DNA of 64,000 bases from the IMG/VR virus record IMGVR_UViG_3300023283_000076, positions 206,654-270,653 of that record. One strand, 5' to 3'. This DNA comes from a virus (lineage: Duplodnaviria > Caudoviricetes). The notes below the pieces were generated by a model. That model was not told where the DNA came from. It did no database searches and saw nothing but the letters and a program-made list of their open reading frames with translations. Of the stretch, positions 1 to 64,000 are shown in pieces (the stretch's first letter is position 1; every line of letters begins with the position of its first letter). The translations under genes were made by a program, and so were the position numbers.

Positions 1-2286
1 ATCTTCTTTGGGTTTGCTTTGTTCGTTTTGCCAATCTTCAATAATCCCATCTCTAAATGGCACAAATTTCCATGGAGCATTGCTGTCTTCTCTAAAAAAG
101 TATACATAGGACGTATCAGTTAACATATAATCTAATGAAATTGCGTCCGGTATCCCATTTTCGTTTTCATCTGTGGGTAGAATACTTAAACTATTAAAAT
201 CACATATTCCTTTATCTATACCTTTATCTAGTGTTTTTCCACTAATCACAAAAAAGTTTTTATTTTCGGAAAGAGGATTTCCGTCAGCGCCGATATTTGC
301 TTTCAACACTACAATGTTATCTTTATTAGAATTTAATGTATCAAAGGTTATAACTCGTTCCTCTTCATTAGTAGAAGTAAATATTATTTCTTCGCTATGT
401 GCGGTTAGGTCCTTGGTCTTAAAGGTAACAATCCAACTACTATCTGATTGAGATTCTATAGCTATATCCCATTCATCTGGTTCTGAAGCAATCTGAAAGC
501 TCCATCTGTTATCTTCTTGGTTATTTTGTATGTTTAAATTAAGATATACTGTATTAGGAGTTGATGTTATTACATTGTTTAGTGCAGACGCAAATTCTAA
601 TAGTTCTACTTCCGTAAAGTTAAAGCGTATGAATTCTGGAGCTACACCATCAAGTATCATAGAATTATAAAAGTCTTGTCTTCTGAATATAGGTTCTATA
701 TGATTAAATATTATGGCGTTTGTTAATGGAACATTTAATCCTCCGTCTTCTGCAGGCAAATCATCTGCAAGTATGTTAAATGTTTTTTCTTCTGTTTCAA
801 AAAATAAAACAAGATCGTTACCGAAAAGTTTCACATTTTCATAGTATTCTTTCGGATCATGCCAGCCTATGAATTTAGAATCTCCTGCAAATGTTCTATT
901 TACTGCTCTTAGCTTCAATATACTATTATTTTGAAGCATAAACTCATTATAGTCTCTTCCATTAACCATTCTATCCTGTGTATAATAAACAGAAGGTGCG
1001 ACTTCTCGTATACGTTCTACCGATTCTGTTGGGGCGGAATTTTGTATAGGTGAGAATAAACTAAAAGTAAAAGAAAATGATTCTATACGACCATCTTCAC
1101 CATTGTACGAAAAATCCCCAGATTTATTTTGTATAGAACTCCTTGGAACAAAGAGAGATGAATCTTCACTATCAAATTCTGTTACTCTATACCATGTGTC
1201 AAATTTTCCTGATGGTATATTAGCAAAATTTCCATCGCCAAATAAAAGTCTAACACCATCATTTGCTAAGGTCTCTATTTCATACTTGTTTCTATTTGGG
1301 GATGTATTAAATAATATATTTTGAGAATTTGCTACATCAACCTCTTGCCATTCTCCTTCTCTGGGTTCATTATACCTTTCTCCACCAGATATTACTTCAT
1401 TAGTTTCACTGTCTATGTTATTTAACCATACATCAGTTTCATTAATTGAGGTTGCATCTATAACTCTTTCTTGGTTTGGTAATATTCCGTCAAACTCGAA
1501 TGTTTGTCGCTGTAAGTTTCCTTGTTTTGTTAGAAAAAAGAACCCGGTATTATTAGATGAGTCTCCCAATCCGTCACTTGCATATAGTATATTTAATTTT
1601 TGATTCCTTTCTGGTCTTTTTTCTTGAGGACCAAACTCAGTCAAATCAGAGCTTACTAATTCCATACTATGCGTGACATTAGAAACAGTTACGTTATATT
1701 GTATGGTTTCGCTCTGTAATGGATTATTTGTTAATGTATAAAGTTCAAATAATACATCTTGTACTTGTACTCTATCAGATGGTAAAACGGTTCCAAATTT
1801 CTGTTCCATAACCTTTTCCATGACCAATATGAACTGTTCTTTCCAATCATCATTGTTAGGATCATTCCAAAATATGGTTTTATTAGTTAGATTATTTCCT
1901 TTACTATCAAAAACAGTTTCTGTAGTGCTTATAGATGTTATTTTTACGAGACCTCTAGCAGGTATTAATCTAGATGGGTTATATGATATGTATTTTGCTA
2001 ACCTTAACACTGATTCTTTTCTTTCTGCAGTAGATAAGAAGTTTTCATGCGTATTAAGGTCTATTCTATATGCTAATAGTTCTCCCAGATACGAAAACAG
2101 TTCTATTATGGCTATCATATCTGAAGTTTCAATATAATCATTGAAATCTTCTGGATAGTATAATTTAAGATAATCAACCATAGATTGTTTTATGGTTTCA
2201 TAATCCCACGCCTTAAAATTTATTTCCTGAAAGGCATCATATGCTCTTTCCCAGTTTTCCGCTATGTTAGGTTGTCTTTTATCCAT
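1..2286 (-). CDS. gp6: Baseplate wedge subunit, T4 gp6-like (partial, runs off window start; absent from ORF track)
   Basis: Translated by hand from ATG at 2286: MDKRQPNIAENWERAYDAFQEINFKAWDYETIKQSMVDYLK...LAYRIDLNTHENFLSTAERKESVLRLAKYISYNP, the gp6-type N-terminus; follows gp25; frame still open at position 1. Confidence 0.85.
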   Translation of the reverse strand, partial: MDKRQPNIAENWERAYDAFQEINFKAWDYETIKQSMVDYLKLYYPEDFNDYIETSDMIAIIELFSYLGELLAYRIDLNTHENFLSTAERKESVLRLAKYISYNPSRLIPARGLVKITSISTTETVFDSKGNNLTNKTIFWNDPNNDDWKEQFILVMEKVMEQKFGTVLPSDRVQVQDVLFELYTLTNNPLQSETIQYNVTVSNVTHSMELVSSDLTEFGPQEKRPERNQKLNILYASDGLGDSSNNTGFFFLTKQGNLQRQTFEFDGILPNQERVIDATSINETDVWLNNIDSETNEVISGGERYNEPREGEWQEVDVANSQNILFNTSPNRNKYEIETLANDGVRLLFGDGNFANIPSGKFDTWYRVTEFDSEDSSLFVPRSSIQNKSGDFSYNGEDGRIESFSFTFSLFSPIQNSAPTESVERIREVAPSVYYTQDRMVNGRDYNEFMLQNNSILKLRAVNRTFAGDSKFIGWHDPKEYYENVKLFGNDLVLFFETEEKTFNILADDLPAEDGGLNVPLTNAIIFNHIEPIFRRQDFYNSMILDGVAPEFIRFNFTEVELLEFASALNNVITSTPNTVYLNLNIQNNQEDNRWSFQIASEPDEWDIAIESQSDSSWIVTFKTKDLTAHSEEIIFTSTNEEERVITFDTLNSNKDNIVVLKANIGADGNPLSENKNFFVISGKTLDKGIDKGICDFNSLSILPTDENENGIPDAISLDYMLTDTSYVYFFREDSNAPWKFVPFRDGIIEDWQNEQSKPKED

Positions 2287-2290
2287 TTAA

Positions 2291-2665
2291 TCATCCAAAA
2301 AAATCTAGTCGTATGTCTAATGTATCATTGAAATTTAGTTCTACATAAAGAAATTCTATTCGTATATTTACCGTTTTGGCATCTGGTTCTGGTTCTATTG
2401 AAAAATTTATTGGTTCTATTCTTGGATCGAAATTTACAATTTCTATGACATCTTCCTCTATTATTGATAATGTTTCTTCATCTAAGGGTTCAAATAATAA
2501 ATCCGGTATTCTAGAACCAAAACGGGGCATCATTACTCTCTCACCGCGTCGTGTAAAAATAAAATTTAATAAATCCTGTTTTACTAAATCAGAATCTTTA
2601 AGCATTATGCTTTTGTTATTTTTATATTGGTTAAAGGATATTCCTTTGTAAAAAATCTGGTCCAT
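2291..2665 (-). CDS. gp25: Baseplate wedge subunit gp25
   Basis: DLLNFIFTRRGERVMMPRFGSRIPDLLFEP...NFDPRI is the GPW/gp25 family signature. Confidence 0.92.
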   Translation of the reverse strand: MDQIFYKGISFNQYKNNKSIMLKDSDLVKQDLLNFIFTRRGERVMMPRFGSRIPDLLFEPLDEETLSIIEEDVIEIVNFDPRIEPINFSIEPEPDAKTVNIRIEFLYVELNFNDTLDIRLDFFG

Positions 2666-2693
2666 TAAATTTATATATTTTGTAGGTCAATTA

Positions 2694-2701
2694 TATTTAT
2701 A
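2694..2701 (-). promoter_or_regulatory. T4-type late promoter TATAAATA
   Basis: Exact T4 late consensus 28 nt upstream of the gp25 ATG. Confidence 0.7.
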
Positions 2702-2707
2702 TAATTT

Positions 2708-3046
2708 TTACCTTCTCCAAAGCGGGCCTCTTTCTATAGTTTCGTCACCTTCAACTCTCCCTATGGGTTCTGCGGTTTGTCTACTCTCTTTGTTCGTATA
2801 CTGATCTATCCAATCTACATTGTTTTTATAACCATCACTCTCTTGATCAACGGTATCCCCTCCGTCTATTTTAAGCACTCTAGGCCACGGTTCATGCATT
2901 GGAACTCTATTAGTCCAAGGAGATATTTCGGATAGAGAAACTTTGGATTTTTCTGCTAAAGGAGGTTGTACAGATTGAAAACGTGGGGCAAAGTTTTCAA
3001 ATTCCTGTACTACGTCTTCGTTTATTGTCCATTCATTGGTATTCAT
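2708..3046 (-). CDS. Small baseplate/spike-associated protein, translationally coupled to gp5
   Basis: 112 aa; ATGA overlap with gp5 stop; RVPMHEPW motif. Confidence 0.6.
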   Translation of the reverse strand: MNTNEWTINEDVVQEFENFAPRFQSVQPPLAEKSKVSLSEISPWTNRVPMHEPWPRVLKIDGGDTVDQESDGYKNNVDWIDQYTNKESRQTAEPIGRVEGDETIERGPLWRR

Positions 3047-5580
3047 GTTAATCCATCTAATCCTTGCGAGTATCCTTGATATATAGAAGCGGTGTCTGTT
3101 AATTGACTATAGTCAAATGCATTTACTGCACTTGGATCTTCTTGTACCAGTTTATTTAAACTATCTATTGTCCTAGAGTGGTCATTTAATTCATTTTCGA
3201 GTTCTGTGACCGGTTCAACTTCTTCAAATCCTACATTTGTATTGTGTGAATCCGCTAAGCTGTTGAATTCTGCTACATTATCCCGCAGATTGCCTATTTC
3301 TGCAGTATATCTGGCAATTTCTTGTCCATTGTCTGTTACTGTTATACTTGCCAAATTTGACAAAGAGAAGTTAATTTCGTCGACCACTCCCTTTATTTGT
3401 CCTATTGAAGAGTCAAACGCAGCCTCTCCGGTTGCCAACGCTGAGGAGAAGCTGTTTAACGAGAGATCTAACTTATCTTTATGTCTATCTGCCCAATCTT
3501 TAAAGTTGTCCAATGTCCATCCGCCCAAATCTATGTTTATCGCTCCGAACATGTTTGTGGGAAGAGGGTTAAAGTTACTTATTTCTAATGGGTCTGCAAT
3601 ATTTATACAGAAATCAAAATCAAACTCTGGAAGATCAATGGCCGGGAATCTAAATGATGGAGGACGAGGAAATGATGGAAGAGCGGGTATTGTAAAACCA
3701 TCCGGAAGTGGTACTAACCAACTATCAACCATTCCTTGTAATCTATCCTGAACAGTGAAAACCAAATCGTTTACATTTGTTTCCAGTTGTTCCAATCCTT
3801 TGTTGATATCTGAAACTCTTGTATCAAGTTTTCCGGTTATGTCACTTATACCACCTTGTACTTTCATGAATACATCTTCTACTGCATCCATGTTTATACC
3901 AACAGGGTCAAATGAGACATTTACACCTCCGTCTATTCTAAGACATTGACTTGATATGGGTTGACCGTCAATTGCCGGTTCACCGTCGATAACTTCAAAC
4001 CCGTTATATACTTGTTGTGCAATTTCTTTAGTACTTTGCATAACCGCTTGTCCCACAGTAAATATATTGATTGCTGGGTTTCTCATTGTTATTTGATTTT
4101 GTCCCTCGTTAGATTTAAGTTTCATGTTTTTCTCTATAGCCTCTAACGTCATATCACCTTCAAATGATTTCAGTGTCATTTCTAGTTGTGATCCAATATC
4201 TACCTTTCCAGTATAAGAGTATATTTCAGTGTCATTAACCGCTTGAATTATATTGTCATCACCAGAAAATATCGATGTATCGCCCGAAACATTGTGATAA
4301 TAATCCCCATCTATAGATATATTATAATTGCCATCGTTTACAATGAAGTCCACACCTGATTCTACTTGTGTTTTTAAACTATCTCCTATGCTTATAAATG
4401 AATTTTTTCCGATTTCTGCAAAAGAATCTTCTTTGATTAAACTTCGAAAATTCTTTTCTACCATTAAATGTGTATCTCCTGTAGAGTGAAATCGGATTTC
4501 ACCATCTTCGGGTTTTCCTTCATCTAACTCTACCTGTTTTTTGGTGTCTCCCGAGTACATGTATATACCCTTTTTAGCTTTAACGCGAAAGGATTCATCA
4601 GTAGAAAAATTTATATCCTTTTCAGCATGCACGGATATTCGTCGTTTGGAATATACATCTATATTTCCATTACTGTCAAATTCTACAACATTGTTTCCTT
4701 CGTTTGTAGAAAGATATATTCTTTCATTTGTGTCATCAAATATTAATTGGTGGCCAGTAGCAGAACGTATTCTTATCCTGTTATTATATGCTCGATCATC
4801 CATGGAGATTGCATGGAAGCCCGGGGTTGACCATCCATATACTTTAGAGGATAAAAAAGACCCAAGTGCTTTATTAGACGACCAATCATACCCATGAGCA
4901 CCCAGAATATCCTTTACCCATTCATCACTTTCTTCTTCTGATATTCCTTCATATTGTTCATCTAAATATTCTTCTAGATTTTCTGCTGGTATGGGGCCAT
5001 CTTCTGGTATCGCACATGCCTGATACTCTGCCTGTCTTGTTTTCCATTCTCTAGATTCTCTATTATTCTCAAATGCTTTACCTGCATTTGTATAATATGG
5101 CTCTATGGGGTTGCATTTTGATGATAGTGGACCATCTGGTTCTCCATTGCCGTCCCATTTGTATCTTCCATGTAATAGAGTATGAGTTTCTTGATGACTG
5201 GGTATACATCCAAGCCAAACTCGTCGTCTTTCATCACCATCTATTTTTGCGACAAGTACCACTGCACCTTGTTCTGGTACTCCCCAAAAACCATATGATA
5301 CAGCCCCTCCAGTTTTTTCTGGTCCCTTTCCTGCACCTCTAGTAAATTCTGAGTTGGAAATTGTTCCGGCCAATGGGGATGCACATACAGCCCACGGGAG
5401 GTGATGCAATTTCTTGGGACTATCATTTAAATTGGGACAATATACCCTAAGACGTCCGTTTTGTAATGGATCGTCCGTATCTACCACAACACCTACAGTT
5501 ATTGAATCATGTGCAATGGTTCCTCTGCCGACATCAAGTTGTTCGTTTACTATTTTTAATAAAGTTGTTGAATCTAACAT
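3043..5580 (-). CDS. gp5: Baseplate central spike gp5-like (OB fold + beta-helix, long C-terminal extension, no recognisable lysozyme)
   Basis: VGVVVDTDDPLQNGRLRVYCP (gp5 OB fold); GHQLIFDDTNERIYL/GNNVVEFDSNGNI beta-helix entry; baseplate context. Confidence 0.82.
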   Translation of the reverse strand: MLDSTTLLKIVNEQLDVGRGTIAHDSITVGVVVDTDDPLQNGRLRVYCPNLNDSPKKLHHLPWAVCASPLAGTISNSEFTRGAGKGPEKTGGAVSYGFWGVPEQGAVVLVAKIDGDERRRVWLGCIPSHQETHTLLHGRYKWDGNGEPDGPLSSKCNPIEPYYTNAGKAFENNRESREWKTRQAEYQACAIPEDGPIPAENLEEYLDEQYEGISEEESDEWVKDILGAHGYDWSSNKALGSFLSSKVYGWSTPGFHAISMDDRAYNNRIRIRSATGHQLIFDDTNERIYLSTNEGNNVVEFDSNGNIDVYSKRRISVHAEKDINFSTDESFRVKAKKGIYMYSGDTKKQVELDEGKPEDGEIRFHSTGDTHLMVEKNFRSLIKEDSFAEIGKNSFISIGDSLKTQVESGVDFIVNDGNYNISIDGDYYHNVSGDTSIFSGDDNIIQAVNDTEIYSYTGKVDIGSQLEMTLKSFEGDMTLEAIEKNMKLKSNEGQNQITMRNPAINIFTVGQAVMQSTKEIAQQVYNGFEVIDGEPAIDGQPISSQCLRIDGGVNVSFDPVGINMDAVEDVFMKVQGGISDITGKLDTRVSDINKGLEQLETNVNDLVFTVQDRLQGMVDSWLVPLPDGFTIPALPSFPRPPSFRFPAIDLPEFDFDFCINIADPLEISNFNPLPTNMFGAINIDLGGWTLDNFKDWADRHKDKLDLSLNSFSSALATGEAAFDSSIGQIKGVVDEINFSLSNLASITVTDNGQEIARYTAEIGNLRDNVAEFNSLADSHNTNVGFEEVEPVTELENELNDHSRTIDSLNKLVQEDPSAVNAFDYSQLTDTASIYQGYSQGLDGLT

Positions 5581-5584
5581 GTTA

Positions 5585-7462
5585 TTATACCAATACGTCC
5601 GTTCTTAATAAGAAAAGCTTTTGAAAAAAAGATCCAGCTTTTATTACATTCTCTATTTTATATATGTGCATCCATTCACTATGATAAAATGCACTTTCTA
5701 CTGTTGAGTCAGTATCTTCTATTGGGTTGTGTTTAATAATTACTTTAGCATATATAGGAAGAACCTCTGGCTTTTCATAGTATATTGCATTACCGGGATC
5801 TCCAGCGGCTGCATCTCTAGGGGATCTAAATATATCCGATAACAAATTCGGGTTCCCTCGTATAGTTATTTCCAGTGAGGATTGTTGTGTATTTTGTACA
5901 GGATATTTTATTTTTATATTGTCTGCTAATTCTCTTGGATATTCTACTCCAAGAGTTTTAATATTTAACACATTTGCACGATTTCCACTATAACCCGCTT
6001 TGAAGAAGTTGATATTAGGTTCTCTTTCTGCACTTATTTCTTCTCGCTCTGCACCAAAAGAAAGTCTTCCGGCTTCCGTATCTATTACGTCTTCAATTAC
6101 CAACAGAGAATCAGATCTACGTAATATTCCATTCACTGTCATAATGTCGTCACGATTTATCATGTTTCCATCTTCTGAAGATTCGCCTGTTTCTGAATTG
6201 GCCGACTGGGCCGATTGATCAGCGTTTCCGGCTCCTTTGAAGAAAAATGTCAAGGGATCTTTCGATGATTCAGCAGCATCTCCACTGTTAAATCCATCTA
6301 CTTTATTTATCGGCAAAAAATAGCTTTTTACCCATATATCATATTTAACTTCATTGAGCAGTCGTCTCCATGTTAATCCAACTTTATAATCTCTCCGGGC
6401 ACCGTTTCCACCTGCGCCGCCCCTAGCTTCTACACCAACCTGTTTAGAATACTCCATCATTCGATCTACTGTATCTTGTATATTTTCTCCATAGCGTGTC
6501 GGTATTGCCCGTACACCGGGAAGATTTTGTCTTTGTTCTGGTTGTTCAAACGGAAGGTTTCTATTATTGATTAAAAACGGTTCAAATACATCATCTAAAT
6601 GCATTATATATTCTATGGGCAATTCTTCTGCTTTTATTTGTATGGGATCTTTGATTTTATCAGTAAAATCTTCACGTATTATACCTTGCCAGTGTTGATA
6701 CTGTTTATCATGCAATTTATTATTTTCGTTTAGTTCCAGTTCTAATGCTTCAAACGCTTGTTTAAGATTTTCCATTGGTTTACTTTTTTCTATTCGTTCA
6801 AGTCGTTTGCTTTCTTTTTCAGAATCTTCATCCTTCCTAGGTTTTATAGAACCTTCGCTTGGATCGGCTTCCGGGATTTCATCATGTAACGCACCATCTT
6901 TATGTGTGATTGTCGTATTATATATTCTAGTAAAATTTGTATAATGTGCTTTTGCGTTATATAATGGAACTATATCTGCAATATAAAAATGCATATTCCC
7001 TGTTAGTTTGTGTTCTATTTGGGATATAGAAAAGAAGAGTCTATTCGGTGATATTATGTCATCTTCGTCATTATCGGGTATGAAAAATAATTTCATGGAA
7101 AATGTTATATTTTCTAGAGAGGTGTCTAGTTTCTCTAATATCTCTGTTTTTAAAAATGTTAAAAACTCACCAGCAGTAGTGTCCGTTATGATTAAATTGC
7201 CGCCAGAGCTTGTAGTGTTTATATGTTCTCCCACCCAATTAAAATCGAATCTAAAATCCTTCACTAAAAATCTGCTAGGTGCGATTCTTTCCCTTATAGA
7301 ATCGTTAATCATAACAATACCGGGTCCCGCAGGCGCACCCTCGGGGCCATCTCCTAAAGATAAGTCTCGTTGTTCTGCCTCGTCGGTTCTTTTAAATGCC
7401 GCTATTACATAATATGTGGTATAACTATTGGGGGATTCTAATGGATTTACTGGTAACGACAT
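5585..7462 (-). CDS. Probable baseplate hub protein (gp27-like position)
   Basis: 625 aa between gp53-like and gp5; C-terminal LEITIRGNP...IYKIENVIKAGSFFQKLFL resembles hub C-termini. Confidence 0.5.
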   Translation of the reverse strand: MSLPVNPLESPNSYTTYYVIAAFKRTDEAEQRDLSLGDGPEGAPAGPGIVMINDSIRERIAPSRFLVKDFRFDFNWVGEHINTTSSGGNLIITDTTAGEFLTFLKTEILEKLDTSLENITFSMKLFFIPDNDEDDIISPNRLFFSISQIEHKLTGNMHFYIADIVPLYNAKAHYTNFTRIYNTTITHKDGALHDEIPEADPSEGSIKPRKDEDSEKESKRLERIEKSKPMENLKQAFEALELELNENNKLHDKQYQHWQGIIREDFTDKIKDPIQIKAEELPIEYIMHLDDVFEPFLINNRNLPFEQPEQRQNLPGVRAIPTRYGENIQDTVDRMMEYSKQVGVEARGGAGGNGARRDYKVGLTWRRLLNEVKYDIWVKSYFLPINKVDGFNSGDAAESSKDPLTFFFKGAGNADQSAQSANSETGESSEDGNMINRDDIMTVNGILRRSDSLLVIEDVIDTEAGRLSFGAEREEISAEREPNINFFKAGYSGNRANVLNIKTLGVEYPRELADNIKIKYPVQNTQQSSLEITIRGNPNLLSDIFRSPRDAAAGDPGNAIYYEKPEVLPIYAKVIIKHNPIEDTDSTVESAFYHSEWMHIYKIENVIKAGSFFQKLFLLRTDVLV

Positions 7463-7839
7463 TATTGTTCTATGGGTTCTTTTTGTATATTTCTATTTAC
7501 AAGTGAAGATAGCGTGCGATCAACATCAGGTAATAATATTTCTTTACCTGTTATAAACTCTTCTTCAATGTCTACTATATTATTATATTGAAGTACTAAC
7601 CAAAATAAATTCGATTTTCTGTATACTCTAAATGCCAACAAATCTGGTCTTTTAGAAAATACTTCTGGTATTGTTATGCGTATGTCAGTAGCAGTATTTT
7701 TTTGAAGTGGTCTACGTTCCCACCATCCTAGTTTGTTTCCTTTGATTTCAGTATCACCACCATTTAACATTCTAGAATTTCTTTTTGCTAATGATGTTTT
7801 GTCTCTAAAAAGTTTAAATCTGTTGTTTTTACCAGCCAC
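7462..7839 (-). CDS. gp53: Baseplate wedge gp53-like / LysM-type protein
   Basis: RPDLLAFRVYRKSNLFWLVLQYNNIVD...GKEILLP motif. Confidence 0.72.
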   Translation of the reverse strand: MAGKNNRFKLFRDKTSLAKRNSRMLNGGDTEIKGNKLGWWERRPLQKNTATDIRITIPEVFSKRPDLLAFRVYRKSNLFWLVLQYNNIVDIEEEFITGKEILLPDVDRTLSSLVNRNIQKEPIEQ

Positions 7840-8461
7840 CTAATTCACCTCTTCTAAATTTATCTATATCAAACTGTCTTAATTCGTTTATTGATCTAGC
7901 TTCTTTTAATGACACCGAAACAGGCCAAATTATTGGTACATCATGTCCGTTGTCAGTTCTTATATAATCGACATCCTCGGGTTCTTCAATAGTAAGACTA
8001 GTTATTCTAACTTTAATACTATTAAACCAATTACCAAATCCTCTTAGTGTTAGTCTTGATGGGGTTTTAAGAGCATTTAACCCTCCTCCCGATTGTTCTG
8101 GCATTCTCCATGATCGTAATAGTTGAACGCTTTTCCAACTTTTACGTGCTTCTGATTTGGATCTGGAAACAAAACGCCCATTTATGGAGAACTCTCTACT
8201 AGGTGTTCCCATGTATATAAGCATGTTTGCCGCTTGTCGTATATCCCCAATTTCAAAATAAGACACACTCCCGGATTCTGAAAGTGTAGGTTGAATATCA
8301 AACTCTACTTTACCGGTTTCTTCCCCTTGCACTGGTACTTGAGCTTGGACGCCCGCAATCCCGGTGGGAACTGATCTAGTAGTACCAGTACTTTCATCAA
8401 TATCATTACCAGTTAATGTTATTTTTCTATTTGAAGGAATTCTTGATGCGTTAGCTGCCAT
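7829..8461 (-). CDS. Tail-tube initiator / baseplate protein (gp48/gp54-like)
   Basis: IYMGTPSREFSINGRF and P-x-L-TL-G-GNWF...V-ITSL...PEDVDY pattern; first gene of baseplate operon. Confidence 0.55.
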   Translation of the reverse strand: MAANASRIPSNRKITLTGNDIDESTGTTRSVPTGIAGVQAQVPVQGEETGKVEFDIQPTLSESGSVSYFEIGDIRQAANMLIYMGTPSREFSINGRFVSRSKSEARKSWKSVQLLRSWRMPEQSGGGLNALKTPSRLTLRGFGNWFNSIKVRITSLTIEEPEDVDYIRTDNGHDVPIIWPVSVSLKEARSINELRQFDIDKFRRGELGGW

Positions 8462-8490
8462 ATTTTTTTCTTACGTTTAAATGTTGTACA

Positions 8491-8498
8491 TATTTATC
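8491..8498 (-). promoter_or_regulatory. Late promoter GATAAATA (baseplate operon)
   Basis: nATAAATA 29 nt upstream of ATG at 8461. Confidence 0.6.
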
Positions 8499-8536
8499 CG
8501 TTTAAAGTGTTTCTAATTTCATCTTTATAAGTATAG

Positions 8537-8544
8537 GATAAATA
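8537..8544 (+). promoter_or_regulatory. Late promoter GATAAATA (divergent)
   Basis: nATAAATA 26 nt upstream of ATG at 8571. Confidence 0.6.
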
Positions 8545-8570
8545 TTGTTTAGTATTAGAATTAATTAATT

Positions 8571-9569
8571 ATGCAAGAAAACAATAAACAACCTAATCCT
8601 CTTATAGAAAAGAGTAGGGCAGCTATTCCGGGTGTTGTATTTCGTCTTCCCTCACGAGGGAAAATATATGATGAGGGTGTATTAGACGAAGGTGTAGAAG
8701 AAGGCGAGGTGCTAGTATATCCAATGCGCCTAAAAGAGGAACTCAAAATGAAATCAGTGGATTCTATCTTACAAGGAACTGCTGTTTCTGATTCTATTAA
8801 ATATTGTGTTCCTGAAGTGTTAGATCCTTTGAAATTGTGCCCGGAAGATGTTGATTATTTAATAACAACAATTAAAAAAATGACTCATGGTAGTACGTTT
8901 AAATTTAAAGATACTTGCATGAAATTAGAAGACCATACAAATATTCCTACACCAGATAATGCATTATCTGAAATGAGTGAAGAAAATAGAACAAGTAATA
9001 TTGAACTCCCCGAAGATGTCTCTCAAGATGACTCTGAGGGTTCTGAAAACAAAGCTGACACGCAAGATGCAATTAAAAAAGAAAATATAAACAATCTTGG
9101 AGAAAATAGTAGCGTATGTGAATTTAACGTGTCTTTGGATTTTTTTCTTAATAATGCAAAAGAACTTAATATTGATGAATATAAAGAAAAAAATGCATTA
9201 ACATTGAATGGATTTAATATAGAATTTCATCCCATCACATTTGAAGCGTTTAAAGAATTAAATACGTTAAATCTTAAAGACCAAACTAAAATGGATGATG
9301 AAGAATATTTTAATTTTATAAATGAATTTAGTAATGTTAATATAGCTAGAAGAATTAAAAAAGTTGATGATATATCAGATCCAAATATTATATCTGAATG
9401 GGTAGAAACGTTATCTTTAAGTGATAGAGAAAAAATATTTAATAAGGTAGCTGAACTGCAAGACTGGGGTATAGACTTTTCGTATAATATTAAATGTAAT
9501 ACATGCGGGAAAACTAAAAAAACGGATCAATCATATATAAATCCGTTGTATTTTTTTTTAATATACTAA
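8571..9569 (+). CDS. gp26: Baseplate hub assembly protein gp26-like, with acidic insertion
   Basis: RLPSRGKIY...VYPMRLKEELKM...L-PEDVDYL; C-terminal CNTCGK zinc knuckle and INPLYFF end. Confidence 0.75.
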   Translation: MQENNKQPNPLIEKSRAAIPGVVFRLPSRGKIYDEGVLDEGVEEGEVLVYPMRLKEELKMKSVDSILQGTAVSDSIKYCVPEVLDPLKLCPEDVDYLITTIKKMTHGSTFKFKDTCMKLEDHTNIPTPDNALSEMSEENRTSNIELPEDVSQDDSEGSENKADTQDAIKKENINNLGENSSVCEFNVSLDFFLNNAKELNIDEYKEKNALTLNGFNIEFHPITFEAFKELNTLNLKDQTKMDDEEYFNFINEFSNVNIARRIKKVDDISDPNIISEWVETLSLSDREKIFNKVAELQDWGIDFSYNIKCNTCGKTKKTDQSYINPLYFFLIY

Positions 9570-9601
9570 AGATCGGAAATACTGAGGAAATTACAAAATA
9601 T

Positions 9602-9808
9602 ATGAAAGCCCTGCAAAAGGGTAGCAGAAATCTTATACAATCTGCTATACATATATCATATTTCATGCGTGGAGGCATTCAGTATGAAGATGTACTTGAA
9701 AGAACTTTCTTTGAAAGAAGCGAAATGATAGATTACATAAATGATAGGATAAAACGTGAATCAGAAAAATGCAGGGAGAGTAAAGGAAAGCTCCCGCCAA
9801 TATACTAA
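9602..9808 (+). CDS. gp51: Baseplate hub assembly catalyst gp51-like
   Basis: 68 aa after gp26; YFMRGGIQYEDVLERTFFER pattern. Confidence 0.55.
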   Translation: MKALQKGSRNLIQSAIHISYFMRGGIQYEDVLERTFFERSEMIDYINDRIKRESEKCRESKGKLPPIY

Positions 9809-10505
9809 TATAATTTCTATAGACCCATCCACCAGTTGTACTGGATTATGTATAAATGGAAAGTTATATACTATTGTTCAACACGAACTCGCATATACTA
9901 AAAAAGATAAAGCAAAACGATGGTTCGAACTTTCTTCTTCGTTCTGTGATATAATAACATATAATAAAAGATCTAAAACCGGTTCTTATTCAGAAGAAGA
10001 AATATCAAAACTTGAGTATTATTATAATATAACCGATCATATAATTAATGTAATAAAATCTAACGTTGTTGATTTTAAAAATTCAGTTGTTTTAATAGAA
10101 GGATTTAGCTATGGTTCGTCTTCTGGTCATTTAATAGATTTAGTTGGTCTTTCTACTCTAGTCAGATCAAGATTATGGAATATGGGTTTTAATATAAAAA
10201 TTATAGCACCCGCAGACTTAAAAGCAATGACTGCAAGATTAAGTTACGACCCTATAGATGTTGGCAAAAAGAAACCTAAATTAGAGTGGAGAAACAATAG
10301 TGGTGTGTCTGGTGGATCCTTTGATAAACATGATATGTATTCAGCAATATTAGACAGTAGTAAAACAAACTCAAAATGGAAAACATTTTTACAAGAATAT
10401 TCAGATGAAATATTGAACATGAAAAATGTTCCAAAACCTATAGATGATATTAATGATGCGTTTTTATTATATAAAATATTTAAAGAGAGTTTAACCCCCC
10501 GATAA
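9756..10505 (+). CDS. ruvC: RuvC-like Holliday junction resolvase / RNase H-fold nuclease
   Basis: ISIDPSTSCTG, VLIEGFSYG and DDINDAF acidic catalytic motifs; GTG start with AGGA SD. Confidence 0.75.
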   Translation: MNQKNAGRVKESSRQYTNIISIDPSTSCTGLCINGKLYTIVQHELAYTKKDKAKRWFELSSSFCDIITYNKRSKTGSYSEEEISKLEYYYNITDHIINVIKSNVVDFKNSVVLIEGFSYGSSSGHLIDLVGLSTLVRSRLWNMGFNIKIIAPADLKAMTARLSYDPIDVGKKKPKLEWRNNSGVSGGSFDKHDMYSAILDSSKTNSKWKTFLQEYSDEILNMKNVPKPIDDINDAFLLYKIFKESLTPR

Positions 10506-10508
10506 ATA
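10501..10508 (+). promoter_or_regulatory. Late promoter GATAAATA
   Basis: 27 nt upstream of ATG at 10536. Confidence 0.55.
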
Positions 10509-10535
10509 GTTTAATACTGTTCAATTATATATAAG

Positions 10536-19838: not shown

Positions 19839-22800
19839 ATGGCAGATAACATGAATGAATTAGCCCGTGAGTTAGTTCGGGCAATGCGAGAAGAATTAAA
19901 CAATAACTCAACATTTTCCTCAAATACAGGCAGTGGGTATAATTTTGTGCGCGATGATGATGCACGTAGAAGTAACAGACCCGAAAATACATTAGATAGG
20001 GTTACTGATCAATTAGATAAATTAAATAAAACTATAATAGAAGCTAGAGGAATTAATAAAAAAGTTTTTAAATCTATGTTGGACGGAATTCCAATATATG
20101 CCAAATATAGCAAAGCTGTACAAGATATTACCGAAACGGTAGAAAATCAGTCTCGGGGCCAATCAGAGGCATTTAGAAAATCTGCACATGCCATGAGCGA
20201 ATTTACCGCTAACGTAGGAGTAAATTCTAAATCCTTTGAAAAAGTATCAACTACCATGGCAAAAGTTCATGATTCTACTAAAACATTGGAAGACTTGGCA
20301 AAGAAACGAGAAGCATTAGAAAATAATATAAATTCCTCATTAAAAAAATTAGGAATAACACGAAACGAATTAGATTCTGAATATAGAAATCTACCGAATA
20401 TAATTGAAGAAGTAAATGAAAAAATAAAAAAAACTGGTGATTCAAATCAAAAAGAGCATTTGATAAAAACACGTCAACAACTAGAAAATTTAAATGAAAT
20501 ACCAAAAGCTATTGAGGCCCTTACTGATGTAATGAATGATACACAGCTTAGAGAATTAAGTGTTAAACATCCGGAACTTAAGCCGTTGTTAGATGAGATA
20601 CTTGGAAGATTAGAGGAAGTATTAAAAACAGAAGAATCTGGATCTACTCGTAGAGCTTCCATAGATGAAATATCAGAGAGAATAGACGAAAATACAGAAA
20701 CGAATGAAAGCCTTAAAGGAGCTTTACAGACTTCATCTACATGGATGGAAAAACTTGGAAACGTGTTTTCTAAAAATGTTAAAGATTTACAACACGCGTT
20801 AGAAAATTTCACAAAGTCTATAGGAGCAGCTATAGGTGAGGGAGTATCCAAAGAACTATCGCTTGTTATGGTTAGGCAGAGGTTCACGGGCAGTGATAGC
20901 GCGTTTCGCGGTTATTCTGCAAGAACAGCCGCACTACCTATGGGAATGAGTGAAGCTGATCTTCTTAGTTCAGTTGCAGAGAATAGAAACGTTATACGAA
21001 GAATGGCACAAGATAGCGGTGCCGCATCAGGAGCAGGGGCGTTAGTTCAGGACGGCGGGCTAAGAGAATTTCAGAAACTTTCTAGAGAAATGGGCCTTAT
21101 GGGCAAGGAAGGTTTAGATAATATATTACAAGTCTCTGATAATATACGTGTATTAGGGTTACGACTTGATCGAGCAAACATTGCAGACTCTGTAGAGTTT
21201 TTTAGAGATACGTTTAAAGATCTTGCCATAACACAGGAGCAAATGAGAAGATTTTTTGCAGATATGTCCAGCGAGGGTATGTTACGAGCACTATCTGCAG
21301 GAGAAGATGCTAGGCTTGCCTCGTTAGAATCAATACAAAATGAAGTTGAGTTTAGAGGTAAGTTGGCCAGAGTATTAAACCAAGAATTAGAGCTTCAGAA
21401 AAAACGGGTTAGGGAACTGTCCGGTCTTGCGTATGGCGGGCCGGGCGAGGCCATAAAGCGTTCTGTAGGTGTTCAAATTTTAGCAGAGCAAGCTGGGATG
21501 GATCCTGAAACTGTGCGATTGTTGGGAGAACAAACTAGAACGGGTGGTGTAAGTCTTAACGAAGAAGAAAGACAAAGAGCCGCTACAAAATATGCAGAGT
21601 TGATTGGTGATACCGGAGGGGCTCTGCATCGGGCAGTGGGCCAAGATCAAACCGGGATTCGAGCCATGTTAACCCAAATCATGGATATGGCCGGGGTTGA
21701 TGGTAGAGCGGCTGTAGAAGAATATATAAGACGCGGGGGTGATATTGGCGATCTGGAACCAGAAGATATAGTAGGCTCTCCAAGAACCCAAACCGAAAGA
21801 GTAGCTTCCGAAGTTAGCAAATGGGGCCACGCCACAGTTTCTACATTAGAAACAATGCAAGGGGTTTTAAATACATCTATAGGGAAATCCACGGGAGCCA
21901 TAGTAGCAGCATTGGGACAGTATGCTATGGCCGGTTTAGCAGGAGGTATGGGTGGGAGACTTGCTAGGCGAGGGACCGCTGGAATGGGAAAAAGATTCTT
22001 GGGCCGAGCAGGGGGCATAGGTGTTGGTGCTCTTGCCACAGGAACAGGAATGTATTTGGGGGCAGATGCAGAAAGAGGATCAGGTATGGATACTGCTAGT
22101 GGTATGCTGACCGGGGCAGGGGCCGGACTAATGCTTGGGTCATATGCAGGAGTTCCGGGTGCTATTGCCGGAACACTAGGTGGTGCTGCGCTAGGGGGCA
22201 TAACCTCGGTGTTTCAAAACATGAGAAGAGAGCGAGAAATTGATCGAGCCGTAGGGTTAATGGCGATGGGAAACTTTGGTGCAGAGTCATCACCAGAATT
22301 CGAACAAAAGAAAAACGAATTGATACAGGAGCACCGAAACGCATATATAGAAGGCGATGAAGAAAAAATGATTGAGATAGAAGAAAAGATCAAATCTGTC
22401 CAAGACTCCCCACAGGTAAATTCATTGATGCAAAATATCAATCGTTTAGACGATAAAAACGAGCGTATGGAACTTGCCATGGCCACAAATAGAGCAAAAC
22501 TTAACAAAACAGTTGTAGGTGGGTTACCACGCTATAGTCTGGTAGAACCGGATGATTCAGAGTTAAAAAAAGAAATTGGAAAAGATATTTCTAATTTTGT
22601 AGAAAGTGAAGAATTTAAAAAAATAACAACTGAAACGCCACTTAATGATATGATCAGAGTATTAAAAGAAGATATTGATATTGAGAATGAAGAAAAGATA
22701 ATGGATAAACTGTTAAAAAGAGTGGACTATATCGCGAACTTGTCAGATGAAAGAAAGAAACTCTTACAAGAAGGCAATCAAGATAGGCGTAAACAATTTG

Positions 22801-22913
22801 AAAATATGAGTGAAACCGAGATACGAGAAGCCCTAGAGAATGCGTTAACCGGCAAACGGGCATCTGCGGAAAATGCGATTATAGGTAATAGAAACGCGTT
22901 TTCTAGAGAATAA
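19839..22913 (+). CDS. Probable tail tape-measure protein
   Basis: 1024 aa, coiled-coil/helical with Gly/Ala-rich hydrophobic segment (GGIGVGALATG...GAIAGTLGGAALGG); late promoter. Confidence 0.7.
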   Translation: MADNMNELARELVRAMREELNNNSTFSSNTGSGYNFVRDDDARRSNRPENTLDRVTDQLDKLNKTIIEARGINKKVFKSMLDGIPIYAKYSKAVQDITETVENQSRGQSEAFRKSAHAMSEFTANVGVNSKSFEKVSTTMAKVHDSTKTLEDLAKKREALENNINSSLKKLGITRNELDSEYRNLPNIIEEVNEKIKKTGDSNQKEHLIKTRQQLENLNEIPKAIEALTDVMNDTQLRELSVKHPELKPLLDEILGRLEEVLKTEESGSTRRASIDEISERIDENTETNESLKGALQTSSTWMEKLGNVFSKNVKDLQHALENFTKSIGAAIGEGVSKELSLVMVRQRFTGSDSAFRGYSARTAALPMGMSEADLLSSVAENRNVIRRMAQDSGAASGAGALVQDGGLREFQKLSREMGLMGKEGLDNILQVSDNIRVLGLRLDRANIADSVEFFRDTFKDLAITQEQMRRFFADMSSEGMLRALSAGEDARLASLESIQNEVEFRGKLARVLNQELELQKKRVRELSGLAYGGPGEAIKRSVGVQILAEQAGMDPETVRLLGEQTRTGGVSLNEEERQRAATKYAELIGDTGGALHRAVGQDQTGIRAMLTQIMDMAGVDGRAAVEEYIRRGGDIGDLEPEDIVGSPRTQTERVASEVSKWGHATVSTLETMQGVLNTSIGKSTGAIVAALGQYAMAGLAGGMGGRLARRGTAGMGKRFLGRAGGIGVGALATGTGMYLGADAERGSGMDTASGMLTGAGAGLMLGSYAGVPGAIAGTLGGAALGGITSVFQNMRREREIDRAVGLMAMGNFGAESSPEFEQKKNELIQEHRNAYIEGDEEKMIEIEEKIKSVQDSPQVNSLMQNINRLDDKNERMELAMATNRAKLNKTVVGGLPRYSLVEPDDSELKKEIGKDISNFVESEEFKKITTETPLNDMIRVLKEDIDIENEEKIMDKLLKRVDYIANLSDERKKLLQEGNQDRRKQFENMSETEIREALENALTGKRASAENAIIGNRNAFSRE

Positions 22914-22945
22914 ATGTTTATAATACATCGCCACCAATGTAAACA

Positions 22946-22953
22946 CATAAATA
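22946..22953 (+). promoter_or_regulatory. Late promoter CATAAATA
   Basis: 24 nt upstream of portal ATG. Confidence 0.55.
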
Positions 22954-22977
22954 ATATCATATTAATTAATCTATAAA

Positions 22978-24753
22978 ATGGCGATTACCAAATTTTATAA
23001 AGTAATAAGACCCCAAGGGCAAGATTCTGAAGTATACACCAATCAAAGTCTGTATGGCTCAGGTGGCGTATATGGAAGAAGTTCATGGTATAATAGGATG
23101 GTTAACGGGTCTGCATCCAGACGAAACCAATACCGTGAATATGATTCTATGGATAACGATTCAGATATTGCGTTAGCTCTGGACTATATTGCAGAAGAAA
23201 TGACTGGAAATAACCCCAAAGAAAAGGACGCTCTAGAACTTGAATTACTACCACAACCAAATCAGGAAATAACAAGTTCTACGTCGATGACCCTTAGAGC
23301 AGCGTTAAGAACATTTATTAAGGTACAAAACCTAGAAAATAATAGACTATTTAATATATGTAGATCTACTATAAAATACGGTGATTTATTTTTCATACGT
23401 TCTAGAAAGAATAATGGAAGATGGATATATGCTCATCCAAAGGATGTTGAAAGTGCAATAGTTGCAAAAGAAGACGTCACAAATGTTAAAGCATGGAACA
23501 TAAAAACGGAAGCAGAAAGCACCCCATATAGAAATTTCACTGGAGCTTCATATTCCAACCCCTACTCTAGTGAACAATCAGAAATGGCACAACCATTTCT
23601 TGCAAAGGATGTTGTAAGGTTTAGTTTATTTGATGAGACTTCTGAGGAGGCACCATTTGGGCTTTCTATATTACGTCCTATATATAAAGCATTCAAACAG
23701 AAAGAATTGTTAGAAGACTCAATTGTTATTTACCGAATTCAAAGAGCACCAGAACGACGGGTATTTTATATTGACGTGGGAAGGGCACACCCCCACAATG
23801 TATCGCAGATACTAGAAAAAGTTAAAAACGATTTTAGACAAAAAAGAATTCCCACAACACACGGTCATGGCCATGGCCATCATGGCGGCCATCATTCTAA
23901 CCAAGGTAGGTCTCAGGTTGATGCGGTTTATAATCCACAATCTATGCAGGAAGATTTCTTTTTAGCAGTTCGACCCAATGCAACTGGGAGCAGAATAGAA
24001 ACGCTTCCGGGTGGACAAAATCTGGGTAATTTGGATGATCTGCATATATTCTTCAGGAAAATTTGGAGAGGTTTAAAAATACCCGAAAGCTATATAAACA
24101 CACTAGAAGGCGATGGTGGTTCAGGGACATTTAATGACAATAAGGTCGGTATTGCATTAATGCAAGAGGTTAAGTTTAGTCTTTATATAGAAAGACTTCA
24201 ATCATTTATAGAAAAAACTCTCGACGAAGAGTTTAAAAGATTTATATATGAAAATGGAATTAATATAGATCCGACATTATACAAAATAACTCTGCCTGCT
24301 CCCAGTAACTTTAAGAAAAGTAGAGACCAAGAAATTGACGCATCGCTTATTAACACATATACTAGTATTAGCGAAGATAATAATATATCTAAGAGATTTG
24401 CTCTTAAGAAATATCTACAACTTACTGAAGAAGAAATGAACCTAAATGAACGTATGCTTAGAGAAGAAAAGGGTCTCCCCGTTAACGGAGGTAGAGAAGA
24501 CATGCCTAAATTATACAACCCTGAAGAGGCAGAAGCCGGAGGATTTGAAGGTGGACTAGGCGGCGCTCCAGAGTTAGGTGGTGCTGGTGAAGGCGGCCTA
24601 GGAGAATTAGGTGACGAAGGAGAACCCGGTGGGTTGGAAGGCAGCGAAACCGAAGGTGCTGGCGGGGAAGAAGGTAATACCACAGATGCGCAAGCCACCC
24701 AAACCAGCGAAGGGCCAGCAGAAAATACTGACACAGACACCGAAACACCATAA
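22978..24753 (+). CDS. gp20: Portal vertex protein gp20
   Basis: QKELLEDSIVIYRIQRAPERRVFYIDVG; SMQEDFF; IETLPGGQNLG; acidic Gly-rich tail. Confidence 0.96.
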   Translation: MAITKFYKVIRPQGQDSEVYTNQSLYGSGGVYGRSSWYNRMVNGSASRRNQYREYDSMDNDSDIALALDYIAEEMTGNNPKEKDALELELLPQPNQEITSSTSMTLRAALRTFIKVQNLENNRLFNICRSTIKYGDLFFIRSRKNNGRWIYAHPKDVESAIVAKEDVTNVKAWNIKTEAESTPYRNFTGASYSNPYSSEQSEMAQPFLAKDVVRFSLFDETSEEAPFGLSILRPIYKAFKQKELLEDSIVIYRIQRAPERRVFYIDVGRAHPHNVSQILEKVKNDFRQKRIPTTHGHGHGHHGGHHSNQGRSQVDAVYNPQSMQEDFFLAVRPNATGSRIETLPGGQNLGNLDDLHIFFRKIWRGLKIPESYINTLEGDGGSGTFNDNKVGIALMQEVKFSLYIERLQSFIEKTLDEEFKRFIYENGINIDPTLYKITLPAPSNFKKSRDQEIDASLINTYTSISEDNNISKRFALKKYLQLTEEEMNLNERMLREEKGLPVNGGREDMPKLYNPEEAEAGGFEGGLGGAPELGGAGEGGLGELGDEGEPGGLEGSETEGAGGEEGNTTDAQATQTSEGPAENTDTDTETP

Positions 24754-24802
24754 GGTATAACAAGACGGAATAATACATTTTATCTTTTTTAGTTATACAC
24801 TA

Positions 24803-24810
24803 AATAAATA
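24803..24810 (+). promoter_or_regulatory. Late promoter AATAAATA
   Basis: 37 nt upstream of ATG at 24848. Confidence 0.45.
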
Positions 24811-24847
24811 TATGTATAAATTTTAAATATTATAAGGAGTTATTTTA

Positions 24848-25537
24848 ATGAATACAAAGGCTAGAAGATTTTTAGATCAGTTTATTAAAGAGCATAACGA
24901 AAACCAAGGATATAGTGAAAAGCTTAATGAATTGTTTAGTGATTACATTACAGAAAACTTTTCAGGAATATTGGTTGAGGATCATGAAAAAAGAATGACC
25001 GCCACAGAAATGGCGAAACATATTAAGAAATTATTCAAAATGTGTGAAGATGAAGAAACTGAAAAAAAATTCCTGAAACGCCTCGGCAAAGCAGCAGATG
25101 TAAAAAATTGTTCTGAAAAGGATATTAAGAAATGCGCCGACGAGCTATGTGAGGCATCCGAAGAAGATTGTGATGATACCATTCATGAATTAGAAGGAAT
25201 GGTCGGATATGAATATGACGCTGATGATGATGATGATGATGATGATGATAATGATAATGACGACAGCGCTGATGGTGGTAAAAAAAAAGTAAATGAAACC
25301 GCAAAAGGTTCTATTATACGTTCAGGAAACTCTAGGATGGTGGTTTTAGATGATTTGGGTGAGGGAGACGTTAGGGCCGCTAGACTTCACCATGGAAAAC
25401 CACTATTTAGAACATCAACATTAGTCAACAGTGGTGATTATGTCGATACTGGTGAGTATATGAATGTTATAGAACCAGAACCCTTTGCCAATAGAGACGT
25501 AGAAAAAATGGGAGGATACGAGGAACACACACTATAA
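24848..25537 (+). CDS. Acidic prohead-core-type protein
   Basis: 229 aa between portal and protease (T4 gp67/68 position); AAGGAG SD; poly-Asp tract. Confidence 0.6.
   Translation: MNTKARRFLDQFIKEHNENQGYSEKLNELFSDYITENFSGILVEDHEKRMTATEMAKHIKKLFKMCEDEETEKKFLKRLGKAADVKNCSEKDIKKCADELCEASEEDCDDTIHELEGMVGYEYDADDDDDDDDDNDNDDSADGGKKKVNETAKGSIIRSGNSRMVVLDDLGEGDVRAARLHHGKPLFRTSTLVNSGDYVDTGEYMNVIEPEPFANRDVEKMGGYEEHTL
25223..25249 (+). repeat. (GAT)9 microsatellite encoding poly-Asp
   Basis: Nine perfect GAT units read directly. Confidence 0.9.
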
Positions 25538-25541
25538 ACTC

Positions 25542-25712
25542 ATGAAAATACATAATGTATTAGATACTAAACCTAAAAAATCTGCTATGGATTTATGGAT
25601 GGATAACTTTTTTACTACTACAGGAAAAAAGAAAAAGAAAACCCTCCCAAAACAAGATAAAATATTTTTTGGAACAGATTACGGACCTGACGATGCGAGA
25701 TATAAAAAATAA
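25542..25712 (+). CDS. Small basic hypothetical protein (56 aa, absent from ORF track)
   Basis: MKIHNVLDTKPKKSAMDLW...ARYKK*; TAATG coupling to next ORF. Confidence 0.6.
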   Translation: MKIHNVLDTKPKKSAMDLWMDNFFTTTGKKKKKTLPKQDKIFFGTDYGPDDARYKK

Positions 25713-25951
25713 TGAATAAAATATTTAAACGAAAAATATTAGAAAGAATAGATTATTTTAATTATATCGATCCAGATATATTTTATCAGTTTGATGATGA
25801 AAAAAATAATACTGAAAAATATAAAAAATCTGATGACACTAAAAAAAGGTCAAAAGAAAAAGAATATGAGAGGGGTGATAAACACCTTTCCAAAAAACAG
25901 GCATCAGATGTACGGAAATACATGCAATATTCTAATGTAAAAAGCGATTAG
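25712..25951 (+). CDS. Small charged hypothetical protein
   Basis: 79 aa, coupled to upstream ORF. Confidence 0.6.
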   Translation: MNKIFKRKILERIDYFNYIDPDIFYQFDDEKNNTEKYKKSDDTKKRSKEKEYERGDKHLSKKQASDVRKYMQYSNVKSD

Positions 25952-25952
25952 T

Positions 25953-25960
25953 TATAAATA
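25953..25960 (+). promoter_or_regulatory. Late promoter TATAAATA
   Basis: Exact consensus 32 nt upstream of ATG at 25993. Confidence 0.65.
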
Positions 25961-25980
25961 AATCTAAATAATATTAAAAG

Positions 25981-26709
25981 GTGTATAAAATTATGCAAAA
26001 AGATAAACTAACTACAGTAATTGATAGATTGGCTGAAGGGAAAGCCGTAGATGATCTTCTATCTTCTATTATCACTGAGAAAACTAGAAAAGTTCTTGGA
26101 ATCACTGAAAAAGATGAGTCAATAAGTATTAAAAATAATGACGTTTTTGTTGGTGACCAAAAGGTTGGTAGTTTTACGGTAGAAGGCGACGATATTGAAT
26201 TTGTAGATGGTGAGGGTAACTCCAAAACCTTTAACAGTGACGATGAAATGATGGAATATGTCGCTAAGTTAAATGAGGGAGAAACTTCTAAAATTGCAGT
26301 TCAGCGAAGAGAAGATCGCCTTAAAAAAGTGCATAACCGCCCTCATGATGTAGATTCTCCAATGGGAGAATATAAAAGAACTAAACTTTCATCAGAACAT
26401 AAAGATTCTAGAATGGAAAATCCAAAGAATCATGAACACGGTAAAGATGATCCATCTGGAAAAACTTTAAATAATGCTTCAGAGGGTGGCTCACAAAAAT
26501 CTACCGATGGGCCAGTAGGGGATTATGATAAAACTGAATTATCTTCAAAACATAAAGACGGTCGAATGGAGAACCCTACGAAAAACGATCATGGATTGGA
26601 TGATCCATCAGCATCAGATGATATAACTGGCGGCGGAAAAGAGGGTTCATCTCCGGACAAAGAATATGATGTAAGAAAAAAACATAAAAAAGACGACCAT
26701 CAGGTATAA
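25981..26709 (+). CDS. Prohead-core-type protein with internal duplication (likely ATG start 25993)
   Basis: 242 aa directly upstream of gp21; ITE and LNE sites; two 36-aa repeats. Confidence 0.65.
   Translation: MYKIMQKDKLTTVIDRLAEGKAVDDLLSSIITEKTRKVLGITEKDESISIKNNDVFVGDQKVGSFTVEGDDIEFVDGEGNSKTFNSDDEMMEYVAKLNEGETSKIAVQRREDRLKKVHNRPHDVDSPMGEYKRTKLSSEHKDSRMENPKNHEHGKDDPSGKTLNNASEGGSQKSTDGPVGDYDKTELSSKHKDGRMENPTKNDHGLDDPSASDDITGGGKEGSSPDKEYDVRKKHKKDDHQV
26353..26613 (+). repeat. Two diverged 108-nt / 36-aa direct repeats (26353-26460, 26506-26613)
   Basis: DSPMGEYKRTKLSSEHKDSRMENPKNHEHGKDDPSG vs DGPVGDYDKTELSSKHKDGRMENPTKNDHGLDDPSA. Confidence 0.85.
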
Positions 26710-26718
26710 AGGATAAAC

Positions 26719-27348
26719 ATGGAAACTCTTATTGAACACATTTCACCGTCAGATGCACATATAGTATGCGAGAATGCACCGGATTCAAAAAGCATGTGGC
26801 TGAATGGAATTTTCATGCAAGCTGATGTCCAGAATAGAAATAAAAGAGTATATCCGATTTCTGAAATGACTAATGCAGTATCTAAGGCAAGTGAAACCAT
26901 TAAAGAAAATGGCGGAATTTTTGGAGAACTCGACCATCCAGCAGAGTTAACTATAAACATGGATCGAATATCACATGCCATTAAAGAAATGTATGTTGAT
27001 GGAAACAATGTGTATGGTAAAGCACAATTACTAAAAACCCCTATGGGGCTAATTGCAGAAGAACTTGCACGTTCTGGAGTTCGCTATGGGATATCAAGTC
27101 GTGGTGCGGGTCAAGTGAATGAAAGTGATGGTCAGGTAAGCGGGTATGTATTTGTTACCGCAGACCTTGTAGCAACCCCCTCTGCCCCGGGCGCGTTTCC
27201 AAAGCCGGTTTATGAGGGACTACAAAACAGCAAAGAGGGAAATAGAGTCCTGTCTCTATCAGAAAGCATGCAGCATGACAACGATGCACAGAAATATTTC
27301 CAAAGATCCATTTTACAATTTGTCGAAAACGTTTTTAATAAAATGTAA
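26719..27348 (+). CDS. gp21: Prohead core protease gp21
   Basis: GIFMQADVQNRNKRVYP, GELDHP, GISSRGAG, DLVATPSAPGA. Confidence 0.96.
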   Translation: METLIEHISPSDAHIVCENAPDSKSMWLNGIFMQADVQNRNKRVYPISEMTNAVSKASETIKENGGIFGELDHPAELTINMDRISHAIKEMYVDGNNVYGKAQLLKTPMGLIAEELARSGVRYGISSRGAGQVNESDGQVSGYVFVTADLVATPSAPGAFPKPVYEGLQNSKEGNRVLSLSESMQHDNDAQKYFQRSILQFVENVFNKM

Positions 27349-27351
27349 ATG

Positions 27352-27380
27352 TTGAAAAAACACATTTTTCATGATATGAT
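27352..27380 (+). promoter_or_regulatory. sigma70-type promoter for endonuclease gene 1
   Basis: TTGAAA-17-TATGAT with TGn extension. Confidence 0.65.
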
Positions 27381-27390
27381 AGCATGAAAA

Positions 27391-28893
27391 ATGTGTTTAA
27401 TCTTTAAAATGCCCGTAGAAGATTTATATTTTTTAACCAAAGAATACCCGCCAAGACGTAGTACGTCTAACGTTCGTATAAAATATCCTAAAGAATATGA
27501 AAAATTATTAGAATTAACCAGCTTCTTGCCCGATACTGCAACAACATCCCAACGCCTATGGCATGTTCGCCATGATAAATTCGAACTCCCTACGTGCGAA
27601 TACGAAAATTGTACTAAACCTACAAAATGGACACCTCCGTATTCAGATTATGCACGTTTTTGCTCTACAAGATGTTTCAATAAAAATAAAACAAAGAATG
27701 CAGAAATTGACAAACATCGTAAAAATATAGAAAAGTATGGCGAAAGCTATGAAGATTTGACAACATCAGATAAAATGAAATTGACCAATGTTAAACGATA
27801 TGGTGTGGATAATCCATTTAAGAATGTCAATAGGATACGAAAAATCAATAATGGAAAATATGGGTGCGATTTTCATTTTCAGCAACATTTATCTGAAGAT
27901 TCTTTGAATAAATTGAATGACAAAGAATGGTTAGTTGAAATGAATCATAACCAGAAACGTAGTTGTGTAGAAATTTCAGAAATTTTAGGGGTTAATAATT
28001 CTACAGTAAATAAAGCAATGTATAGACTAGGAATTATGCCCAATTATGTTTATTCATCAAGTCACTTCGAGAAACAGTTGGTATTATATTTAAGAAGTCA
28101 ACATATTACAATAGCTGAAAATGATAGGTCTATTATAGCACCATTAGAACTAGATATTATGCTACCAGATCACAATCTTGCGATAGAATATTGTGGATTG
28201 TACTGGCATAACGAACTACACAAAAATAAAAATTATCATGAAAATAAGTACAAAAAATGTAAAGAGGTAGGAGTTGATTTATTAACCATATATGAAGATG
28301 AATGGCATGATAAATCTGAATTAATAAAAAAAATGATAATGCATCGAATAGGAATGAATACAGCTACTAAAATATACGCTAGAAGTTGTAAAATAACTGA
28401 GGTGTGTTCAATAGATAAAAAGGAGTTCTTTGATAATACACATGTTCAGGGAAATGGCCCAAGTTCTATTAATGTGGGATTATATCATAATGATAGTTTA
28501 GTGGCTTGTATGGGATTGATAAGAACGAAAAATAAAGGGATGGTATTGAATAGATTTTCTACAAAAAATATTGTTCCCGGAGCATTTTCGAAATTGTTAA
28601 AATATGTATTAAATACATATAAACCAAGTGAAGTAATAACTTTTGCAGATCTTAGATGGGGTGATGGAAAATTATATCAATCTAATGGTTTTATATTAGA
28701 CAAAAAATTAAAGCCTGATTATTATTATGTTTACCAAAATAAAAGATTTCACAAATTTAATTTTAGACATAACAAACTCAAAAAACTATTATCTCATTAT
28801 GATCCTAATAAATCTGAACACGAAAATTGTTTAAACAATAACATCTTCAGAATATACGATTGTGGAAAATATAGGTTCGTTTTTAGAAAATAA
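27391..28893 (+). mobile_element. Free-standing homing-endonuclease-like CDS: Zn/DNA-binding N-terminus + Vsr-like PD-(D/E)xK nuclease + Mom-like GNAT domain
   Basis: CEYENC...FCSTRC; ELDI...AIEYCGLYWH...LLTIYEDEW nuclease motifs; C-terminal LNRF...PGAFSKLLK...TFADLRWGDGKLYQSNGF. Confidence 0.8.
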
Positions 28894-28937
28894 CTATAAA
28901 TACAACATAAGAACAACTATAAACAGCAGTAATATTT

Positions 28938-28963
28938 AGCCCCGTTAATCGGGGCTTTTTTTT
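28938..28963 (+). terminator. Rho-independent terminator
   Basis: AGCCCCG-ttaat-CGGGGCT followed by T-run. Confidence 0.88.
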
Positions 28964-29016
28964 CGCTTCCAAAAATAAGATCTAAATATAAATGCTTATA
29001 TAAGAGGCATTATAAC

Positions 29017-29373
29017 ATGGAATATGAAGAAGAATTTTTTGGAAAACTTGTATTGAAAGTAGTTAGAGATAATAATAACTCAAATAGAGAATATGTTGAT
29101 TGGGTAATAGTTGATCCACAATTAACAGTAAATAAAGAACGTGAGATAGAAGATGGTGACTTTCTGCAAGTGTTTGATAGTTCCGGTCGTTTAATGATAA
29201 ACAAGAAAATTTATAGAGATTATGAAAGTTTATATGATGTTAGACACGGGATGCAATTATATAATGGAATGCGCGTTAGTTGGCTACCAAAAGGAATAGA
29301 CACAGGATTTTGGCGAAATAGATTTGCAGAGCAATGCAGAGCAAGATTAGTCAAGTTAAAACGAGAGGAATAA
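29017..29373 (+). CDS. Hypothetical protein
   Basis: 118 aa ORF. Confidence 0.65.
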   Translation: MEYEEEFFGKLVLKVVRDNNNSNREYVDWVIVDPQLTVNKEREIEDGDFLQVFDSSGRLMINKKIYRDYESLYDVRHGMQLYNGMRVSWLPKGIDTGFWRNRFAEQCRARLVKLKREE

Positions 29374-29377
29374 TATA

Positions 29378-29563
29378 ATGCCATTATTTGAATTTAAATG
29401 TGATAAGTGTAATAAAAGCGTCGATAAGATAATGTCATTCGAAGAATCAGAAATATATGACTCTGTTTGTAAATGTGGTAAAGGGAATTTACGAAAAATA
29501 CCAATTAACAATTTTAATGTAAAATATAAAGGAAACTGGTTTTCAAAAAATAAACGATATTAA
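29378..29563 (+). CDS. FmdB-family zinc-ribbon protein
   Basis: MPLFEFKCDKC...CKCG...FNVKYKGNWF. Confidence 0.85.
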   Translation: MPLFEFKCDKCNKSVDKIMSFEESEIYDSVCKCGKGNLRKIPINNFNVKYKGNWFSKNKRY

Positions 29564-29586
29564 CTATTTCTTTAATATCAGATATG

Positions 29587-29610
29587 AAAAGGCCCCTTTG
29601 GGGCCTTTTT
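29587..29610. terminator. Bidirectional Rho-independent terminator
   Basis: AAAAGGCCCC-ttt-GGGGCCTTTT. Confidence 0.85.
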
Positions 29611-29735
29611 AATTTCTAATATCATAATAAAATTATAAGATTCTGATAACGTAGTATTTTTTTAAACAATTGAAATGGCAAATCAATAAAAAATACTATA
29701 TTTTTAAAAATTATAAAAAATAAAAAAATGAGTGA

Positions 29736-29748
29736 AATCAATAAGTTA
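29736..29748 (+). promoter_or_regulatory. IHF-consensus site upstream of scaffold/capsid operon
   Basis: AATCAATAAGTTA matches WATCAAnnnnTTR, preceded by A-tracts. Confidence 0.45.
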
Positions 29749-29789
29749 TAAATTAATAAATAACAATGTAAATTATTTCTGTCTTATGT

Positions 29790-29797
29790 AATAAATA
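29790..29797 (+). promoter_or_regulatory. Late promoter AATAAATA
   Basis: 44 nt upstream of scaffold ATG. Confidence 0.5.
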
Positions 29798-29841
29798 ATT
29801 TACATAAATTTATACCTAATATTATTAAGGAGATAAGAGAC

Positions 29842-30789
29842 ATGGATGAGTTACTACAAAAACTAGTCGAAAGTGAACTTCTAACGGAAGACACTAAACA
29901 CCAGCTTGAAGAAGCTCTATCAAAAAAGATGGAAGAAAAGACGCAGCAAATAAGAGAAGAGGTTGAGACAGAAGTTAAAACTGAACTTGCTGAAAAATAT
30001 GCTGCAGATAAGGAAGAGTTAGTAGAAGCAATGGATACTGCTCTCGAAAAAGCATTAAATGAAGAAATATCTGAACTTAGAGAAGATATTGAAAGTTTCC
30101 GAAACTTAGAAACTGAATATGCAGAAAAACTTGTAGAATCTCGTCAGCAAATGGCCGATAACGTGAAAAAAGATATGACTGAGCTTCTAGAGGGATTAGA
30201 TGCATATGTCGATCAAAGATTACATGCAGAGCTTGATGAACTTAGAGAATCAATTGAAGATGTTCGTAAAGAAAACCATGGGCGTAAGATTTTGGAAACC
30301 ATTGGTGAAGAATATAGAAAAATGTTTACTGAAGAAGAAGATCTTGAGCAACAGGCTCTAGAAAAAGAAGAAGCACTTAAACAAGTTAACGAACAACTTA
30401 AAGAAGCTAAAGATGAATTGAGAAGAGTTGAACGTGACCAGAAGATGGAAGAGGTACTTGAAAGTCTTTCTGGTCAGAAGAAAGAAGTAATGTCTGCGAT
30501 TCTTCAAGGGGTTCCAACAGAACAACTTGATGAAGCGTATCGACGCTATATTGGAAGAGTCCTAACGGAAACTTCTAATGACGATAGTTCGGAGAAGGAT
30601 AATTCAGTACTTGCCGAAAAAGAAAACGAGGATGAGTCTAATGTTGACGACTTAAGAGTAGCATCTGGTGATTCTAGCGTTATTACCGAAGATCTTGATA
30701 ACGCTGATGACCTTCCAGAAAACTCTCAGGTCCGTAAACTTGATGAAAAAACTCGTAACCGTTTGAAAATGCTGAGTGGTATCAGTTAA
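29842..30789 (+). CDS. gp22: Prohead core scaffold protein gp22
   Basis: Acidic coiled coil directly upstream of MCP; AAGGAG SD. Confidence 0.85.
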   Translation: MDELLQKLVESELLTEDTKHQLEEALSKKMEEKTQQIREEVETEVKTELAEKYAADKEELVEAMDTALEKALNEEISELREDIESFRNLETEYAEKLVESRQQMADNVKKDMTELLEGLDAYVDQRLHAELDELRESIEDVRKENHGRKILETIGEEYRKMFTEEEDLEQQALEKEEALKQVNEQLKEAKDELRRVERDQKMEEVLESLSGQKKEVMSAILQGVPTEQLDEAYRRYIGRVLTETSNDDSSEKDNSVLAEKENEDESNVDDLRVASGDSSVITEDLDNADDLPENSQVRKLDEKTRNRLKMLSGIS

Positions 30790-30843
30790 CCAATAACATA
30801 GTGTAAAAAATAATAGTTAAAAAACAATAAAGGAGACTATAAA

Positions 30844-32295
30844 ATGGATGATAAACAAACACTAGTAGAAAATTGGAATGAGACCAAGGATGTCCTTCTC
30901 GATGGCCTTAAACCCGGACAGAAAGAAATCGTTGGACCTCTTCTAGAAAATCAACGTAAGCATATGTTGAACGAATCTGCTGCACAGGGTGCCGTACAGG
31001 CCCATGACGTAGCAAACTTCCGTAAAACACTGCTTCCAATGATTCGCCGTATTATCCCCGGTACAATCGGGAGTGAAATTGTAGGTGTTCAACCTATGTC
31101 AGGACCAGTGTCATTGGTTTATACTTTGAGATACAAGTATGAAGAAGACATGACGCACGATCCGGGCCGTTCACCATTTGGTGGATTTGATATTGAACCC
31201 GGTGATGAGGCTTTCGGTAACGAAAAGCTAATTCGTCAGTTCTATGCCGGTCAGGTTGCTGAATCAAATACACCATTCGAAGGGCTTGATCAAACTGCAG
31301 GAGCATCTGGTATTGCTGCAGCCGGAGGCGATGGAACATCTGATCCTGATGAAATCGATGCTGCTACAGCAGACGGTCAGGGTTGGCACTCTGAAGAAGA
31401 CGTAACCACATATGAAACTGGAACTACACTATTCGGTGAGCCAGTTGGTGGATCGTTGAAGGGTGGTTCTGGTAGCTTGCTAGAAGGCTCAGGCGGACGT
31501 AAGATGACCCTAGAGATCATCAACCAAGCTGTTGAAGCTCGTACCCGCAAATTACAAGCAGGTTGGACAATGGAAGCAATGCAGGACATGGATAGCCAGC
31601 ACGGTATTGATGTGGAATCAGAGCTTACCAAGGCACTATCTGCCGAAATTGTGCAGGAAATTGATGCTGAAATCATAACTGATCTTCTTGCTCTAGCAGG
31701 AACAACTAGAACATATGATTTCAACGAAACCGGTGGTTCTAACGGTTATGCACCAGCTTTCGTTGGTGACCGTTTTGCTAACCTAGGTGTTCGTATCAAT
31801 GAAGTTGCGAATGAGATTGGCCGTAAGACACGTCGCGGAACAGGTAACTACATCGTTGTATCACCAATGATTGTTTCTGTTCTACAGTCTGCAGCTAAAG
31901 CAGTATTCGCACCTGCCGTTGAGGGTAGCTTCAAAGGACCTAACAATACATATCTAGCCGGTACACTAAACGGTCAGATTAAGGTCTACAGCTACCTGTG
32001 GAACGCTGCACAGCCAACTGATGGTGAAGCGTTTAGTGCCGGACAAGGTCTTGGAAACGACCAAATCCTAGTTGGTTATAAAGGTGGTAATGGTGAAGTG
32101 GATGCCGGTTACTGGTATGCACCTTACATTCCATTGATGGGTTCCGGTGTGGTTGTTAACCCTGTTACCTTCCAGCCAGTAATGAGCTTAATGACTCGTT
32201 ATGGTAAGGTTGCTCTAACAGATACTACAACATCTCTCGGGAATTCAGCCGACTATTACGGTAAAATTAATGTTACTAACCTAGCGTTTCTCTAA
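30844..32295 (+). CDS. gp23: Major capsid protein gp23
   Basis: IVGVQPMSGPVSLVYTLRY, EAMQDMDSQHGIDVESEL, YAPYIPL, MTRYG; LNE cleavage site. Confidence 0.97.
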   Translation: MDDKQTLVENWNETKDVLLDGLKPGQKEIVGPLLENQRKHMLNESAAQGAVQAHDVANFRKTLLPMIRRIIPGTIGSEIVGVQPMSGPVSLVYTLRYKYEEDMTHDPGRSPFGGFDIEPGDEAFGNEKLIRQFYAGQVAESNTPFEGLDQTAGASGIAAAGGDGTSDPDEIDAATADGQGWHSEEDVTTYETGTTLFGEPVGGSLKGGSGSLLEGSGGRKMTLEIINQAVEARTRKLQAGWTMEAMQDMDSQHGIDVESELTKALSAEIVQEIDAEIITDLLALAGTTRTYDFNETGGSNGYAPAFVGDRFANLGVRINEVANEIGRKTRRGTGNYIVVSPMIVSVLQSAAKAVFAPAVEGSFKGPNNTYLAGTLNGQIKVYSYLWNAAQPTDGEAFSAGQGLGNDQILVGYKGGNGEVDAGYWYAPYIPLMGSGVVVNPVTFQPVMSLMTRYGKVALTDTTTSLGNSADYYGKINVTNLAFL

Positions 32296-32313
32296 ACCGT
32301 ATAAAAGCTCCAC

Positions 32314-32339
32314 AAAGCCCCGCCACGCGGGGCTTTTTT
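32314..32339 (+). terminator. Rho-independent terminator after MCP
   Basis: AAAGCCCCGC-cac-GCGGGGCTTT plus T-run. Confidence 0.92.
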
Positions 32340-32388
32340 ATTTCTATAAAAGAAACATCGCAAACTACTTCCGTTTTCAAGTTTAAGC

Positions 32389-32402
32389 TGTTATAATAAA
32401 TA
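32389..32402 (+). promoter_or_regulatory. Extended -10 promoter (TGnTATAAT) overlapping AATAAATA
   Basis: TGTTATAATAAATA upstream of ATG at 32422. Confidence 0.6.
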
Positions 32403-32421
32403 TATCAAAAGGTAGTTTGTT

Positions 32422-34035
32422 ATGAAAAAAGAATATTATGATTATATTGTTAACGAAATAAAACTAAGACCCAAGAATATAGATTTGACCACAAACGACG
32501 TACAGGATATAGAATGTCTTCTATGCGGTAACATATTTAAGGCAGGCGTGAAAGGTAAGGTAAATAATTATAGAAAACATGGGATGAAAGGGTGTAAAGA
32601 ATGTACTTCAATCCAAAGATATGAAAATATAAGAAATGATAGAATAAAAGAATTAGAGGAAAGATTTGAGCTATATAATATTGACCCGAAGACTGTAAAT
32701 AATATGTCTATGGTTAAAGTTCGTAATAAAAAATGCGACCACATTTTTAAAGTAAAATACGGAAATCTATTAAATCGTGACGTAAATTGCCCCATATGCA
32801 ACACAGAACGAAAAAGAGAGCAATTTAGACAATTTAATGACGAGCGCCATGAAGAGTCATACTTATTGAAAGAAGGTTTCGACGCATATAAACAGAAAGT
32901 GTACAAGCTTACTAGAGAAACATATAGAAAACACAAAGGCAAGATCAATCCTGAGAACCATACAAGAGTATTAAGTGGTGAGAAAGGCTACCATTTAGAT
33001 CATATCGTATCTGTAAGAAATTCCTTTGATTTAGGAGTCCCGCCAGAAGTATGTGCAGATTATAGAAATATGCGCATGGTGAAATGGAAGGATAATAATA
33101 AAAAGTGGAAGCGCTCTTCTCTTAGAATACCAGAACCCTATTATCCATATGTTAATAATACATCAGATGAATTTATAAAAATAATGAAAAATTCTGTAAA
33201 AACAGATTTTAATGCATATGTAGATTTCTCTAAATTCATGCTGACCCTATATAATGAAAAGGAAAAATTTGGTATATATTACGCTCCACTTTCTACTAAT
33301 ACACAGCAGATATTAGGCTCTAAGAATTATTTTAAGCAGATGAAGGAATACTTTGCTGAAAAAAGTATCACATTAATAATAATATTTGAAGATGAATGGA
33401 TCAAGAATAGATTATTAGTTATCGACAAAATAAAACATTATATGAACCAGAGTGAAAAGACTACCATATATGGTAGAAAATGTGAAATACAGGAAATAGG
33501 AGTAACTGATAAGAATAGTTTTTTGAATGCAAATCACATACAGGGTACTTGTGTAAGTCAAATAAATTTGGGAGCCTTTCATGATGGAAAATTGGTAGCA
33601 GTTATGACATTTTCTAAGCCTAGAATATTGATGAATAAAAAAGAGCAAGCTGGAGGCGTGTATGAACTTGCGAGATTTGCGACAGATGTACAATATCGTA
33701 TACCGGGAATTGCCTCTAAATTGTTGAAACATTTTCAAAGAAACTATAATTATAGTGAGATATATTCATATGCAGATATACGCTGGTCTGATGGTAATCT
33801 TTATGAGGTATTGGGATTTGAGAAAACAATTGTTAACCCACCAAATTATCATTATATCATAAATAATCAACGAAGGCACAGATGGGGTTATCGTAAAGAT
33901 GCTTTAAAAGAAAAGTTTTTAGATAACTATGATAAAAATTTAACAGAATATCAAAATATGTTAAACATGGGACATGATAGGGTTTGGGATGCGGGATCAA
34001 TTAAATATATACTACAAAAGGAAAAGGGTATATGA
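32422..34035 (+). mobile_element. Free-standing homing-endonuclease-like CDS: Zn fingers + HNH + degenerate Vsr-like + Mom-like GNAT domain
   Basis: CLLC/CKEC/CPIC; YHLDHIVS...ADYRNMRMV..KDNNKK (HNH-like); YELARF...PGIASKLLK...SYADIRWSDGNLYEVLGF. Confidence 0.8.
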
Positions 34036-34265
34036 AATTATACTGTCCAACAATAAAAGATAAACTGCGAAAATATAAAAATATACATATGTGGTTTGCA
34101 TGGAGACCTGTTAGGATTAATGACAGTAATAGATGTGCATGGTTGGAATATGTTGTCCGAAGTTATCCGGAAGCGGGTATTAATAGGTATGGTAATGATG
34201 AACAATTATTTTTGGGAGATCCTAAATATGAAACCATAAATAATCTTGAAATGTTTAAGAAATAA
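34032..34265 (+). CDS. Hypothetical protein
   Basis: 77 aa, WFAWRPV motif, ATGA overlap. Confidence 0.65.
   Translation: MKLYCPTIKDKLRKYKNIHMWFAWRPVRINDSNRCAWLEYVVRSYPEAGINRYGNDEQLFLGDPKYETINNLEMFKK
34235..34242 (+). promoter_or_regulatory. Late promoter CATAAATA embedded in upstream ORF
   Basis: 25 nt upstream of ATG at 34268, same spacing as other late promoters. Confidence 0.5.
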
Positions 34266-34267
34266 TT

Positions 34268-34924
34268 ATGGATATACATAAAATATTAGAAGCTCCCTTA
34301 CCTGATGATTGGGATAGTAGTAAATTTTCTTCCAATAACACATTTAAAGATAGAATAGAATATGCTAAAAAAATGGCGCAACGAATCGGCGGGGGTTCTA
34401 GCAGAATAGCTTTTTTAATTAAATATAAAAATCGAGATACAATATTGAAAGTTGCCAAGAATAAAAAGGGGATGGTTCAAAATGAAAGAGAATCCATGGC
34501 CTTTAATGATGCTAGTATGCTTGGTGTTGAAGGCACTGTTACGGTTCCCATGATTGATTATGACGAAAAAAATTCACAACCCACATGGCTACACGTTGAA
34601 TACGCACCTAAATTAAAAAGTGAGAAACAATTTAGACAATTATCCGGGGGATTTGAATTAGAAGATATATTAAATTATGCTGCTAAATTAACCAATAATC
34701 GATCAATACTAGGAGCAAATAATAAAACTTTTTCGAATGAATTTACTGATAAAATATGGGAAGCCGAGGGGTCATTTGCATATGAGTTAGTTAATTTTAT
34801 AGGTAATACTGACACACATTTAGCTGATTTACGCAGACTTTCAAACTGGGGCGCATATAATAACAATCCCGTTATTATAGATTTGGGAGTAGATGAACAA
34901 ATATTGAAAAAATTCTATTCTTGA
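34268..34924 (+). CDS. Protein-kinase-like (PKL) fold protein
   Basis: IGGGSSRIAF (Gly loop), ILKVA (Lys), QNERE (alphaC Glu), ADLRRLSNWG (catalytic D..N), IIDLG (DFG-like). Confidence 0.72.
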   Translation: MDIHKILEAPLPDDWDSSKFSSNNTFKDRIEYAKKMAQRIGGGSSRIAFLIKYKNRDTILKVAKNKKGMVQNERESMAFNDASMLGVEGTVTVPMIDYDEKNSQPTWLHVEYAPKLKSEKQFRQLSGGFELEDILNYAAKLTNNRSILGANNKTFSNEFTDKIWEAEGSFAYELVNFIGNTDTHLADLRRLSNWGAYNNNPVIIDLGVDEQILKKFYS

Positions 34925-34957
34925 GTAATACTTATTTTTAATCATCAATTTATACAG

Positions 34958-34965
34958 TATAAATA
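34958..34965 (+). promoter_or_regulatory. Late promoter TATAAATA
   Basis: 26 nt upstream of TTG at 34992. Confidence 0.6.
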
Positions 34966-34991
34966 TTATTAACTAAAAATGGGGATCTGTT

Positions 34992-35342
34992 TTGAAAGAT
35001 ATTAAAGATTTATCTTTTTCAGAGTATTATAAATCAAAGCAACAATTGTTAGAGAAAGCAGAGGACACGCCTAGAATATACTCTTTATATGAAATTAAAA
35101 CATATAAAAAGGTTCCTTTAAAAGAATCTTATGACGATGAGGATAAAACATATATAAATTTTAAGCCTAAAGATCGTATAAAAATATTATGGGAATATGA
35201 AGATATATATTATCCTACTGCTAGAAATTTTGTAGTATTGTCGGAAGAAAACAATACCAAAACTTATTATCCATGTTGGGGCAGTAAAAAGCTGTTAAAG
35301 TGGGTATTAGTTAACACCAAAGAGATAGAAAATGTTAATTAA
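34992..35342 (+). CDS. Hypothetical protein
   Basis: 116 aa, TTG start. Confidence 0.65.
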   Translation: MKDIKDLSFSEYYKSKQQLLEKAEDTPRIYSLYEIKTYKKVPLKESYDDEDKTYINFKPKDRIKILWEYEDIYYPTARNFVVLSEENNTKTYYPCWGSKKLLKWVLVNTKEIENVN

Positions 35343-35709
35343 CATTAATTCACGAATATATAAAAATCCATATGGGTTAAAGGATTTTTTAAAAATGGCT
35401 GAAACAATAAACAATATATGCCATGAAAATTTTGATGTTTACCAGTTATGTATTTTAAAAAGTGAATTAGAATCGATAGATAATGAATATAATGAGAAAG
35501 ATAAATTATTTAACAGGCATACACGGGTAAAACTAACCAATCGAATGAAAAAATATTCTAAAATTTCTCCATGTGCAGAAATTTTCTATATGTCTATATT
35601 TCGTGAGTTGCTTAACAAGCATAAAAATGAACCCATACATGAACTTATTAGATACATTAATAAACTAACATTAATGTCTAAAAATGGTGCCATAACTACT
35701 AAATATTAG
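35332..35709 (+). CDS. Hypothetical protein
   Basis: 125 aa, overlaps upstream stop. Confidence 0.6.
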   Translation: MLININSRIYKNPYGLKDFLKMAETINNICHENFDVYQLCILKSELESIDNEYNEKDKLFNRHTRVKLTNRMKKYSKISPCAEIFYMSIFRELLNKHKNEPIHELIRYINKLTLMSKNGAITTKY

Positions 35710-35737
35710 TATTATTTACCAAGGGGTTAGAGAATTT

Positions 35738-36448
35738 ATGTGGCCTAAACTTTTAGAATGGTTAGAAAAGTATGGCGGGGAAAGTATTGTTGTTCTTGTA
35801 ATATCAGGTGCACTATATGTTTTTTGGGAAACTTATATCAAATACATTTTCCAAAAAAAATATTCTGATTACAAAAGAAAAAACGACAACCCCGTTTTAG
35901 AAGATAAACCAGCAACGACCGAAGAACAAAAGGATATGTTGAAACATCAAGATTTTTTTTCTAATGTTGAATTTAAAATTAATGTGGATATTCCGTCGGA
36001 AGATTTTTCAAAAAATCCTGTTAAAAAGTGTCTTTATAAAAATATTTTATTGATATTGTTTGAAGCGTATCATGAAAACATGTTAATTTTTATAAAGAAT
36101 TTAGATGTTAATTGGGACAAGCATGAATGGTTAAAAGAGTTAAATACCGTAAATTATAAAATTATAGAGGAATTGAAATCGAAATCTACGCAGCGTGGAA
36201 TTCCTAAAAAGGCGATTCAGTTTTTTCTGACATGGTATAATCCGTTTATGCAACAAATTTATTTTTATATGAGAAAGATTTCAGATATGGATAATAGAAA
36301 TGCTGTGGATAATACAAATACATATCTTTTATTATTAGAATTAATATTGATGAACACCTTGTCAGACATTAAAAATATCGGTAACTTTGATTTTGAATTA
36401 GATGGGTTAGAATATAAAGGTCAGATAATAACAGGCGAAGATGGGTAA
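35738..36448 (+). CDS. Membrane-anchored hypothetical protein (possibly holin/lysis-related)
   Basis: N-terminal hydrophobic SIVVLVISGALYVFW followed by soluble domain. Confidence 0.55.
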   Translation: MWPKLLEWLEKYGGESIVVLVISGALYVFWETYIKYIFQKKYSDYKRKNDNPVLEDKPATTEEQKDMLKHQDFFSNVEFKINVDIPSEDFSKNPVKKCLYKNILLILFEAYHENMLIFIKNLDVNWDKHEWLKELNTVNYKIIEELKSKSTQRGIPKKAIQFFLTWYNPFMQQIYFYMRKISDMDNRNAVDNTNTYLLLLELILMNTLSDIKNIGNFDFELDGLEYKGQIITGEDG

Positions 36449-36498
36449 GAACACTTTTTAGCTGGTTATTTTGAAGGGTCAAGGGGTATTTGCTTTTT

Positions 36499-36506
36499 GA
36501 TAAATA
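36499..36506 (+). promoter_or_regulatory. Late promoter GATAAATA
   Basis: 28 nt upstream of neck gene ATG. Confidence 0.6.
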
Positions 36507-36534
36507 ATAGACATATAAAGATTTAACCTATAAC

Positions 36535-39471
36535 ATGTCTATATACGATTCATTTGCAGATAAGCCTAACAGAATTAGAGAAGAAGGGCAAGAGATAACA
36601 TTAAGATTTTCTCGTATTGACGATAATACTGGAAAAATAACATGGAATATACCACCCGGGTTTAAAGGATGTGCCGGGGATGGTGTTTATGATGGGATTG
36701 TAATAACAGTAAGCAGAAGTCCAGCAGATTATATCGAATCGTCTCCCAAAGATGGGACTTTTTATATAGGCGACAATAGTGTTGACCCAGATTTACATGC
36801 TGGAAGTAAACTTCTTAATAACGAAGAAGAAAAGGTTTTAGTGGTTGGTGCTTTTTATAATGACAGAACCACTACAGAACTTGAAGTGATGGATCTTGAA
36901 CCTAGGACCGCGTATTATTTTTCGGGATACGCAGTAGATAATGTGGCAAGGTATCACAGAGAGGGAGTGCATTCATATTCTCTTCCTACCGGAATAGCAG
37001 AAAGTAATGAGGAAATGTTGACCTCAGCAGAGCATGTCGTAGATTTAGATGAGGATGTAAACCTATCATCGGCTACTGGTGTTAAGGAAGGAAAAGAGTT
37101 TAATATAATAGCTGACATAAACGAAGAAGAAGATGTAGAAATAAAAATAAACGGAAATGAAGCAAAAACGTATCGTTCTATGATAGAGACTATCAACCAA
37201 CGATACATGGAACTAGATGAACCATATTATTCCCCCACGGTTCCATTTAAGGGCACTATTTTTACAATTAACGGACAATTTTATAGATGGGACGGTGAAA
37301 GTAGAATAGAGATTAATCCGTTAGAAAGCGATAATATACCGAACATCGCACAAGAGGGAGATTTGTGGTATAATACTACTATAGGAACGTTAAATGAATA
37401 CGATTCTGGTCAGTGGGTAGAACAAACAGTCATAAAATATGATTTTGATATTACAACGCCACCAGACGGGGCCATTTGGTTTGATGGTGTTATGGCAAGA
37501 GAATGGAGGGGAGATTTATGGTGTGATGTAAATACTATAATAAGTGAGAGAAACCCTCTTTTGCCTCCAAAACTAAAGGGAAATGTATATTGGTTCAATA
37601 CTGATACGGGAGAGTTTTTTGAAAGAAATACTGAATTAAAAAAATGGGAAGATGCGTTAGTTATACATTTTTCGAAAGATCCAGAGGACATAGACATTGG
37701 AGATTTTTGGTTTGATGAAACAAATGAAAAGGTTTTTCAATTAATATCTGGATTTTTATGGGAAGAGGTTACGGATATAATTTTTGAGGAAACGAATTCC
37801 ACACCGTCTAACAATGAAGAAGAAGTAGAATACAGATATGTAATAGATGAGCAGACTCTATATGAATGGAAGGCTACTGAATTAGAATGGGTACCCGTTC
37901 CAATCGCCATATTTCCAACAGACCCAAGAAATAGAGAATCATGTGGTCTATGGTGGGATTCATCACCAAACGTTGACAATGTGTTTTTGTGGGACAATAT
38001 CAATAATACATGGATTCCTTCGGATAGTTTTTTCCAACAGTCTAGAGACCCGGCGTTACCTGAAAAGTTAGAAGAGGGTAGTGTTTGGTATAACTCCAAA
38101 ACAGGAGAACTGCTAAAAATATTAAGTCAAACATGCGAGAAGGTTAATTTCATAGATGAAGTGTTTAATCCGGTGAATGACGTTCCTATTGGTTTATTCT
38201 GGAAACATGATGACATATTCAAAGAATGGAATGGAACCAATTGGGTAGAAATAGATCCACAACCATTAAATTGGATCAAAGACCCTACGATTGTTGAGGA
38301 AGGAACCTATTGGTTAAATTCAATGAATGTTTTAAAGGTTTGGAACGGAACCGAGTGGATGGAAGTAGAAGTATCAAATGAAGATCCAATTCCAGATGAT
38401 GGTTTTCTTTGGTATAATACTGTAGACAAACAGTTATATGAATGGAACGAAAATACTAAATGGACAAAAACTACAGGTGTAGTTTTTGTTGAGTTTGTCC
38501 CTAAAAAAACAGTAGAAGGGCGAGCATTATTAGAGTTTAAAACGCGTAAAAAGGGTTGTGATGCGTTTCTGGAATTAAAGGCGAGAAAAGATAATATTTT
38601 ATCTGCGCTTAAAACGAGTATACGATATAGACATCCAAAAGAAGGTAAAGATTTAGAAGAAGGCAACCCCATGTATAAAAGATTAGGCGTGGGGGATGAT
38701 GGCAGCCCAGATGAACGAAGAGAGCTTCATGATACAGTACGCCAAATATTAGGGGAACCAAGCACTAAAGTAGAGTTATCTAAAGCAAATATTGATATAT
38801 GCATAGACAATGCACTGACACAACTTAGGAAATATGGTGGCATATCATATAAAAGAGGGTTCTTTTTCTTAGATCTTAAACCTAACCAACAACATTATGT
38901 ATTAAATGACCGATGCACTGGGTTTAATACAATAGTAGAAGTAAAGGGTGTGTTCAGATTACGCAGTGGTTTTTTTCAAGGGGCGTATTCTGGCCATGAC
39001 ATTTATGGATATGCAGCACTAAAACAATTATACACATTAGGCTCTTTTGATTTATTAACTTTCCACAACGTATCCCATTTTATTGAAGAATTAGAAACTC
39101 TATTTGCTACAAGAATAACATATCAATGGGTTGAAAGATTAAGAGAACTCCGGCTATTGAACGCAATTTATCATCCAGAGCGGGTATTAGTAGATGCCAG
39201 TATAGAAAGAACGGAACAAGATTTAATTGTAGATAGGGGAACCAAGTTATGGTTACAACGATGGGCAGTAGCTGAGGCGAAAATGATGCTATCGCAGAGC
39301 CGAGGAAAATTTCAAACGTTGCCCGGGCCTAACGGGAGCACTGTATTAAATGCACAAGAATTAATTACACAATCCGAGGCTGAGAAAGCAGTATTAATGG
39401 AAGAGCTAGAAGACATGGCAATGCAGGGAGTAGAAGAAGTAGGATTAAGTGCTTATTTTGTATTAGGATAA
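36535..39471 (+). CDS. gp13: Neck protein gp13-like with large N-terminal FN3-like and Trp-rich repeat extension
   Basis: C-terminal LGEP..KVEL...IDICIDNAL...W...WAVAEAKMMLSQSRGKF...LNAQEL; DLEPRTAYYFSGYAVD (FN3-like); repeated GDLWYN/GAIWFD/GDFWFD/GSVWYN units. Confidence 0.8.
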   Translation: MSIYDSFADKPNRIREEGQEITLRFSRIDDNTGKITWNIPPGFKGCAGDGVYDGIVITVSRSPADYIESSPKDGTFYIGDNSVDPDLHAGSKLLNNEEEKVLVVGAFYNDRTTTELEVMDLEPRTAYYFSGYAVDNVARYHREGVHSYSLPTGIAESNEEMLTSAEHVVDLDEDVNLSSATGVKEGKEFNIIADINEEEDVEIKINGNEAKTYRSMIETINQRYMELDEPYYSPTVPFKGTIFTINGQFYRWDGESRIEINPLESDNIPNIAQEGDLWYNTTIGTLNEYDSGQWVEQTVIKYDFDITTPPDGAIWFDGVMAREWRGDLWCDVNTIISERNPLLPPKLKGNVYWFNTDTGEFFERNTELKKWEDALVIHFSKDPEDIDIGDFWFDETNEKVFQLISGFLWEEVTDIIFEETNSTPSNNEEEVEYRYVIDEQTLYEWKATELEWVPVPIAIFPTDPRNRESCGLWWDSSPNVDNVFLWDNINNTWIPSDSFFQQSRDPALPEKLEEGSVWYNSKTGELLKILSQTCEKVNFIDEVFNPVNDVPIGLFWKHDDIFKEWNGTNWVEIDPQPLNWIKDPTIVEEGTYWLNSMNVLKVWNGTEWMEVEVSNEDPIPDDGFLWYNTVDKQLYEWNENTKWTKTTGVVFVEFVPKKTVEGRALLEFKTRKKGCDAFLELKARKDNILSALKTSIRYRHPKEGKDLEEGNPMYKRLGVGDDGSPDERRELHDTVRQILGEPSTKVELSKANIDICIDNALTQLRKYGGISYKRGFFFLDLKPNQQHYVLNDRCTGFNTIVEVKGVFRLRSGFFQGAYSGHDIYGYAALKQLYTLGSFDLLTFHNVSHFIEELETLFATRITYQWVERLRELRLLNAIYHPERVLVDASIERTEQDLIVDRGTKLWLQRWAVAEAKMMLSQSRGKFQTLPGPNGSTVLNAQELITQSEAEKAVLMEELEDMAMQGVEEVGLSAYFVLG

Positions 39472-39479
39472 TTTATACT

Positions 39480-41192
39480 ATGGAAGATGATAAAAAAGTA
39501 GACTGTTTCCCCACAGAAGACGATGTTGTAAAGGATTGTCCTGACGATGGGGTTATAGGTCCAAACGATCCTACATTTGACGATCCCACTACAAATGATC
39601 CTTGTGCAGATAACGCTCAGAATCTACCGTGTCCTACGGAAGAGCCATGTTATCCATGGCAATTTACAAACTTCACACAAGAGGTTTGTTCAATTGAGGG
39701 ATACGTGGAAGAGTCTATTAACATCGGGGCTGCAGTGGTAAATGTTCATAAACTTCTTGGTATTCATGAACAAAAAAAATTAGTTGATGTAACGGGAATG
39801 GGGAAAGCTATTTCAAATGGTGATCATCCTAATTTCCCGGCAGACAACGCCTTTGACAAATATGATACTGAATGGAGATCTGAACAATTAGGAAAAGATG
39901 TTACACGCAAGGCATATATCGGTTATGATTTTGGACCAATACGGTTAGATAATGGAAGAGTCAGGTATTCTATAGAAACCTTTGTAAAAAAGAATGTAGC
40001 CACAATAAGATTCCAACAGGGTTGTGATGCAAAAAATAGAGTTACAAAGGTAAGACTAGAACGATCATATGACGGAGAAAAATGGTATGGAGTTTCTGCA
40101 ATCAAAATACCAGATTGCGAGGGTTTAGTAACAGTGCATTTTAAGTCTACTGCACCGGCAAGGTATTGGCGAGTTCGACCCTTGGCTTTTAACGGTGGTG
40201 ACAAAGATTATTGGGCAGTCAAGGCACTTCAATTATCTGAACATGAGAAAACGGACATAAGAAACATACAAGATAAAATATTTTTAGAAAATAGAGATAG
40301 AAAATATTCAAAAGATGTTATTCGGACAAAAGGATCGTATGCTCCTGTAGAATATTCGGCATTCTTATCAAAAATCGGAATGAATAGTCCATTTAATGCA
40401 GAACAATTCATTTTTGAATTTTCATTCAGACAAATAATTCGAGAAATTGGGAGACCCTTAGTTATAGGTGATATAATACAAATACCTAGCGAGACATATT
40501 TTAATACTTCATTGGACCCGAAGCTAAAATACCTTGAAATAACAAACGTAGCGTGGGCTACGACGGGTTTTAGTCCCCAATGGGTGCCCACTATGCTTAG
40601 AGCTATTGCGGAGCCTGCAATGGCTTCTAGAGAGACACAGGATGTATTTGGTAAACTGACCGAAGATTTGGATGAGCTAGGAACATCAGACACTAACGAC
40701 GGGAATAGAAGAAATAAAAATTATCAAGACATACATGATGTTTCTGACACAGTAGCGTCTGATGCAAATACACAAGTTCCCCATAGAGGGCAAGATTATG
40801 CCAACAAACAAAAATTAAGTAACGAATTAAAAGATTGGATAGAAACTAATTTAGATGGGAAAGACCCAAATAGACTAGATCGCAATCGTCACATATGGGG
40901 AATTGATGGCTTGCCCCCAAACGGTGAAGAATTTACCGAAGGAGAAAAATTCCCCGACAATCCAAAAGATAGAGATTACCATAGAATAACATATGATAGT
41001 ATTGACCGGAATCTTTCACCTGCACTATATAGGTTCTCAAAAGCAAAAAATAAATGGATTTACATGGAAACGGATTTGCGCCATGAATGGAAAGAAACGA
41101 AAGCAACTCTTACTAGCTTTTTAAACCCTGCTGGAGAAGATAAAGATTTTCGAAGTGATGTGGATGATATCGAAGGTAAACTGGATGAATAA
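39480..41192 (+). CDS. gp14: Neck protein gp14-like with inserted F5/8 type C (discoidin)-like domain
   Basis: Follows gp13; PLVIGDIIQIP...LEITNV; FPADNAFDKYDTEWRS...YIGYDFG...SYDGEKW...ARYWRV discoidin pattern. Confidence 0.75.
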   Translation: MEDDKKVDCFPTEDDVVKDCPDDGVIGPNDPTFDDPTTNDPCADNAQNLPCPTEEPCYPWQFTNFTQEVCSIEGYVEESINIGAAVVNVHKLLGIHEQKKLVDVTGMGKAISNGDHPNFPADNAFDKYDTEWRSEQLGKDVTRKAYIGYDFGPIRLDNGRVRYSIETFVKKNVATIRFQQGCDAKNRVTKVRLERSYDGEKWYGVSAIKIPDCEGLVTVHFKSTAPARYWRVRPLAFNGGDKDYWAVKALQLSEHEKTDIRNIQDKIFLENRDRKYSKDVIRTKGSYAPVEYSAFLSKIGMNSPFNAEQFIFEFSFRQIIREIGRPLVIGDIIQIPSETYFNTSLDPKLKYLEITNVAWATTGFSPQWVPTMLRAIAEPAMASRETQDVFGKLTEDLDELGTSDTNDGNRRNKNYQDIHDVSDTVASDANTQVPHRGQDYANKQKLSNELKDWIETNLDGKDPNRLDRNRHIWGIDGLPPNGEEFTEGEKFPDNPKDRDYHRITYDSIDRNLSPALYRFSKAKNKWIYMETDLRHEWKETKATLTSFLNPAGEDKDFRSDVDDIEGKLDE

Positions 41193-41203
41193 CCCCGACA
41201 CTC

Positions 41204-41232
41204 TTGCTAATTCCTAAATAATCCAGTATAAT
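41204..41232 (+). promoter_or_regulatory. sigma70-type promoter for helicase
   Basis: TTGCTA-17-TATAAT. Confidence 0.75.
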
Positions 41233-41260
41233 TCTCTGAGTCAATATTCAAAAGGATTTA

Positions 41261-42763
41261 ATGAATAATAAAAAACAAAAACATATTATTAATAATATGC
41301 TTAATTCTGTGGACCTTATGGGGCGATGTATTGATATTATTGAACCCACATTTTTTGACCCTGAATATATACCGCATATAAAATTTCTTTTAGATTATCA
41401 TATAAAATATAATACAAATCCGTCACCCGAATTGATGAATTCAGAAATCGATTCAGAAATTATATATGAAAAGTATACGATTCCCACAGATGAAATTGAA
41501 TATACTGCAGAAGAAGTTGAATCGTTTTGTAGACAATCTGCAATGCGAGATGCGATAACAGAAAGTTTTTCATTGATACAGGAAAACAATTTTGGTGAAG
41601 TATATAAAAAAGTTTCAGATGCATTAAACGTAAGTTTAAAAAAAGATTTGGGATTAGACGTATATGAAGATCCAGAAAATAGATTAAATAAAATGTTGGA
41701 AGAGTTGGATTATATCCCTTCAGGTATTAAAAGTTTAGATAATTTAATGGGTGATGGTGCACTAAGGAAACAATTTCAAATAGTATCAGCAAATTCAGGG
41801 GGAGGGAAATCGGTATTTTTGTCAAATATTGCCAACAATTATTCGTTACAAGGATTAGATGTTGTATACATATCTTTAGAATTACCACCAGAAATGATAT
41901 TTTTGCGGCAAGCTTATATTATGACTTCCTTTTCTCATCGTGTATGGAAAAGTAAAATACCAGAAATAGCTTCGAAAATGTCAGAGTTTAAAAAGTTCGG
42001 AGTTGGAAATTTTAGAATAGTGAGACTTCCAATAGGAAGCAATGCAAACGCAATACGCGCATATTTAAAGCAATATGAGATAGAATTCGAAAAAACACCT
42101 GACGCATTAATAGTTGATTATTTGGATCTAATGTCACCTATTTCAGGGGCAAAAAATAAAGGAATTTCAGAGCAAGACAAAGAAAAATCTGAAGAGATAT
42201 ATGAACTGCTTCATACATATGATATGATTGGTTGGTCTGCGTCTCAACAAAACAGAGACGCGTTAAAAATGAATTCGCCCGATCAGTCGGTAGTAGCAGG
42301 TGGGCTCTCAAAAGTTAATATATGTGATAATTGGATATCTGTTTATATGAGTGGGGAGATGCGGCTTGCGGGCGAGCTTATGATATTTATGTTAAAAACA
42401 AGATATGCAGATGGGCAACATCAGAGTTCTTTGTTATCGTTTGACGATGGTAGTTTAAAGATATCAGATCATGAAACTCCTGATAAATCTGAAGATTTGA
42501 TCCGTCAAATTGAGAAACGAAAAAATAATAAAAGTTCTTCGAAAGAGAAAGAGGTATTAGAGTCGGTGATTGATGCAAGAGAGATTGATTTACCCGGCGC
42601 ACAAAACGATGAAGAAACTAAGATAATAAATAACAGATTAGACCGTCTAAAAAAAGACCTAGTAGATTTTTCAGATGAAGATGATAATGAGCCAATACAC
42701 GAAAATCAAGATTTATTAGATCTTATAGAAAGTACAAATCATTTACAAACAAAGGATAGTTAA
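41261..42763 (+). CDS. gp41: Replicative DnaB-like helicase gp41
   Basis: SANSGGGKS Walker A, YISLEL, LIVDYLDL, WSASQQNR, KTRY. Confidence 0.92.
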   Translation: MNNKKQKHIINNMLNSVDLMGRCIDIIEPTFFDPEYIPHIKFLLDYHIKYNTNPSPELMNSEIDSEIIYEKYTIPTDEIEYTAEEVESFCRQSAMRDAITESFSLIQENNFGEVYKKVSDALNVSLKKDLGLDVYEDPENRLNKMLEELDYIPSGIKSLDNLMGDGALRKQFQIVSANSGGGKSVFLSNIANNYSLQGLDVVYISLELPPEMIFLRQAYIMTSFSHRVWKSKIPEIASKMSEFKKFGVGNFRIVRLPIGSNANAIRAYLKQYEIEFEKTPDALIVDYLDLMSPISGAKNKGISEQDKEKSEEIYELLHTYDMIGWSASQQNRDALKMNSPDQSVVAGGLSKVNICDNWISVYMSGEMRLAGELMIFMLKTRYADGQHQSSLLSFDDGSLKISDHETPDKSEDLIRQIEKRKNNKSSSKEKEVLESVIDAREIDLPGAQNDEETKIINNRLDRLKKDLVDFSDEDDNEPIHENQDLLDLIESTNHLQTKDS

Positions 42764-42764
42764 T

Positions 42765-43043
42765 ATGGCACTCGAATTAGAAAAAACACATTATTTCACA
42801 TTAGAAGATGGCACTAATATATTAGTATCACATCTTCCAGATTCAATAAAAGAGCAGGTTAAAATATATGATGAGATTAGAGAAAATTTCTTACAAAAAT
42901 CCTTCGAAGCTCAAGTATATAATCTAGCTAGCGAACAAAAACGGCTCCAGCTTAAAAAAATGCTTGAAAATTATTTAACCTCTGAAGAAACCGAAAGCAA
43001 AAAAGATCATACTGATACTAGAAATGCCGTAGATCAAGAATAA
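42765..43043 (+). CDS. Hypothetical protein
   Basis: 92 aa. Confidence 0.65.
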   Translation: MALELEKTHYFTLEDGTNILVSHLPDSIKEQVKIYDEIRENFLQKSFEAQVYNLASEQKRLQLKKMLENYLTSEETESKKDHTDTRNAVDQE

Positions 43044-43055
43044 CGCAAATATTTT

Positions 43056-43628
43056 TTGAAATATAATATAAAATGGAACATGCTTATGAATACTGAAACT
43101 GACGAAAGTGAAGAAGACTATAAAAACGTAGAAACTACAAAAAAAGCTCATGCGCTAGAAAAATGGTTAAACTTAGAAGAAGAGTCTACTGAAGTTGAAA
43201 AGGTTACATATAATTTCCCACGAAAAGAATCTAAACATTATGATTCAAAGGATCGTGAGATAGAAGAACAGGCCCACAAAATATTTGAAGAAGCAATGTC
43301 TGGCTATCTTAGCTTGGAAAGTTTATTATCCAGTATAGAACCCAAATACAGAGCACGAATGGCCGAAGTTGCTCTGGCGTATTTAAATACTGCTCTTGAT
43401 GCGACAGATACTAAAAATAAACAAAAAGAATCATTAGAAAAACTAAAACTCCAAAAAGAGAAATTACTAAGGGGCTCAGATAAATCTGATAGTACAGTAT
43501 TTGTTACTGCGGATAGAAATAAATTATTAAAAGAACTCCGTAAAGAATATGATAAGCGTAATGGGGTAATTGACATTAATTCAGACGATTCAGACGATTC
43601 AGACGAAGGAAATACTGAAAATGATTGA
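43056..43628 (+). CDS. gp16: Probable terminase small subunit gp16-like
   Basis: PKYRARMAEVA...LNTALDA...KLK and C-terminal FVTADRNKLLKEL parallel T4-type TerS patterns (PRAYEVA; FVGST-EL). Confidence 0.6.
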   Translation: MKYNIKWNMLMNTETDESEEDYKNVETTKKAHALEKWLNLEEESTEVEKVTYNFPRKESKHYDSKDREIEEQAHKIFEEAMSGYLSLESLLSSIEPKYRARMAEVALAYLNTALDATDTKNKQKESLEKLKLQKEKLLRGSDKSDSTVFVTADRNKLLKELRKEYDKRNGVIDINSDDSDDSDEGNTEND

Positions 43629-44436
43629 TGGTAATCATAGAAAGAATGAAATAATACGGTTAATTAAAGAATGTATAACATCGATGCGTGTAAGAAATGG
43701 ACAAATTGTAATTAATGAAGACGAATTTGCAGATGTGCGTGAATTTGTTCCAATAGTTAAATCATTGTGTAATTTTTTGGTCGAGTCTAATTTTGAAGAA
43801 GTATACTGTGAAAAGATAAATGATACTAATAATATTGTAATTTATAATGGAGATTCTGATTGTCTTGGAACATTATATAATATTATATGTTCTGATAGCA
43901 TGACATTTTCCGGAACAATAGGAGTTCGACAAATAGAAAAGGACGGTGGAATTTCCGCTCATCTTAATTATTTATCATTATTTTTAGAACCACGTGGGTT
44001 AGATTTTTTAGAAAACAACTTTAATGTAAAAAAAGATTTCCCCAGAACAGAAAATGATGTTATAGATGTTTATATGAATCTATACAAAGTATTACGAAGA
44101 TATTTTGAAACCTTTCCCATGGCAATGTATTCGTTGATGACAGGAATTAAAAGGGTATATAGTCTACCAAACAGTGGAATAATAATAAACCCAACCAATT
44201 TTGAAATTGTAGATTTTAAAAATTTTAAAAATGTAAATTTAATAAACTTTTCACATGAATCTTTTACATATGAGTTATCAAAAAATACTCCCCACTTGAA
44301 AATATGTTTTGAAGGCATTAAACTAATGAATCTTAGAACAAAAATAGATTATAAAAGTAAAAAGTTTAGACTACGTTTTATGATGGAAACGGGAAAAAAC
44401 TTTTTTAAAATATTTGAAAAATTATCGGAGATATAA
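43621..44436 (+). CDS. Hypothetical protein
   Basis: Long ORF; ATG at 43621 overlapping upstream stop preferred over 43570. Confidence 0.65.
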   Translation: MIDGNHRKNEIIRLIKECITSMRVRNGQIVINEDEFADVREFVPIVKSLCNFLVESNFEEVYCEKINDTNNIVIYNGDSDCLGTLYNIICSDSMTFSGTIGVRQIEKDGGISAHLNYLSLFLEPRGLDFLENNFNVKKDFPRTENDVIDVYMNLYKVLRRYFETFPMAMYSLMTGIKRVYSLPNSGIIINPTNFEIVDFKNFKNVNLINFSHESFTYELSKNTPHLKICFEGIKLMNLRTKIDYKSKKFRLRFMMETGKNFFKIFEKLSEI

Positions 44437-44439
44437 TAT

Positions 44440-46146
44440 ATGGCGCTTAAAAGATTTGAAAATATGGAAGACTTTCTAGCTAAGTATAAAGCGGCTAACA
44501 AGTCAAAGCTTAGAATTGAAGAATTGGCTTACATAATGAATGTAAAGCCGGATACTATAGCTAGAAGGAAAATATCAGTCAAACACCACATGGGAATTGA
44601 ACTCCCACAATTAAAACGGTATGGGGGTGATTTGAAAAAAGTAAATTCTGTTATTCCTTCAGAAGAAAGCAATGAAAAATTTTGCGCCGCACTGGAAAAG
44701 CTTAGAGAAGCTAGTGAAACTTTTGTAGTTGAAGAGAAAAAAGAAAGGCGTAAGATTTATGTAATAACATCTGCACAAAATGCTACTCCTATATTTACAA
44801 ACTTCTTACAATCCATAAAAGTTTATCTCAAGGAACGGGGTGCTGAACTTATGATCATCCCCAATAGATATCGAAACCCAACATCAATCTGGTCTGATAT
44901 GAATAAAGATAATGAATGGTGGGATCATCGGATACAAAAATATCTAGTCGATAAACGAGTTAGACTCAATAATAATATTGATGTAATGGGAAATATAAAA
45001 ATACAGCCTACTGCAGTTAATCCATTAGGCGGTTTTGAAACTTACACAGGAGAGTCTTCTGCTATATTTGGTCATCCGTCAATTCAATTAAAGAGTGTCC
45101 CGACCCCTGCTAAATCTATGGCTAAAATACTTTCCACCACAGGTTCAATAACACAACCTAATTATACAGATAGTAAAGCAGGTCATAAAGGCGAGTTTAA
45201 CCACTGTTATGCTGCGGCTATTGTAGAAATAGATAATGGGGCCTTTTATACTAGACATATTCATGCAAACAAAAATGGAGAATTTTATGATTTGGACCGA
45301 TATTATACTGCTAATGGCTCTACTAAAGTAGAGTCCATTCCTGCCCTTATAACAGGAGACATACATGCAGCATTTCATGATGAGGAAGTAGAAAAAGCAA
45401 CATATACTAATAATGATTCTATAGTTAACACATTGAAACCGGAAAATTGGGTTATTCATGATTTAGAAGATTTTTATTCTAGAAATCACCATCATAAAGA
45501 TAATGATATATTAGCGTTTGGGAAACATCACTTTAACAAACGAGACAATGTTGAAGAGAGTTTGCAAATTTCAGCAGATTTTGTTGATAGACATTCCAGA
45601 CCTTTTATGAAAAATATAATTGTTAGGTCCAACCATGACGAAGCATTCGACCGATGGTTAAAAGAAGCTGATCCTAAAAAAGACCCTGAGAACGCTCTTT
45701 TTTATCATTATATGAAATATCATCAATATAAAAATGTGGTAGAAACGTCTACCAGTTATAAAACCATAGATGCGTTTGAATTTTGGTGTAAACATCCAGA
45801 TTCATGTAGGGGACTAGAAAATATAGAAAACACTACATTTCTTAGTAGAGATGAAAGAGATCCTAAAAGAGTTATAAAAGGAATAGAAATAGGTTACCAT
45901 GGCGATGAGGGGCCTAATGGAACACGGGGAACTTTAAATAATTTATCTAAAATAGGACCTAAAATCGTTATTGGTCATAGTCATTCCCCCGGAATACTGA
46001 ATGGAACATATCAGGTAGGTGTTAGTGCTAGAACCGATCTAGAGTATGCTTCTGGTCCCTCAAGTTGGCTCCATACTCATTGTCTAATATATCCTGATGG
46101 GCATAGAACACTAATACATATAGTAAAGGAGAAATGGAGATTATAA
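44440..46146 (+). CDS. Calcineurin-like metallophosphoesterase with N-terminal HTH-like region
   Basis: GDIH, HD, SNHD, YHGD and GHSH metal-binding motifs; IEELAYIMNVKPDTIARR HTH-like. Confidence 0.8.
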   Translation: MALKRFENMEDFLAKYKAANKSKLRIEELAYIMNVKPDTIARRKISVKHHMGIELPQLKRYGGDLKKVNSVIPSEESNEKFCAALEKLREASETFVVEEKKERRKIYVITSAQNATPIFTNFLQSIKVYLKERGAELMIIPNRYRNPTSIWSDMNKDNEWWDHRIQKYLVDKRVRLNNNIDVMGNIKIQPTAVNPLGGFETYTGESSAIFGHPSIQLKSVPTPAKSMAKILSTTGSITQPNYTDSKAGHKGEFNHCYAAAIVEIDNGAFYTRHIHANKNGEFYDLDRYYTANGSTKVESIPALITGDIHAAFHDEEVEKATYTNNDSIVNTLKPENWVIHDLEDFYSRNHHHKDNDILAFGKHHFNKRDNVEESLQISADFVDRHSRPFMKNIIVRSNHDEAFDRWLKEADPKKDPENALFYHYMKYHQYKNVVETSTSYKTIDAFEFWCKHPDSCRGLENIENTTFLSRDERDPKRVIKGIEIGYHGDEGPNGTRGTLNNLSKIGPKIVIGHSHSPGILNGTYQVGVSARTDLEYASGPSSWLHTHCLIYPDGHRTLIHIVKEKWRL

Positions 46147-46147
46147 A

Positions 46148-47086
46148 ATGAATAAACGTAAACTAGGGAAAGATTTATATCATGTAAAAGTAGATTTCTC
46201 TGATAGATGGGAAAAAATACCAATTACTAAAAAGGAAAAATATTTAGATCGTTTACGACTAAGTTTAAAACACAATTTTCCAGAGTACTCGTGGATAGTG
46301 ACGGATGAGAGGATAAATATAGAAAGTATTTCTCCAATCGACGCACCAGAACTTTATGAAGTGGATGAATTATACAACCATCAGAAGCTTATGTTAGATA
46401 ACATGAAATCTGATGGTAATACTATTATTGAAACGTCCAGACAATCAGGGTCAACTCATGTATTATTAGAGTATATTAAACATATATTAGAAAATAACGA
46501 AGGGTATTTAATTCGTTATACGGGGTCACCGAGACGGGCTGATGTATTACATATGTTACACGAAAAGCTTAATCCAACATTAGTAAGCCAAACTAATAGC
46601 ACGTTAACTTTTTTCACAACCGGAACCTATAAGCCTAATAAAGTACATGTGTTATCTCCTGATACACATCATATGGATCATAGTGATATTAGGGGATGTT
46701 CCTATAATGGTGTAATAGATGTTTATGATAATAATAGAATCATTGACTCGCAATTTTGGGAAAGATTAAAAAAATCGAATGATGTATTATGTCATTTTGC
46801 TTGTAATGGCAACTTTAAATTTATATTAACACGCACTGGACAACCAGATCCTACATATAGAAAAATATTATTGACCGGAAGACTTAATGATTTATATTTT
46901 GCAAATAGATTAAAATTAGATTATACCGAGATTGCTTTACTGAACAAAGATCAGGAAAATCCACCAGATGCTCTACCGAATATGTTTAGAAATCAAAAAT
47001 ATTCAGAACTAAAATATCAAATCGGGGAAAAATGCTTTAACCGGGAACATAGATTGCACTTAGATTTAGATGGGGGACACTACTAA
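46148..47086 (+). CDS. Degenerate paralogue of the terminase large-subunit ATPase domain
   Basis: LYNHQKLMLDNMKSDGNTIIETSRQSGST aligns to adjacent TerL LYDYQEDMVDLYNSDDDVIIMSARQTGKT; further matches DIRG/SGRG, SQFW/EKFW, QIGEKCFNREH/KIGKRKWYQEY. Confidence 0.7.
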   Translation: MNKRKLGKDLYHVKVDFSDRWEKIPITKKEKYLDRLRLSLKHNFPEYSWIVTDERINIESISPIDAPELYEVDELYNHQKLMLDNMKSDGNTIIETSRQSGSTHVLLEYIKHILENNEGYLIRYTGSPRRADVLHMLHEKLNPTLVSQTNSTLTFFTTGTYKPNKVHVLSPDTHHMDHSDIRGCSYNGVIDVYDNNRIIDSQFWERLKKSNDVLCHFACNGNFKFILTRTGQPDPTYRKILLTGRLNDLYFANRLKLDYTEIALLNKDQENPPDALPNMFRNQKYSELKYQIGEKCFNREHRLHLDLDGGHY

Positions 47087-47115
47087 GTCTCCATATATCG
47101 ACTAGATAAATGTTT

Positions 47116-47123
47116 AATAAATA
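47116..47123 (+). promoter_or_regulatory. Late promoter AATAAATA
   Basis: 25 nt upstream of TerL ATG. Confidence 0.55.
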
Positions 47124-47148
47124 TCTGTGACCCTTCATAGATATTTGC

Positions 47149-48738
47149 ATGAGTAGACGTAGAGACCCTAGACTAAAAAAAGCACATGAAGAAGTAGAAT
47201 TTGATCAGAGCATGGTCAGAGAACTCATGCGCTGTTCTACTGATCCAAAGTATTTCATAAAAAATTATATCAAGGTTAAGCACCCTAAAAGGGGTAAAAT
47301 TCCTTTTTCATTGTATGACTATCAAGAAGATATGGTAGATCTTTATAATAGTGATGATGATGTAATTATAATGAGTGCTAGACAGACAGGTAAAACCGAA
47401 TCAATTTGTGCCTATCTTCTTTGGTATGCAATATTTAATGAAGATGTAACAATTTTGGTAGTCTCTAACAACTCTACTAATGCAATGGAAATAATTTCAA
47501 AAGTTCAATATGCATATAAAGAATTGGATAATTGGATTAAACCCGGAATTGACGATGATTCATGGAACAAGCACGAATGTAAATTTGATAATGGTTCACG
47601 GATAGTTTCTACTACTACCACTGAAGATTCTGGTCGAGGTATGGCGATATCGTTATTGTATTGTGATGAATTGAGTTTCGTTAAATCCAGCATACAAGAA
47701 AAATTTTGGACTTCTATATCTCCCACTCTTGCCACTGGAGGAAAATGCATAATATCCTCTACCCCAAACGGAAATTCTAATTTATTTGCTGAATTGTGGA
47801 GAGGGGCAACCAATGGCATAAATTCTTTTAAATATAAACATGTTCCATGGGATGCCCCACCGGGCAGGGATGAAGAATTTAAACATCAGCAAATAGGAAA
47901 GATCGGTAAAAGAAAATGGTATCAAGAGTATGAATGTCGCTTTTTATCAGAAGATCATACTCTTATTGATACCATGATTATCAACAACATTGAAAATGAA
48001 ATGGATGTGAAATATAAGGATAATGATGGAGAGCCGCCAGTAGCATTTGAAATAGGAGACTTACAATTCTTTAAGAAAGTAAATAAATCCATGGCTTATT
48101 TAGTATCAGTTGACGTGGCTTCTGGAGTAGGAAATGATTATTCCGTTATAGAGGTGACTGAATTTCCTAGTATGGAACAAGTTTTAGAATTCAGGTCTAA
48201 TGATACGAACGAGAAATTTTTATATTCTAGACTTAAAAATATTTTACTCTTCTTACAACAAAATAGTAAAGAGGTTTATTTTTCCGTCGAAAATAACGGG
48301 CTAGGGGCTAGTATACTAGCCCTGTATGAATACGACGAGAAACCACCACAATCTGCATATTTGATCTCTGACAGTAATAGTAAACGTTTAGGACTCTCAA
48401 TGTCAGAGTCTACTAAACGAACAGCTAGCATGAAGTTAAAAAACATGATTGAAACTAGATCATATAAGTTTTATTCTAAACAAATAATTAAAGAATTAAA
48501 AAGTTATACCCGTCAAGGAGCTAATTTTAAAGCAGAGACGGGCTCTACGGACGATACGATATCAGCATTATTGATTTTAATGAGAATGCTAGAAGAAATG
48601 GCCGATTATAATGCATATGCGTTTGATAAATTATATAATATAAAAGGACAAGATGTACAACAAGAGAACTTTGACGATGAGTTTGTTGACAATCCCGAAA
48701 CATTAGATGATATGCCGATGCCTATTAGTATAGGTTAA
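47149..48738 (+). CDS. gp17: Terminase large subunit gp17
   Basis: ARQTGKT, LYCDE, SSTPNG, VDVASG..NDYS, VENNGLG, TDD nuclease motif. Confidence 0.97.
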   Translation: MSRRRDPRLKKAHEEVEFDQSMVRELMRCSTDPKYFIKNYIKVKHPKRGKIPFSLYDYQEDMVDLYNSDDDVIIMSARQTGKTESICAYLLWYAIFNEDVTILVVSNNSTNAMEIISKVQYAYKELDNWIKPGIDDDSWNKHECKFDNGSRIVSTTTTEDSGRGMAISLLYCDELSFVKSSIQEKFWTSISPTLATGGKCIISSTPNGNSNLFAELWRGATNGINSFKYKHVPWDAPPGRDEEFKHQQIGKIGKRKWYQEYECRFLSEDHTLIDTMIINNIENEMDVKYKDNDGEPPVAFEIGDLQFFKKVNKSMAYLVSVDVASGVGNDYSVIEVTEFPSMEQVLEFRSNDTNEKFLYSRLKNILLFLQQNSKEVYFSVENNGLGASILALYEYDEKPPQSAYLISDSNSKRLGLSMSESTKRTASMKLKNMIETRSYKFYSKQIIKELKSYTRQGANFKAETGSTDDTISALLILMRMLEEMADYNAYAFDKLYNIKGQDVQQENFDDEFVDNPETLDDMPMPISIG

Positions 48739-48743
48739 AAAAA

Positions 48744-48751
48744 TATAAATA
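48744..48751 (+). promoter_or_regulatory. Late promoter TATAAATA
   Basis: 31 nt upstream of ATG at 48783. Confidence 0.65.
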
Positions 48752-48782
48752 GATTATACAATACACAAATTAAAATATATAA

Positions 48783-49334
48783 ATGAAACTAGAGTCTTTA
48801 TTTTTAATTGAGCGAACCATGGCGTCGTTAATATCCATTACGAAAAACTCTTTTGGAAGCAGTAGAGAAAATGACGCAAATAAGGTTCAAGTGAAAGATG
48901 TAGAATATATACCCTTTGTAGAAGAGGGGATAATACAAGTAAAAGCAAAAACGTTTAGTGGTCCAGATTCAAATGAATATCAAAGCATAATACTAATTGA
49001 GGATATAGAATATATTAATGAAGAAGAATTTAATGAAATGTCTGGTAACGCAGGATTTGAAATTACGTCGCCAGATGGTACCCCATTCTATATTAAAGAC
49101 GCCCAAACCAATAATGACGTAAAAGTGCGGTGTAGTTGTGAGGATTTTCGATGGAGGTTTGCTACATATAATCATAAGGACAATAGTTTATATGGTAACT
49201 CACCAGAAGCATATGCAAAAAAAACAGATAGACCTTCGGTAAATCCTACTAATAGTCCCGGAGTTTGTAAGCATTTAATAAAACTTAAAAAAGAATTAGA
49301 AAGAGAAGATTTTTTTAGAACGTTATTGCATTGA
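48783..49334 (+). CDS. SWIM-type zinc-finger protein
   Basis: VRCSCEDF...GVCKHL (CxC-n-CxH). Confidence 0.75.
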   Translation: MKLESLFLIERTMASLISITKNSFGSSRENDANKVQVKDVEYIPFVEEGIIQVKAKTFSGPDSNEYQSIILIEDIEYINEEEFNEMSGNAGFEITSPDGTPFYIKDAQTNNDVKVRCSCEDFRWRFATYNHKDNSLYGNSPEAYAKKTDRPSVNPTNSPGVCKHLIKLKKELEREDFFRTLLH

Positions 49335-49354
49335 TATGTTCAAGACAGTATAAT
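49326..49354 (+). promoter_or_regulatory. sigma70-type promoter for SSB
   Basis: TTGCAT-17-TATAAT. Confidence 0.8.
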
Positions 49355-49367
49355 GTTCTCAAAATTT

Positions 49368-49418
49368 GATTACTATAACCATATAGTAATCGAAAAATAG
49401 TGGCACATGGGGTGCCAC
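49368..49418 (+). promoter_or_regulatory. Tandem hairpins in SSB 5' leader (candidate translational operator)
   Basis: GATTACTATA-acca-TATAGTAATC (49368-49391) and GTGGCAC-atggg-GTGCCAC (49400-49418). Confidence 0.6.
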
Positions 49419-49483
49419 AAATAATACGATAGCATACTAGTACAAATAGAAAGCTAAGAAAACATTAAGAAAGGAGACCTAAT

Positions 49484-50458
49484 ATGGCTAAGAAATTAAC
49501 AATGAAAGAAATCCAAGAACTAGCGAAGAAAAAAACATCAAACAATAACGAAAATAATTTTAAGAATACAGATATATATCCGTTTTGGTTGATGCAAAAG
49601 GATGAAATTGCTAAAGTTAGATTTTTACCCGACAAGAATAAAGAAAATATACTGCCGTTTATCGAAAAATTAGAACACAAATTAACAATAGAAGGCAACG
49701 TGCGAAAAGTACCATGTCCTAAAATGTATGGACATAAATGCCCAATATGTGATTTATCACAAGAATATTATAAGGCAGAGGGTGATGATTCTAATGATGG
49801 AAAATATTATTACCGTGACAGAATGCATTTGGCTAGGGCACTAATCATCGAAGATCCATTACAACCAGATCCTTCAACGGGAGAAAGCTATGTAGGTAAA
49901 GTCGTAACTCTTCAACTAGGATTCCAAATCTATGAAAAAATTATGGAACAACTCGGAACCTTTTTTGATGAGGATGATATGCCCCCATGGGATTTTGAAG
50001 AGGGATACAATTTTAATATTAAAAAGGTAAAACAAGGAAAATATTTTAAGTATGATATCGGTTCATCTTTTGAGCGTAAGCCTAAACCCATTCCTGATGA
50101 ATATTTAGAAAATATAGAACTTAAGGATCTTAGATCCTTGCTTCCGGAAGAAATTGATTATGATAGGGCGAATGAATTCTTGGAAAAGCATAAGTCTGGT
50201 GGAGTAGGAGATTCTGATAGCTTGGAAAATAAAAAATCGGCCTCTTCTTCAGCGGATGCAGATAGAAAGGCTAGAATGCTAGCACGGTTAGAAGGAAACG
50301 ACGAAGACGATGAAGAAATTGACGATGAAGAACAGAAAGAAGCAAAAAAAGCAATCGAGGAACTCGCCGCAGAAGCCGCAGAAGATGACGACGACGATGA
50401 CGATGAAGATGCTGAATTACAAGCAATAATAAATCGTAAAAGAAAATCAAAGTCGTAA
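49484..50458 (+). CDS. gp32: Single-stranded DNA-binding protein gp32
   Basis: KVRFLP...EH...CPKMYGHKCPICD zinc site; long acidic C-terminal tail. Confidence 0.9.
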   Translation: MAKKLTMKEIQELAKKKTSNNNENNFKNTDIYPFWLMQKDEIAKVRFLPDKNKENILPFIEKLEHKLTIEGNVRKVPCPKMYGHKCPICDLSQEYYKAEGDDSNDGKYYYRDRMHLARALIIEDPLQPDPSTGESYVGKVVTLQLGFQIYEKIMEQLGTFFDEDDMPPWDFEEGYNFNIKKVKQGKYFKYDIGSSFERKPKPIPDEYLENIELKDLRSLLPEEIDYDRANEFLEKHKSGGVGDSDSLENKKSASSSADADRKARMLARLEGNDEDDEEIDDEEQKEAKKAIEELAAEAAEDDDDDDDEDAELQAIINRKRKSKS

Positions 50459-50466
50459 TTTAATCG

Positions 50467-50495
50467 TTGACTAAAAATCAAAAAGCCTATATCAT
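50467..50495 (+). promoter_or_regulatory. sigma70-type promoter for uvsX
   Basis: TTGACT-17-TATCAT. Confidence 0.65.
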
Positions 50496-50510
50496 AGATA
50501 TAGGCTTTTT
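50480..50510. terminator. Perfect 14-bp inverted repeat / terminator after SSB, overlapping the uvsX -10
   Basis: AAAAAGCCTATATC-ata-GATATAGGCTTTTT. Confidence 0.75.
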
Positions 50511-50537
50511 AAACTTTAATATAGGAGATAAAAACTA

Positions 50538-51575
50538 ATGGCGGATATATTTAACAAATTTAGGAAAGATGTCGAAAAAATGAAAGACGTCACTACTAAC
50601 TCTGAACCACCTCAACATTGGCTCAGTACAGGATGTTATGTTATAAACAAAACAATATCTGGTTCATATACTAAGGGTTTTGCTTCCAGCAGAGTATCTA
50701 TGATAACTGGTCCATCTAGCGCAGGTAAAAGCCTCATGGCGATGCAAGCCGCAGTAGAAGCCCAGAAAGAGGGATTTTTGGTATTTGTTGTTGATTCAGA
50801 ACATGCGTTAGATGACAATTACATGAAGAAAGTAGGATTAGATGTAAATACCGAAACGTTTTTCTATAATGATGTTAAATCGTTAGAAGCTGCTAAAAAA
50901 GTTACTACATCGTTTATTAATACGTATAGAGATAATAAAGATGAGTTACCACCTGCTTTAATATTAATTGATAGTATGGACCAACTTAAAACAAAGACGC
51001 ATGTTGAAAAATCTGAGCAGGGAGAGGTATATAATGACCAAGGTCAGCATCCAAAACAACTTAAACAGTTTGCTGCAGATATTGGACATGAAATTAAGGA
51101 TTTAGATATTTTTTGTGTAATGACCAAGCAACCATATAAAAACCAAGATCCTATTATGTCTAAAGTACAACCATATATAATCACAGATGCTATGCGATTC
51201 CCATTTAGCCAAATTGTACTATTAACTAATAGACGAGTTAAAGATAAAACAACAAAAAATGTAGAGGGAATTGCTCTAAAAGTCTTTGCAGAAAAAACTA
51301 GGTTTTGCAAACCGTTCCAATCTTGTGTTGTAGATATCCCATATGATTCAGGTATTGACCCTTATAGTGGTATATTAGCGGTAGCAGAAGATCTGGGGGT
51401 GGTAAAAAAAACCGGTGCATGGTATAATTTTGATGGGAATAAATTCCAAGAAAAAAACTCTGGTCCCTATATGGAAGATATATTTTCTAGACTCCTACAA
51501 AAGGATGAAGATGAAAATGTGGTACTACGTTCCATAGAAGACAGAGAGTATAAAAACGAGGAAAATGATGAGTGA
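50538..51575 (+). CDS. uvsX: RecA-like recombinase UvsX
   Basis: WLSTGCYVIN..ISG, GPSSAGKS, DSEHA, LIDS, KTRF, GAWY. Confidence 0.93.
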   Translation: MADIFNKFRKDVEKMKDVTTNSEPPQHWLSTGCYVINKTISGSYTKGFASSRVSMITGPSSAGKSLMAMQAAVEAQKEGFLVFVVDSEHALDDNYMKKVGLDVNTETFFYNDVKSLEAAKKVTTSFINTYRDNKDELPPALILIDSMDQLKTKTHVEKSEQGEVYNDQGQHPKQLKQFAADIGHEIKDLDIFCVMTKQPYKNQDPIMSKVQPYIITDAMRFPFSQIVLLTNRRVKDKTTKNVEGIALKVFAEKTRFCKPFQSCVVDIPYDSGIDPYSGILAVAEDLGVVKKTGAWYNFDGNKFQEKNSGPYMEDIFSRLLQKDEDENVVLRSIEDREYKNEENDE

Positions 51576-52137
51576 TAAAAATTTAAAAGACCTATTAAAA
51601 GACAGAGAAAAAAATTATCTGGAAAGCACGCAAAAAATATTAGAAATTTTTTTACCTCAACTAAATGAATCCATACAAGAAGTAATATATGATGGAGAGC
51701 CTATAAACATATTAGTAAAAGGAATATATCCAATAGTAGATAATTTACAATATGTCTCCATAATAGTTAAAGTATCTCAATTGGATATAGGAGATACCGT
51801 TGATCTGGTAGATGATGACGGACAGAAAAAGGAACTGAAAATAACAAAAGATAATTACTGGAGCGTGGCGGATTTAATAACATTAAATGCACCAATATCG
51901 GTACTAGAGACACAGGACTCTTCTGTCATATCGAAGTTTATGCGTGAAGAATATGAAGAAAACCCTGAACTAAATGACATGGTTGAAAATGAAAACTTTT
52001 TAAGTGATACAGAATCTTCAGATGAAAATAATACACAAGAAAATATTATAGATGATTTTGATAAGTCGCAACTGGACAACACACAACAAAAACTTTTAGG
52101 GTTATATAATAACAAACAATCAGGAAATAAACATTAA
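51565..52137 (+). CDS. Acidic hypothetical protein
   Basis: 190 aa, overlaps uvsX stop. Confidence 0.7.
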   Translation: MMSDKNLKDLLKDREKNYLESTQKILEIFLPQLNESIQEVIYDGEPINILVKGIYPIVDNLQYVSIIVKVSQLDIGDTVDLVDDDGQKKELKITKDNYWSVADLITLNAPISVLETQDSSVISKFMREEYEENPELNDMVENENFLSDTESSDENNTQENIIDDFDKSQLDNTQQKLLGLYNNKQSGNKH

Positions 52138-52142
52138 ACGTC

Positions 52143-52616
52143 ATGAGTTCTCAAAATCTTAAAAAAATAAGAAAAGATTTCGCACATGCATTGCGCATTA
52201 TTAATGATTATGAAAAAAAGTTGACTGGCTGGCAACAAAACTTGAGCCTAGATAATAAAAATATTGAAAGGGTTAACATAGAGCAATCATCGTGGTTAGC
52301 ATATTATGACGAAATAAAAGTAAACCTAAAAACTATGATAGAGTATTTCGAGTATTTGTTAAAAAACCAAAAAGCACATGATATTCGAATTTTAATTAAA
52401 ACATCTGAGAAATCTATGACGGATAGGATGTTGGATAGATTGGCAGAAGAGAGTCAAGATTATAAAGATATTTTCATGGTGTATCTAGAAATAAAAGAAT
52501 TATATTTAACGGCAGATTCTATCGTTAATCAATTATACCAACGGGCATATAGTATTAATAATATTGTTCGGATACGTGAAAAAGAGTTACAAGGAATAAC
52601 TTTACATTTAAATTAA
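52143..52616 (+). CDS. uvsY: Recombination mediator UvsY-like
   Basis: 157 aa helical protein directly upstream of uvsW; QRAYSINNIV end motif. Confidence 0.6.
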   Translation: MSSQNLKKIRKDFAHALRIINDYEKKLTGWQQNLSLDNKNIERVNIEQSSWLAYYDEIKVNLKTMIEYFEYLLKNQKAHDIRILIKTSEKSMTDRMLDRLAEESQDYKDIFMVYLEIKELYLTADSIVNQLYQRAYSINNIVRIREKELQGITLHLN

Positions 52617-52618
52617 TA

Positions 52619-54196
52619 ATGACGAATATTCCAGAAAAAATAGCTACTATTATAATAGAAGATTATGTCTATGCGACAATCGCCGGTCTTAGAGTAGAAG
52701 ATACCGAGCATTTAGTCAATGAATATGCGGTCTATACTAAAAATTATTTTTTCTCACCAGATTATCAGATGAAGAGATGGGATGGGAAATTCAAGTTCTT
52801 TTCTAATGCGAATAGAACGTATCTTAGTATTATAATAGAGATTGTAGATGAATTAAAAAAACGCGGATATAAGATAAGGATCAACAATAGAAGACGTGAT
52901 TTTAATTTACATATTCCACCTGTTGATGAAAACTATTTTTCTGAATATGAGTTTAAATTAGGAAAACATCAAGTTAAAGCAATAAACAATACATTAAAAG
53001 GTCATCATGGGATCATTAGAGTTGGAACTGGAGGAGGAAAAACTTTAATTACTGCAGTATTGGCAGATCTATATACTAAACACAATTATAAGACAATTGT
53101 AATTGTGCCAAACAAAGATTTGATAACTCAAACAAAGGATGAATTATCGTCATTTGGGATGGAAGTGGGTGCATATTATAGTAAAGAAAAAATAACAAAC
53201 AAACCAGTTACAATTTCGACATGGCAATCCTTAAATAATAATCCTAATTTGCTATCTTCTTTTAACGCTGTGATGGTAGATGAATGTCATGGATCGCAAG
53301 CACAAAATCTTTTCAAATTGCTTTCCAACCAAGGGAAAAATATTCCTGTTAGAATTGGTTTAACTGGAACCATTCCAGAACATATGTGCGATAAATTAAA
53401 AGTTTTTTCGGTTTTGGGTCCAGTAAAAGCAACAGTCCCGGCTAACTATTTAATGAAAATAGGCTGGTTAGCTAAACTCAATCTTCTTATGGTTCAATAT
53501 AAAGAAGAGTTTGTTGAAGAATGGGAACATTTTAAACAGGTTTCAGAATCTACAGAAGATAAAACAATATCATATAAAGAGTTTAAAAATCATAGATTAT
53601 TTCCCGCATATGAAAATGAAAAAACTTATTTAAAAACAAATGCCTCTAGGCTAGAAAGCATTGCGAATTTAATAAAAGTAATGACTGAAAAATATGGAAA
53701 TTCTTTTATTCTTGTTAATACTATAGATTTTGGTAAAAAATTACAAAAATTGTTGGGAGAAGATGCTATATTTATTAGCGCTAAGATAAATGACAGAAAG
53801 CCAATATATGATGCATTTAAAACAAACAACAATATCATAGGTATAGCAACATACAATCTCGCTAGCACGGGTCTTAATATACCTAGAATATTTAACATGT
53901 TTCTAATAGATGGAGGGAAATCGTCTATTAAAGTTGTGCAATCAATTGGACGGGGGCTTCGTAAAGCAGCAGATAAAGATAGTGTAAACTTGATTGACAT
54001 ATATTCTGATGTAAAGTTTTCTATGCGTCACGCTAGAAAAAGAAAAAAAATATATAAGGAAGAAAAATATAATTTTAATACTATAAAAGTGGATTATGAA
54101 GACCAAGAAAATACTGTACAAAATTGCTTGAAGAAGGTACAATTACTTAACAACGAATCAAAAAAAGAAGAAATTAAAAAGGAAGTTATAGAATAA
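52619..54196 (+). CDS. uvsW: UvsW-like SF2 helicase
   Basis: GTGGGKT, VDECH, GLTGT, STGLNI, VQSIGRGLR. Confidence 0.93.
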   Translation: MTNIPEKIATIIIEDYVYATIAGLRVEDTEHLVNEYAVYTKNYFFSPDYQMKRWDGKFKFFSNANRTYLSIIIEIVDELKKRGYKIRINNRRRDFNLHIPPVDENYFSEYEFKLGKHQVKAINNTLKGHHGIIRVGTGGGKTLITAVLADLYTKHNYKTIVIVPNKDLITQTKDELSSFGMEVGAYYSKEKITNKPVTISTWQSLNNNPNLLSSFNAVMVDECHGSQAQNLFKLLSNQGKNIPVRIGLTGTIPEHMCDKLKVFSVLGPVKATVPANYLMKIGWLAKLNLLMVQYKEEFVEEWEHFKQVSESTEDKTISYKEFKNHRLFPAYENEKTYLKTNASRLESIANLIKVMTEKYGNSFILVNTIDFGKKLQKLLGEDAIFISAKINDRKPIYDAFKTNNNIIGIATYNLASTGLNIPRIFNMFLIDGGKSSIKVVQSIGRGLRKAADKDSVNLIDIYSDVKFSMRHARKRKKIYKEEKYNFNTIKVDYEDQENTVQNCLKKVQLLNNESKKEEIKKEVIE

Positions 54197-54197
54197 T

Positions 54198-54692
54198 ATG
54201 ATGTTTTTAGACGAAAACAATGATCCAATCGTATTGGAAAGCATAGATATTCCTACAGAATCAGAATATTTTTGGTCCTTTTCCTTAAAAGAAAAAGATT
54301 TTATGCTTAATGAGATAATAACATTTGAAGAGATGGAGGTGTCTTCACTTCTTGTATCTATAATGGGGTATGTAATAGAACTGCCAACAAATTGGAATAT
54401 TTTAATTTATTCACAAGAAACATCTCAGCTTGATATATTAGAGGTATATGAATTGACCAAAGGAAATTATGATGCAGTAATTTACAATCATGTAAAAGAT
54501 TATGTAGAATTTGGGGCCGGATTAGTCAGGGTATTAGATTACTACCCATCTAGTAAGATAAGAACACCATCGCTGCATAAAAGTACCATGTTGTGTCATC
54601 CTGTTGGACCGTCACATTGGATATGCGTGTCACCGACAGATAACTTCAATAAATATTTGAAAAATAGCGTAATAGGAGATTTATATTTATGA
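54198..54692 (+). CDS. Hypothetical beta-rich protein
   Basis: 164 aa downstream of uvsW. Confidence 0.7.
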   Translation: MMFLDENNDPIVLESIDIPTESEYFWSFSLKEKDFMLNEIITFEEMEVSSLLVSIMGYVIELPTNWNILIYSQETSQLDILEVYELTKGNYDAVIYNHVKDYVEFGAGLVRVLDYYPSSKIRTPSLHKSTMLCHPVGPSHWICVSPTDNFNKYLKNSVIGDLYL

Positions 54693-55192
54693 CTAAAAAA
54701 AAGAAGAAGTTTACCGTTCCCGAATTTAAAACATGGTTAGAGGGGATAATGCAATTTCAAAATACAGATTGGTCTCCCAACAGAGAACAATGGGAAGAAA
54801 TTTATTCTAAAATAATGGATTTAAAAGAGCCAATAAATAAAGAGAAAATGTCATTGAGCGAAAGCGCAATAGATGAAATTAATAATATAGTTTATTTTCA
54901 TATAACTGATACTTTGAAAGATAATTTAAGTCAATTCTCTCGCGGAACCCAGCCACAGACGTTGCCGCAAAATTTACCACAACAACCACTGCAACAACCA
55001 CTGCAACAACCACTGCAACAACCACTGCAACAACCACTGCAACAATCGGAAAACGGTTTAGAGAATGTATCATTAAGTGAACTGAAACGAAGGGCCGAGG
55101 AACGGGCAGCAAACCCCACCGGGGACAACGAAAATACACATAAACTCCCAGATCGTACAGATACTGCAGGAAACCCCAACGATTTTGTATAA
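54689..55192 (+). CDS. Hypothetical protein with QQPL tandem repeat
   Basis: 167 aa; EFKTWLEGI...WSPNREQWEEI. Confidence 0.7.
   Translation: MTKKKKKFTVPEFKTWLEGIMQFQNTDWSPNREQWEEIYSKIMDLKEPINKEKMSLSESAIDEINNIVYFHITDTLKDNLSQFSRGTQPQTLPQNLPQQPLQQPLQQPLQQPLQQPLQQSENGLENVSLSELKRRAEERAANPTGDNENTHKLPDRTDTAGNPNDFV
54980..55045 (+). repeat. 12-nt VNTR (CAACAACCACTG)x5.5
   Basis: Five perfect copies plus CAACAA; in-frame QQPL. Confidence 0.95.
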
Positions 55193-55201
55193 TAATATAT
55201 A

Positions 55202-55774
55202 ATGGAAAGTATATACCATGAAAAATTACGGGATAGAGATCTATGGGTTGATGGTGAGAGTGTTCTTAATATAGATGGAATTTGTGACAAAATACTGAAA
55301 GGACATACTGACTTCCATAATTCAAAGCTAGTAGTATCAGAAGATACTGAGAAAGACATTATCAAATTTATTTCATTGATTAACGGTGATATGCCAAAAA
55401 TATCAGTAAAATCTAAACCGGATAATAATATACTAGATACCGCGTTTAATTTGCCCGAAACTTATATGAATGTAGACGTCCAAAAAAATATAATAAAAGG
55501 ATTTAAAAAGCGTCATGAAATTTCAACAATGAAAAATAAAGAACAAGAAGAAAGACTATATAGAATTGCAGATGAAATTGAAAAATATATTGAAATGGGA
55601 TTATATGATGTTCTCCGTTGCATGTCATACATAATAGATATGTTTAAGAAAAATAATGTTGTTTGGGGTACGGGAAGAGGAAGTGCTTGCTGTTCGTATG
55701 TTTTATATTTATTGGAAGTCCATGATATTGATAGTTTTAGTTTCAAACTGGACATTGACGAGTTTCTTAGATAG
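55202..55774 (+). CDS. dnaE: DNA polymerase III alpha (DnaE) fragment, split gene
   Basis: WGTGRGSACCSYVLYLLEVHDID...EFLR corresponds to DnaE GPGRGSAAGSLVAY.L.ITDIDP...ERFL; ends before the catalytic PDID motif. Confidence 0.85.
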   Translation: MESIYHEKLRDRDLWVDGESVLNIDGICDKILKGHTDFHNSKLVVSEDTEKDIIKFISLINGDMPKISVKSKPDNNILDTAFNLPETYMNVDVQKNIIKGFKKRHEISTMKNKEQEERLYRIADEIEKYIEMGLYDVLRCMSYIIDMFKKNNVVWGTGRGSACCSYVLYLLEVHDIDSFSFKLDIDEFLR

Positions 55775-55775
55775 A

Positions 55776-55783
55776 TATAAATA
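55776..55783 (+). promoter_or_regulatory. Late promoter TATAAATA
   Basis: 35 nt upstream of ATG at 55819. Confidence 0.6.
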
Positions 55784-55818
55784 AACATGTTCACGAAAAT
55801 GGAAAAAGGAGTTACATT

Positions 55819-56130
55819 ATGACCAGAAAAACAAAAAGTATAAAGGGTGAGGAAGTAGATTTTGACTTGCTTGAAACGAAACAAAAAATAGAACAAAACA
55901 AGCCCCGTGTTATGGAAGTTAGAGAACGAGAAGACTTCGTACATAAAAGAAGAAAAAATAGAGGACGTAGCTCTGCTATGCAAAAAATTAGAGAGAATAA
56001 AACAAACAAGAATGATATTAATACTACTAAAGAAGAAAATAAAAAAACAGCAACTACTAAAAAATCTAAAAACAAAAAAAGAACGATAGTAAAAAAAGAG
56101 AATTCAACAACTGACAAGGGTATAGAATAA
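55819..56130 (+). CDS. Small basic hypothetical protein
   Basis: 103 aa, AAGGAG SD; Lys-rich. Confidence 0.7.
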   Translation: MTRKTKSIKGEEVDFDLLETKQKIEQNKPRVMEVREREDFVHKRRKNRGRSSAMQKIRENKTNKNDINTTKEENKKTATTKKSKNKKRTIVKKENSTTDKGIE

Positions 56131-56447
56131 TGATGGAATCATTGGCACTTATAGAAGATAAAATTGCTTTTACATTTTTAGAGGATGTTAGTAAAGAGGG
56201 TTTTTCAAATACTACAGAATCTGGAATAATTGTTAAGCAAAAACAAGAAAATCAAATTAATATACCACGATGGGGTAAAGCTATAAAATGTTCTCCTAAT
56301 GTTACGGATGTAAATGTAGGAGATTATATATTAATTGAACCCATGGGTTGGACTCCGGGGGTAGAGTTGGGCGACGTGAATGAGGATATTTTTTGGTTAA
56401 CAACAGAGGCCAAAGTAATGGTAACCAGTGATGATTATCCCATATAA
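56130..56447 (+). CDS. groES: GroES-like co-chaperonin (functional analogue of T4 gp31)
   Basis: TTESGIIV mobile loop; GKAIKCSPNVTDVNVGDYILI. Confidence 0.85.
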   Translation: MMESLALIEDKIAFTFLEDVSKEGFSNTTESGIIVKQKQENQINIPRWGKAIKCSPNVTDVNVGDYILIEPMGWTPGVELGDVNEDIFWLTTEAKVMVTSDDYPI

Positions 56448-56451
56448 TTAT

Positions 56452-56459
56452 CATAAATA
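56452..56459 (+). promoter_or_regulatory. Late promoter CATAAATA
   Basis: 22 nt upstream of ATG at 56482. Confidence 0.5.
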
Positions 56460-56481
56460 TTAACTAAATTAAGGCTTTAAA

Positions 56482-57480
56482 ATGATATTTCTAATTTTAA
56501 TGATATTTGGGACTCTGCTTATAGCAAGCGCTGCAGTATTTTTTAGCGTGTTGGGGCTGGTTCAAACATTCTCGGAAACTGCTATATATTGGGGGACTTC
56601 TATTGAAGTTGCTAAACTTATATTAGCATCTTTTTTGTATAGGTTTTGGTATACTACCAGTAAATTATCGAAAATAATAAACATTATTCTAATAGTATTT
56701 CTCATGTCCATAACCTCGTTAGGGATTTACGGGCATATAATAACATCATATCAAGAAGGTAATCTTCAAGTAGTTAATCAAAATATAATATTAGAAAGTG
56801 CACAAAATAAACTCAAAAGAATTAAAGAAAAAATTGAAATAACAAATGAAAGAATAGAGAACAACAGGTCTCGTATGGAAGCCATTGAAGATGAAATATC
56901 TAGAGTTCCAGATAACTATGTTACTGTTAGACGAGAACTAATAAAAGAACGCGAACCCGAAAAAAATGAAATCCAAAACAGAATAGATAGTCTATTTGAT
57001 GATCGAGAACAATTATTTTCAGAATTAGAAAACCAACAACAACATATATCAGAATTGAGAATTGAAACGGGTGAGATAGAAAATAAAGTCGGGCCTATAA
57101 TGTTTGTAGTAGAAACTTTGGGCGCTACAGGGGAAAGGGCAGTTTTTTGGTTTGTTTTAATTATTGTGTTATCATTTGACCCTGCCGCAGTAGCATTAAC
57201 AATATATACAAATAAAGTTTCACTATCTTTAAAAGATGCATCAAACAACAACAACAACAACAACAACGAGAAAGCACCGTCGCTTCGGCCAGATGGAAAT
57301 GATGCTCCTCCAGTTAATCATGTAGAAAATGACAGTAATTCAGAAAAAGAAGAAATAAAAAATTTATTTACCGATGTGAATAACCATATAAAAGAAAATA
57401 ATGAACAATTAAAAAAAATACAAGAAACATTTGATAAAGATAAGAAACGTAAAGAATTGATCGATGATGTTACGAAGTAA
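56482..57480 (+). CDS. Multi-pass membrane protein with coiled coil
   Basis: Hydrophobic N-terminal helices, coiled coil, TM FWFVLIIVLSFDPAAVAL; (AAC)8 poly-Asn at 57244-57267. Confidence 0.75.
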   Translation: MIFLILMIFGTLLIASAAVFFSVLGLVQTFSETAIYWGTSIEVAKLILASFLYRFWYTTSKLSKIINIILIVFLMSITSLGIYGHIITSYQEGNLQVVNQNIILESAQNKLKRIKEKIEITNERIENNRSRMEAIEDEISRVPDNYVTVRRELIKEREPEKNEIQNRIDSLFDDREQLFSELENQQQHISELRIETGEIENKVGPIMFVVETLGATGERAVFWFVLIIVLSFDPAAVALTIYTNKVSLSLKDASNNNNNNNNEKAPSLRPDGNDAPPVNHVENDSNSEKEEIKNLFTDVNNHIKENNEQLKKIQETFDKDKKRKELIDDVTK

Positions 57481-57483
57481 ACC

Positions 57484-57512
57484 TTGAAGTTTATTCCTCA
57501 AGGGTGTATCAT
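57484..57512 (+). promoter_or_regulatory. sigma70-type promoter for clamp-loader operon
   Basis: TTGAAG-17-TATCAT. Confidence 0.6.
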
Positions 57513-57543
57513 TTAATCTCATACAATATGAGATAGACAAGAT

Positions 57544-58491
57544 ATGCCCAAAAAACTTTGGTGGACAAAATATAGACCTGATACGTTGAGTAACTTCATA
57601 TTTCAAAATGAAGATCAGGAAAGACAAATCAAAAAATTTATACATGATAGTGATATTCCACATCTTTTATTATTTGGAGTAAAAGGGTCAGGAAAAACTA
57701 CACTGGCACATATATTAATAAACTCTTTAGTAAAAGAAGAACATAGATCATCGGATGTATTAATTATTAATGGTTCGTTAGATGGAAAAATAGACGGAAT
57801 ACGATCTACATTAATAAATCATGTTAGTTCGGTTCCGATGGGAGATCGGAGAATTGTTTTAATAGATGAAGCTGACGGGTTGTCACCTAGTGCACAAAAT
57901 TCTTTAAGAGGAATATTAGAAAAATATGAGAGCAATGTAAGGGTAATATTTACTGCTAATTATGTTAATAAGTTAACCCCGGAGCTTAGATCAAGATTTT
58001 CAGAGTTTAGATTTTCTAAACTTAAATCCTCTAAAATATTAGAATATTGTATAAACGTGTTAGACGAGGAAGGTGTTGATATAGAAGATAATACTAATAT
58101 TGAAGCATTAAAAACACTTTCAAAGGTATACTCGCATGATTTCAGACAATTAATAACAGCATTGCAGAATGCAACAGATGGAAAAAAATTGCGTTCTAAT
58201 GCATCGGATGATGATACTTTAATTGATAAATTAGAAATTGTCGAAATGATGAAAAAAGACAATTGGATACAGGCTAGAGAAAGGGCTGCAGAGAATTTTT
58301 CCGATGATGAATTAATTGATATCTATAGATTTTTGTATGATTATCTAGATGAAATCGATAAATTTTCTAATGATAAAACTAAATGGAAACGTGGGATTAT
58401 TATAATATCAGATTATATGTATCGTCACGCAATTCACCCAGATCAAGAAGTTAATTTCGCTAGTTGCCTAATAAAATTATCGGAGATTTAA
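57544..58491 (+). CDS. gp44: Clamp loader ATPase subunit gp44 (RFC-like)
   Basis: WWTKYRP, GVKGSGKT, IDEAD, ELRSRF, DFR. Confidence 0.93.
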   Translation: MPKKLWWTKYRPDTLSNFIFQNEDQERQIKKFIHDSDIPHLLLFGVKGSGKTTLAHILINSLVKEEHRSSDVLIINGSLDGKIDGIRSTLINHVSSVPMGDRRIVLIDEADGLSPSAQNSLRGILEKYESNVRVIFTANYVNKLTPELRSRFSEFRFSKLKSSKILEYCINVLDEEGVDIEDNTNIEALKTLSKVYSHDFRQLITALQNATDGKKLRSNASDDDTLIDKLEIVEMMKKDNWIQARERAAENFSDDELIDIYRFLYDYLDEIDKFSNDKTKWKRGIIIISDYMYRHAIHPDQEVNFASCLIKLSEI

Positions 58492-58496
58492 TTATT

Positions 58497-58799
58497 ATGA
58501 GATTGTCAGAAGATCAAGTCAAAAAAGAAATAGATGAGGTAACCAAATTTGCAGATAATGCTGAAAAATTGTCATGGAGAAGAAAATTAAAAAAATTGGA
58601 GGGACTGGTTGATGAACTCCGTCCATATGAGGAAAAAATACTTAAGTTATATGAAGATAAGTTGCCAATAATGGATAAATTAGAAAAATTACGACAAGTA
58701 ATGGTTGAAGAATGTATTCACCCTAAAGATCAATTGGTACATAAAGGGACGCACCTAGAATGCAAATTCTGTGACAAGATTATTAAGCCTAGACGATAA
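58497..58799 (+). CDS. Hypothetical coiled-coil / Zn-ribbon protein
   Basis: ATG at 58497 with GGAG SD; ECIHP...ECKFC. Confidence 0.65.
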   Translation: MRLSEDQVKKEIDEVTKFADNAEKLSWRRKLKKLEGLVDELRPYEEKILKLYEDKLPIMDKLEKLRQVMVEECIHPKDQLVHKGTHLECKFCDKIIKPRR

Positions 58800-59228
58800 A
58801 TGGATATATTTGAACAACTATCAAAACTAGACTCACAAAATTTAGAAGCCATAGAAGATGAGAAGTTTTCAAAAGAATTTTCTCCAATATTGGTGTTAAG
58901 ATGGTATTCTGGAACCAAGGACCCTGTTCAGATCCAATTATTAAATGAATTGGTAAATCCTATGATTTTTTCATTACATCGGGAAAAAAAATTACTTTAT
59001 TATTTGTTTTGTTGTAGCTCGTCAGGACGAAAAAAGCGATATTCATGGATAAAGCGACCCAAGAAAAAAAACATTGATGTTCTAAGAATGATTTCTTCAT
59101 ATTATGGTATTAGTGCAAATGAGGCTAAGCACGCAATTAAAAATTTAGATAAAGAAGATTTACTTGAAATATTAAACCTTATGGGATATGATAATAAACT
59201 GTTTAACAAAATTAAGAAAAATCTATGA
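58800..59228 (+). CDS. gp62: Clamp loader small subunit gp62-like
   Basis: KEFSPILVLRW..., YSWIKRPK, ISSYYGISANEA. Confidence 0.7.
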   Translation: MDIFEQLSKLDSQNLEAIEDEKFSKEFSPILVLRWYSGTKDPVQIQLLNELVNPMIFSLHREKKLLYYLFCCSSSGRKKRYSWIKRPKKKNIDVLRMISSYYGISANEAKHAIKNLDKEDLLEILNLMGYDNKLFNKIKKNL

Positions 59229-59914
59229 TACCTTTATACCATCAATGCGATTTTTGCAATAAAACGTTTGTTAATGAAAATAATTTGAAAAAACATAATT
59301 GCGATTTTAAAGAACGGTATGAATTCATTACAAATACGGCAAGCGGACAATCTATGTACGAGTTATATCTATATTGGTTGCGCTCTAATGGTAAAAGTGT
59401 TAAGTACGTTGACGAACATACTTTTATACATTCGATTCATTTTAAACCGTTTAAAAGATTCATTAATTTTTGTAAAAAAAAATCAATACCAGACAAAAAA
59501 ATTTACATAAAAGTTTGTAACGGTTATAATCTTTCCCCTAAAGATTGGTCAACTGAAAAAATGTATGAAACGTTTTTAGATATATATGATGAGTTGATTC
59601 CTATACATCAACAGGTGGATACATCTTTGGCGACATTATATCAATTATCTGAGGGATTAGAGGTTAAAATTAGTCAAATATTCCAAGAATTAGATCCTAT
59701 GGATGTGGCAAAACTCATTAAACGTAGAAAAATATCACCGTGGTTATTTTTGAATAGTGGCAAGTTCAAAGAATTTCTTATAGACCACGCAAATTCAGAA
59801 ACAAGAAATCATATACAAAAAACAACCAATCCAGCAAAATGGAAAGAAATATTCAATAAAAATCCCTCAAAACGAAAAGAAATACATAATATAATAAAAG
59901 AGATAGGTTTATAA
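59225..59914 (+). CDS. C2H2-type zinc-finger protein
   Basis: CDFCNKTFVNENNLKKHNC. Confidence 0.7.
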   Translation: MIPLYHQCDFCNKTFVNENNLKKHNCDFKERYEFITNTASGQSMYELYLYWLRSNGKSVKYVDEHTFIHSIHFKPFKRFINFCKKKSIPDKKIYIKVCNGYNLSPKDWSTEKMYETFLDIYDELIPIHQQVDTSLATLYQLSEGLEVKISQIFQELDPMDVAKLIKRRKISPWLFLNSGKFKEFLIDHANSETRNHIQKTTNPAKWKEIFNKNPSKRKEIHNIIKEIGL

Positions 59915-59917
59915 ATA
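59910..59917 (+). promoter_or_regulatory. Late promoter TATAAATA
   Basis: 42 nt upstream of ATG at 59960. Confidence 0.6.
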
Positions 59918-59959
59918 AATATATAACATAATGAATGCTTTTTAAAGTATATTTAACAT

Positions 59960-60601
59960 ATGGTTGATTGTCAATCCTCTTCGTATCAAATAGATAAAAC
60001 TGATTCTAATACAGATTCAATTTTATTATTAAAAGGACAAATAGATCAAGATAGTCTTGATATTACTCTTCTTGGCAAACGCCGAAGAGAATATGGAGAA
60101 GTTTTTAACGAAAATTTGTTACACTTATTAGAAAATTTCGCAGCCCCGCAAGATTTGAGTACGTCTAATATAACACCTGATTTTTCTGCAACAGTAAACA
60201 ATTTATTAGAAAATCCCACAACTGGACAGCTATGGTTTAATACTACCGATGAACGGATTTACCATTATACAGGGTCAGAGTGGAGACAGTTATCACAAGT
60301 AGGTGATGTTGCGGGAAACTATGGGACAATAGTAACTGGAGAACAATTACCCAGACCAGTAAGTCCGGTAACTGGATATGTATTTCCATATTCTGAGTGT
60401 AGTTGGGTCGTTTCACCATCAGGATACAACTCCAACATAGATTGGATGCAATGCTTAACGGATGATAACGCCAATGTAACATTTGAATTTAGAAAAATAG
60501 GTTCATCTAATCTAACTGCAGGCGTGGCTAACTATCAAATAATTGGAATTAAAACTAACAGTAGTATAGGACAACAAACTCCACCAACTCTACCAACTTG
60601 A
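59960..60601 (+). CDS. Virion structural/fibre-family protein, paralogue 1 (anchor domain only)
   Basis: [23 protein letters not shown]...GQLWFN...GEQLPRP...ECSWVVSP...ANYQIIGI shared with the two downstream paralogues. Confidence 0.7.
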   Translation: MVDCQSSSYQIDKTDSNTDSILLLKGQIDQDSLDITLLGKRRREYGEVFNENLLHLLENFAAPQDLSTSNITPDFSATVNNLLENPTTGQLWFNTTDERIYHYTGSEWRQLSQVGDVAGNYGTIVTGEQLPRPVSPVTGYVFPYSECSWVVSPSGYNSNIDWMQCLTDDNANVTFEFRKIGSSNLTAGVANYQIIGIKTNSSIGQQTPPTLPT

Positions 60602-60628
60602 TTTAGATATATTGTAACGGTTATATGT

Positions 60629-60636
60629 TATAAATA
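60629..60636 (+). promoter_or_regulatory. Late promoter TATAAATA
   Basis: 22 nt upstream of ATG at 60659. Confidence 0.6.
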
Positions 60637-60658
60637 AATTAAAATCAGGAGATAAAAA

Positions 60659-61180
60659 ATGGGAACACTTATAGCAATAGCAATTGTAATAATAGCAGTA
60701 GGGATATTTTTGGTTGTAAGAGGTAACCGTGATAATAATATAGAGCCCACACCTACACCCACAGCTACCCCTGCACCTACTGATCCGCTCGTAGTGGATG
60801 GATCATTTTCAGTATTCTCATCTACAACAAGCACCACACAAAAGGATAACGTGCTAGCTAGTATTCAATTTTTATCAGATGGTTCAGTTTTAAGTGAAGC
60901 AGAACTACAAGGAAACATAGAAAAATCCGAGATTGGGAATATTACTATTAATGATTTCACCTCTGATCCGTTATTTCAAGTAGTAGGCCCATCAGGTGGC
61001 TCACTTCAACTTAATGGACCTACATCAGGAAAACTGAACGATTCCCCAAAGTGGAGTGCCGAAATTACACCTCAAGCTGGCACACGCTCCGTAGTTTTTT
61101 TTGTGAAAGTATTTGACGAGTTAGTTGAAAAAGTTTTTCGTGTTTCATTAATAATAGATGTTGCGGATTTAACAGTATAA
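60659..61180 (+). CDS. Membrane-anchored protein with Pro/Thr linker and beta-rich domain
   Basis: LIAIAIVIIAVGIFLVV TM; EPTPTPTATPAPT linker; AGGAG SD. Confidence 0.75.
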   Translation: MGTLIAIAIVIIAVGIFLVVRGNRDNNIEPTPTPTATPAPTDPLVVDGSFSVFSSTTSTTQKDNVLASIQFLSDGSVLSEAELQGNIEKSEIGNITINDFTSDPLFQVVGPSGGSLQLNGPTSGKLNDSPKWSAEITPQAGTRSVVFFVKVFDELVEKVFRVSLIIDVADLTV

Positions 61181-61203
61181 AAGCTATAATAAAAAGGTAA
61201 CGA

Positions 61204-62526
61204 GTGATAACATATAATATAAACTTTACCGATTCTTCTAAGTCTACGATTCAAGTAGAAGAAAAGGGACTAAATGAGGATTTTAGTGTTAACTTTCCCG
61301 GAAGGATTAAGTTAGAGTGGGGGGAGGATGTAAATGAGAATCTATTACATTTATTAGAGCATTTTGCAGTAGAAGCAGAGAATTTAAACATAAATATTCC
61401 AGATGCTGCTTCTTCTGGAAATAAGCTAATAAACCCGGTAGAAGGGCAACTTTGGTTTAACAAATCCAATAATAGATTATATGTCTATGTTGGCGAAGAA
61501 TGGATACCGCACGCAGAGTGCGGGCAACAATATGGGGCCAACTGGGGCCAAATAAACCATGGTGAACAATTGCCTCTTCCAATATCCCCCAAGGGATATA
61601 ATTTTAGTTATGATGAATGCATATGGTCTGTGTCACCCTTTACATATTTTGAAGGATTTGAGTATGTACAGTGTTTTTCAGATATAATAGATTCTACAGT
61701 AACAATGTTGTATCAAAATTCACTCGGAACGGTAGTAGAAGGTGTAGCAAATTATTTAATAATAGGAATACGAGGAAACGGGAATTTAGGTTCATTCACA
61801 CCTCCACTGACACCTCCATCTCCAACACCGTCTAATACACCTGATCCAACACCGTCTAATACACCGTCTAATACACCTGATCCAACACCGTCTAATACAC
61901 CTGATCCAACACCCACACCAACACCGTCGCAAAGTATGGGAAGTACACCACCACCGTCACCACCACCGCCACCGTCACCAACACCGTCGCAAAGTATGGG
62001 AAGTACACCACCACCGTCACCACCACCGTCACCGTCACCAACACCGTCACAAAGTGTGGGAAGTACACCCCAACCAACACCATCTAATACACCTGATCCA
62101 ACACCGTCTAATACACCTGATCCAACACCGTCTAATACACCTGATCCAACACCTGACCCAACGCCATCGAATAGCGCACTAGAGCCATTGACGGCGTCTA
62201 ATGACAGTGATTTTGGCTTCTCTATTTGCCCAAATGATGCCCCTGCAGCGTCTGGATCTATTACAGTATCGGGTGGTTCAGGGGACTTTACTATAACGGC
62301 AGGATCATGCGTCCCGGACTCATCTAATTTGGGAAGCTCTCCGTGCAGTGCAGTTTCGGTATCGGCAAGCACCGGCTCAGCATCATTGCCATCAGTTTCA
62401 AGCTCCCTGTGCCCGGATACCGCCGCTCGAAGCCTGACCCAAAACTTCACAGTTACAGACAATGTTACTGGTGAAACCGCAAGCGCATCAGTTTTTCTAA
62501 CTCAAGAAGTGAGTGCCAGCAGTTAA
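61204..62526 (+). CDS. Virion structural/fibre-family protein, paralogue 2, with mucin-like PTS repeats and C-terminal beta domain
   Basis: [18 protein letters not shown]...GQLWFN...ECIWSVSP...ANYLIIGI; about 125 aa Pro/Thr/Ser tract. Confidence 0.75.
61801..62172 (+). repeat. Composite tandem repeats: 24-nt PTPSNTPD units and 60-nt [17 protein letters not shown] units
   Basis: CCAACACCGTCTAATACACCTGAT repeated; 60-nt units starting near 61918, 61978 and 62038. Confidence 0.9.
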
Positions 62527-62561
62527 TGAAAAAATACCCAACCTCAAAAATCATTAAATCT

Positions 62562-62569
62562 TATAAATA
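62562..62569 (+). promoter_or_regulatory. Late promoter TATAAATA
   Basis: 22 nt upstream of ATG at 62592. Confidence 0.6.
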
Positions 62570-62591
62570 GAAATAAATAGTATTTAATAAA

Positions 62592-62765
62592 ATGTATATA
62601 TTAGTGAACCAACAAAATATTATAATAGGTAGCGCACATAACAAACCAGATGAAAGTATATCCTCAGCTAATGGGCACCGGATTTATGAAATTGAAAACA
62701 CTGAATTTAGTCCAAATATGATTGGAGAAGTTTTAGAAGATTTCGATATTGTTGAGAGGGTTTAG
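62592..62765 (+). CDS. Small hypothetical protein (57 aa, absent from ORF track)
   Basis: MYILVNQQNIIIGSAHNKPD...DFDIVERV*. Confidence 0.6.
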   Translation: MYILVNQQNIIIGSAHNKPDESISSANGHRIYEIENTEFSPNMIGEVLEDFDIVERV

Positions 62766-62771
62766 CCTGCC

Positions 62772-64000
62772 ATGTCTGAGTATAAATTAGATTTTACTGA
62801 TATCAGTTTATCTCCCATAGTAGTAGATGAAAAAGATATAGATTCGAATAGTGTTGATATAACATTATTTGGATTCAAAAAATTAAACTATGGTGAAGAA
62901 TTAAACGAGAATTTTGTTCATTTGTTAGAAAATTTTGCAGTTGCTGAAGATCCGGAAAATCAAGAAAATCCGGATATATCACAAACTAATTATATTACAC
63001 CCGATAACAATAGTAAATTATTAGAAGAAGGAAAACAAGTAACGGGGCAGCTTTGGTATAATAAAACAAAATTAACTCCATACGTTTTTTATAATAATAA
63101 ATGGAATAAACTAGAAACCCAAGGAGAAGAAATTGCTGCTAATTGGGGACAGATATTAAACGGAGAACAAATACCTCAACCTATTTCTAATAGTGGGGAT
63201 GTATTTCCGTATTCAGAATGTAGCTGGATTGTAGCTCCTTTTAATCAATTAGAGGAGCTACAACAAATGGTTTGTAGAACAGATGAAACCGCCAATGTAA
63301 CGATGGAGTATATATTTTCAGGGGAAACTACAGAAACTGCGGCAATCGCAAATTATTTGATAGTTGGAATACGTGGCAACAATAATTTGGGTTCACTCCA
63401 AGACCCGTCGCCTCCACCGACGCCAACCCCGTCGCAGAGTATGGGGGCCTCGCCCACGACTACGCCAACACCAACACCAAGCGAAGGGGTTACACCGACG
63501 CCTACACCATCACCATCATCGGAAGGACTTTCGATAACAATGAACGATCCATTTACTGAAACATGCCTCGCCCTATCTAATAGCCAATGTACTGCATCTA
63601 AACAAATAATTATTGGGACAGATTATAGCATAACTGGTGGTAGTGGTAATTTTCAATTTAATTGGTCGTACTCTAGTCAAGACGTGTTTGGTATATTTTC
63701 GCCTACTTCTTCAAATCCAGTACTCACTAGAAGATTATCTGGCGGATTGTCAGGTTCCGGAATTGGAACACTTCAGGTAACAGATGAAGATACTGGAGAA
63801 ACTGCATTTGAGCAATTTACATTTAACACCATCCACGAAGATTCGGGGATTATCTCCCCTCCACCGGATCCTACTCCGACACCGTCTAGTACATCCGAGC
63901 CAGATCCGACACCATCTAATACATCTGATCCAGATCCGACACCATCTAATACATCTGATCCAGATCTGACACCTTCTAATACACCTGACCCATCATCAAC
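62772..64000 (+). CDS. Virion structural/fibre-family protein, paralogue 3 (partial; absent from ORF track)
   Basis: Hand translation MSEYKLDFTD...LNYGEELNENFVHLLENFA...GQLWYN...ECSWIVAP...ANYLIVGI, then PTS linker, beta domain, second PTS linker; open to window end. Confidence 0.8.
   Translation, partial: MSEYKLDFTDISLSPIVVDEKDIDSNSVDITLFGFKKLNYGEELNENFVHLLENFAVAEDPENQENPDISQTNYITPDNNSKLLEEGKQVTGQLWYNKTKLTPYVFYNNKWNKLETQGEEIAANWGQILNGEQIPQPISNSGDVFPYSECSWIVAPFNQLEELQQMVCRTDETANVTMEYIFSGETTETAAIANYLIVGIRGNNNLGSLQDPSPPPTPTPSQSMGASPTTTPTPTPSEGVTPTPTPSPSSEGLSITMNDPFTETCLALSNSQCTASKQIIIGTDYSITGGSGNFQFNWSYSSQDVFGIFSPTSSNPVLTRRLSGGLSGSGIGTLQVTDEDTGETAFEQFTFNTIHEDSGIISPPPDPTPTPSSTSEPDPTPSNTSDPDPTPSNTSDPDLTPSNTPDPSS
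63900..63989 (+). repeat. 30-nt tandem repeat x3 ([10 protein letters not shown])
   Basis: CCAGATCCGACACCATCTAATACATCTGAT x2 plus one variant copy. Confidence 0.9.

Follow-up and report, generated by a model that had tools for sequence, protein, structure and literature searches.

In this phage, the gene placed after the major capsid gene gp23 (P0001) is probably selfish and free-standing and encodes a homing endonuclease of the Hef-like type, with an HNH nuclease in place of a Vsr-type nuclease that is now dead. It lies in a window of 64,000 nucleotides (the whole stretch of DNA that was analysed), and its product joins two zinc-ribbon units, an HNH-type domain, a Vsr-type fold without catalytic residues and a Mom-like GNAT domain (Table 1). 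The family to which it belongs, the Hef-like homing endonucleases, is already known, and since Mom-nuclease fusions in jumbo phages have already been published, the fusion class is not new either.

Table 1. Features of the P0001 locus, in window coordinates.
Feature	Position	Strand	Details
P0002, first copy, canonical Hef-like gene with intact Vsr/EDxHD motifs and Mom-like domain	27391..28893	+	500 aa
gp22-like scaffold and gp23 major capsid genes, between P0002 and P0001	29842..32295	+	
Intrinsic terminator-like hairpin and T-run, end of gp23 transcript, left edge of mobile tract	32314..32336	+	10 pairs, 7 GC
Leader hairpin	32356..32424	+	arms 32356-32370 / 32410-32424; right arm with Shine-Dalgarno AAGG and ATG
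Tract 92-100% nucleotide-identical to L001/L003 amid diverged flanks	32360..33860	.	1.5 kb, sharp edges
P0001, Hef-like free-standing homing-endonuclease-type gene, HNH subfamily	32422..34035	+	537 aa ORF
Two zinc-ribbon/treble-clef units of P0001	32515..32799	+	C32, C35, C58, C61; C105, H107, C123, C126
HNH/His-Me-finger-type nuclease domain of P0001	32869..33114	+	residues ~150-231; YHLDH...N216...N225..K at 32989-33105
Vsr/EDxHD-type endonuclease fold of P0001, without catalytic residues	33151..33450	+	residues 244-343; FEDEW kept
Mom-like GNAT domain of P0001	33457..34032	+	residues 346-537; R418, D452, R454, Y461

Against PHROGs, P0001 matches phrog_3339, described as 'homing endonuclease' (E 1e-65), and phrog_559 (E 7e-73), and annotated Hef-like homing endonucleases match it by tblastn at 27-33% identity. 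The Hef-like gene of AR9/PBS1, for example, shares 33% identity over 93% of the query and lies inside an interrupted gene, that for virion RNA polymerase beta'; in Campylobacter phages the same search finds 9-11 matching places per genome. More than 3,000 database clusters match P0001, and the same genome holds two further copies of the family, one of them a 97-aa remnant. Hef-like genes (U5 Hef, Campylobacter Hef34, AR9 g146 and LIMEstone F-LimIII) share with P0001 the core of a Vsr-type fold and a Mom-like GNAT domain with a FEDEW...H linker, and resemble it also in their zinc-ribbon N-terminus, their sites between conserved phage genes, their multiple copies per genome and their patchy spread (PMC3296691, PMC2988022). 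Phage U5 Hef reportedly cleaves nrdB site-specifically (PMC2988022), and PMC3239194 places Hef-type enzymes in the Vsr-like EDxHD family. In 2021 Iyer, Anantharaman, Krishnan, Burroughs and Aravind reported that jumbo phages have Mom domains joined to REase-fold nucleases, and predicted a restriction-modification-like role for these fusions (PMC7824862). P0001 belongs to that protein class, and its phage is of a like kind (a 270-kb T4-like/jumbo record), again with multiple copies per genome. The restriction part of the published fusions, however, is of the REase fold, and I did not find an HNH domain displacing an inactivated REase-fold domain described in PMC7824862. Domain databases reveal less: Pfam and NCBIfam scans of P0001 give no HNH family and no Vsr family, a profile of the whole family searched against PDB sequences gives a GNAT at E 0.11 as its only match, and a profile of the HNH and Vsr regions searched against the same sequences gives nothing useful.

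The structure of P0001 considered here is an AF2 model (pLDDT 82.7), in which residues 244-343 match 3hrl (Z 11.3), the EDxHD enzyme I-Bth0305I (3r3p; Z 10.4, rmsd 3.0, 95 aligned) and Vsr itself (1cw0; Z 9.2). Although the Vsr/EDxHD fold is present, P0001 is without the catalytic E-D-x-H-D residue set. With the first copy P0002 as the reference, itself aligned to I-Bth0305I, the ELD, IE and YWH motifs fall on MLT, IY and STN of P0001 (D255 to T275, E266 to Y286 and H273 to N293), so that the catalytic Asp, the Glu/Asn-position and the His of I-Bth0305I and the Vsr/DUF559-type nucleases are represented by T275, Y286 and N293. The initial annotation had noticed just this, a segment that keeps its C-terminal acidic motif and has lost the ELD, IE and YWH residues, and the alignment bears it out. 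The kept FEDEW corresponds to the IEDDEL that follows the last strand in I-Bth0305I, whereas the DNA-binding parts of the two proteins differ, being NUMOD/HTH in I-Bth0305I (PMC3239194) and zinc ribbons in P0001. Across the best 120 relatives, the Asp position is occupied by T in 94 and by D in 11, no acidic residue occurs at the Glu position, and none of the proteins has His at the His position. Canonical Hef members that I checked keep ELD and IExxG..WH and have no HNH; P0001 and its best 120 relatives, in contrast, have an added HNH and lack those Vsr residues. Alignment and model together indicate that the Vsr-type active site is lost in the P0001 subfamily and that the fold survives as a scaffold.

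Upstream of this fold, the three CxxC pairs noted earlier (C32/C35, C58/C61 and C123/C126) are invariant across 34 relatives, as is C105, and DUF4379 treble-clef matches occur in 19 of the 34. The zinc-ribbon part is the fastest-evolving part of the protein (dN 0.41 against L004, a 61%-identical relative), and DNA recognition is its probable job. The HNH-like motif lies where it was first placed, at residues 190-228 (nt 32989-33105). D193, H194 and N216 are invariant in all of the best 120 relatives and N225 is present in 118 of them, and the AF2 model arranges YHLDH as a strand, N216-MRMVK as a strand and W..N225..K as a helix, that is, as beta-beta-alpha. Structural comparison brings up the Gme HNH nicking endonuclease (4h9d; Z 5.5, rmsd 2.9, 68 aligned, 18% identity) as the sole non-Vsr entry in the best 50 matches, at a Z in the range where chance similarities occur, and HNH and GmrSD_C clusters are among the Atlas structural neighbours at TM 0.5-0.6. 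Foldseek with a model of the middle region surfaced the Vsr-type domain alone and no HNH chains. Pfam HNH gives no match to P0001 at E<=1, and PF01844 run on the whole genome matches another locus only; an HNH-profile match appears in one of 34 relatives (E 0.003). I give no weight to an hhalign comparison of the HNH region with the same genome's canonical HNH protein, which aligned the xLDHI core only (15 columns, E 0.064).

A further indication comes from small free-standing genes. The N-terminal 236 residues of P0001 match phrog_5104 (E 1e-15), a group of zinc ribbons plus HNH with the same motif order. Genes of this group stand alone amid the structural genes of other phages, T4-like and jumbo. 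In a Ralstonia phage, RsoM2USA_384 lies directly after the capsid gene; in E. coli phage phiS, gp170 is flanked by the tail sheath and tube genes; and phiM19 gp80 is another such module. These proteins stop after the HNH (190-280 aa), whereas in P0001 the module is fused to the Hef core. The N-terminal half is a complete small phage HNH endonuclease module that would recognize and cleave DNA, and the C-terminal half is a Hef core in which a Vsr/EDxHD-type nuclease fold is joined to a Mom-like GNAT domain. During mixed infection, such a protein would cut the genome of a gene-less relative near the 3' flank of gp23, and recombinational repair would then copy the endonuclease gene into the cut genome.

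The distribution of the gene fits the mobility that had been proposed for it, being sporadic after gp23 and far less diverged at synonymous sites than the backbone. Among relatives, it is present in L001-L004 and L009 and absent from L005-L008 and L011; capsid identity to the window is 72-73% in these gene-less genomes and 64% in the carrier L009. This patchiness could also come from ancestral presence and loss. Against L003, dS is 0.14 for P0001 and from 0.96 to saturation for backbone genes, and the near-identical tract of Table 1 appears to mark a transfer or gene conversion that happened recently. The event it records is a recent exchange between two carrier genomes, not the invasion of an empty site.

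P0002 and P0001 do bracket gp22 and gp23 (29842-32295), as first noted, and from this it had been suggested that the pair mobilises the capsid locus. For the most recent exchange I reject this, because the low-divergence tract (32360-33860) ends at the gp23 terminator and covers the endonuclease gene and its leader only. The 3' part of gp23 (dS 0.85-0.99) and gp22 (dS 0.45-2.8) were left behind. Lower values for gp23 and gp21 (dS 0.50 and 0.65) may be due to constrained codon use, as these genes are highly expressed, and I do not read them as co-conversion.

Mom of phage Mu (PF25680; 8bv8) is a Gly-tRNA-dependent adenine N6-carbamoylmethyl transferase that stands free, whereas the Mom-like domain of P0001 is fused to nucleases. 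Mu Mom is the best Foldseek match of the P0001 GNAT domain (rank 1-2, E 6e-8), and hhalign agrees (E 7.6e-7, probability 92%). In a VIA structural comparison Mom is tied with other GNATs (Z 12.5 vs 13.7), with the longest alignment (152 residues) and the highest identity (20%). The PF25680 score of P0001 itself (18.9-21.1 bits) is below the Pfam gathering cut-off of 27.1, and 11 of 34 relatives match PF25680 at E<=0.01 (best 3e-8). Residues essential for momylation are R111, S124, D149 and R151, with H58 and Y159 in addition (PMC13219725). R111, D149, R151 and Y159 align with R418, D452, R454 and Y461 of P0001, of which R418, D452 and Y461 are invariant in the best 120 relatives and R454 is present in 119. 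S124 aligns with R426/P428, where there is no Ser, and H58 falls in an alignment gap beside the invariant H372. P0001 also keeps a GNAT-type R-x-x-G-x-A loop (R426..G429..A431) that is absent in Mu Mom. Most likely the domain has kept the ability to bind nucleic acid, and it may acylate DNA; candidate roles would be to protect the carrier genome, to mark the target or merely to aid binding.

It had been argued that the Mom-like domain is the part under selection. The full-length frame is under purifying selection (dN/dS 0.21-0.23 against 95%-identical relatives), but the Mom-like domain is not the sole part so held, since against L004 its dN is 0.25 and that of the HNH domain, the most constrained, is 0.15. 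For a plain homing endonuclease, a Mom-like catalytic set so strictly conserved is unexpected. That the set stayed invariant while the nuclease was replaced suggests a function of the Mom-like part that the element cannot do without. One tentative idea, which I hold to be a good deal less than even in probability, is that the Mom-like domain is the indispensable active heart and the nuclease a replaceable accessory. Hef-like genes would then be single-chain 'modify-self, cut-other' homing elements that mark DNA, for instance by adenine acylation within or close to their own target, which would make the carrier immune without a sequence change in an essential gene, and the core would have outlived a full exchange of cleavage chemistry in the HNH subfamily.

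The strict conservation also fits the published view of Mom fusions as restriction-modification-like weapons (PMC7824862). P0001 might be a single-chain conflict system whose Mom-like part acylates the phage's own adenines while the HNH nuclease broadly attacks unmodified DNA of the host or of rival phages. That role has been predicted for the jumbo-phage fusions, the essential Mom residues are invariant in both subfamilies, the Mom-like domain outlasted a complete change of nuclease chemistry, and there are multiple copies per genome. Against this, family members occupy classic homing positions (introns of essential genes, gaps amid conserved structural genes), presence varies among close relatives, and one copy has decayed to a remnant, which is the usual life cycle of a homing endonuclease. 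The zinc-ribbon part evolves fast, as expected of a sequence-specific reader, the reported cleavage of nrdB by U5 Hef is site-specific (PMC2988022), and P0001 falls under the Pfam cut-off for Mom. I consider such a system rather unlikely in place of a homing endonuclease. The two overlap and could hold together.

Few selfish genes of large phages are as common as the Hef-like ones, and the HNH subfamily is a natural experiment in which the nuclease was replaced, the old one left as a dead scaffold and the Mom-like residues kept invariant. If the Mom-like function is DNA modification, this would be a new route of carrier protection for homing elements and a new source of sequence-targeted DNA-modifying enzymes. 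The assignment also gives a large number of metagenomic proteins labelled 'hypothetical' a corrected annotation and offers clean mutational targets in H194/N216 for cutting and D452/R454 for the Mom-like site.

It is improbable that P0001 is instead a domesticated or decaying gene, with an HNH domain that is no working nuclease and either some other role (a DNA-binding or modifying factor for head-gene expression or packaging) or a future of loss. One of its nuclease domains is already dead, it sits amid late structural genes, and the Pfam HNH model does not recognize its motif. Yet the HNH residues are invariant in the best 120 relatives and the HNH domain is the most constrained, the whole frame is under purifying selection, and several relatives that share the head module lack the gene, which is therefore dispensable for head assembly.

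Turning to the relationship between the phage's two genes, BLASTP confirms their common C-terminal domain as a 234-residue block (35% identity, residues 300-533, E 1e-41). Of 244 relatives, 120 have the HNH only, 121 the intact Vsr motif only and none has both, and a tree of 241 Mom-like domains parts HNH-type from Vsr-type by a single change; both rest on the best 120 hits to each of P0001 and P0002, a sampling that favours separation, and the separating branch has a low local support of 42. A search of 50,697 GenBank phage records turned up no full-length HNH-type member. The replacement of Vsr by HNH appears to be a single ancient event, in the lineage that gave rise to a large metagenomic subfamily. 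The modular nuclease exchange that had been proposed is upheld insofar as an HNH is present, the Vsr part eroded and the Mom-like part conserved, but there was no swap between the two genes of this phage, which belong to two deep subfamilies. The 35% identity, the depth of the subfamilies and the single change on the tree suggest that the phage was invaded independently by two old lineages. A recent duplication of P0002 within the phage lineage, followed by HNH gain and Vsr decay, might be imagined from two genes 3.5 kb apart that share a C-terminal block and flank one cassette, but with so low an identity, hundreds of closer full-length relatives elsewhere for each gene, no protein among the 244 with both motifs and only one change on the tree, I reject it as very improbable.

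Insulation of each gene by a promoter and/or terminator had also been suggested earlier. There is a strong terminator-like hairpin after gp23 (32314-32336), and its stem shows compensatory changes in relatives (GCCCTGC/GCAGGGC in L001/L003, CCCCGT/ACGGGG in L004). An extended -10, TGTTATAAT, lies upstream of P0001 at 32389-32397, but sigma-70-like promoter matches as a class are not above shuffles. With 11 occurrences in the window, the T4-type late promoter TATAAATA stays below its expectation of 15.7, and no copy lies ahead of P0001. The extended -10 falls in the loop of the leader hairpin, which has an MFE of -13.8 kcal/mol (z -2.8; equalled by 2 of 200 shuffles) and may be functional; its sequence is near-identical in L001/L003.

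The gene that follows the major capsid gene, whose product is P0001, encodes a Hef-like homing endonuclease, a known kind that is otherwise described as Mom-nuclease fusions. Both it and the gene of P0002, the related protein on the other side of the capsid and scaffold genes, fall in 'homing endonuclease' families of PHROGs, and tblastn matches include annotated Hef-like homing endonucleases: g146 of AR9/PBS1 and the Hef genes of Campylobacter phages, whose genomes hold 9-11 matching places each. The kind is already known because the literature covers the link between Hef-type enzymes and the Vsr-like EDxHD family (PMC3239194), the reported cleavage of nrdB by Hef of U5 (PMC2988022), and jumbo-phage proteins that join Mom domains to REase-fold nucleases (PMC7824862). 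In contrast to the canonical members (AR9/PBS1, Campylobacter), P0002 and P0126, a third intact Hef-like protein of this genome, which have intact Vsr motifs without an HNH, P0001 shows the opposite; I found no description in the literature of an HNH-bearing, Vsr-dead Hef-like form. In Bacillus phage AR9/PBS1, the gene for virion RNA polymerase beta' is annotated in three pieces; g146 is located inside it and adjoins a 'group I intron VSR' endonuclease. At AR9 118211-123163 (L016), g146 and this separate gene, g147, are two Vsr-type endonucleases interrupting one essential gene.

The window is the final 64 kb of a 270,653-bp IMG/VR record, a T4-like/jumbo phage (completeness estimate 79%) whose capsid gene has its nearest kin in Xanthomonas jumbo phages. 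P0001 has four parts, as divided by an alignment of 34 full-length relatives and two AlphaFold models from sub-alignments.

Features of the Hef-like genes, their neighbourhood and their counterparts (G000:C1, own whole genome record; L numbers, comparison loci)
Feature	Position	Strand	Remarks
P0001 gene	32422..34035	+	537 aa
gp23-type major capsid gene	30844-32295		upstream of P0001 gene
gp22-type scaffold gene	29842-30789		upstream of P0001 gene
P0002 gene	27391-28893		500 aa; upstream of scaffold gene, downstream of gp21-type protease gene
Terminator-like hairpin, strong	32314-32336		downstream of gp23
P0001 leader hairpin	32356-32370 paired with 32410-32424		extended -10 at 32389-32397 in loop; z -2.8
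P0002 leader hairpin	27352-27398		16 bp, perfect; MFE -18.5 kcal/mol, z -4.8, 0/200 shuffles
Two zinc-ribbon/treble-clef units	P0001 residues 1-139		
HNH-type part	P0001 residues ~150-231		YHLDH...N216(M/L)...N225..K; strand-strand-helix predicted
Vsr/EDxHD-type nuclease fold	P0001 residues 244-343		structural matches
Mom-like GNAT domain	P0001 residues 346-537		
P0126 gene, third intact Hef-like	G000:C1:169475-171127 (L014:1976-3628)	-	550 aa; outside window
ORF, Mom-like middle only	G000:C1:187342-187635 (L015:1843-2136)		97 aa; LVSVMTFSK...SYADNRWSNGNLY; outside window
Small canonical HNH protein	G000:C1:74411-74701 (L022:212-502)		96 aa; PF01844 20.9 bits
phrog_5104 stand-alone, phiS gp170			between tail sheath and tube genes
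phrog_5104 stand-alone, phiM19 gp80			downstream of sheath gene
phrog_5104 stand-alone, RsoM2USA_384	Ralstonia phage RsoM2USA 262617-263249 (L018)		210 aa, annotated hypothetical; immediately after jumbo phage's major capsid gene

In the zinc-ribbon part C32, C35, C58, C61, C105, C123 and C126 are invariant across the 34 relatives, 19 of which match DUF4379 (Pfam). The HNH-type motif is invariant or almost so among 120 HNH-type relatives (D193, H194 and N216 in all; N225 in 118). Just one of the top 50 structural matches covers this part, the Gme HNH nicking endonuclease 4h9d (Z 5.5, rmsd 2.9, 68 aligned). Among the structural neighbours of P0001 in the Atlas are HNH and GmrSD_C clusters. Since curated HNH profiles give this part no score, the call draws on the motif, its conservation and a structural match of modest strength, by which these residues are very probably an HNH; the HNH-like motif of the initial annotation is confirmed.

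The next part is matched by 3hrl (Z 11.3), I-Bth0305I (3r3p, Z 10.4) and Vsr (1cw0, Z 9.2). P0002 places IE..G..YWH over E206, N208 and H213 of the I-Bth0305I catalytic domain, whereas in P0001, aligned to P0002 and P0126, ELD has become MLT, IEY IYY and YWH STN (D255->T275, E266->Y286 and H273->N293, P0002 residue first). Of the 120 relatives, 94 have T at the Asp position and 11 have D; the residue at the Glu position is hydrophobic or Tyr without exception, and none has His at the His position. With these substitutions the Vsr-type active site is dead, and the decay noticed at the outset is borne out. Conservation here is limited to FEDEW after the last strand (E323 108/120, D324 116/120, E325 119/120) and the next helix; I-Bth0305I has IEDDEL at this place, and the stretch may act as a structural link with the Mom-like domain.

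Database searches gave more than 3,000 matches to P0001, the best 120 of which are all full-length (coverage 93-99%, identity 35-95%). Among 244 proteins gathered with both P0001 and P0002 as queries, 120 carry only the HNH motif, 121 only the Vsr motif and none both. On a FastTree tree of the Mom-like domain (241 rows, 199 columns) the two types are separated by a single change (0/500 label shuffles that low), with low support for the separating branch (42) and sampling biased towards separation. No full-length HNH-type member occurs among 50,697 GenBank phage records. The nuclease swap appears to be old and family-wide: exchange on a Mom-like scaffold, as first proposed, is right as to the architecture but mistaken as a local event. 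The most economical history would be fusion of a ZnR-HNH module to a Hef core, after which the Vsr site, now redundant, would have been lost. The N-terminal ZnR-HNH half matches phrog_5104, which in cultured phages is found as short genes on their own, at sites typical of homing. One of them, RsoM2USA_384, occupies the position that P0001 has in the window, which suggests that this HNH module has landed repeatedly at the capsid 3' flank.

More interesting than family assignment is the role of the invariant Mom-like domain. P0001 and P0002 are similar only over their C-terminal 234 residues (35% identity, E 1e-41, pairwise alignment), the common diverged domain that had been recognized from the start. 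For the GNAT domain of P0001, Foldseek ranks phage Mu Mom (8bv8, E 6e-8) first, and hhalign agrees (E 7.6e-7); in VIA-align Mom equals generic GNATs in Z, yet its alignment is the longest, at 152 residues, and has the highest identity (20%). The Pfam Mom score of P0001 (18.9-21.1 bits) lies under the cut-off of 27.1, but 11 of 34 relatives do match. Mu Mom residues reported essential or important include R111, S124, D149, R151, H58 and Y159 (PMC13219725). R111, D149, R151 and Y159 correspond to R418, D452, R454 and Y461 of P0001, found in all 120 relatives except for R454 (119). No Ser aligns with S124, H58 falls in an alignment gap beside the invariant H372, and P0001 retains the GNAT-type R-x-x-G-x-A loop (R426, G429, A431). 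Judged by these residues, the Mom-like site seems to be intact. Purifying selection acts on the gene (dN/dS 0.21-0.23 against 95%-identical relatives), and dN against the 61%-identical counterpart in L004 rises from HNH (0.15) through Mom-like domain (0.25) and dead Vsr fold (0.39) to zinc ribbons (0.41).

Both endonuclease genes occupy the same sites in L001-L004 (capsid proteins 93-94% and 81% identical) and are missing in five relatives, L005-L008 and L011 (72-73%); L009 (64%) has an HNH-type gene, 41% identical, immediately after its capsid gene. Against L003, the backbone genes are saturated or close to it in dS (portal not computable, neck 2.7, gp22 0.96), compared with 0.41 for P0002 and 0.14 for P0001. 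In 80-codon windows P0001 stays at 0-0.12 to about nt 33860 and then reaches 2.5, and the adjacent gp23 3' end is at 0.85-0.99. Nucleotide identity is 92-100% across about 32360-33860, outside which it is 83-93% in gp23, 69-71% in the terminator and below 55% past 33980. From this sharp contrast I infer that the P0001 gene and its leader were swapped recently between lineages, while the capsid cassette stayed behind. The suspected mobility is therefore upheld, but not mobilization of the capsid locus by the gene pair, as the P0001 tract alone is near-identical.

Against L003/L001, a recombination junction lies at 33860-34300, within the gene's last ~55 codons, where identity drops from ~98% to 77-80% and on to background. 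The element's 3' flank is a variable spot, because L003 has no counterpart of a small ORF at 34032-34265 or of the ~94 residues with which ORF 34268-34924 begins. In the gene-less L006 and L008, ~470 bp without sizeable ORFs (9398-9866) separate the capsid gene from the next conserved ~130-aa gene; this stretch could be a homing target or a lost-element scar, and tblastn at E<=1e-5 found no element remnant in it.

The terminator-like stem after gp23 shows compensatory changes across relatives. The P0001 leader fold would, as predicted, hide the Shine-Dalgarno and ATG. Its stronger P0002 analogue spans a -10-like box and extends to the start codon; the two are alike in design and unrelated in sequence. 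T4 silences read-through translation of such endonuclease genes, a habit that this design resembles.

Elsewhere in the genome, P0126 combines intact Vsr motifs (ELD/IECNG..WH) and a Mom-like domain with three N-terminal repeats of a ~45-aa 'GGELLSxEYxG' unit, replacing the zinc ribbons, and its gene adjoins glycosyltransferase-like genes. The 97-aa ORF, followed by out-of-frame sequence and surrounded by tail genes, is what is left of a decayed fourth Hef-like gene; this agrees with the cycle of invasion and decay that homing genes go through. The 96-aa HNH gene possibly adjoins a tRNA cluster, since neighbouring ORFs on the opposite strand look like tRNA genes in translation (GIEPSTRG).

Follow-up and report, generated by a model that had tools for sequence, protein, structure and literature searches.

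A 64,000-nt stretch of DNA from a member of the Caudoviricetes, referred to here as the window, carries two terminase-like genes in tandem: an intact gene for the large terminase subunit (TerL) and, directly before it, a shorter gene whose product, P0001, resembles the ATPase domain of TerL (Table 1). The P0001 start codon lies 1 nt past the stop of the upstream gene (its TAA ends at 46146), and a GGAG 8 nt upstream of the start makes a good Shine-Dalgarno sequence; the two genes are translationally coupled. The upstream gene encodes a T5 A1-like protein; its homologues in phages Xoo-sp13 and XacN1 carry the same annotation. A candidate small terminase (TerS) is encoded farther upstream; its product is matched by a PHROGs profile and has zero matches in Pfam.

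Table 1. Genes and sequence features around the P0001 locus, in coordinates of the window.
Feature	Position	Strand	Basis or remark
Candidate small terminase, 190 aa, three genes upstream of P0001	43056-43628	+	phrog_445 TerS, E 5.3e-5, full profile length
T5 A1-like protein, 568 aa	44440-46146	+	phrog_1745 1e-158; left border of the cassette, translationally coupled to P0001
Pseudo-ATPase CDS, P0001, 312 aa	46148-47086	+	ORF list, translation, syntenic homologues, dN/dS ~0.2
N-terminal add-on module, ~aa 1-66, not TerL-derived	46148-46345	+	Predicted beta-alpha-beta
LYNHQ, counterpart of the adenine-binding (Q) motif LYDYQ of TerL	46370-46384	+	Gln79 kept
Degenerate Walker A / P-loop, ETSRQSGST	46430-46456	+	Lys replaced by Ser102; Arg98, Gly101 and Thr103 kept
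IRG, counterpart of TerL GRG; candidate trans-acting arginine	46688-46696	+	Alignment
Walker B strand, VIDVYDN	46712-46732	+	Asp191 kept, invariant; position of the catalytic Glu is Val192
FILTRTG, counterpart of TerL motif III (CIISSTP)	46820-46840	+	Thr230 kept
Family-specific patch FxNRLKxDxxExALLN in the lid region, without TerL counterpart	46898-46945	+	Invariant columns in the five-member alignment
C-terminal helix motif GEKCFNREHRLHL, counterpart of TerL GKRKWYQEYECRF	47018-47062	+	G293 and E300 near-invariant
TerL leader, right border of the variable cassette	47114-47148	+	Conserved among relatives; homology resumes at 47114/47115
Intact TerL, 529 aa; ATPase with GKT and DE, RNase H-like nuclease domain	47149-48738	+	Pfam Terminase_6N 7e-16, PHROG TerL 1e-72

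P0001 has the whole fold of a TerL ATPase domain, both ASCE core and lid, and is nuclease-less; a small module of ~65 aa stands in front. An earlier note on this DNA had described an N-terminus of ~70 aa unique to the protein; that segment is real and forms a separable module. AlphaFold2 (AF2) places its elements (E9-15, H26-43 and E47-53) at pLDDT 75-90, and the alleles of the related loci L006 and L011 are without it, starting at MCSDKLYNHQ. In L007, P0131 carries a C-terminal stretch of ~35-40 aa that resembles the module (hmmsearch 1e-3; hhalign E 3e-4, 40%). At the other end, the ATPase domain finishes with the C-terminal helix and no nuclease domain follows: the end of P0001 aligns to TerL residues ~270-279 and the Terminase_6C match of TerL begins at 321, so that the protein does stop where a nuclease domain would begin.

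Descent from TerL is seen in several comparisons. BLASTP aligns LYNHQ..ETSRQSGST with LYDYQ..MSARQTGKT of the neighboring TerL at 14/36 identical residues (E 1e-5). A profile of the target family aligns to a TerL-ATPase profile at 94.4% probability and E 9.4e-8 (hhalign; target 74-188, TerL 54-169), and at a relaxed threshold the alignment continues colinearly through IDVYD/LYCDE, SQFW/EKFW, ILTRT/IISST and GEKCFNREH/GKRKWYQEY to TerL ~270-279, the end of the ATPase domain. Every motif pair given in the earlier note is thus reproduced by alignment. Searches succeed in both directions: an HMM built from the target family only matches genuine TerLs (~1e-8), and a TerL-only HMM matches target-family members (7e-7 to 2e-3). 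Overall identity between P0001 and TerL is ~15%.

Structure prediction gives the same answer. A first AF2 model built from 5 family sequences only (pLDDT 46) was too poor for use; a model from a joint alignment (pLDDT 74.6) matches the ATPase domains of P74-26, D6E and T4 gp17 at 4e-8 to 1e-6, and all its top Foldseek matches are TerL ATPase domains. Since that alignment includes TerL sequences, the fold is partly built in, and the single-sequence model of the ESM Atlas therefore serves as the independent check. It matches Terminase_6N clusters with a TM score of 0.58 by query and up to 0.77 by target (feature score 0.96).

General databases scarcely recognize the protein. Against Pfam, P0001 has no match to Terminase_6N (PF03237) at E <= 1 and only a sub-threshold one to LPD29; the family members P0129 (21.0 bits) and P0132 (19.3 bits) narrowly miss the gathering threshold of 22 bits, and P0130, which shares the slot before TerL, reaches 30.2. 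On these comparisons P0001 is homologous to Terminase_6N and too diverged for the Pfam model. PHROGs and a tblastn search of 50,697 phage records return zero matches, a profile search of PDB sequences gives a chance match only, and HMMER, run exhaustively over 1.8 billion representatives, finds only 6 proteins, all target-family members.

The nucleotide pocket retains its shape and appears to have lost its chemistry. Ser102 aligns to TerL Lys82, as the earlier note had proposed, and the lysine of a Walker A GK[ST] is present in 0 family members. The same note had called Walker B eroded, which is half right: Val192 aligns to TerL Glu174, so the catalytic glutamate directly after the Walker B aspartate is missing, but Asp191 itself is invariant in all 30 aligned paralogues and TerLs. 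Gln79 is near-invariant across the same joint alignment. The arginine of the GRG in TerL (R163) sits 11 residues before the catalytic glutamate; at the corresponding place in P0001, G183 is near-invariant and the adjoining position is R or K in most aligned members. Trans-acting arginines exist in TerL (P74-26 R139 and D6E R158; PMC5727402), and by alignment the IRG arginine may be their equivalent. Having lost both residues needed for hydrolysis, with Ser in place of the Walker A Lys and Val in place of the catalytic Glu, P0001 is predicted not to hydrolyse ATP and may still bind it. Pocket-shaping residues and the candidate trans-arginine are kept. The family-specific patch in the lid is a candidate functional surface.

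The window copy is kept by selection and, in agreement with the earlier note, is not a decaying pseudogene. The dN/dS of the gene is 0.18 between the window and L006/L011 (dS ~0.9) and 0.22 for P0132 versus P0129; one very close pair gives 0.42 from few changes. The comparison values are 0.02 for TerL and 0.12-0.15 for neighboring genes, and at non-synonymous sites the gene evolves ~10x faster than its TerL neighbor. The window and four further alleles or lineages (L001-L004, L005, L008/L012 and L014) all keep an intact, full-length ORF despite having diverged to 20-45% identity, and 63 invariant columns of the five-member alignment cluster in the motifs. The L006/L011 allele, lacking the module, is open; the L018/L019 copy, frameshifted inside the P-loop codons, is the exception. 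We hold with high confidence that P0001 is a selected, TerL-derived pseudo-ATPase.

Among related phages the gene behaves as a cassette. In genomes otherwise 99.5% identical, alleles with only 41-46% identity substitute for one another, with exact borders at the upstream stop codon and the TerL promoter; L006 and L001, for instance, share 99.5% nucleotide identity up to the stop of the T5 A1-like gene. Alleles also assort independently of TerL, with no sign of co-evolution between the two: the TerL genes of L011 and L003 are 97% identical in DNA and their target alleles differ. Across this clade of jumbo phages, the slot before TerL holds 0, 1 or 2 TerL-ATPase paralogues, all without the Walker A lysine, which is replaced by S, L, V, T or R or lost with the whole P-loop. 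Identity among the paralogues is 15-35%; of those sharing the slot, P0131 is without the middle of the domain and P0137 without any P-loop. XacN1, RAS14, RsoM2USA and PA5oct have no such gene beside TerL. Inteins and Hef-type homing endonucleases occur in or beside TerL, with inteins in L003, L011 and L018. A search for related loci with the target alignment added one further lineage. Such copies are rare in sequenced phages, of which 2820 records hold at most 74 extra TerL-ATPase-like places. In Phosso, the second TerL-like place is not beside its TerL.

Exact allele replacement, independent assortment, module loss, the frameshift and the presence of 0-2 copies in the slot suggest that the gene does not encode a core subunit. 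Cassette replacement, independent assortment, frameshift and absence in the close cultured relatives XacN1 and RAS14 speak against P0001 as a hetero-subunit that the motor requires, and they fit a gene with an accessory role or one in conflict. Because related phages swap it as a cassette, the gene probably encodes an optional TerL mimic.

The right border of the cassette is the TerL leader, which contains a 13-bp hairpin (47118-47147; RNAfold -12.4 kcal/mol) ending 1 nt before the TerL AUG. A late-promoter-like box, AATAAATA at 47116-47123, lies inside the 5' arm of this hairpin; the assignment is based on position and conservation only. WATAAATA boxes are not enriched across the window (24 found, 35 expected), and a scan for sigma-70 promoters and terminators was uninformative in this AT-rich DNA. 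The leader is near-identical in the window, L001, L003, L005, L006, L011 and L018, whose preceding genes are only 41-46% identical; L014, L008 and L020 have the same architecture with a different sequence. T4 lysozyme (gene e) is the paradigm of this design, in which the late promoter sits within a hairpin and longer transcripts have their start codon masked. The hairpin suggests that TerL cannot be translated from transcripts reading through from the P0001 gene; in that case the mimic would be made before TerL, in a pre-late phase.

One of the closest known systems is TerL of the T4 gp17 type (Terminase_6N and Terminase_6C), in particular the neighboring gene, with which P0001 shares the ASCE fold and the motif order: Q, P-loop, RG, Walker B, FW, motif III and the C-terminal G..QE..F helix. 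P0001 differs in being nuclease-less, in the replaced Walker A lysine and catalytic glutamate, in its extra N-terminal module and in its variable presence. Further parallels are other nuclease-less TerL-ATPase paralogues directly before TerL: gp242 of Xoo-sp13 (QDJ96428.1, annotated as terminase small subunit), P0130, P0131 and P0137. These have likewise lost the Walker A lysine (GTS, GRT, GTS or no P-loop); in gp242 the catalytic glutamate is gone as well, and P0130 retains a Walker B DE. Unlike P0001, they keep the N-terminal segment of TerL (C..DP.YF..), have no add-on module and resemble TerL far more strongly (E 1e-25 to 1e-48 with the TerL HMM); they are not detectably closer to P0001 than TerL is. 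At 27.5% identity over 247 aa to the TerL of its own phage, gp242, a singleton in a homologue search, is clearly a TerL-ATPase paralogue, and its small-subunit label is thus probably positional.

Split or intein-interrupted TerLs of jumbo phages (Atu_ph07 in two pieces; L003, L011 and L018) also give short "TerL N-terminal" ORFs beside TerL. Those pieces make up one active, spliced TerL with GKT and DE intact, whereas P0001 is a diverged extra copy before a complete TerL. Short "TerL" ORFs of CBB and Atu_ph07 in BFVD were considered as instances of the same thing and rejected; for Atu_ph07, at least, the gene is a split TerL. Beyond terminases, non-catalytic paralogues of P-loop ATPases include clamp-loader delta/delta', F1 alpha and the Rad51 paralogues. 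Like P0001, they are duplicates of a catalytic ATPase in which hydrolysis has been lost and the fold, with parts of the nucleotide pocket, remains; unlike it, they are conserved, obligatory and co-evolving, whereas the P0001 gene is hypervariable, dispensable in some lineages and independent of TerL. A phage protein with TerL-like features is also known from host defense: Ksap2 (Bas60_220) of coliphage Bas60 triggers the host receptor Avs2 (Bechon et al. 2024, PMC11564622). Its similarity to TerL is weak and structural only, and it is not reported to lie beside TerL (PMC11564622); a relationship to P0001 in sequence is not expected.

Our best reading is that P0001 is a dispensable, non-hydrolysing mimic of TerL, probably made before TerL itself. 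How such a mimic would act is a matter for tentative proposals, and modulation of packaging, to which we give a substantial but less than even chance, runs as follows. By mimicry, P0001 would fill a surface that normally receives the TerL ATPase domain, on a TerL protomer, TerS or the portal, and would thereby be a dispensable modulator of terminase assembly or activity. Pre-late timing would fit a brake or chaperone on early or leaky terminase, or an early role in conflict, better than a stoichiometric motor subunit. Dead subunits are usually poisonous in ring motors, which makes a positive role for P0001 inside the ring unlikely. Against a modulator stand the independent assortment of alleles, the L018/L019 frameshift, absence beside TerL in XacN1, RAS14, RsoM2USA and PA5oct and fast non-synonymous evolution.

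A rival proposal is a conflict gene at the phage-host interface. On this account the TerL look-alike meets terminase receptors of the Avs1-3 type; it either blunts them, as a decoy, which the earlier note had suggested, or as an inhibitor, or is itself sensed while otherwise beneficial, and so diversifies, loses modules or is lost. The cassette-like swapping of divergent alleles in near-identical backgrounds, the variation in presence and copy number, the loss of the module in one allele and the reading frame in another, the probable pre-late expression and the retention of a TerL-like pocket without catalysis are all in its favor. Yet STAND sensors are activated by ligand binding, so a faithful mimic should be a liability, and Ksap2 is a trigger, not a decoy; dN/dS lies well below 1 in few sequences, and a neighborhood rich in homing elements could alone yield mosaicism. 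We consider a conflict role unlikely, if a serious contender. Its more specific form, in which the slot is an arms-race locus of hypervariable dead terminase mimics that are made before TerL and manipulate or evade terminase-sensing host receptors, we rather doubt. The conflict could also lie between phages: a dominant-negative ATPase mimic might poison the terminase of co-infecting relatives or satellites and spare its own, with a logic like that of satellite-encoded proteins that block the helper-phage terminase. Dead subunits do poison ring ATPases, hypervariable alleles circulate among co-occurring, near-identical phages, and the region is a hot spot of selfish elements that move between phages (the inteins and Hef-type homing endonucleases noted above). 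However, TerL is 90-95% identical among phages with different alleles, leaving little room for discrimination between self and non-self, and such interference seems quite improbable.

Two readings would deny the gene a role as a mimic. It might be a relic of little or no function, left by partial TerL duplications in homing and recombination traffic and slowly decaying. The truncated or rearranged look of P0131 and P0137, the frameshifted allele and the inteins and homing endonucleases crowding the locus suggest as much, but the reading is very improbable in view of ORFs that stay open and full length across the divergent alleles, a dN/dS similar to that of neighboring genes, the invariant motif columns, the good Shine-Dalgarno sequence and the translational coupling. 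Alternatively, P0001 might be a functional TerS equivalent, acting in DNA recognition or TerL activation: T4-type phages keep TerS in the slot immediately upstream of TerL, gp242 is labelled as a small subunit, and TerS genes are typically variable. This we judge highly improbable, as neither P0001 nor gp242 matches a TerS family in Pfam or PHROGs, the fold of P0001 is that of the TerL ATPase and gp242 is itself a TerL-ATPase paralogue, a separate TerS-like gene lies upstream (phrog_445), and the gene is missing or broken in relatives.

TerL is the one enzyme that all tailed phages share, and the pattern-recognition immunity of bacteria has it as a main target. Our literature search, covering inactive terminase paralogues, pseudoenzymes, Avs decoys and an overview of jumbo phages, found no description of such a TerL paralogue. 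The locus serves as a warning against annotating TerS by position in jumbo phages, and the cultured phage Xoo-sp13, which carries a related gene probably mislabelled as a small terminase, offers a tractable test system. If P0001 modulates packaging, it would add a new regulatory layer to the terminase motor; a role in conflict would make it the first terminase mimic in warfare between phage and host or between phages; and if the slot is an arms-race locus, its products would be the first counter-defense by terminase mimicry or a new class of sensed "bait" proteins.

The window is the final 64 kb of a 270,653-bp IMG/VR virus record, estimated by CheckV to be about 79% complete, and belongs to a T4-superfamily jumbo phage. 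Its large terminase (TerL, 529 aa) is ~50% identical to the TerLs of Xanthomonas phages Xoo-sp13 and XacN1 and Stenotrophomonas phages CM1 and RAS14. The 312-aa pseudo-ATPase lies directly 5' of TerL. It is translationally coupled to the T5 A1-like gene, as an earlier note had proposed: its ATG falls one base past the A1-like stop, with GGAG 8 nt upstream.

Table. Coordinates of features around TerL in the window and in related loci (L numbers)
Feature	Position	Remark
DnaB-like helicase	41261-42763	first in local gene order
92-aa ORF		between DnaB-like helicase and TerS-like gene
TerS-like protein	43056-43628	phrog_445, 5e-5
288-aa ORF		between TerS-like and T5 A1-like genes
T5 A1-like protein, 568 aa	44440-46146	phrog_1745, 1e-158
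Pseudo-ATPase	46148-47086 (+)	directly after T5 A1-like gene
TerL leader	47114-47148	late-promoter-like box and hairpin
Box in leader	47116-47123	AATAAATA
TerL	47149-48738 (+)	directly after pseudo-ATPase
183-aa ORF	48783-49334	directly after TerL
gp32-like SSB, then UvsX/RecA-like protein		downstream of 183-aa ORF
Same box-in-hairpin layout	L014:5120-5182; L008:4940-5003; L020:4935-4997	
P0131	L007:4317-4931	TerL-like ORF before TerL
gp242 (QDJ96428.1)	L009:6286-6981	Xoo-sp13
TerL with intein	L003:1093-3591; L011:6767-9673	
TerL with two inteins	L018:3987-6880	
DUF7487 gene, 595 aa	L014:1841-3628	directly upstream of P0128
GC-rich stretch	L008:4632-5000	between pseudo-ATPase and TerL

Several neighbors have features of their own. 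The TerS-like gene is the only one of its kind here, and three genes stand between it and TerL (the 288-aa ORF, the T5 A1-like gene, and the pseudo-ATPase), unlike the adjacent genes 16 and 17 of T4. By eye, the T5 A1-like protein carries metallophosphatase-looking motifs (GDIH, NHDE, GHSH); it is highly conserved, with 84% identity to relatives at the protein level versus 46% for the pseudo-ATPase. The 183-aa gene is kept in all relatives and displays a Cys/His pattern (CSCEDF...CKH) resembling, by eye, a SWIM-type zinc finger; a Pfam scan gave no match, and its sole PHROG match is phrog_18980, of unknown function.

The pseudo-ATPase descends from TerL and lacks the nuclease domain. Neither Pfam nor PHROGs scans recognize it, and in BLASTP against the neighboring TerL nothing aligns beyond the P-loop segment, where 14 of 36 residues are identical (E 1e-5). 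Its family profile matches a profile of 20 TerL ATPase domains with 94.4% probability and E 9.4e-8 (residues 74-188 against TerL 54-169); at a lower alignment threshold the match stays colinear up to the end of the ATPase domain, recovering every motif pair listed in the earlier note. HMMs built separately from each family cross-match: that of the pseudo-ATPase family finds TerLs at about 1e-8, and that of TerL finds the family members P0132, P0005, and P0128 at 7e-7, 1e-3, and 2e-3. Another member, P0129, scores 21 bits on Pfam Terminase_6N (cut-off 22). The expected structural kinship to TerL is also borne out. An ESM Atlas single-sequence model of the exact protein (pTM 0.62) has only Terminase_6N clusters as nearest structural neighbors (TM 0.54-0.58 by query and up to 0.77 by target, residues about 67-312), and its feature-space neighbors score 0.96. 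Foldseek matches of an AF2 model (pLDDT 74.6) are the terminase ATPase domains of P74-26, D6E, T4 gp17, herpesvirus, Sf6, and HK97; this model is not independent evidence, because its input alignment includes TerL sequences. Searches of 5.8 billion clusters and 1.8 billion representatives returned only a handful of homologues, every one of them at this site ahead of TerL. Both the fold and the parent family are already well known; in the literature we searched on Avs (host immune receptors that sense terminase), decoys, and pseudoenzymes, and in a jumbo-phage overview (PMC7824862), no catalytically dead TerL paralogue without a nuclease domain was reported beside TerL.

The catalytic residues are lost. 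In a joint alignment of 30 sequences, the Walker A Lys is replaced by Ser102 and the catalytic Glu by Val192. Retained are Gln79 of the LYxHQ adenine motif, Arg98, Gly101, and Thr103 of the P-loop, Gly183 of the RG motif, Phe203, motif III Thr230, and Gly293 and Glu300 of the last helix. Walker B had been described as eroded; this holds for the catalytic Glu and not for Asp191, which is invariant in 30/30 sequences. The Arg (or Lys) of the RG motif aligns with TerL R163, 11 residues ahead of the catalytic Glu, and may be equivalent to the trans-acting arginines established in the P74-26 (R139) and D6E (R158) terminases (PMC5727402). Judged from these residues, the pattern suggests a protein that is unable to hydrolyze ATP and may retain nucleotide binding or display a pocket and finger like those of TerL.

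The slot before TerL is itself conserved, and related contigs fill it with different TerL-derived genes. Locus L007, with a TerL 77% identical to that of the window, holds two. P0130, at 34-36% identity to TerLs across about 200 aa, has GRT in Walker A and keeps the DE of Walker B; P0131 joins a TerL N-terminus with GTS, its middle deleted, to a C-terminal tail (its residues about 165-204) resembling the N-module, the ~65-aa N-terminal add-on of the pseudo-ATPase (hmmsearch 1e-3, next background match 0.6; hhalign E 3e-4, 40%). The N-module may be a mobile unit that always lands just before TerL-type ATPase sequence. L014 carries P0128 (Lys to Leu) and P0137, a TerL-like ORF without a P-loop whose Walker B Asp is Tyr; P0132 and P0129, in L008 and L012, have Lys to Val and Glu to Leu. 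Over 247 aa, Xoo-sp13 gp242 shares 27.5% identity (E 8e-22) with the TerL of that phage; it is a TerL-ATPase paralogue lacking the nuclease domain, reads GTS at Walker A and D-V at Walker B, and is annotated as "terminase small subunit", a label that is probably positional. No such gene was found adjoining TerL in XacN1, RAS14, RsoM2USA, or PA5oct. The Walker A lysine is lost in every copy, differently in each, which speaks for selection, repeated or sustained, in favor of a form that does not hydrolyze ATP. Second TerL-ATPase copies are rare among phages: 2820 phage records with a TerL-ATPase match yielded 74 extra places, some of them split genes, and the most diverged copies, this one included, are invisible to tblastn.

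Our strongest result comes from comparing whole loci. Across the 5,964 nt that end at the A1-like stop codon, L006 is 99.5% identical to L001; of the pseudo-ATPase genes that follow, only 114 nt around the P-loop can be aligned (the proteins are 46% identical), and homology returns ~20 nt ahead of the pseudo-ATPase stop codon and continues through the TerL leader. The window and L018 are 80% identical to 46518, through the P-loop, then diverge, and are 96% identical from 47115. L011 and L003 have TerL DNA that is 97% identical and carry different pseudo-ATPase alleles. The L006/L011 allele lacks the N-module entirely, starting MCSDKLYNHQ. In L018/L019, one lineage in two data sets, the gene is frameshifted within the P-loop codons, the remainder being open in another frame. 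The pseudo-ATPase is therefore a self-contained cassette open to exchange, its alleles old and divergent; it is occasionally lost and is dispensable in at least one lineage. Nei-Gojobori dN/dS is 0.18 (window versus L006/L011, dS about 0.9) and 0.22 (P0132 versus P0129), and 0.42 in one very close pair with few changes, compared with 0.02 for TerL and 0.12-0.15 for the TerS-like and 288-aa genes. These values indicate purifying selection on a coding gene, with a constraint that is weak for this neighborhood; apart from the frameshifted copy, the gene is not a decaying pseudogene, as the earlier note had judged.

The 35 nt ahead of the TerL AUG are almost invariant in phages whose pseudo-ATPase alleles are just 41-46% identical. 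A T4-late-promoter-like box lies within the 5' arm of a 13-bp hairpin (-12.4 kcal/mol) whose 3' arm stops 1 nt short of the AUG; no Shine-Dalgarno sequence was found in this leader. One G-U pair of the window is A-U in relatives, and the more distant L014, L008, and RAS14 show the layout with a different sequence. In L008, a ~370-nt stretch that is GC-rich and contains GTGAACGAA repeats looks foreign in an AT-rich phage and is absent from the other loci. The leader resembles that of the T4 lysozyme gene (e), where read-through transcripts fold and mask the start, and late transcripts, which start within the hairpin, can be translated; it looks like a device for silencing read-through transcripts. 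If this design applies, transcription enters from the pseudo-ATPase gene while TerL must not be made, and the pseudo-ATPase would be expressed pre-late.

Selfish elements also concentrate around TerL. The TerL gene is uninterrupted in the window and contains inteins in L003 (after ...PTLS), L011 (968 aa, with Intein_splicing and LAGLIDADG matches), and L018 (one splitting Walker B, LLY|CDE, and one after QEYEC). Nested in the L018 Walker B intein is a free-standing Hef/Mom-like homing-endonuclease ORF, 32% identical to the gene at 27391-28893 of the window. This endonuclease also matches the Pfam family DUF7487, and the DUF7487 gene beside P0128 fits a homing hot spot. Co-conversion driven by homing can account for the mosaic TerL sequences and the abrupt right border, but not for the upkeep of deeply divergent, intact pseudo-ATPase alleles.

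What such a protein does can be ranked. A role in host conflict, as decoy, inhibitor, or sensed protein under escape pressure, comes second and is possible rather than probable; hypervariability, independent assortment, and probable early expression keep it alive. An Avs2 receptor can sense Ksap2, an accessory protein whose structure weakly resembles a TerL ATPase domain (PMC11564622), which makes a liability at least as likely as the decoy envisaged earlier. Interference between phages at the packaging step is unlikely. More unlikely still is a relic, set against the dN/dS values and with the frameshifted copy on its side, and least likely is an equivalent of TerS, the name given to gp242.

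Since nothing but the position beside TerL is invariant, our tentative first choice, at somewhat less than an even chance, is a dispensable protein that modulates how terminase assembles or works. It would pass for a TerL ATPase domain with some partner that binds TerL, hydrolyzing no ATP itself.
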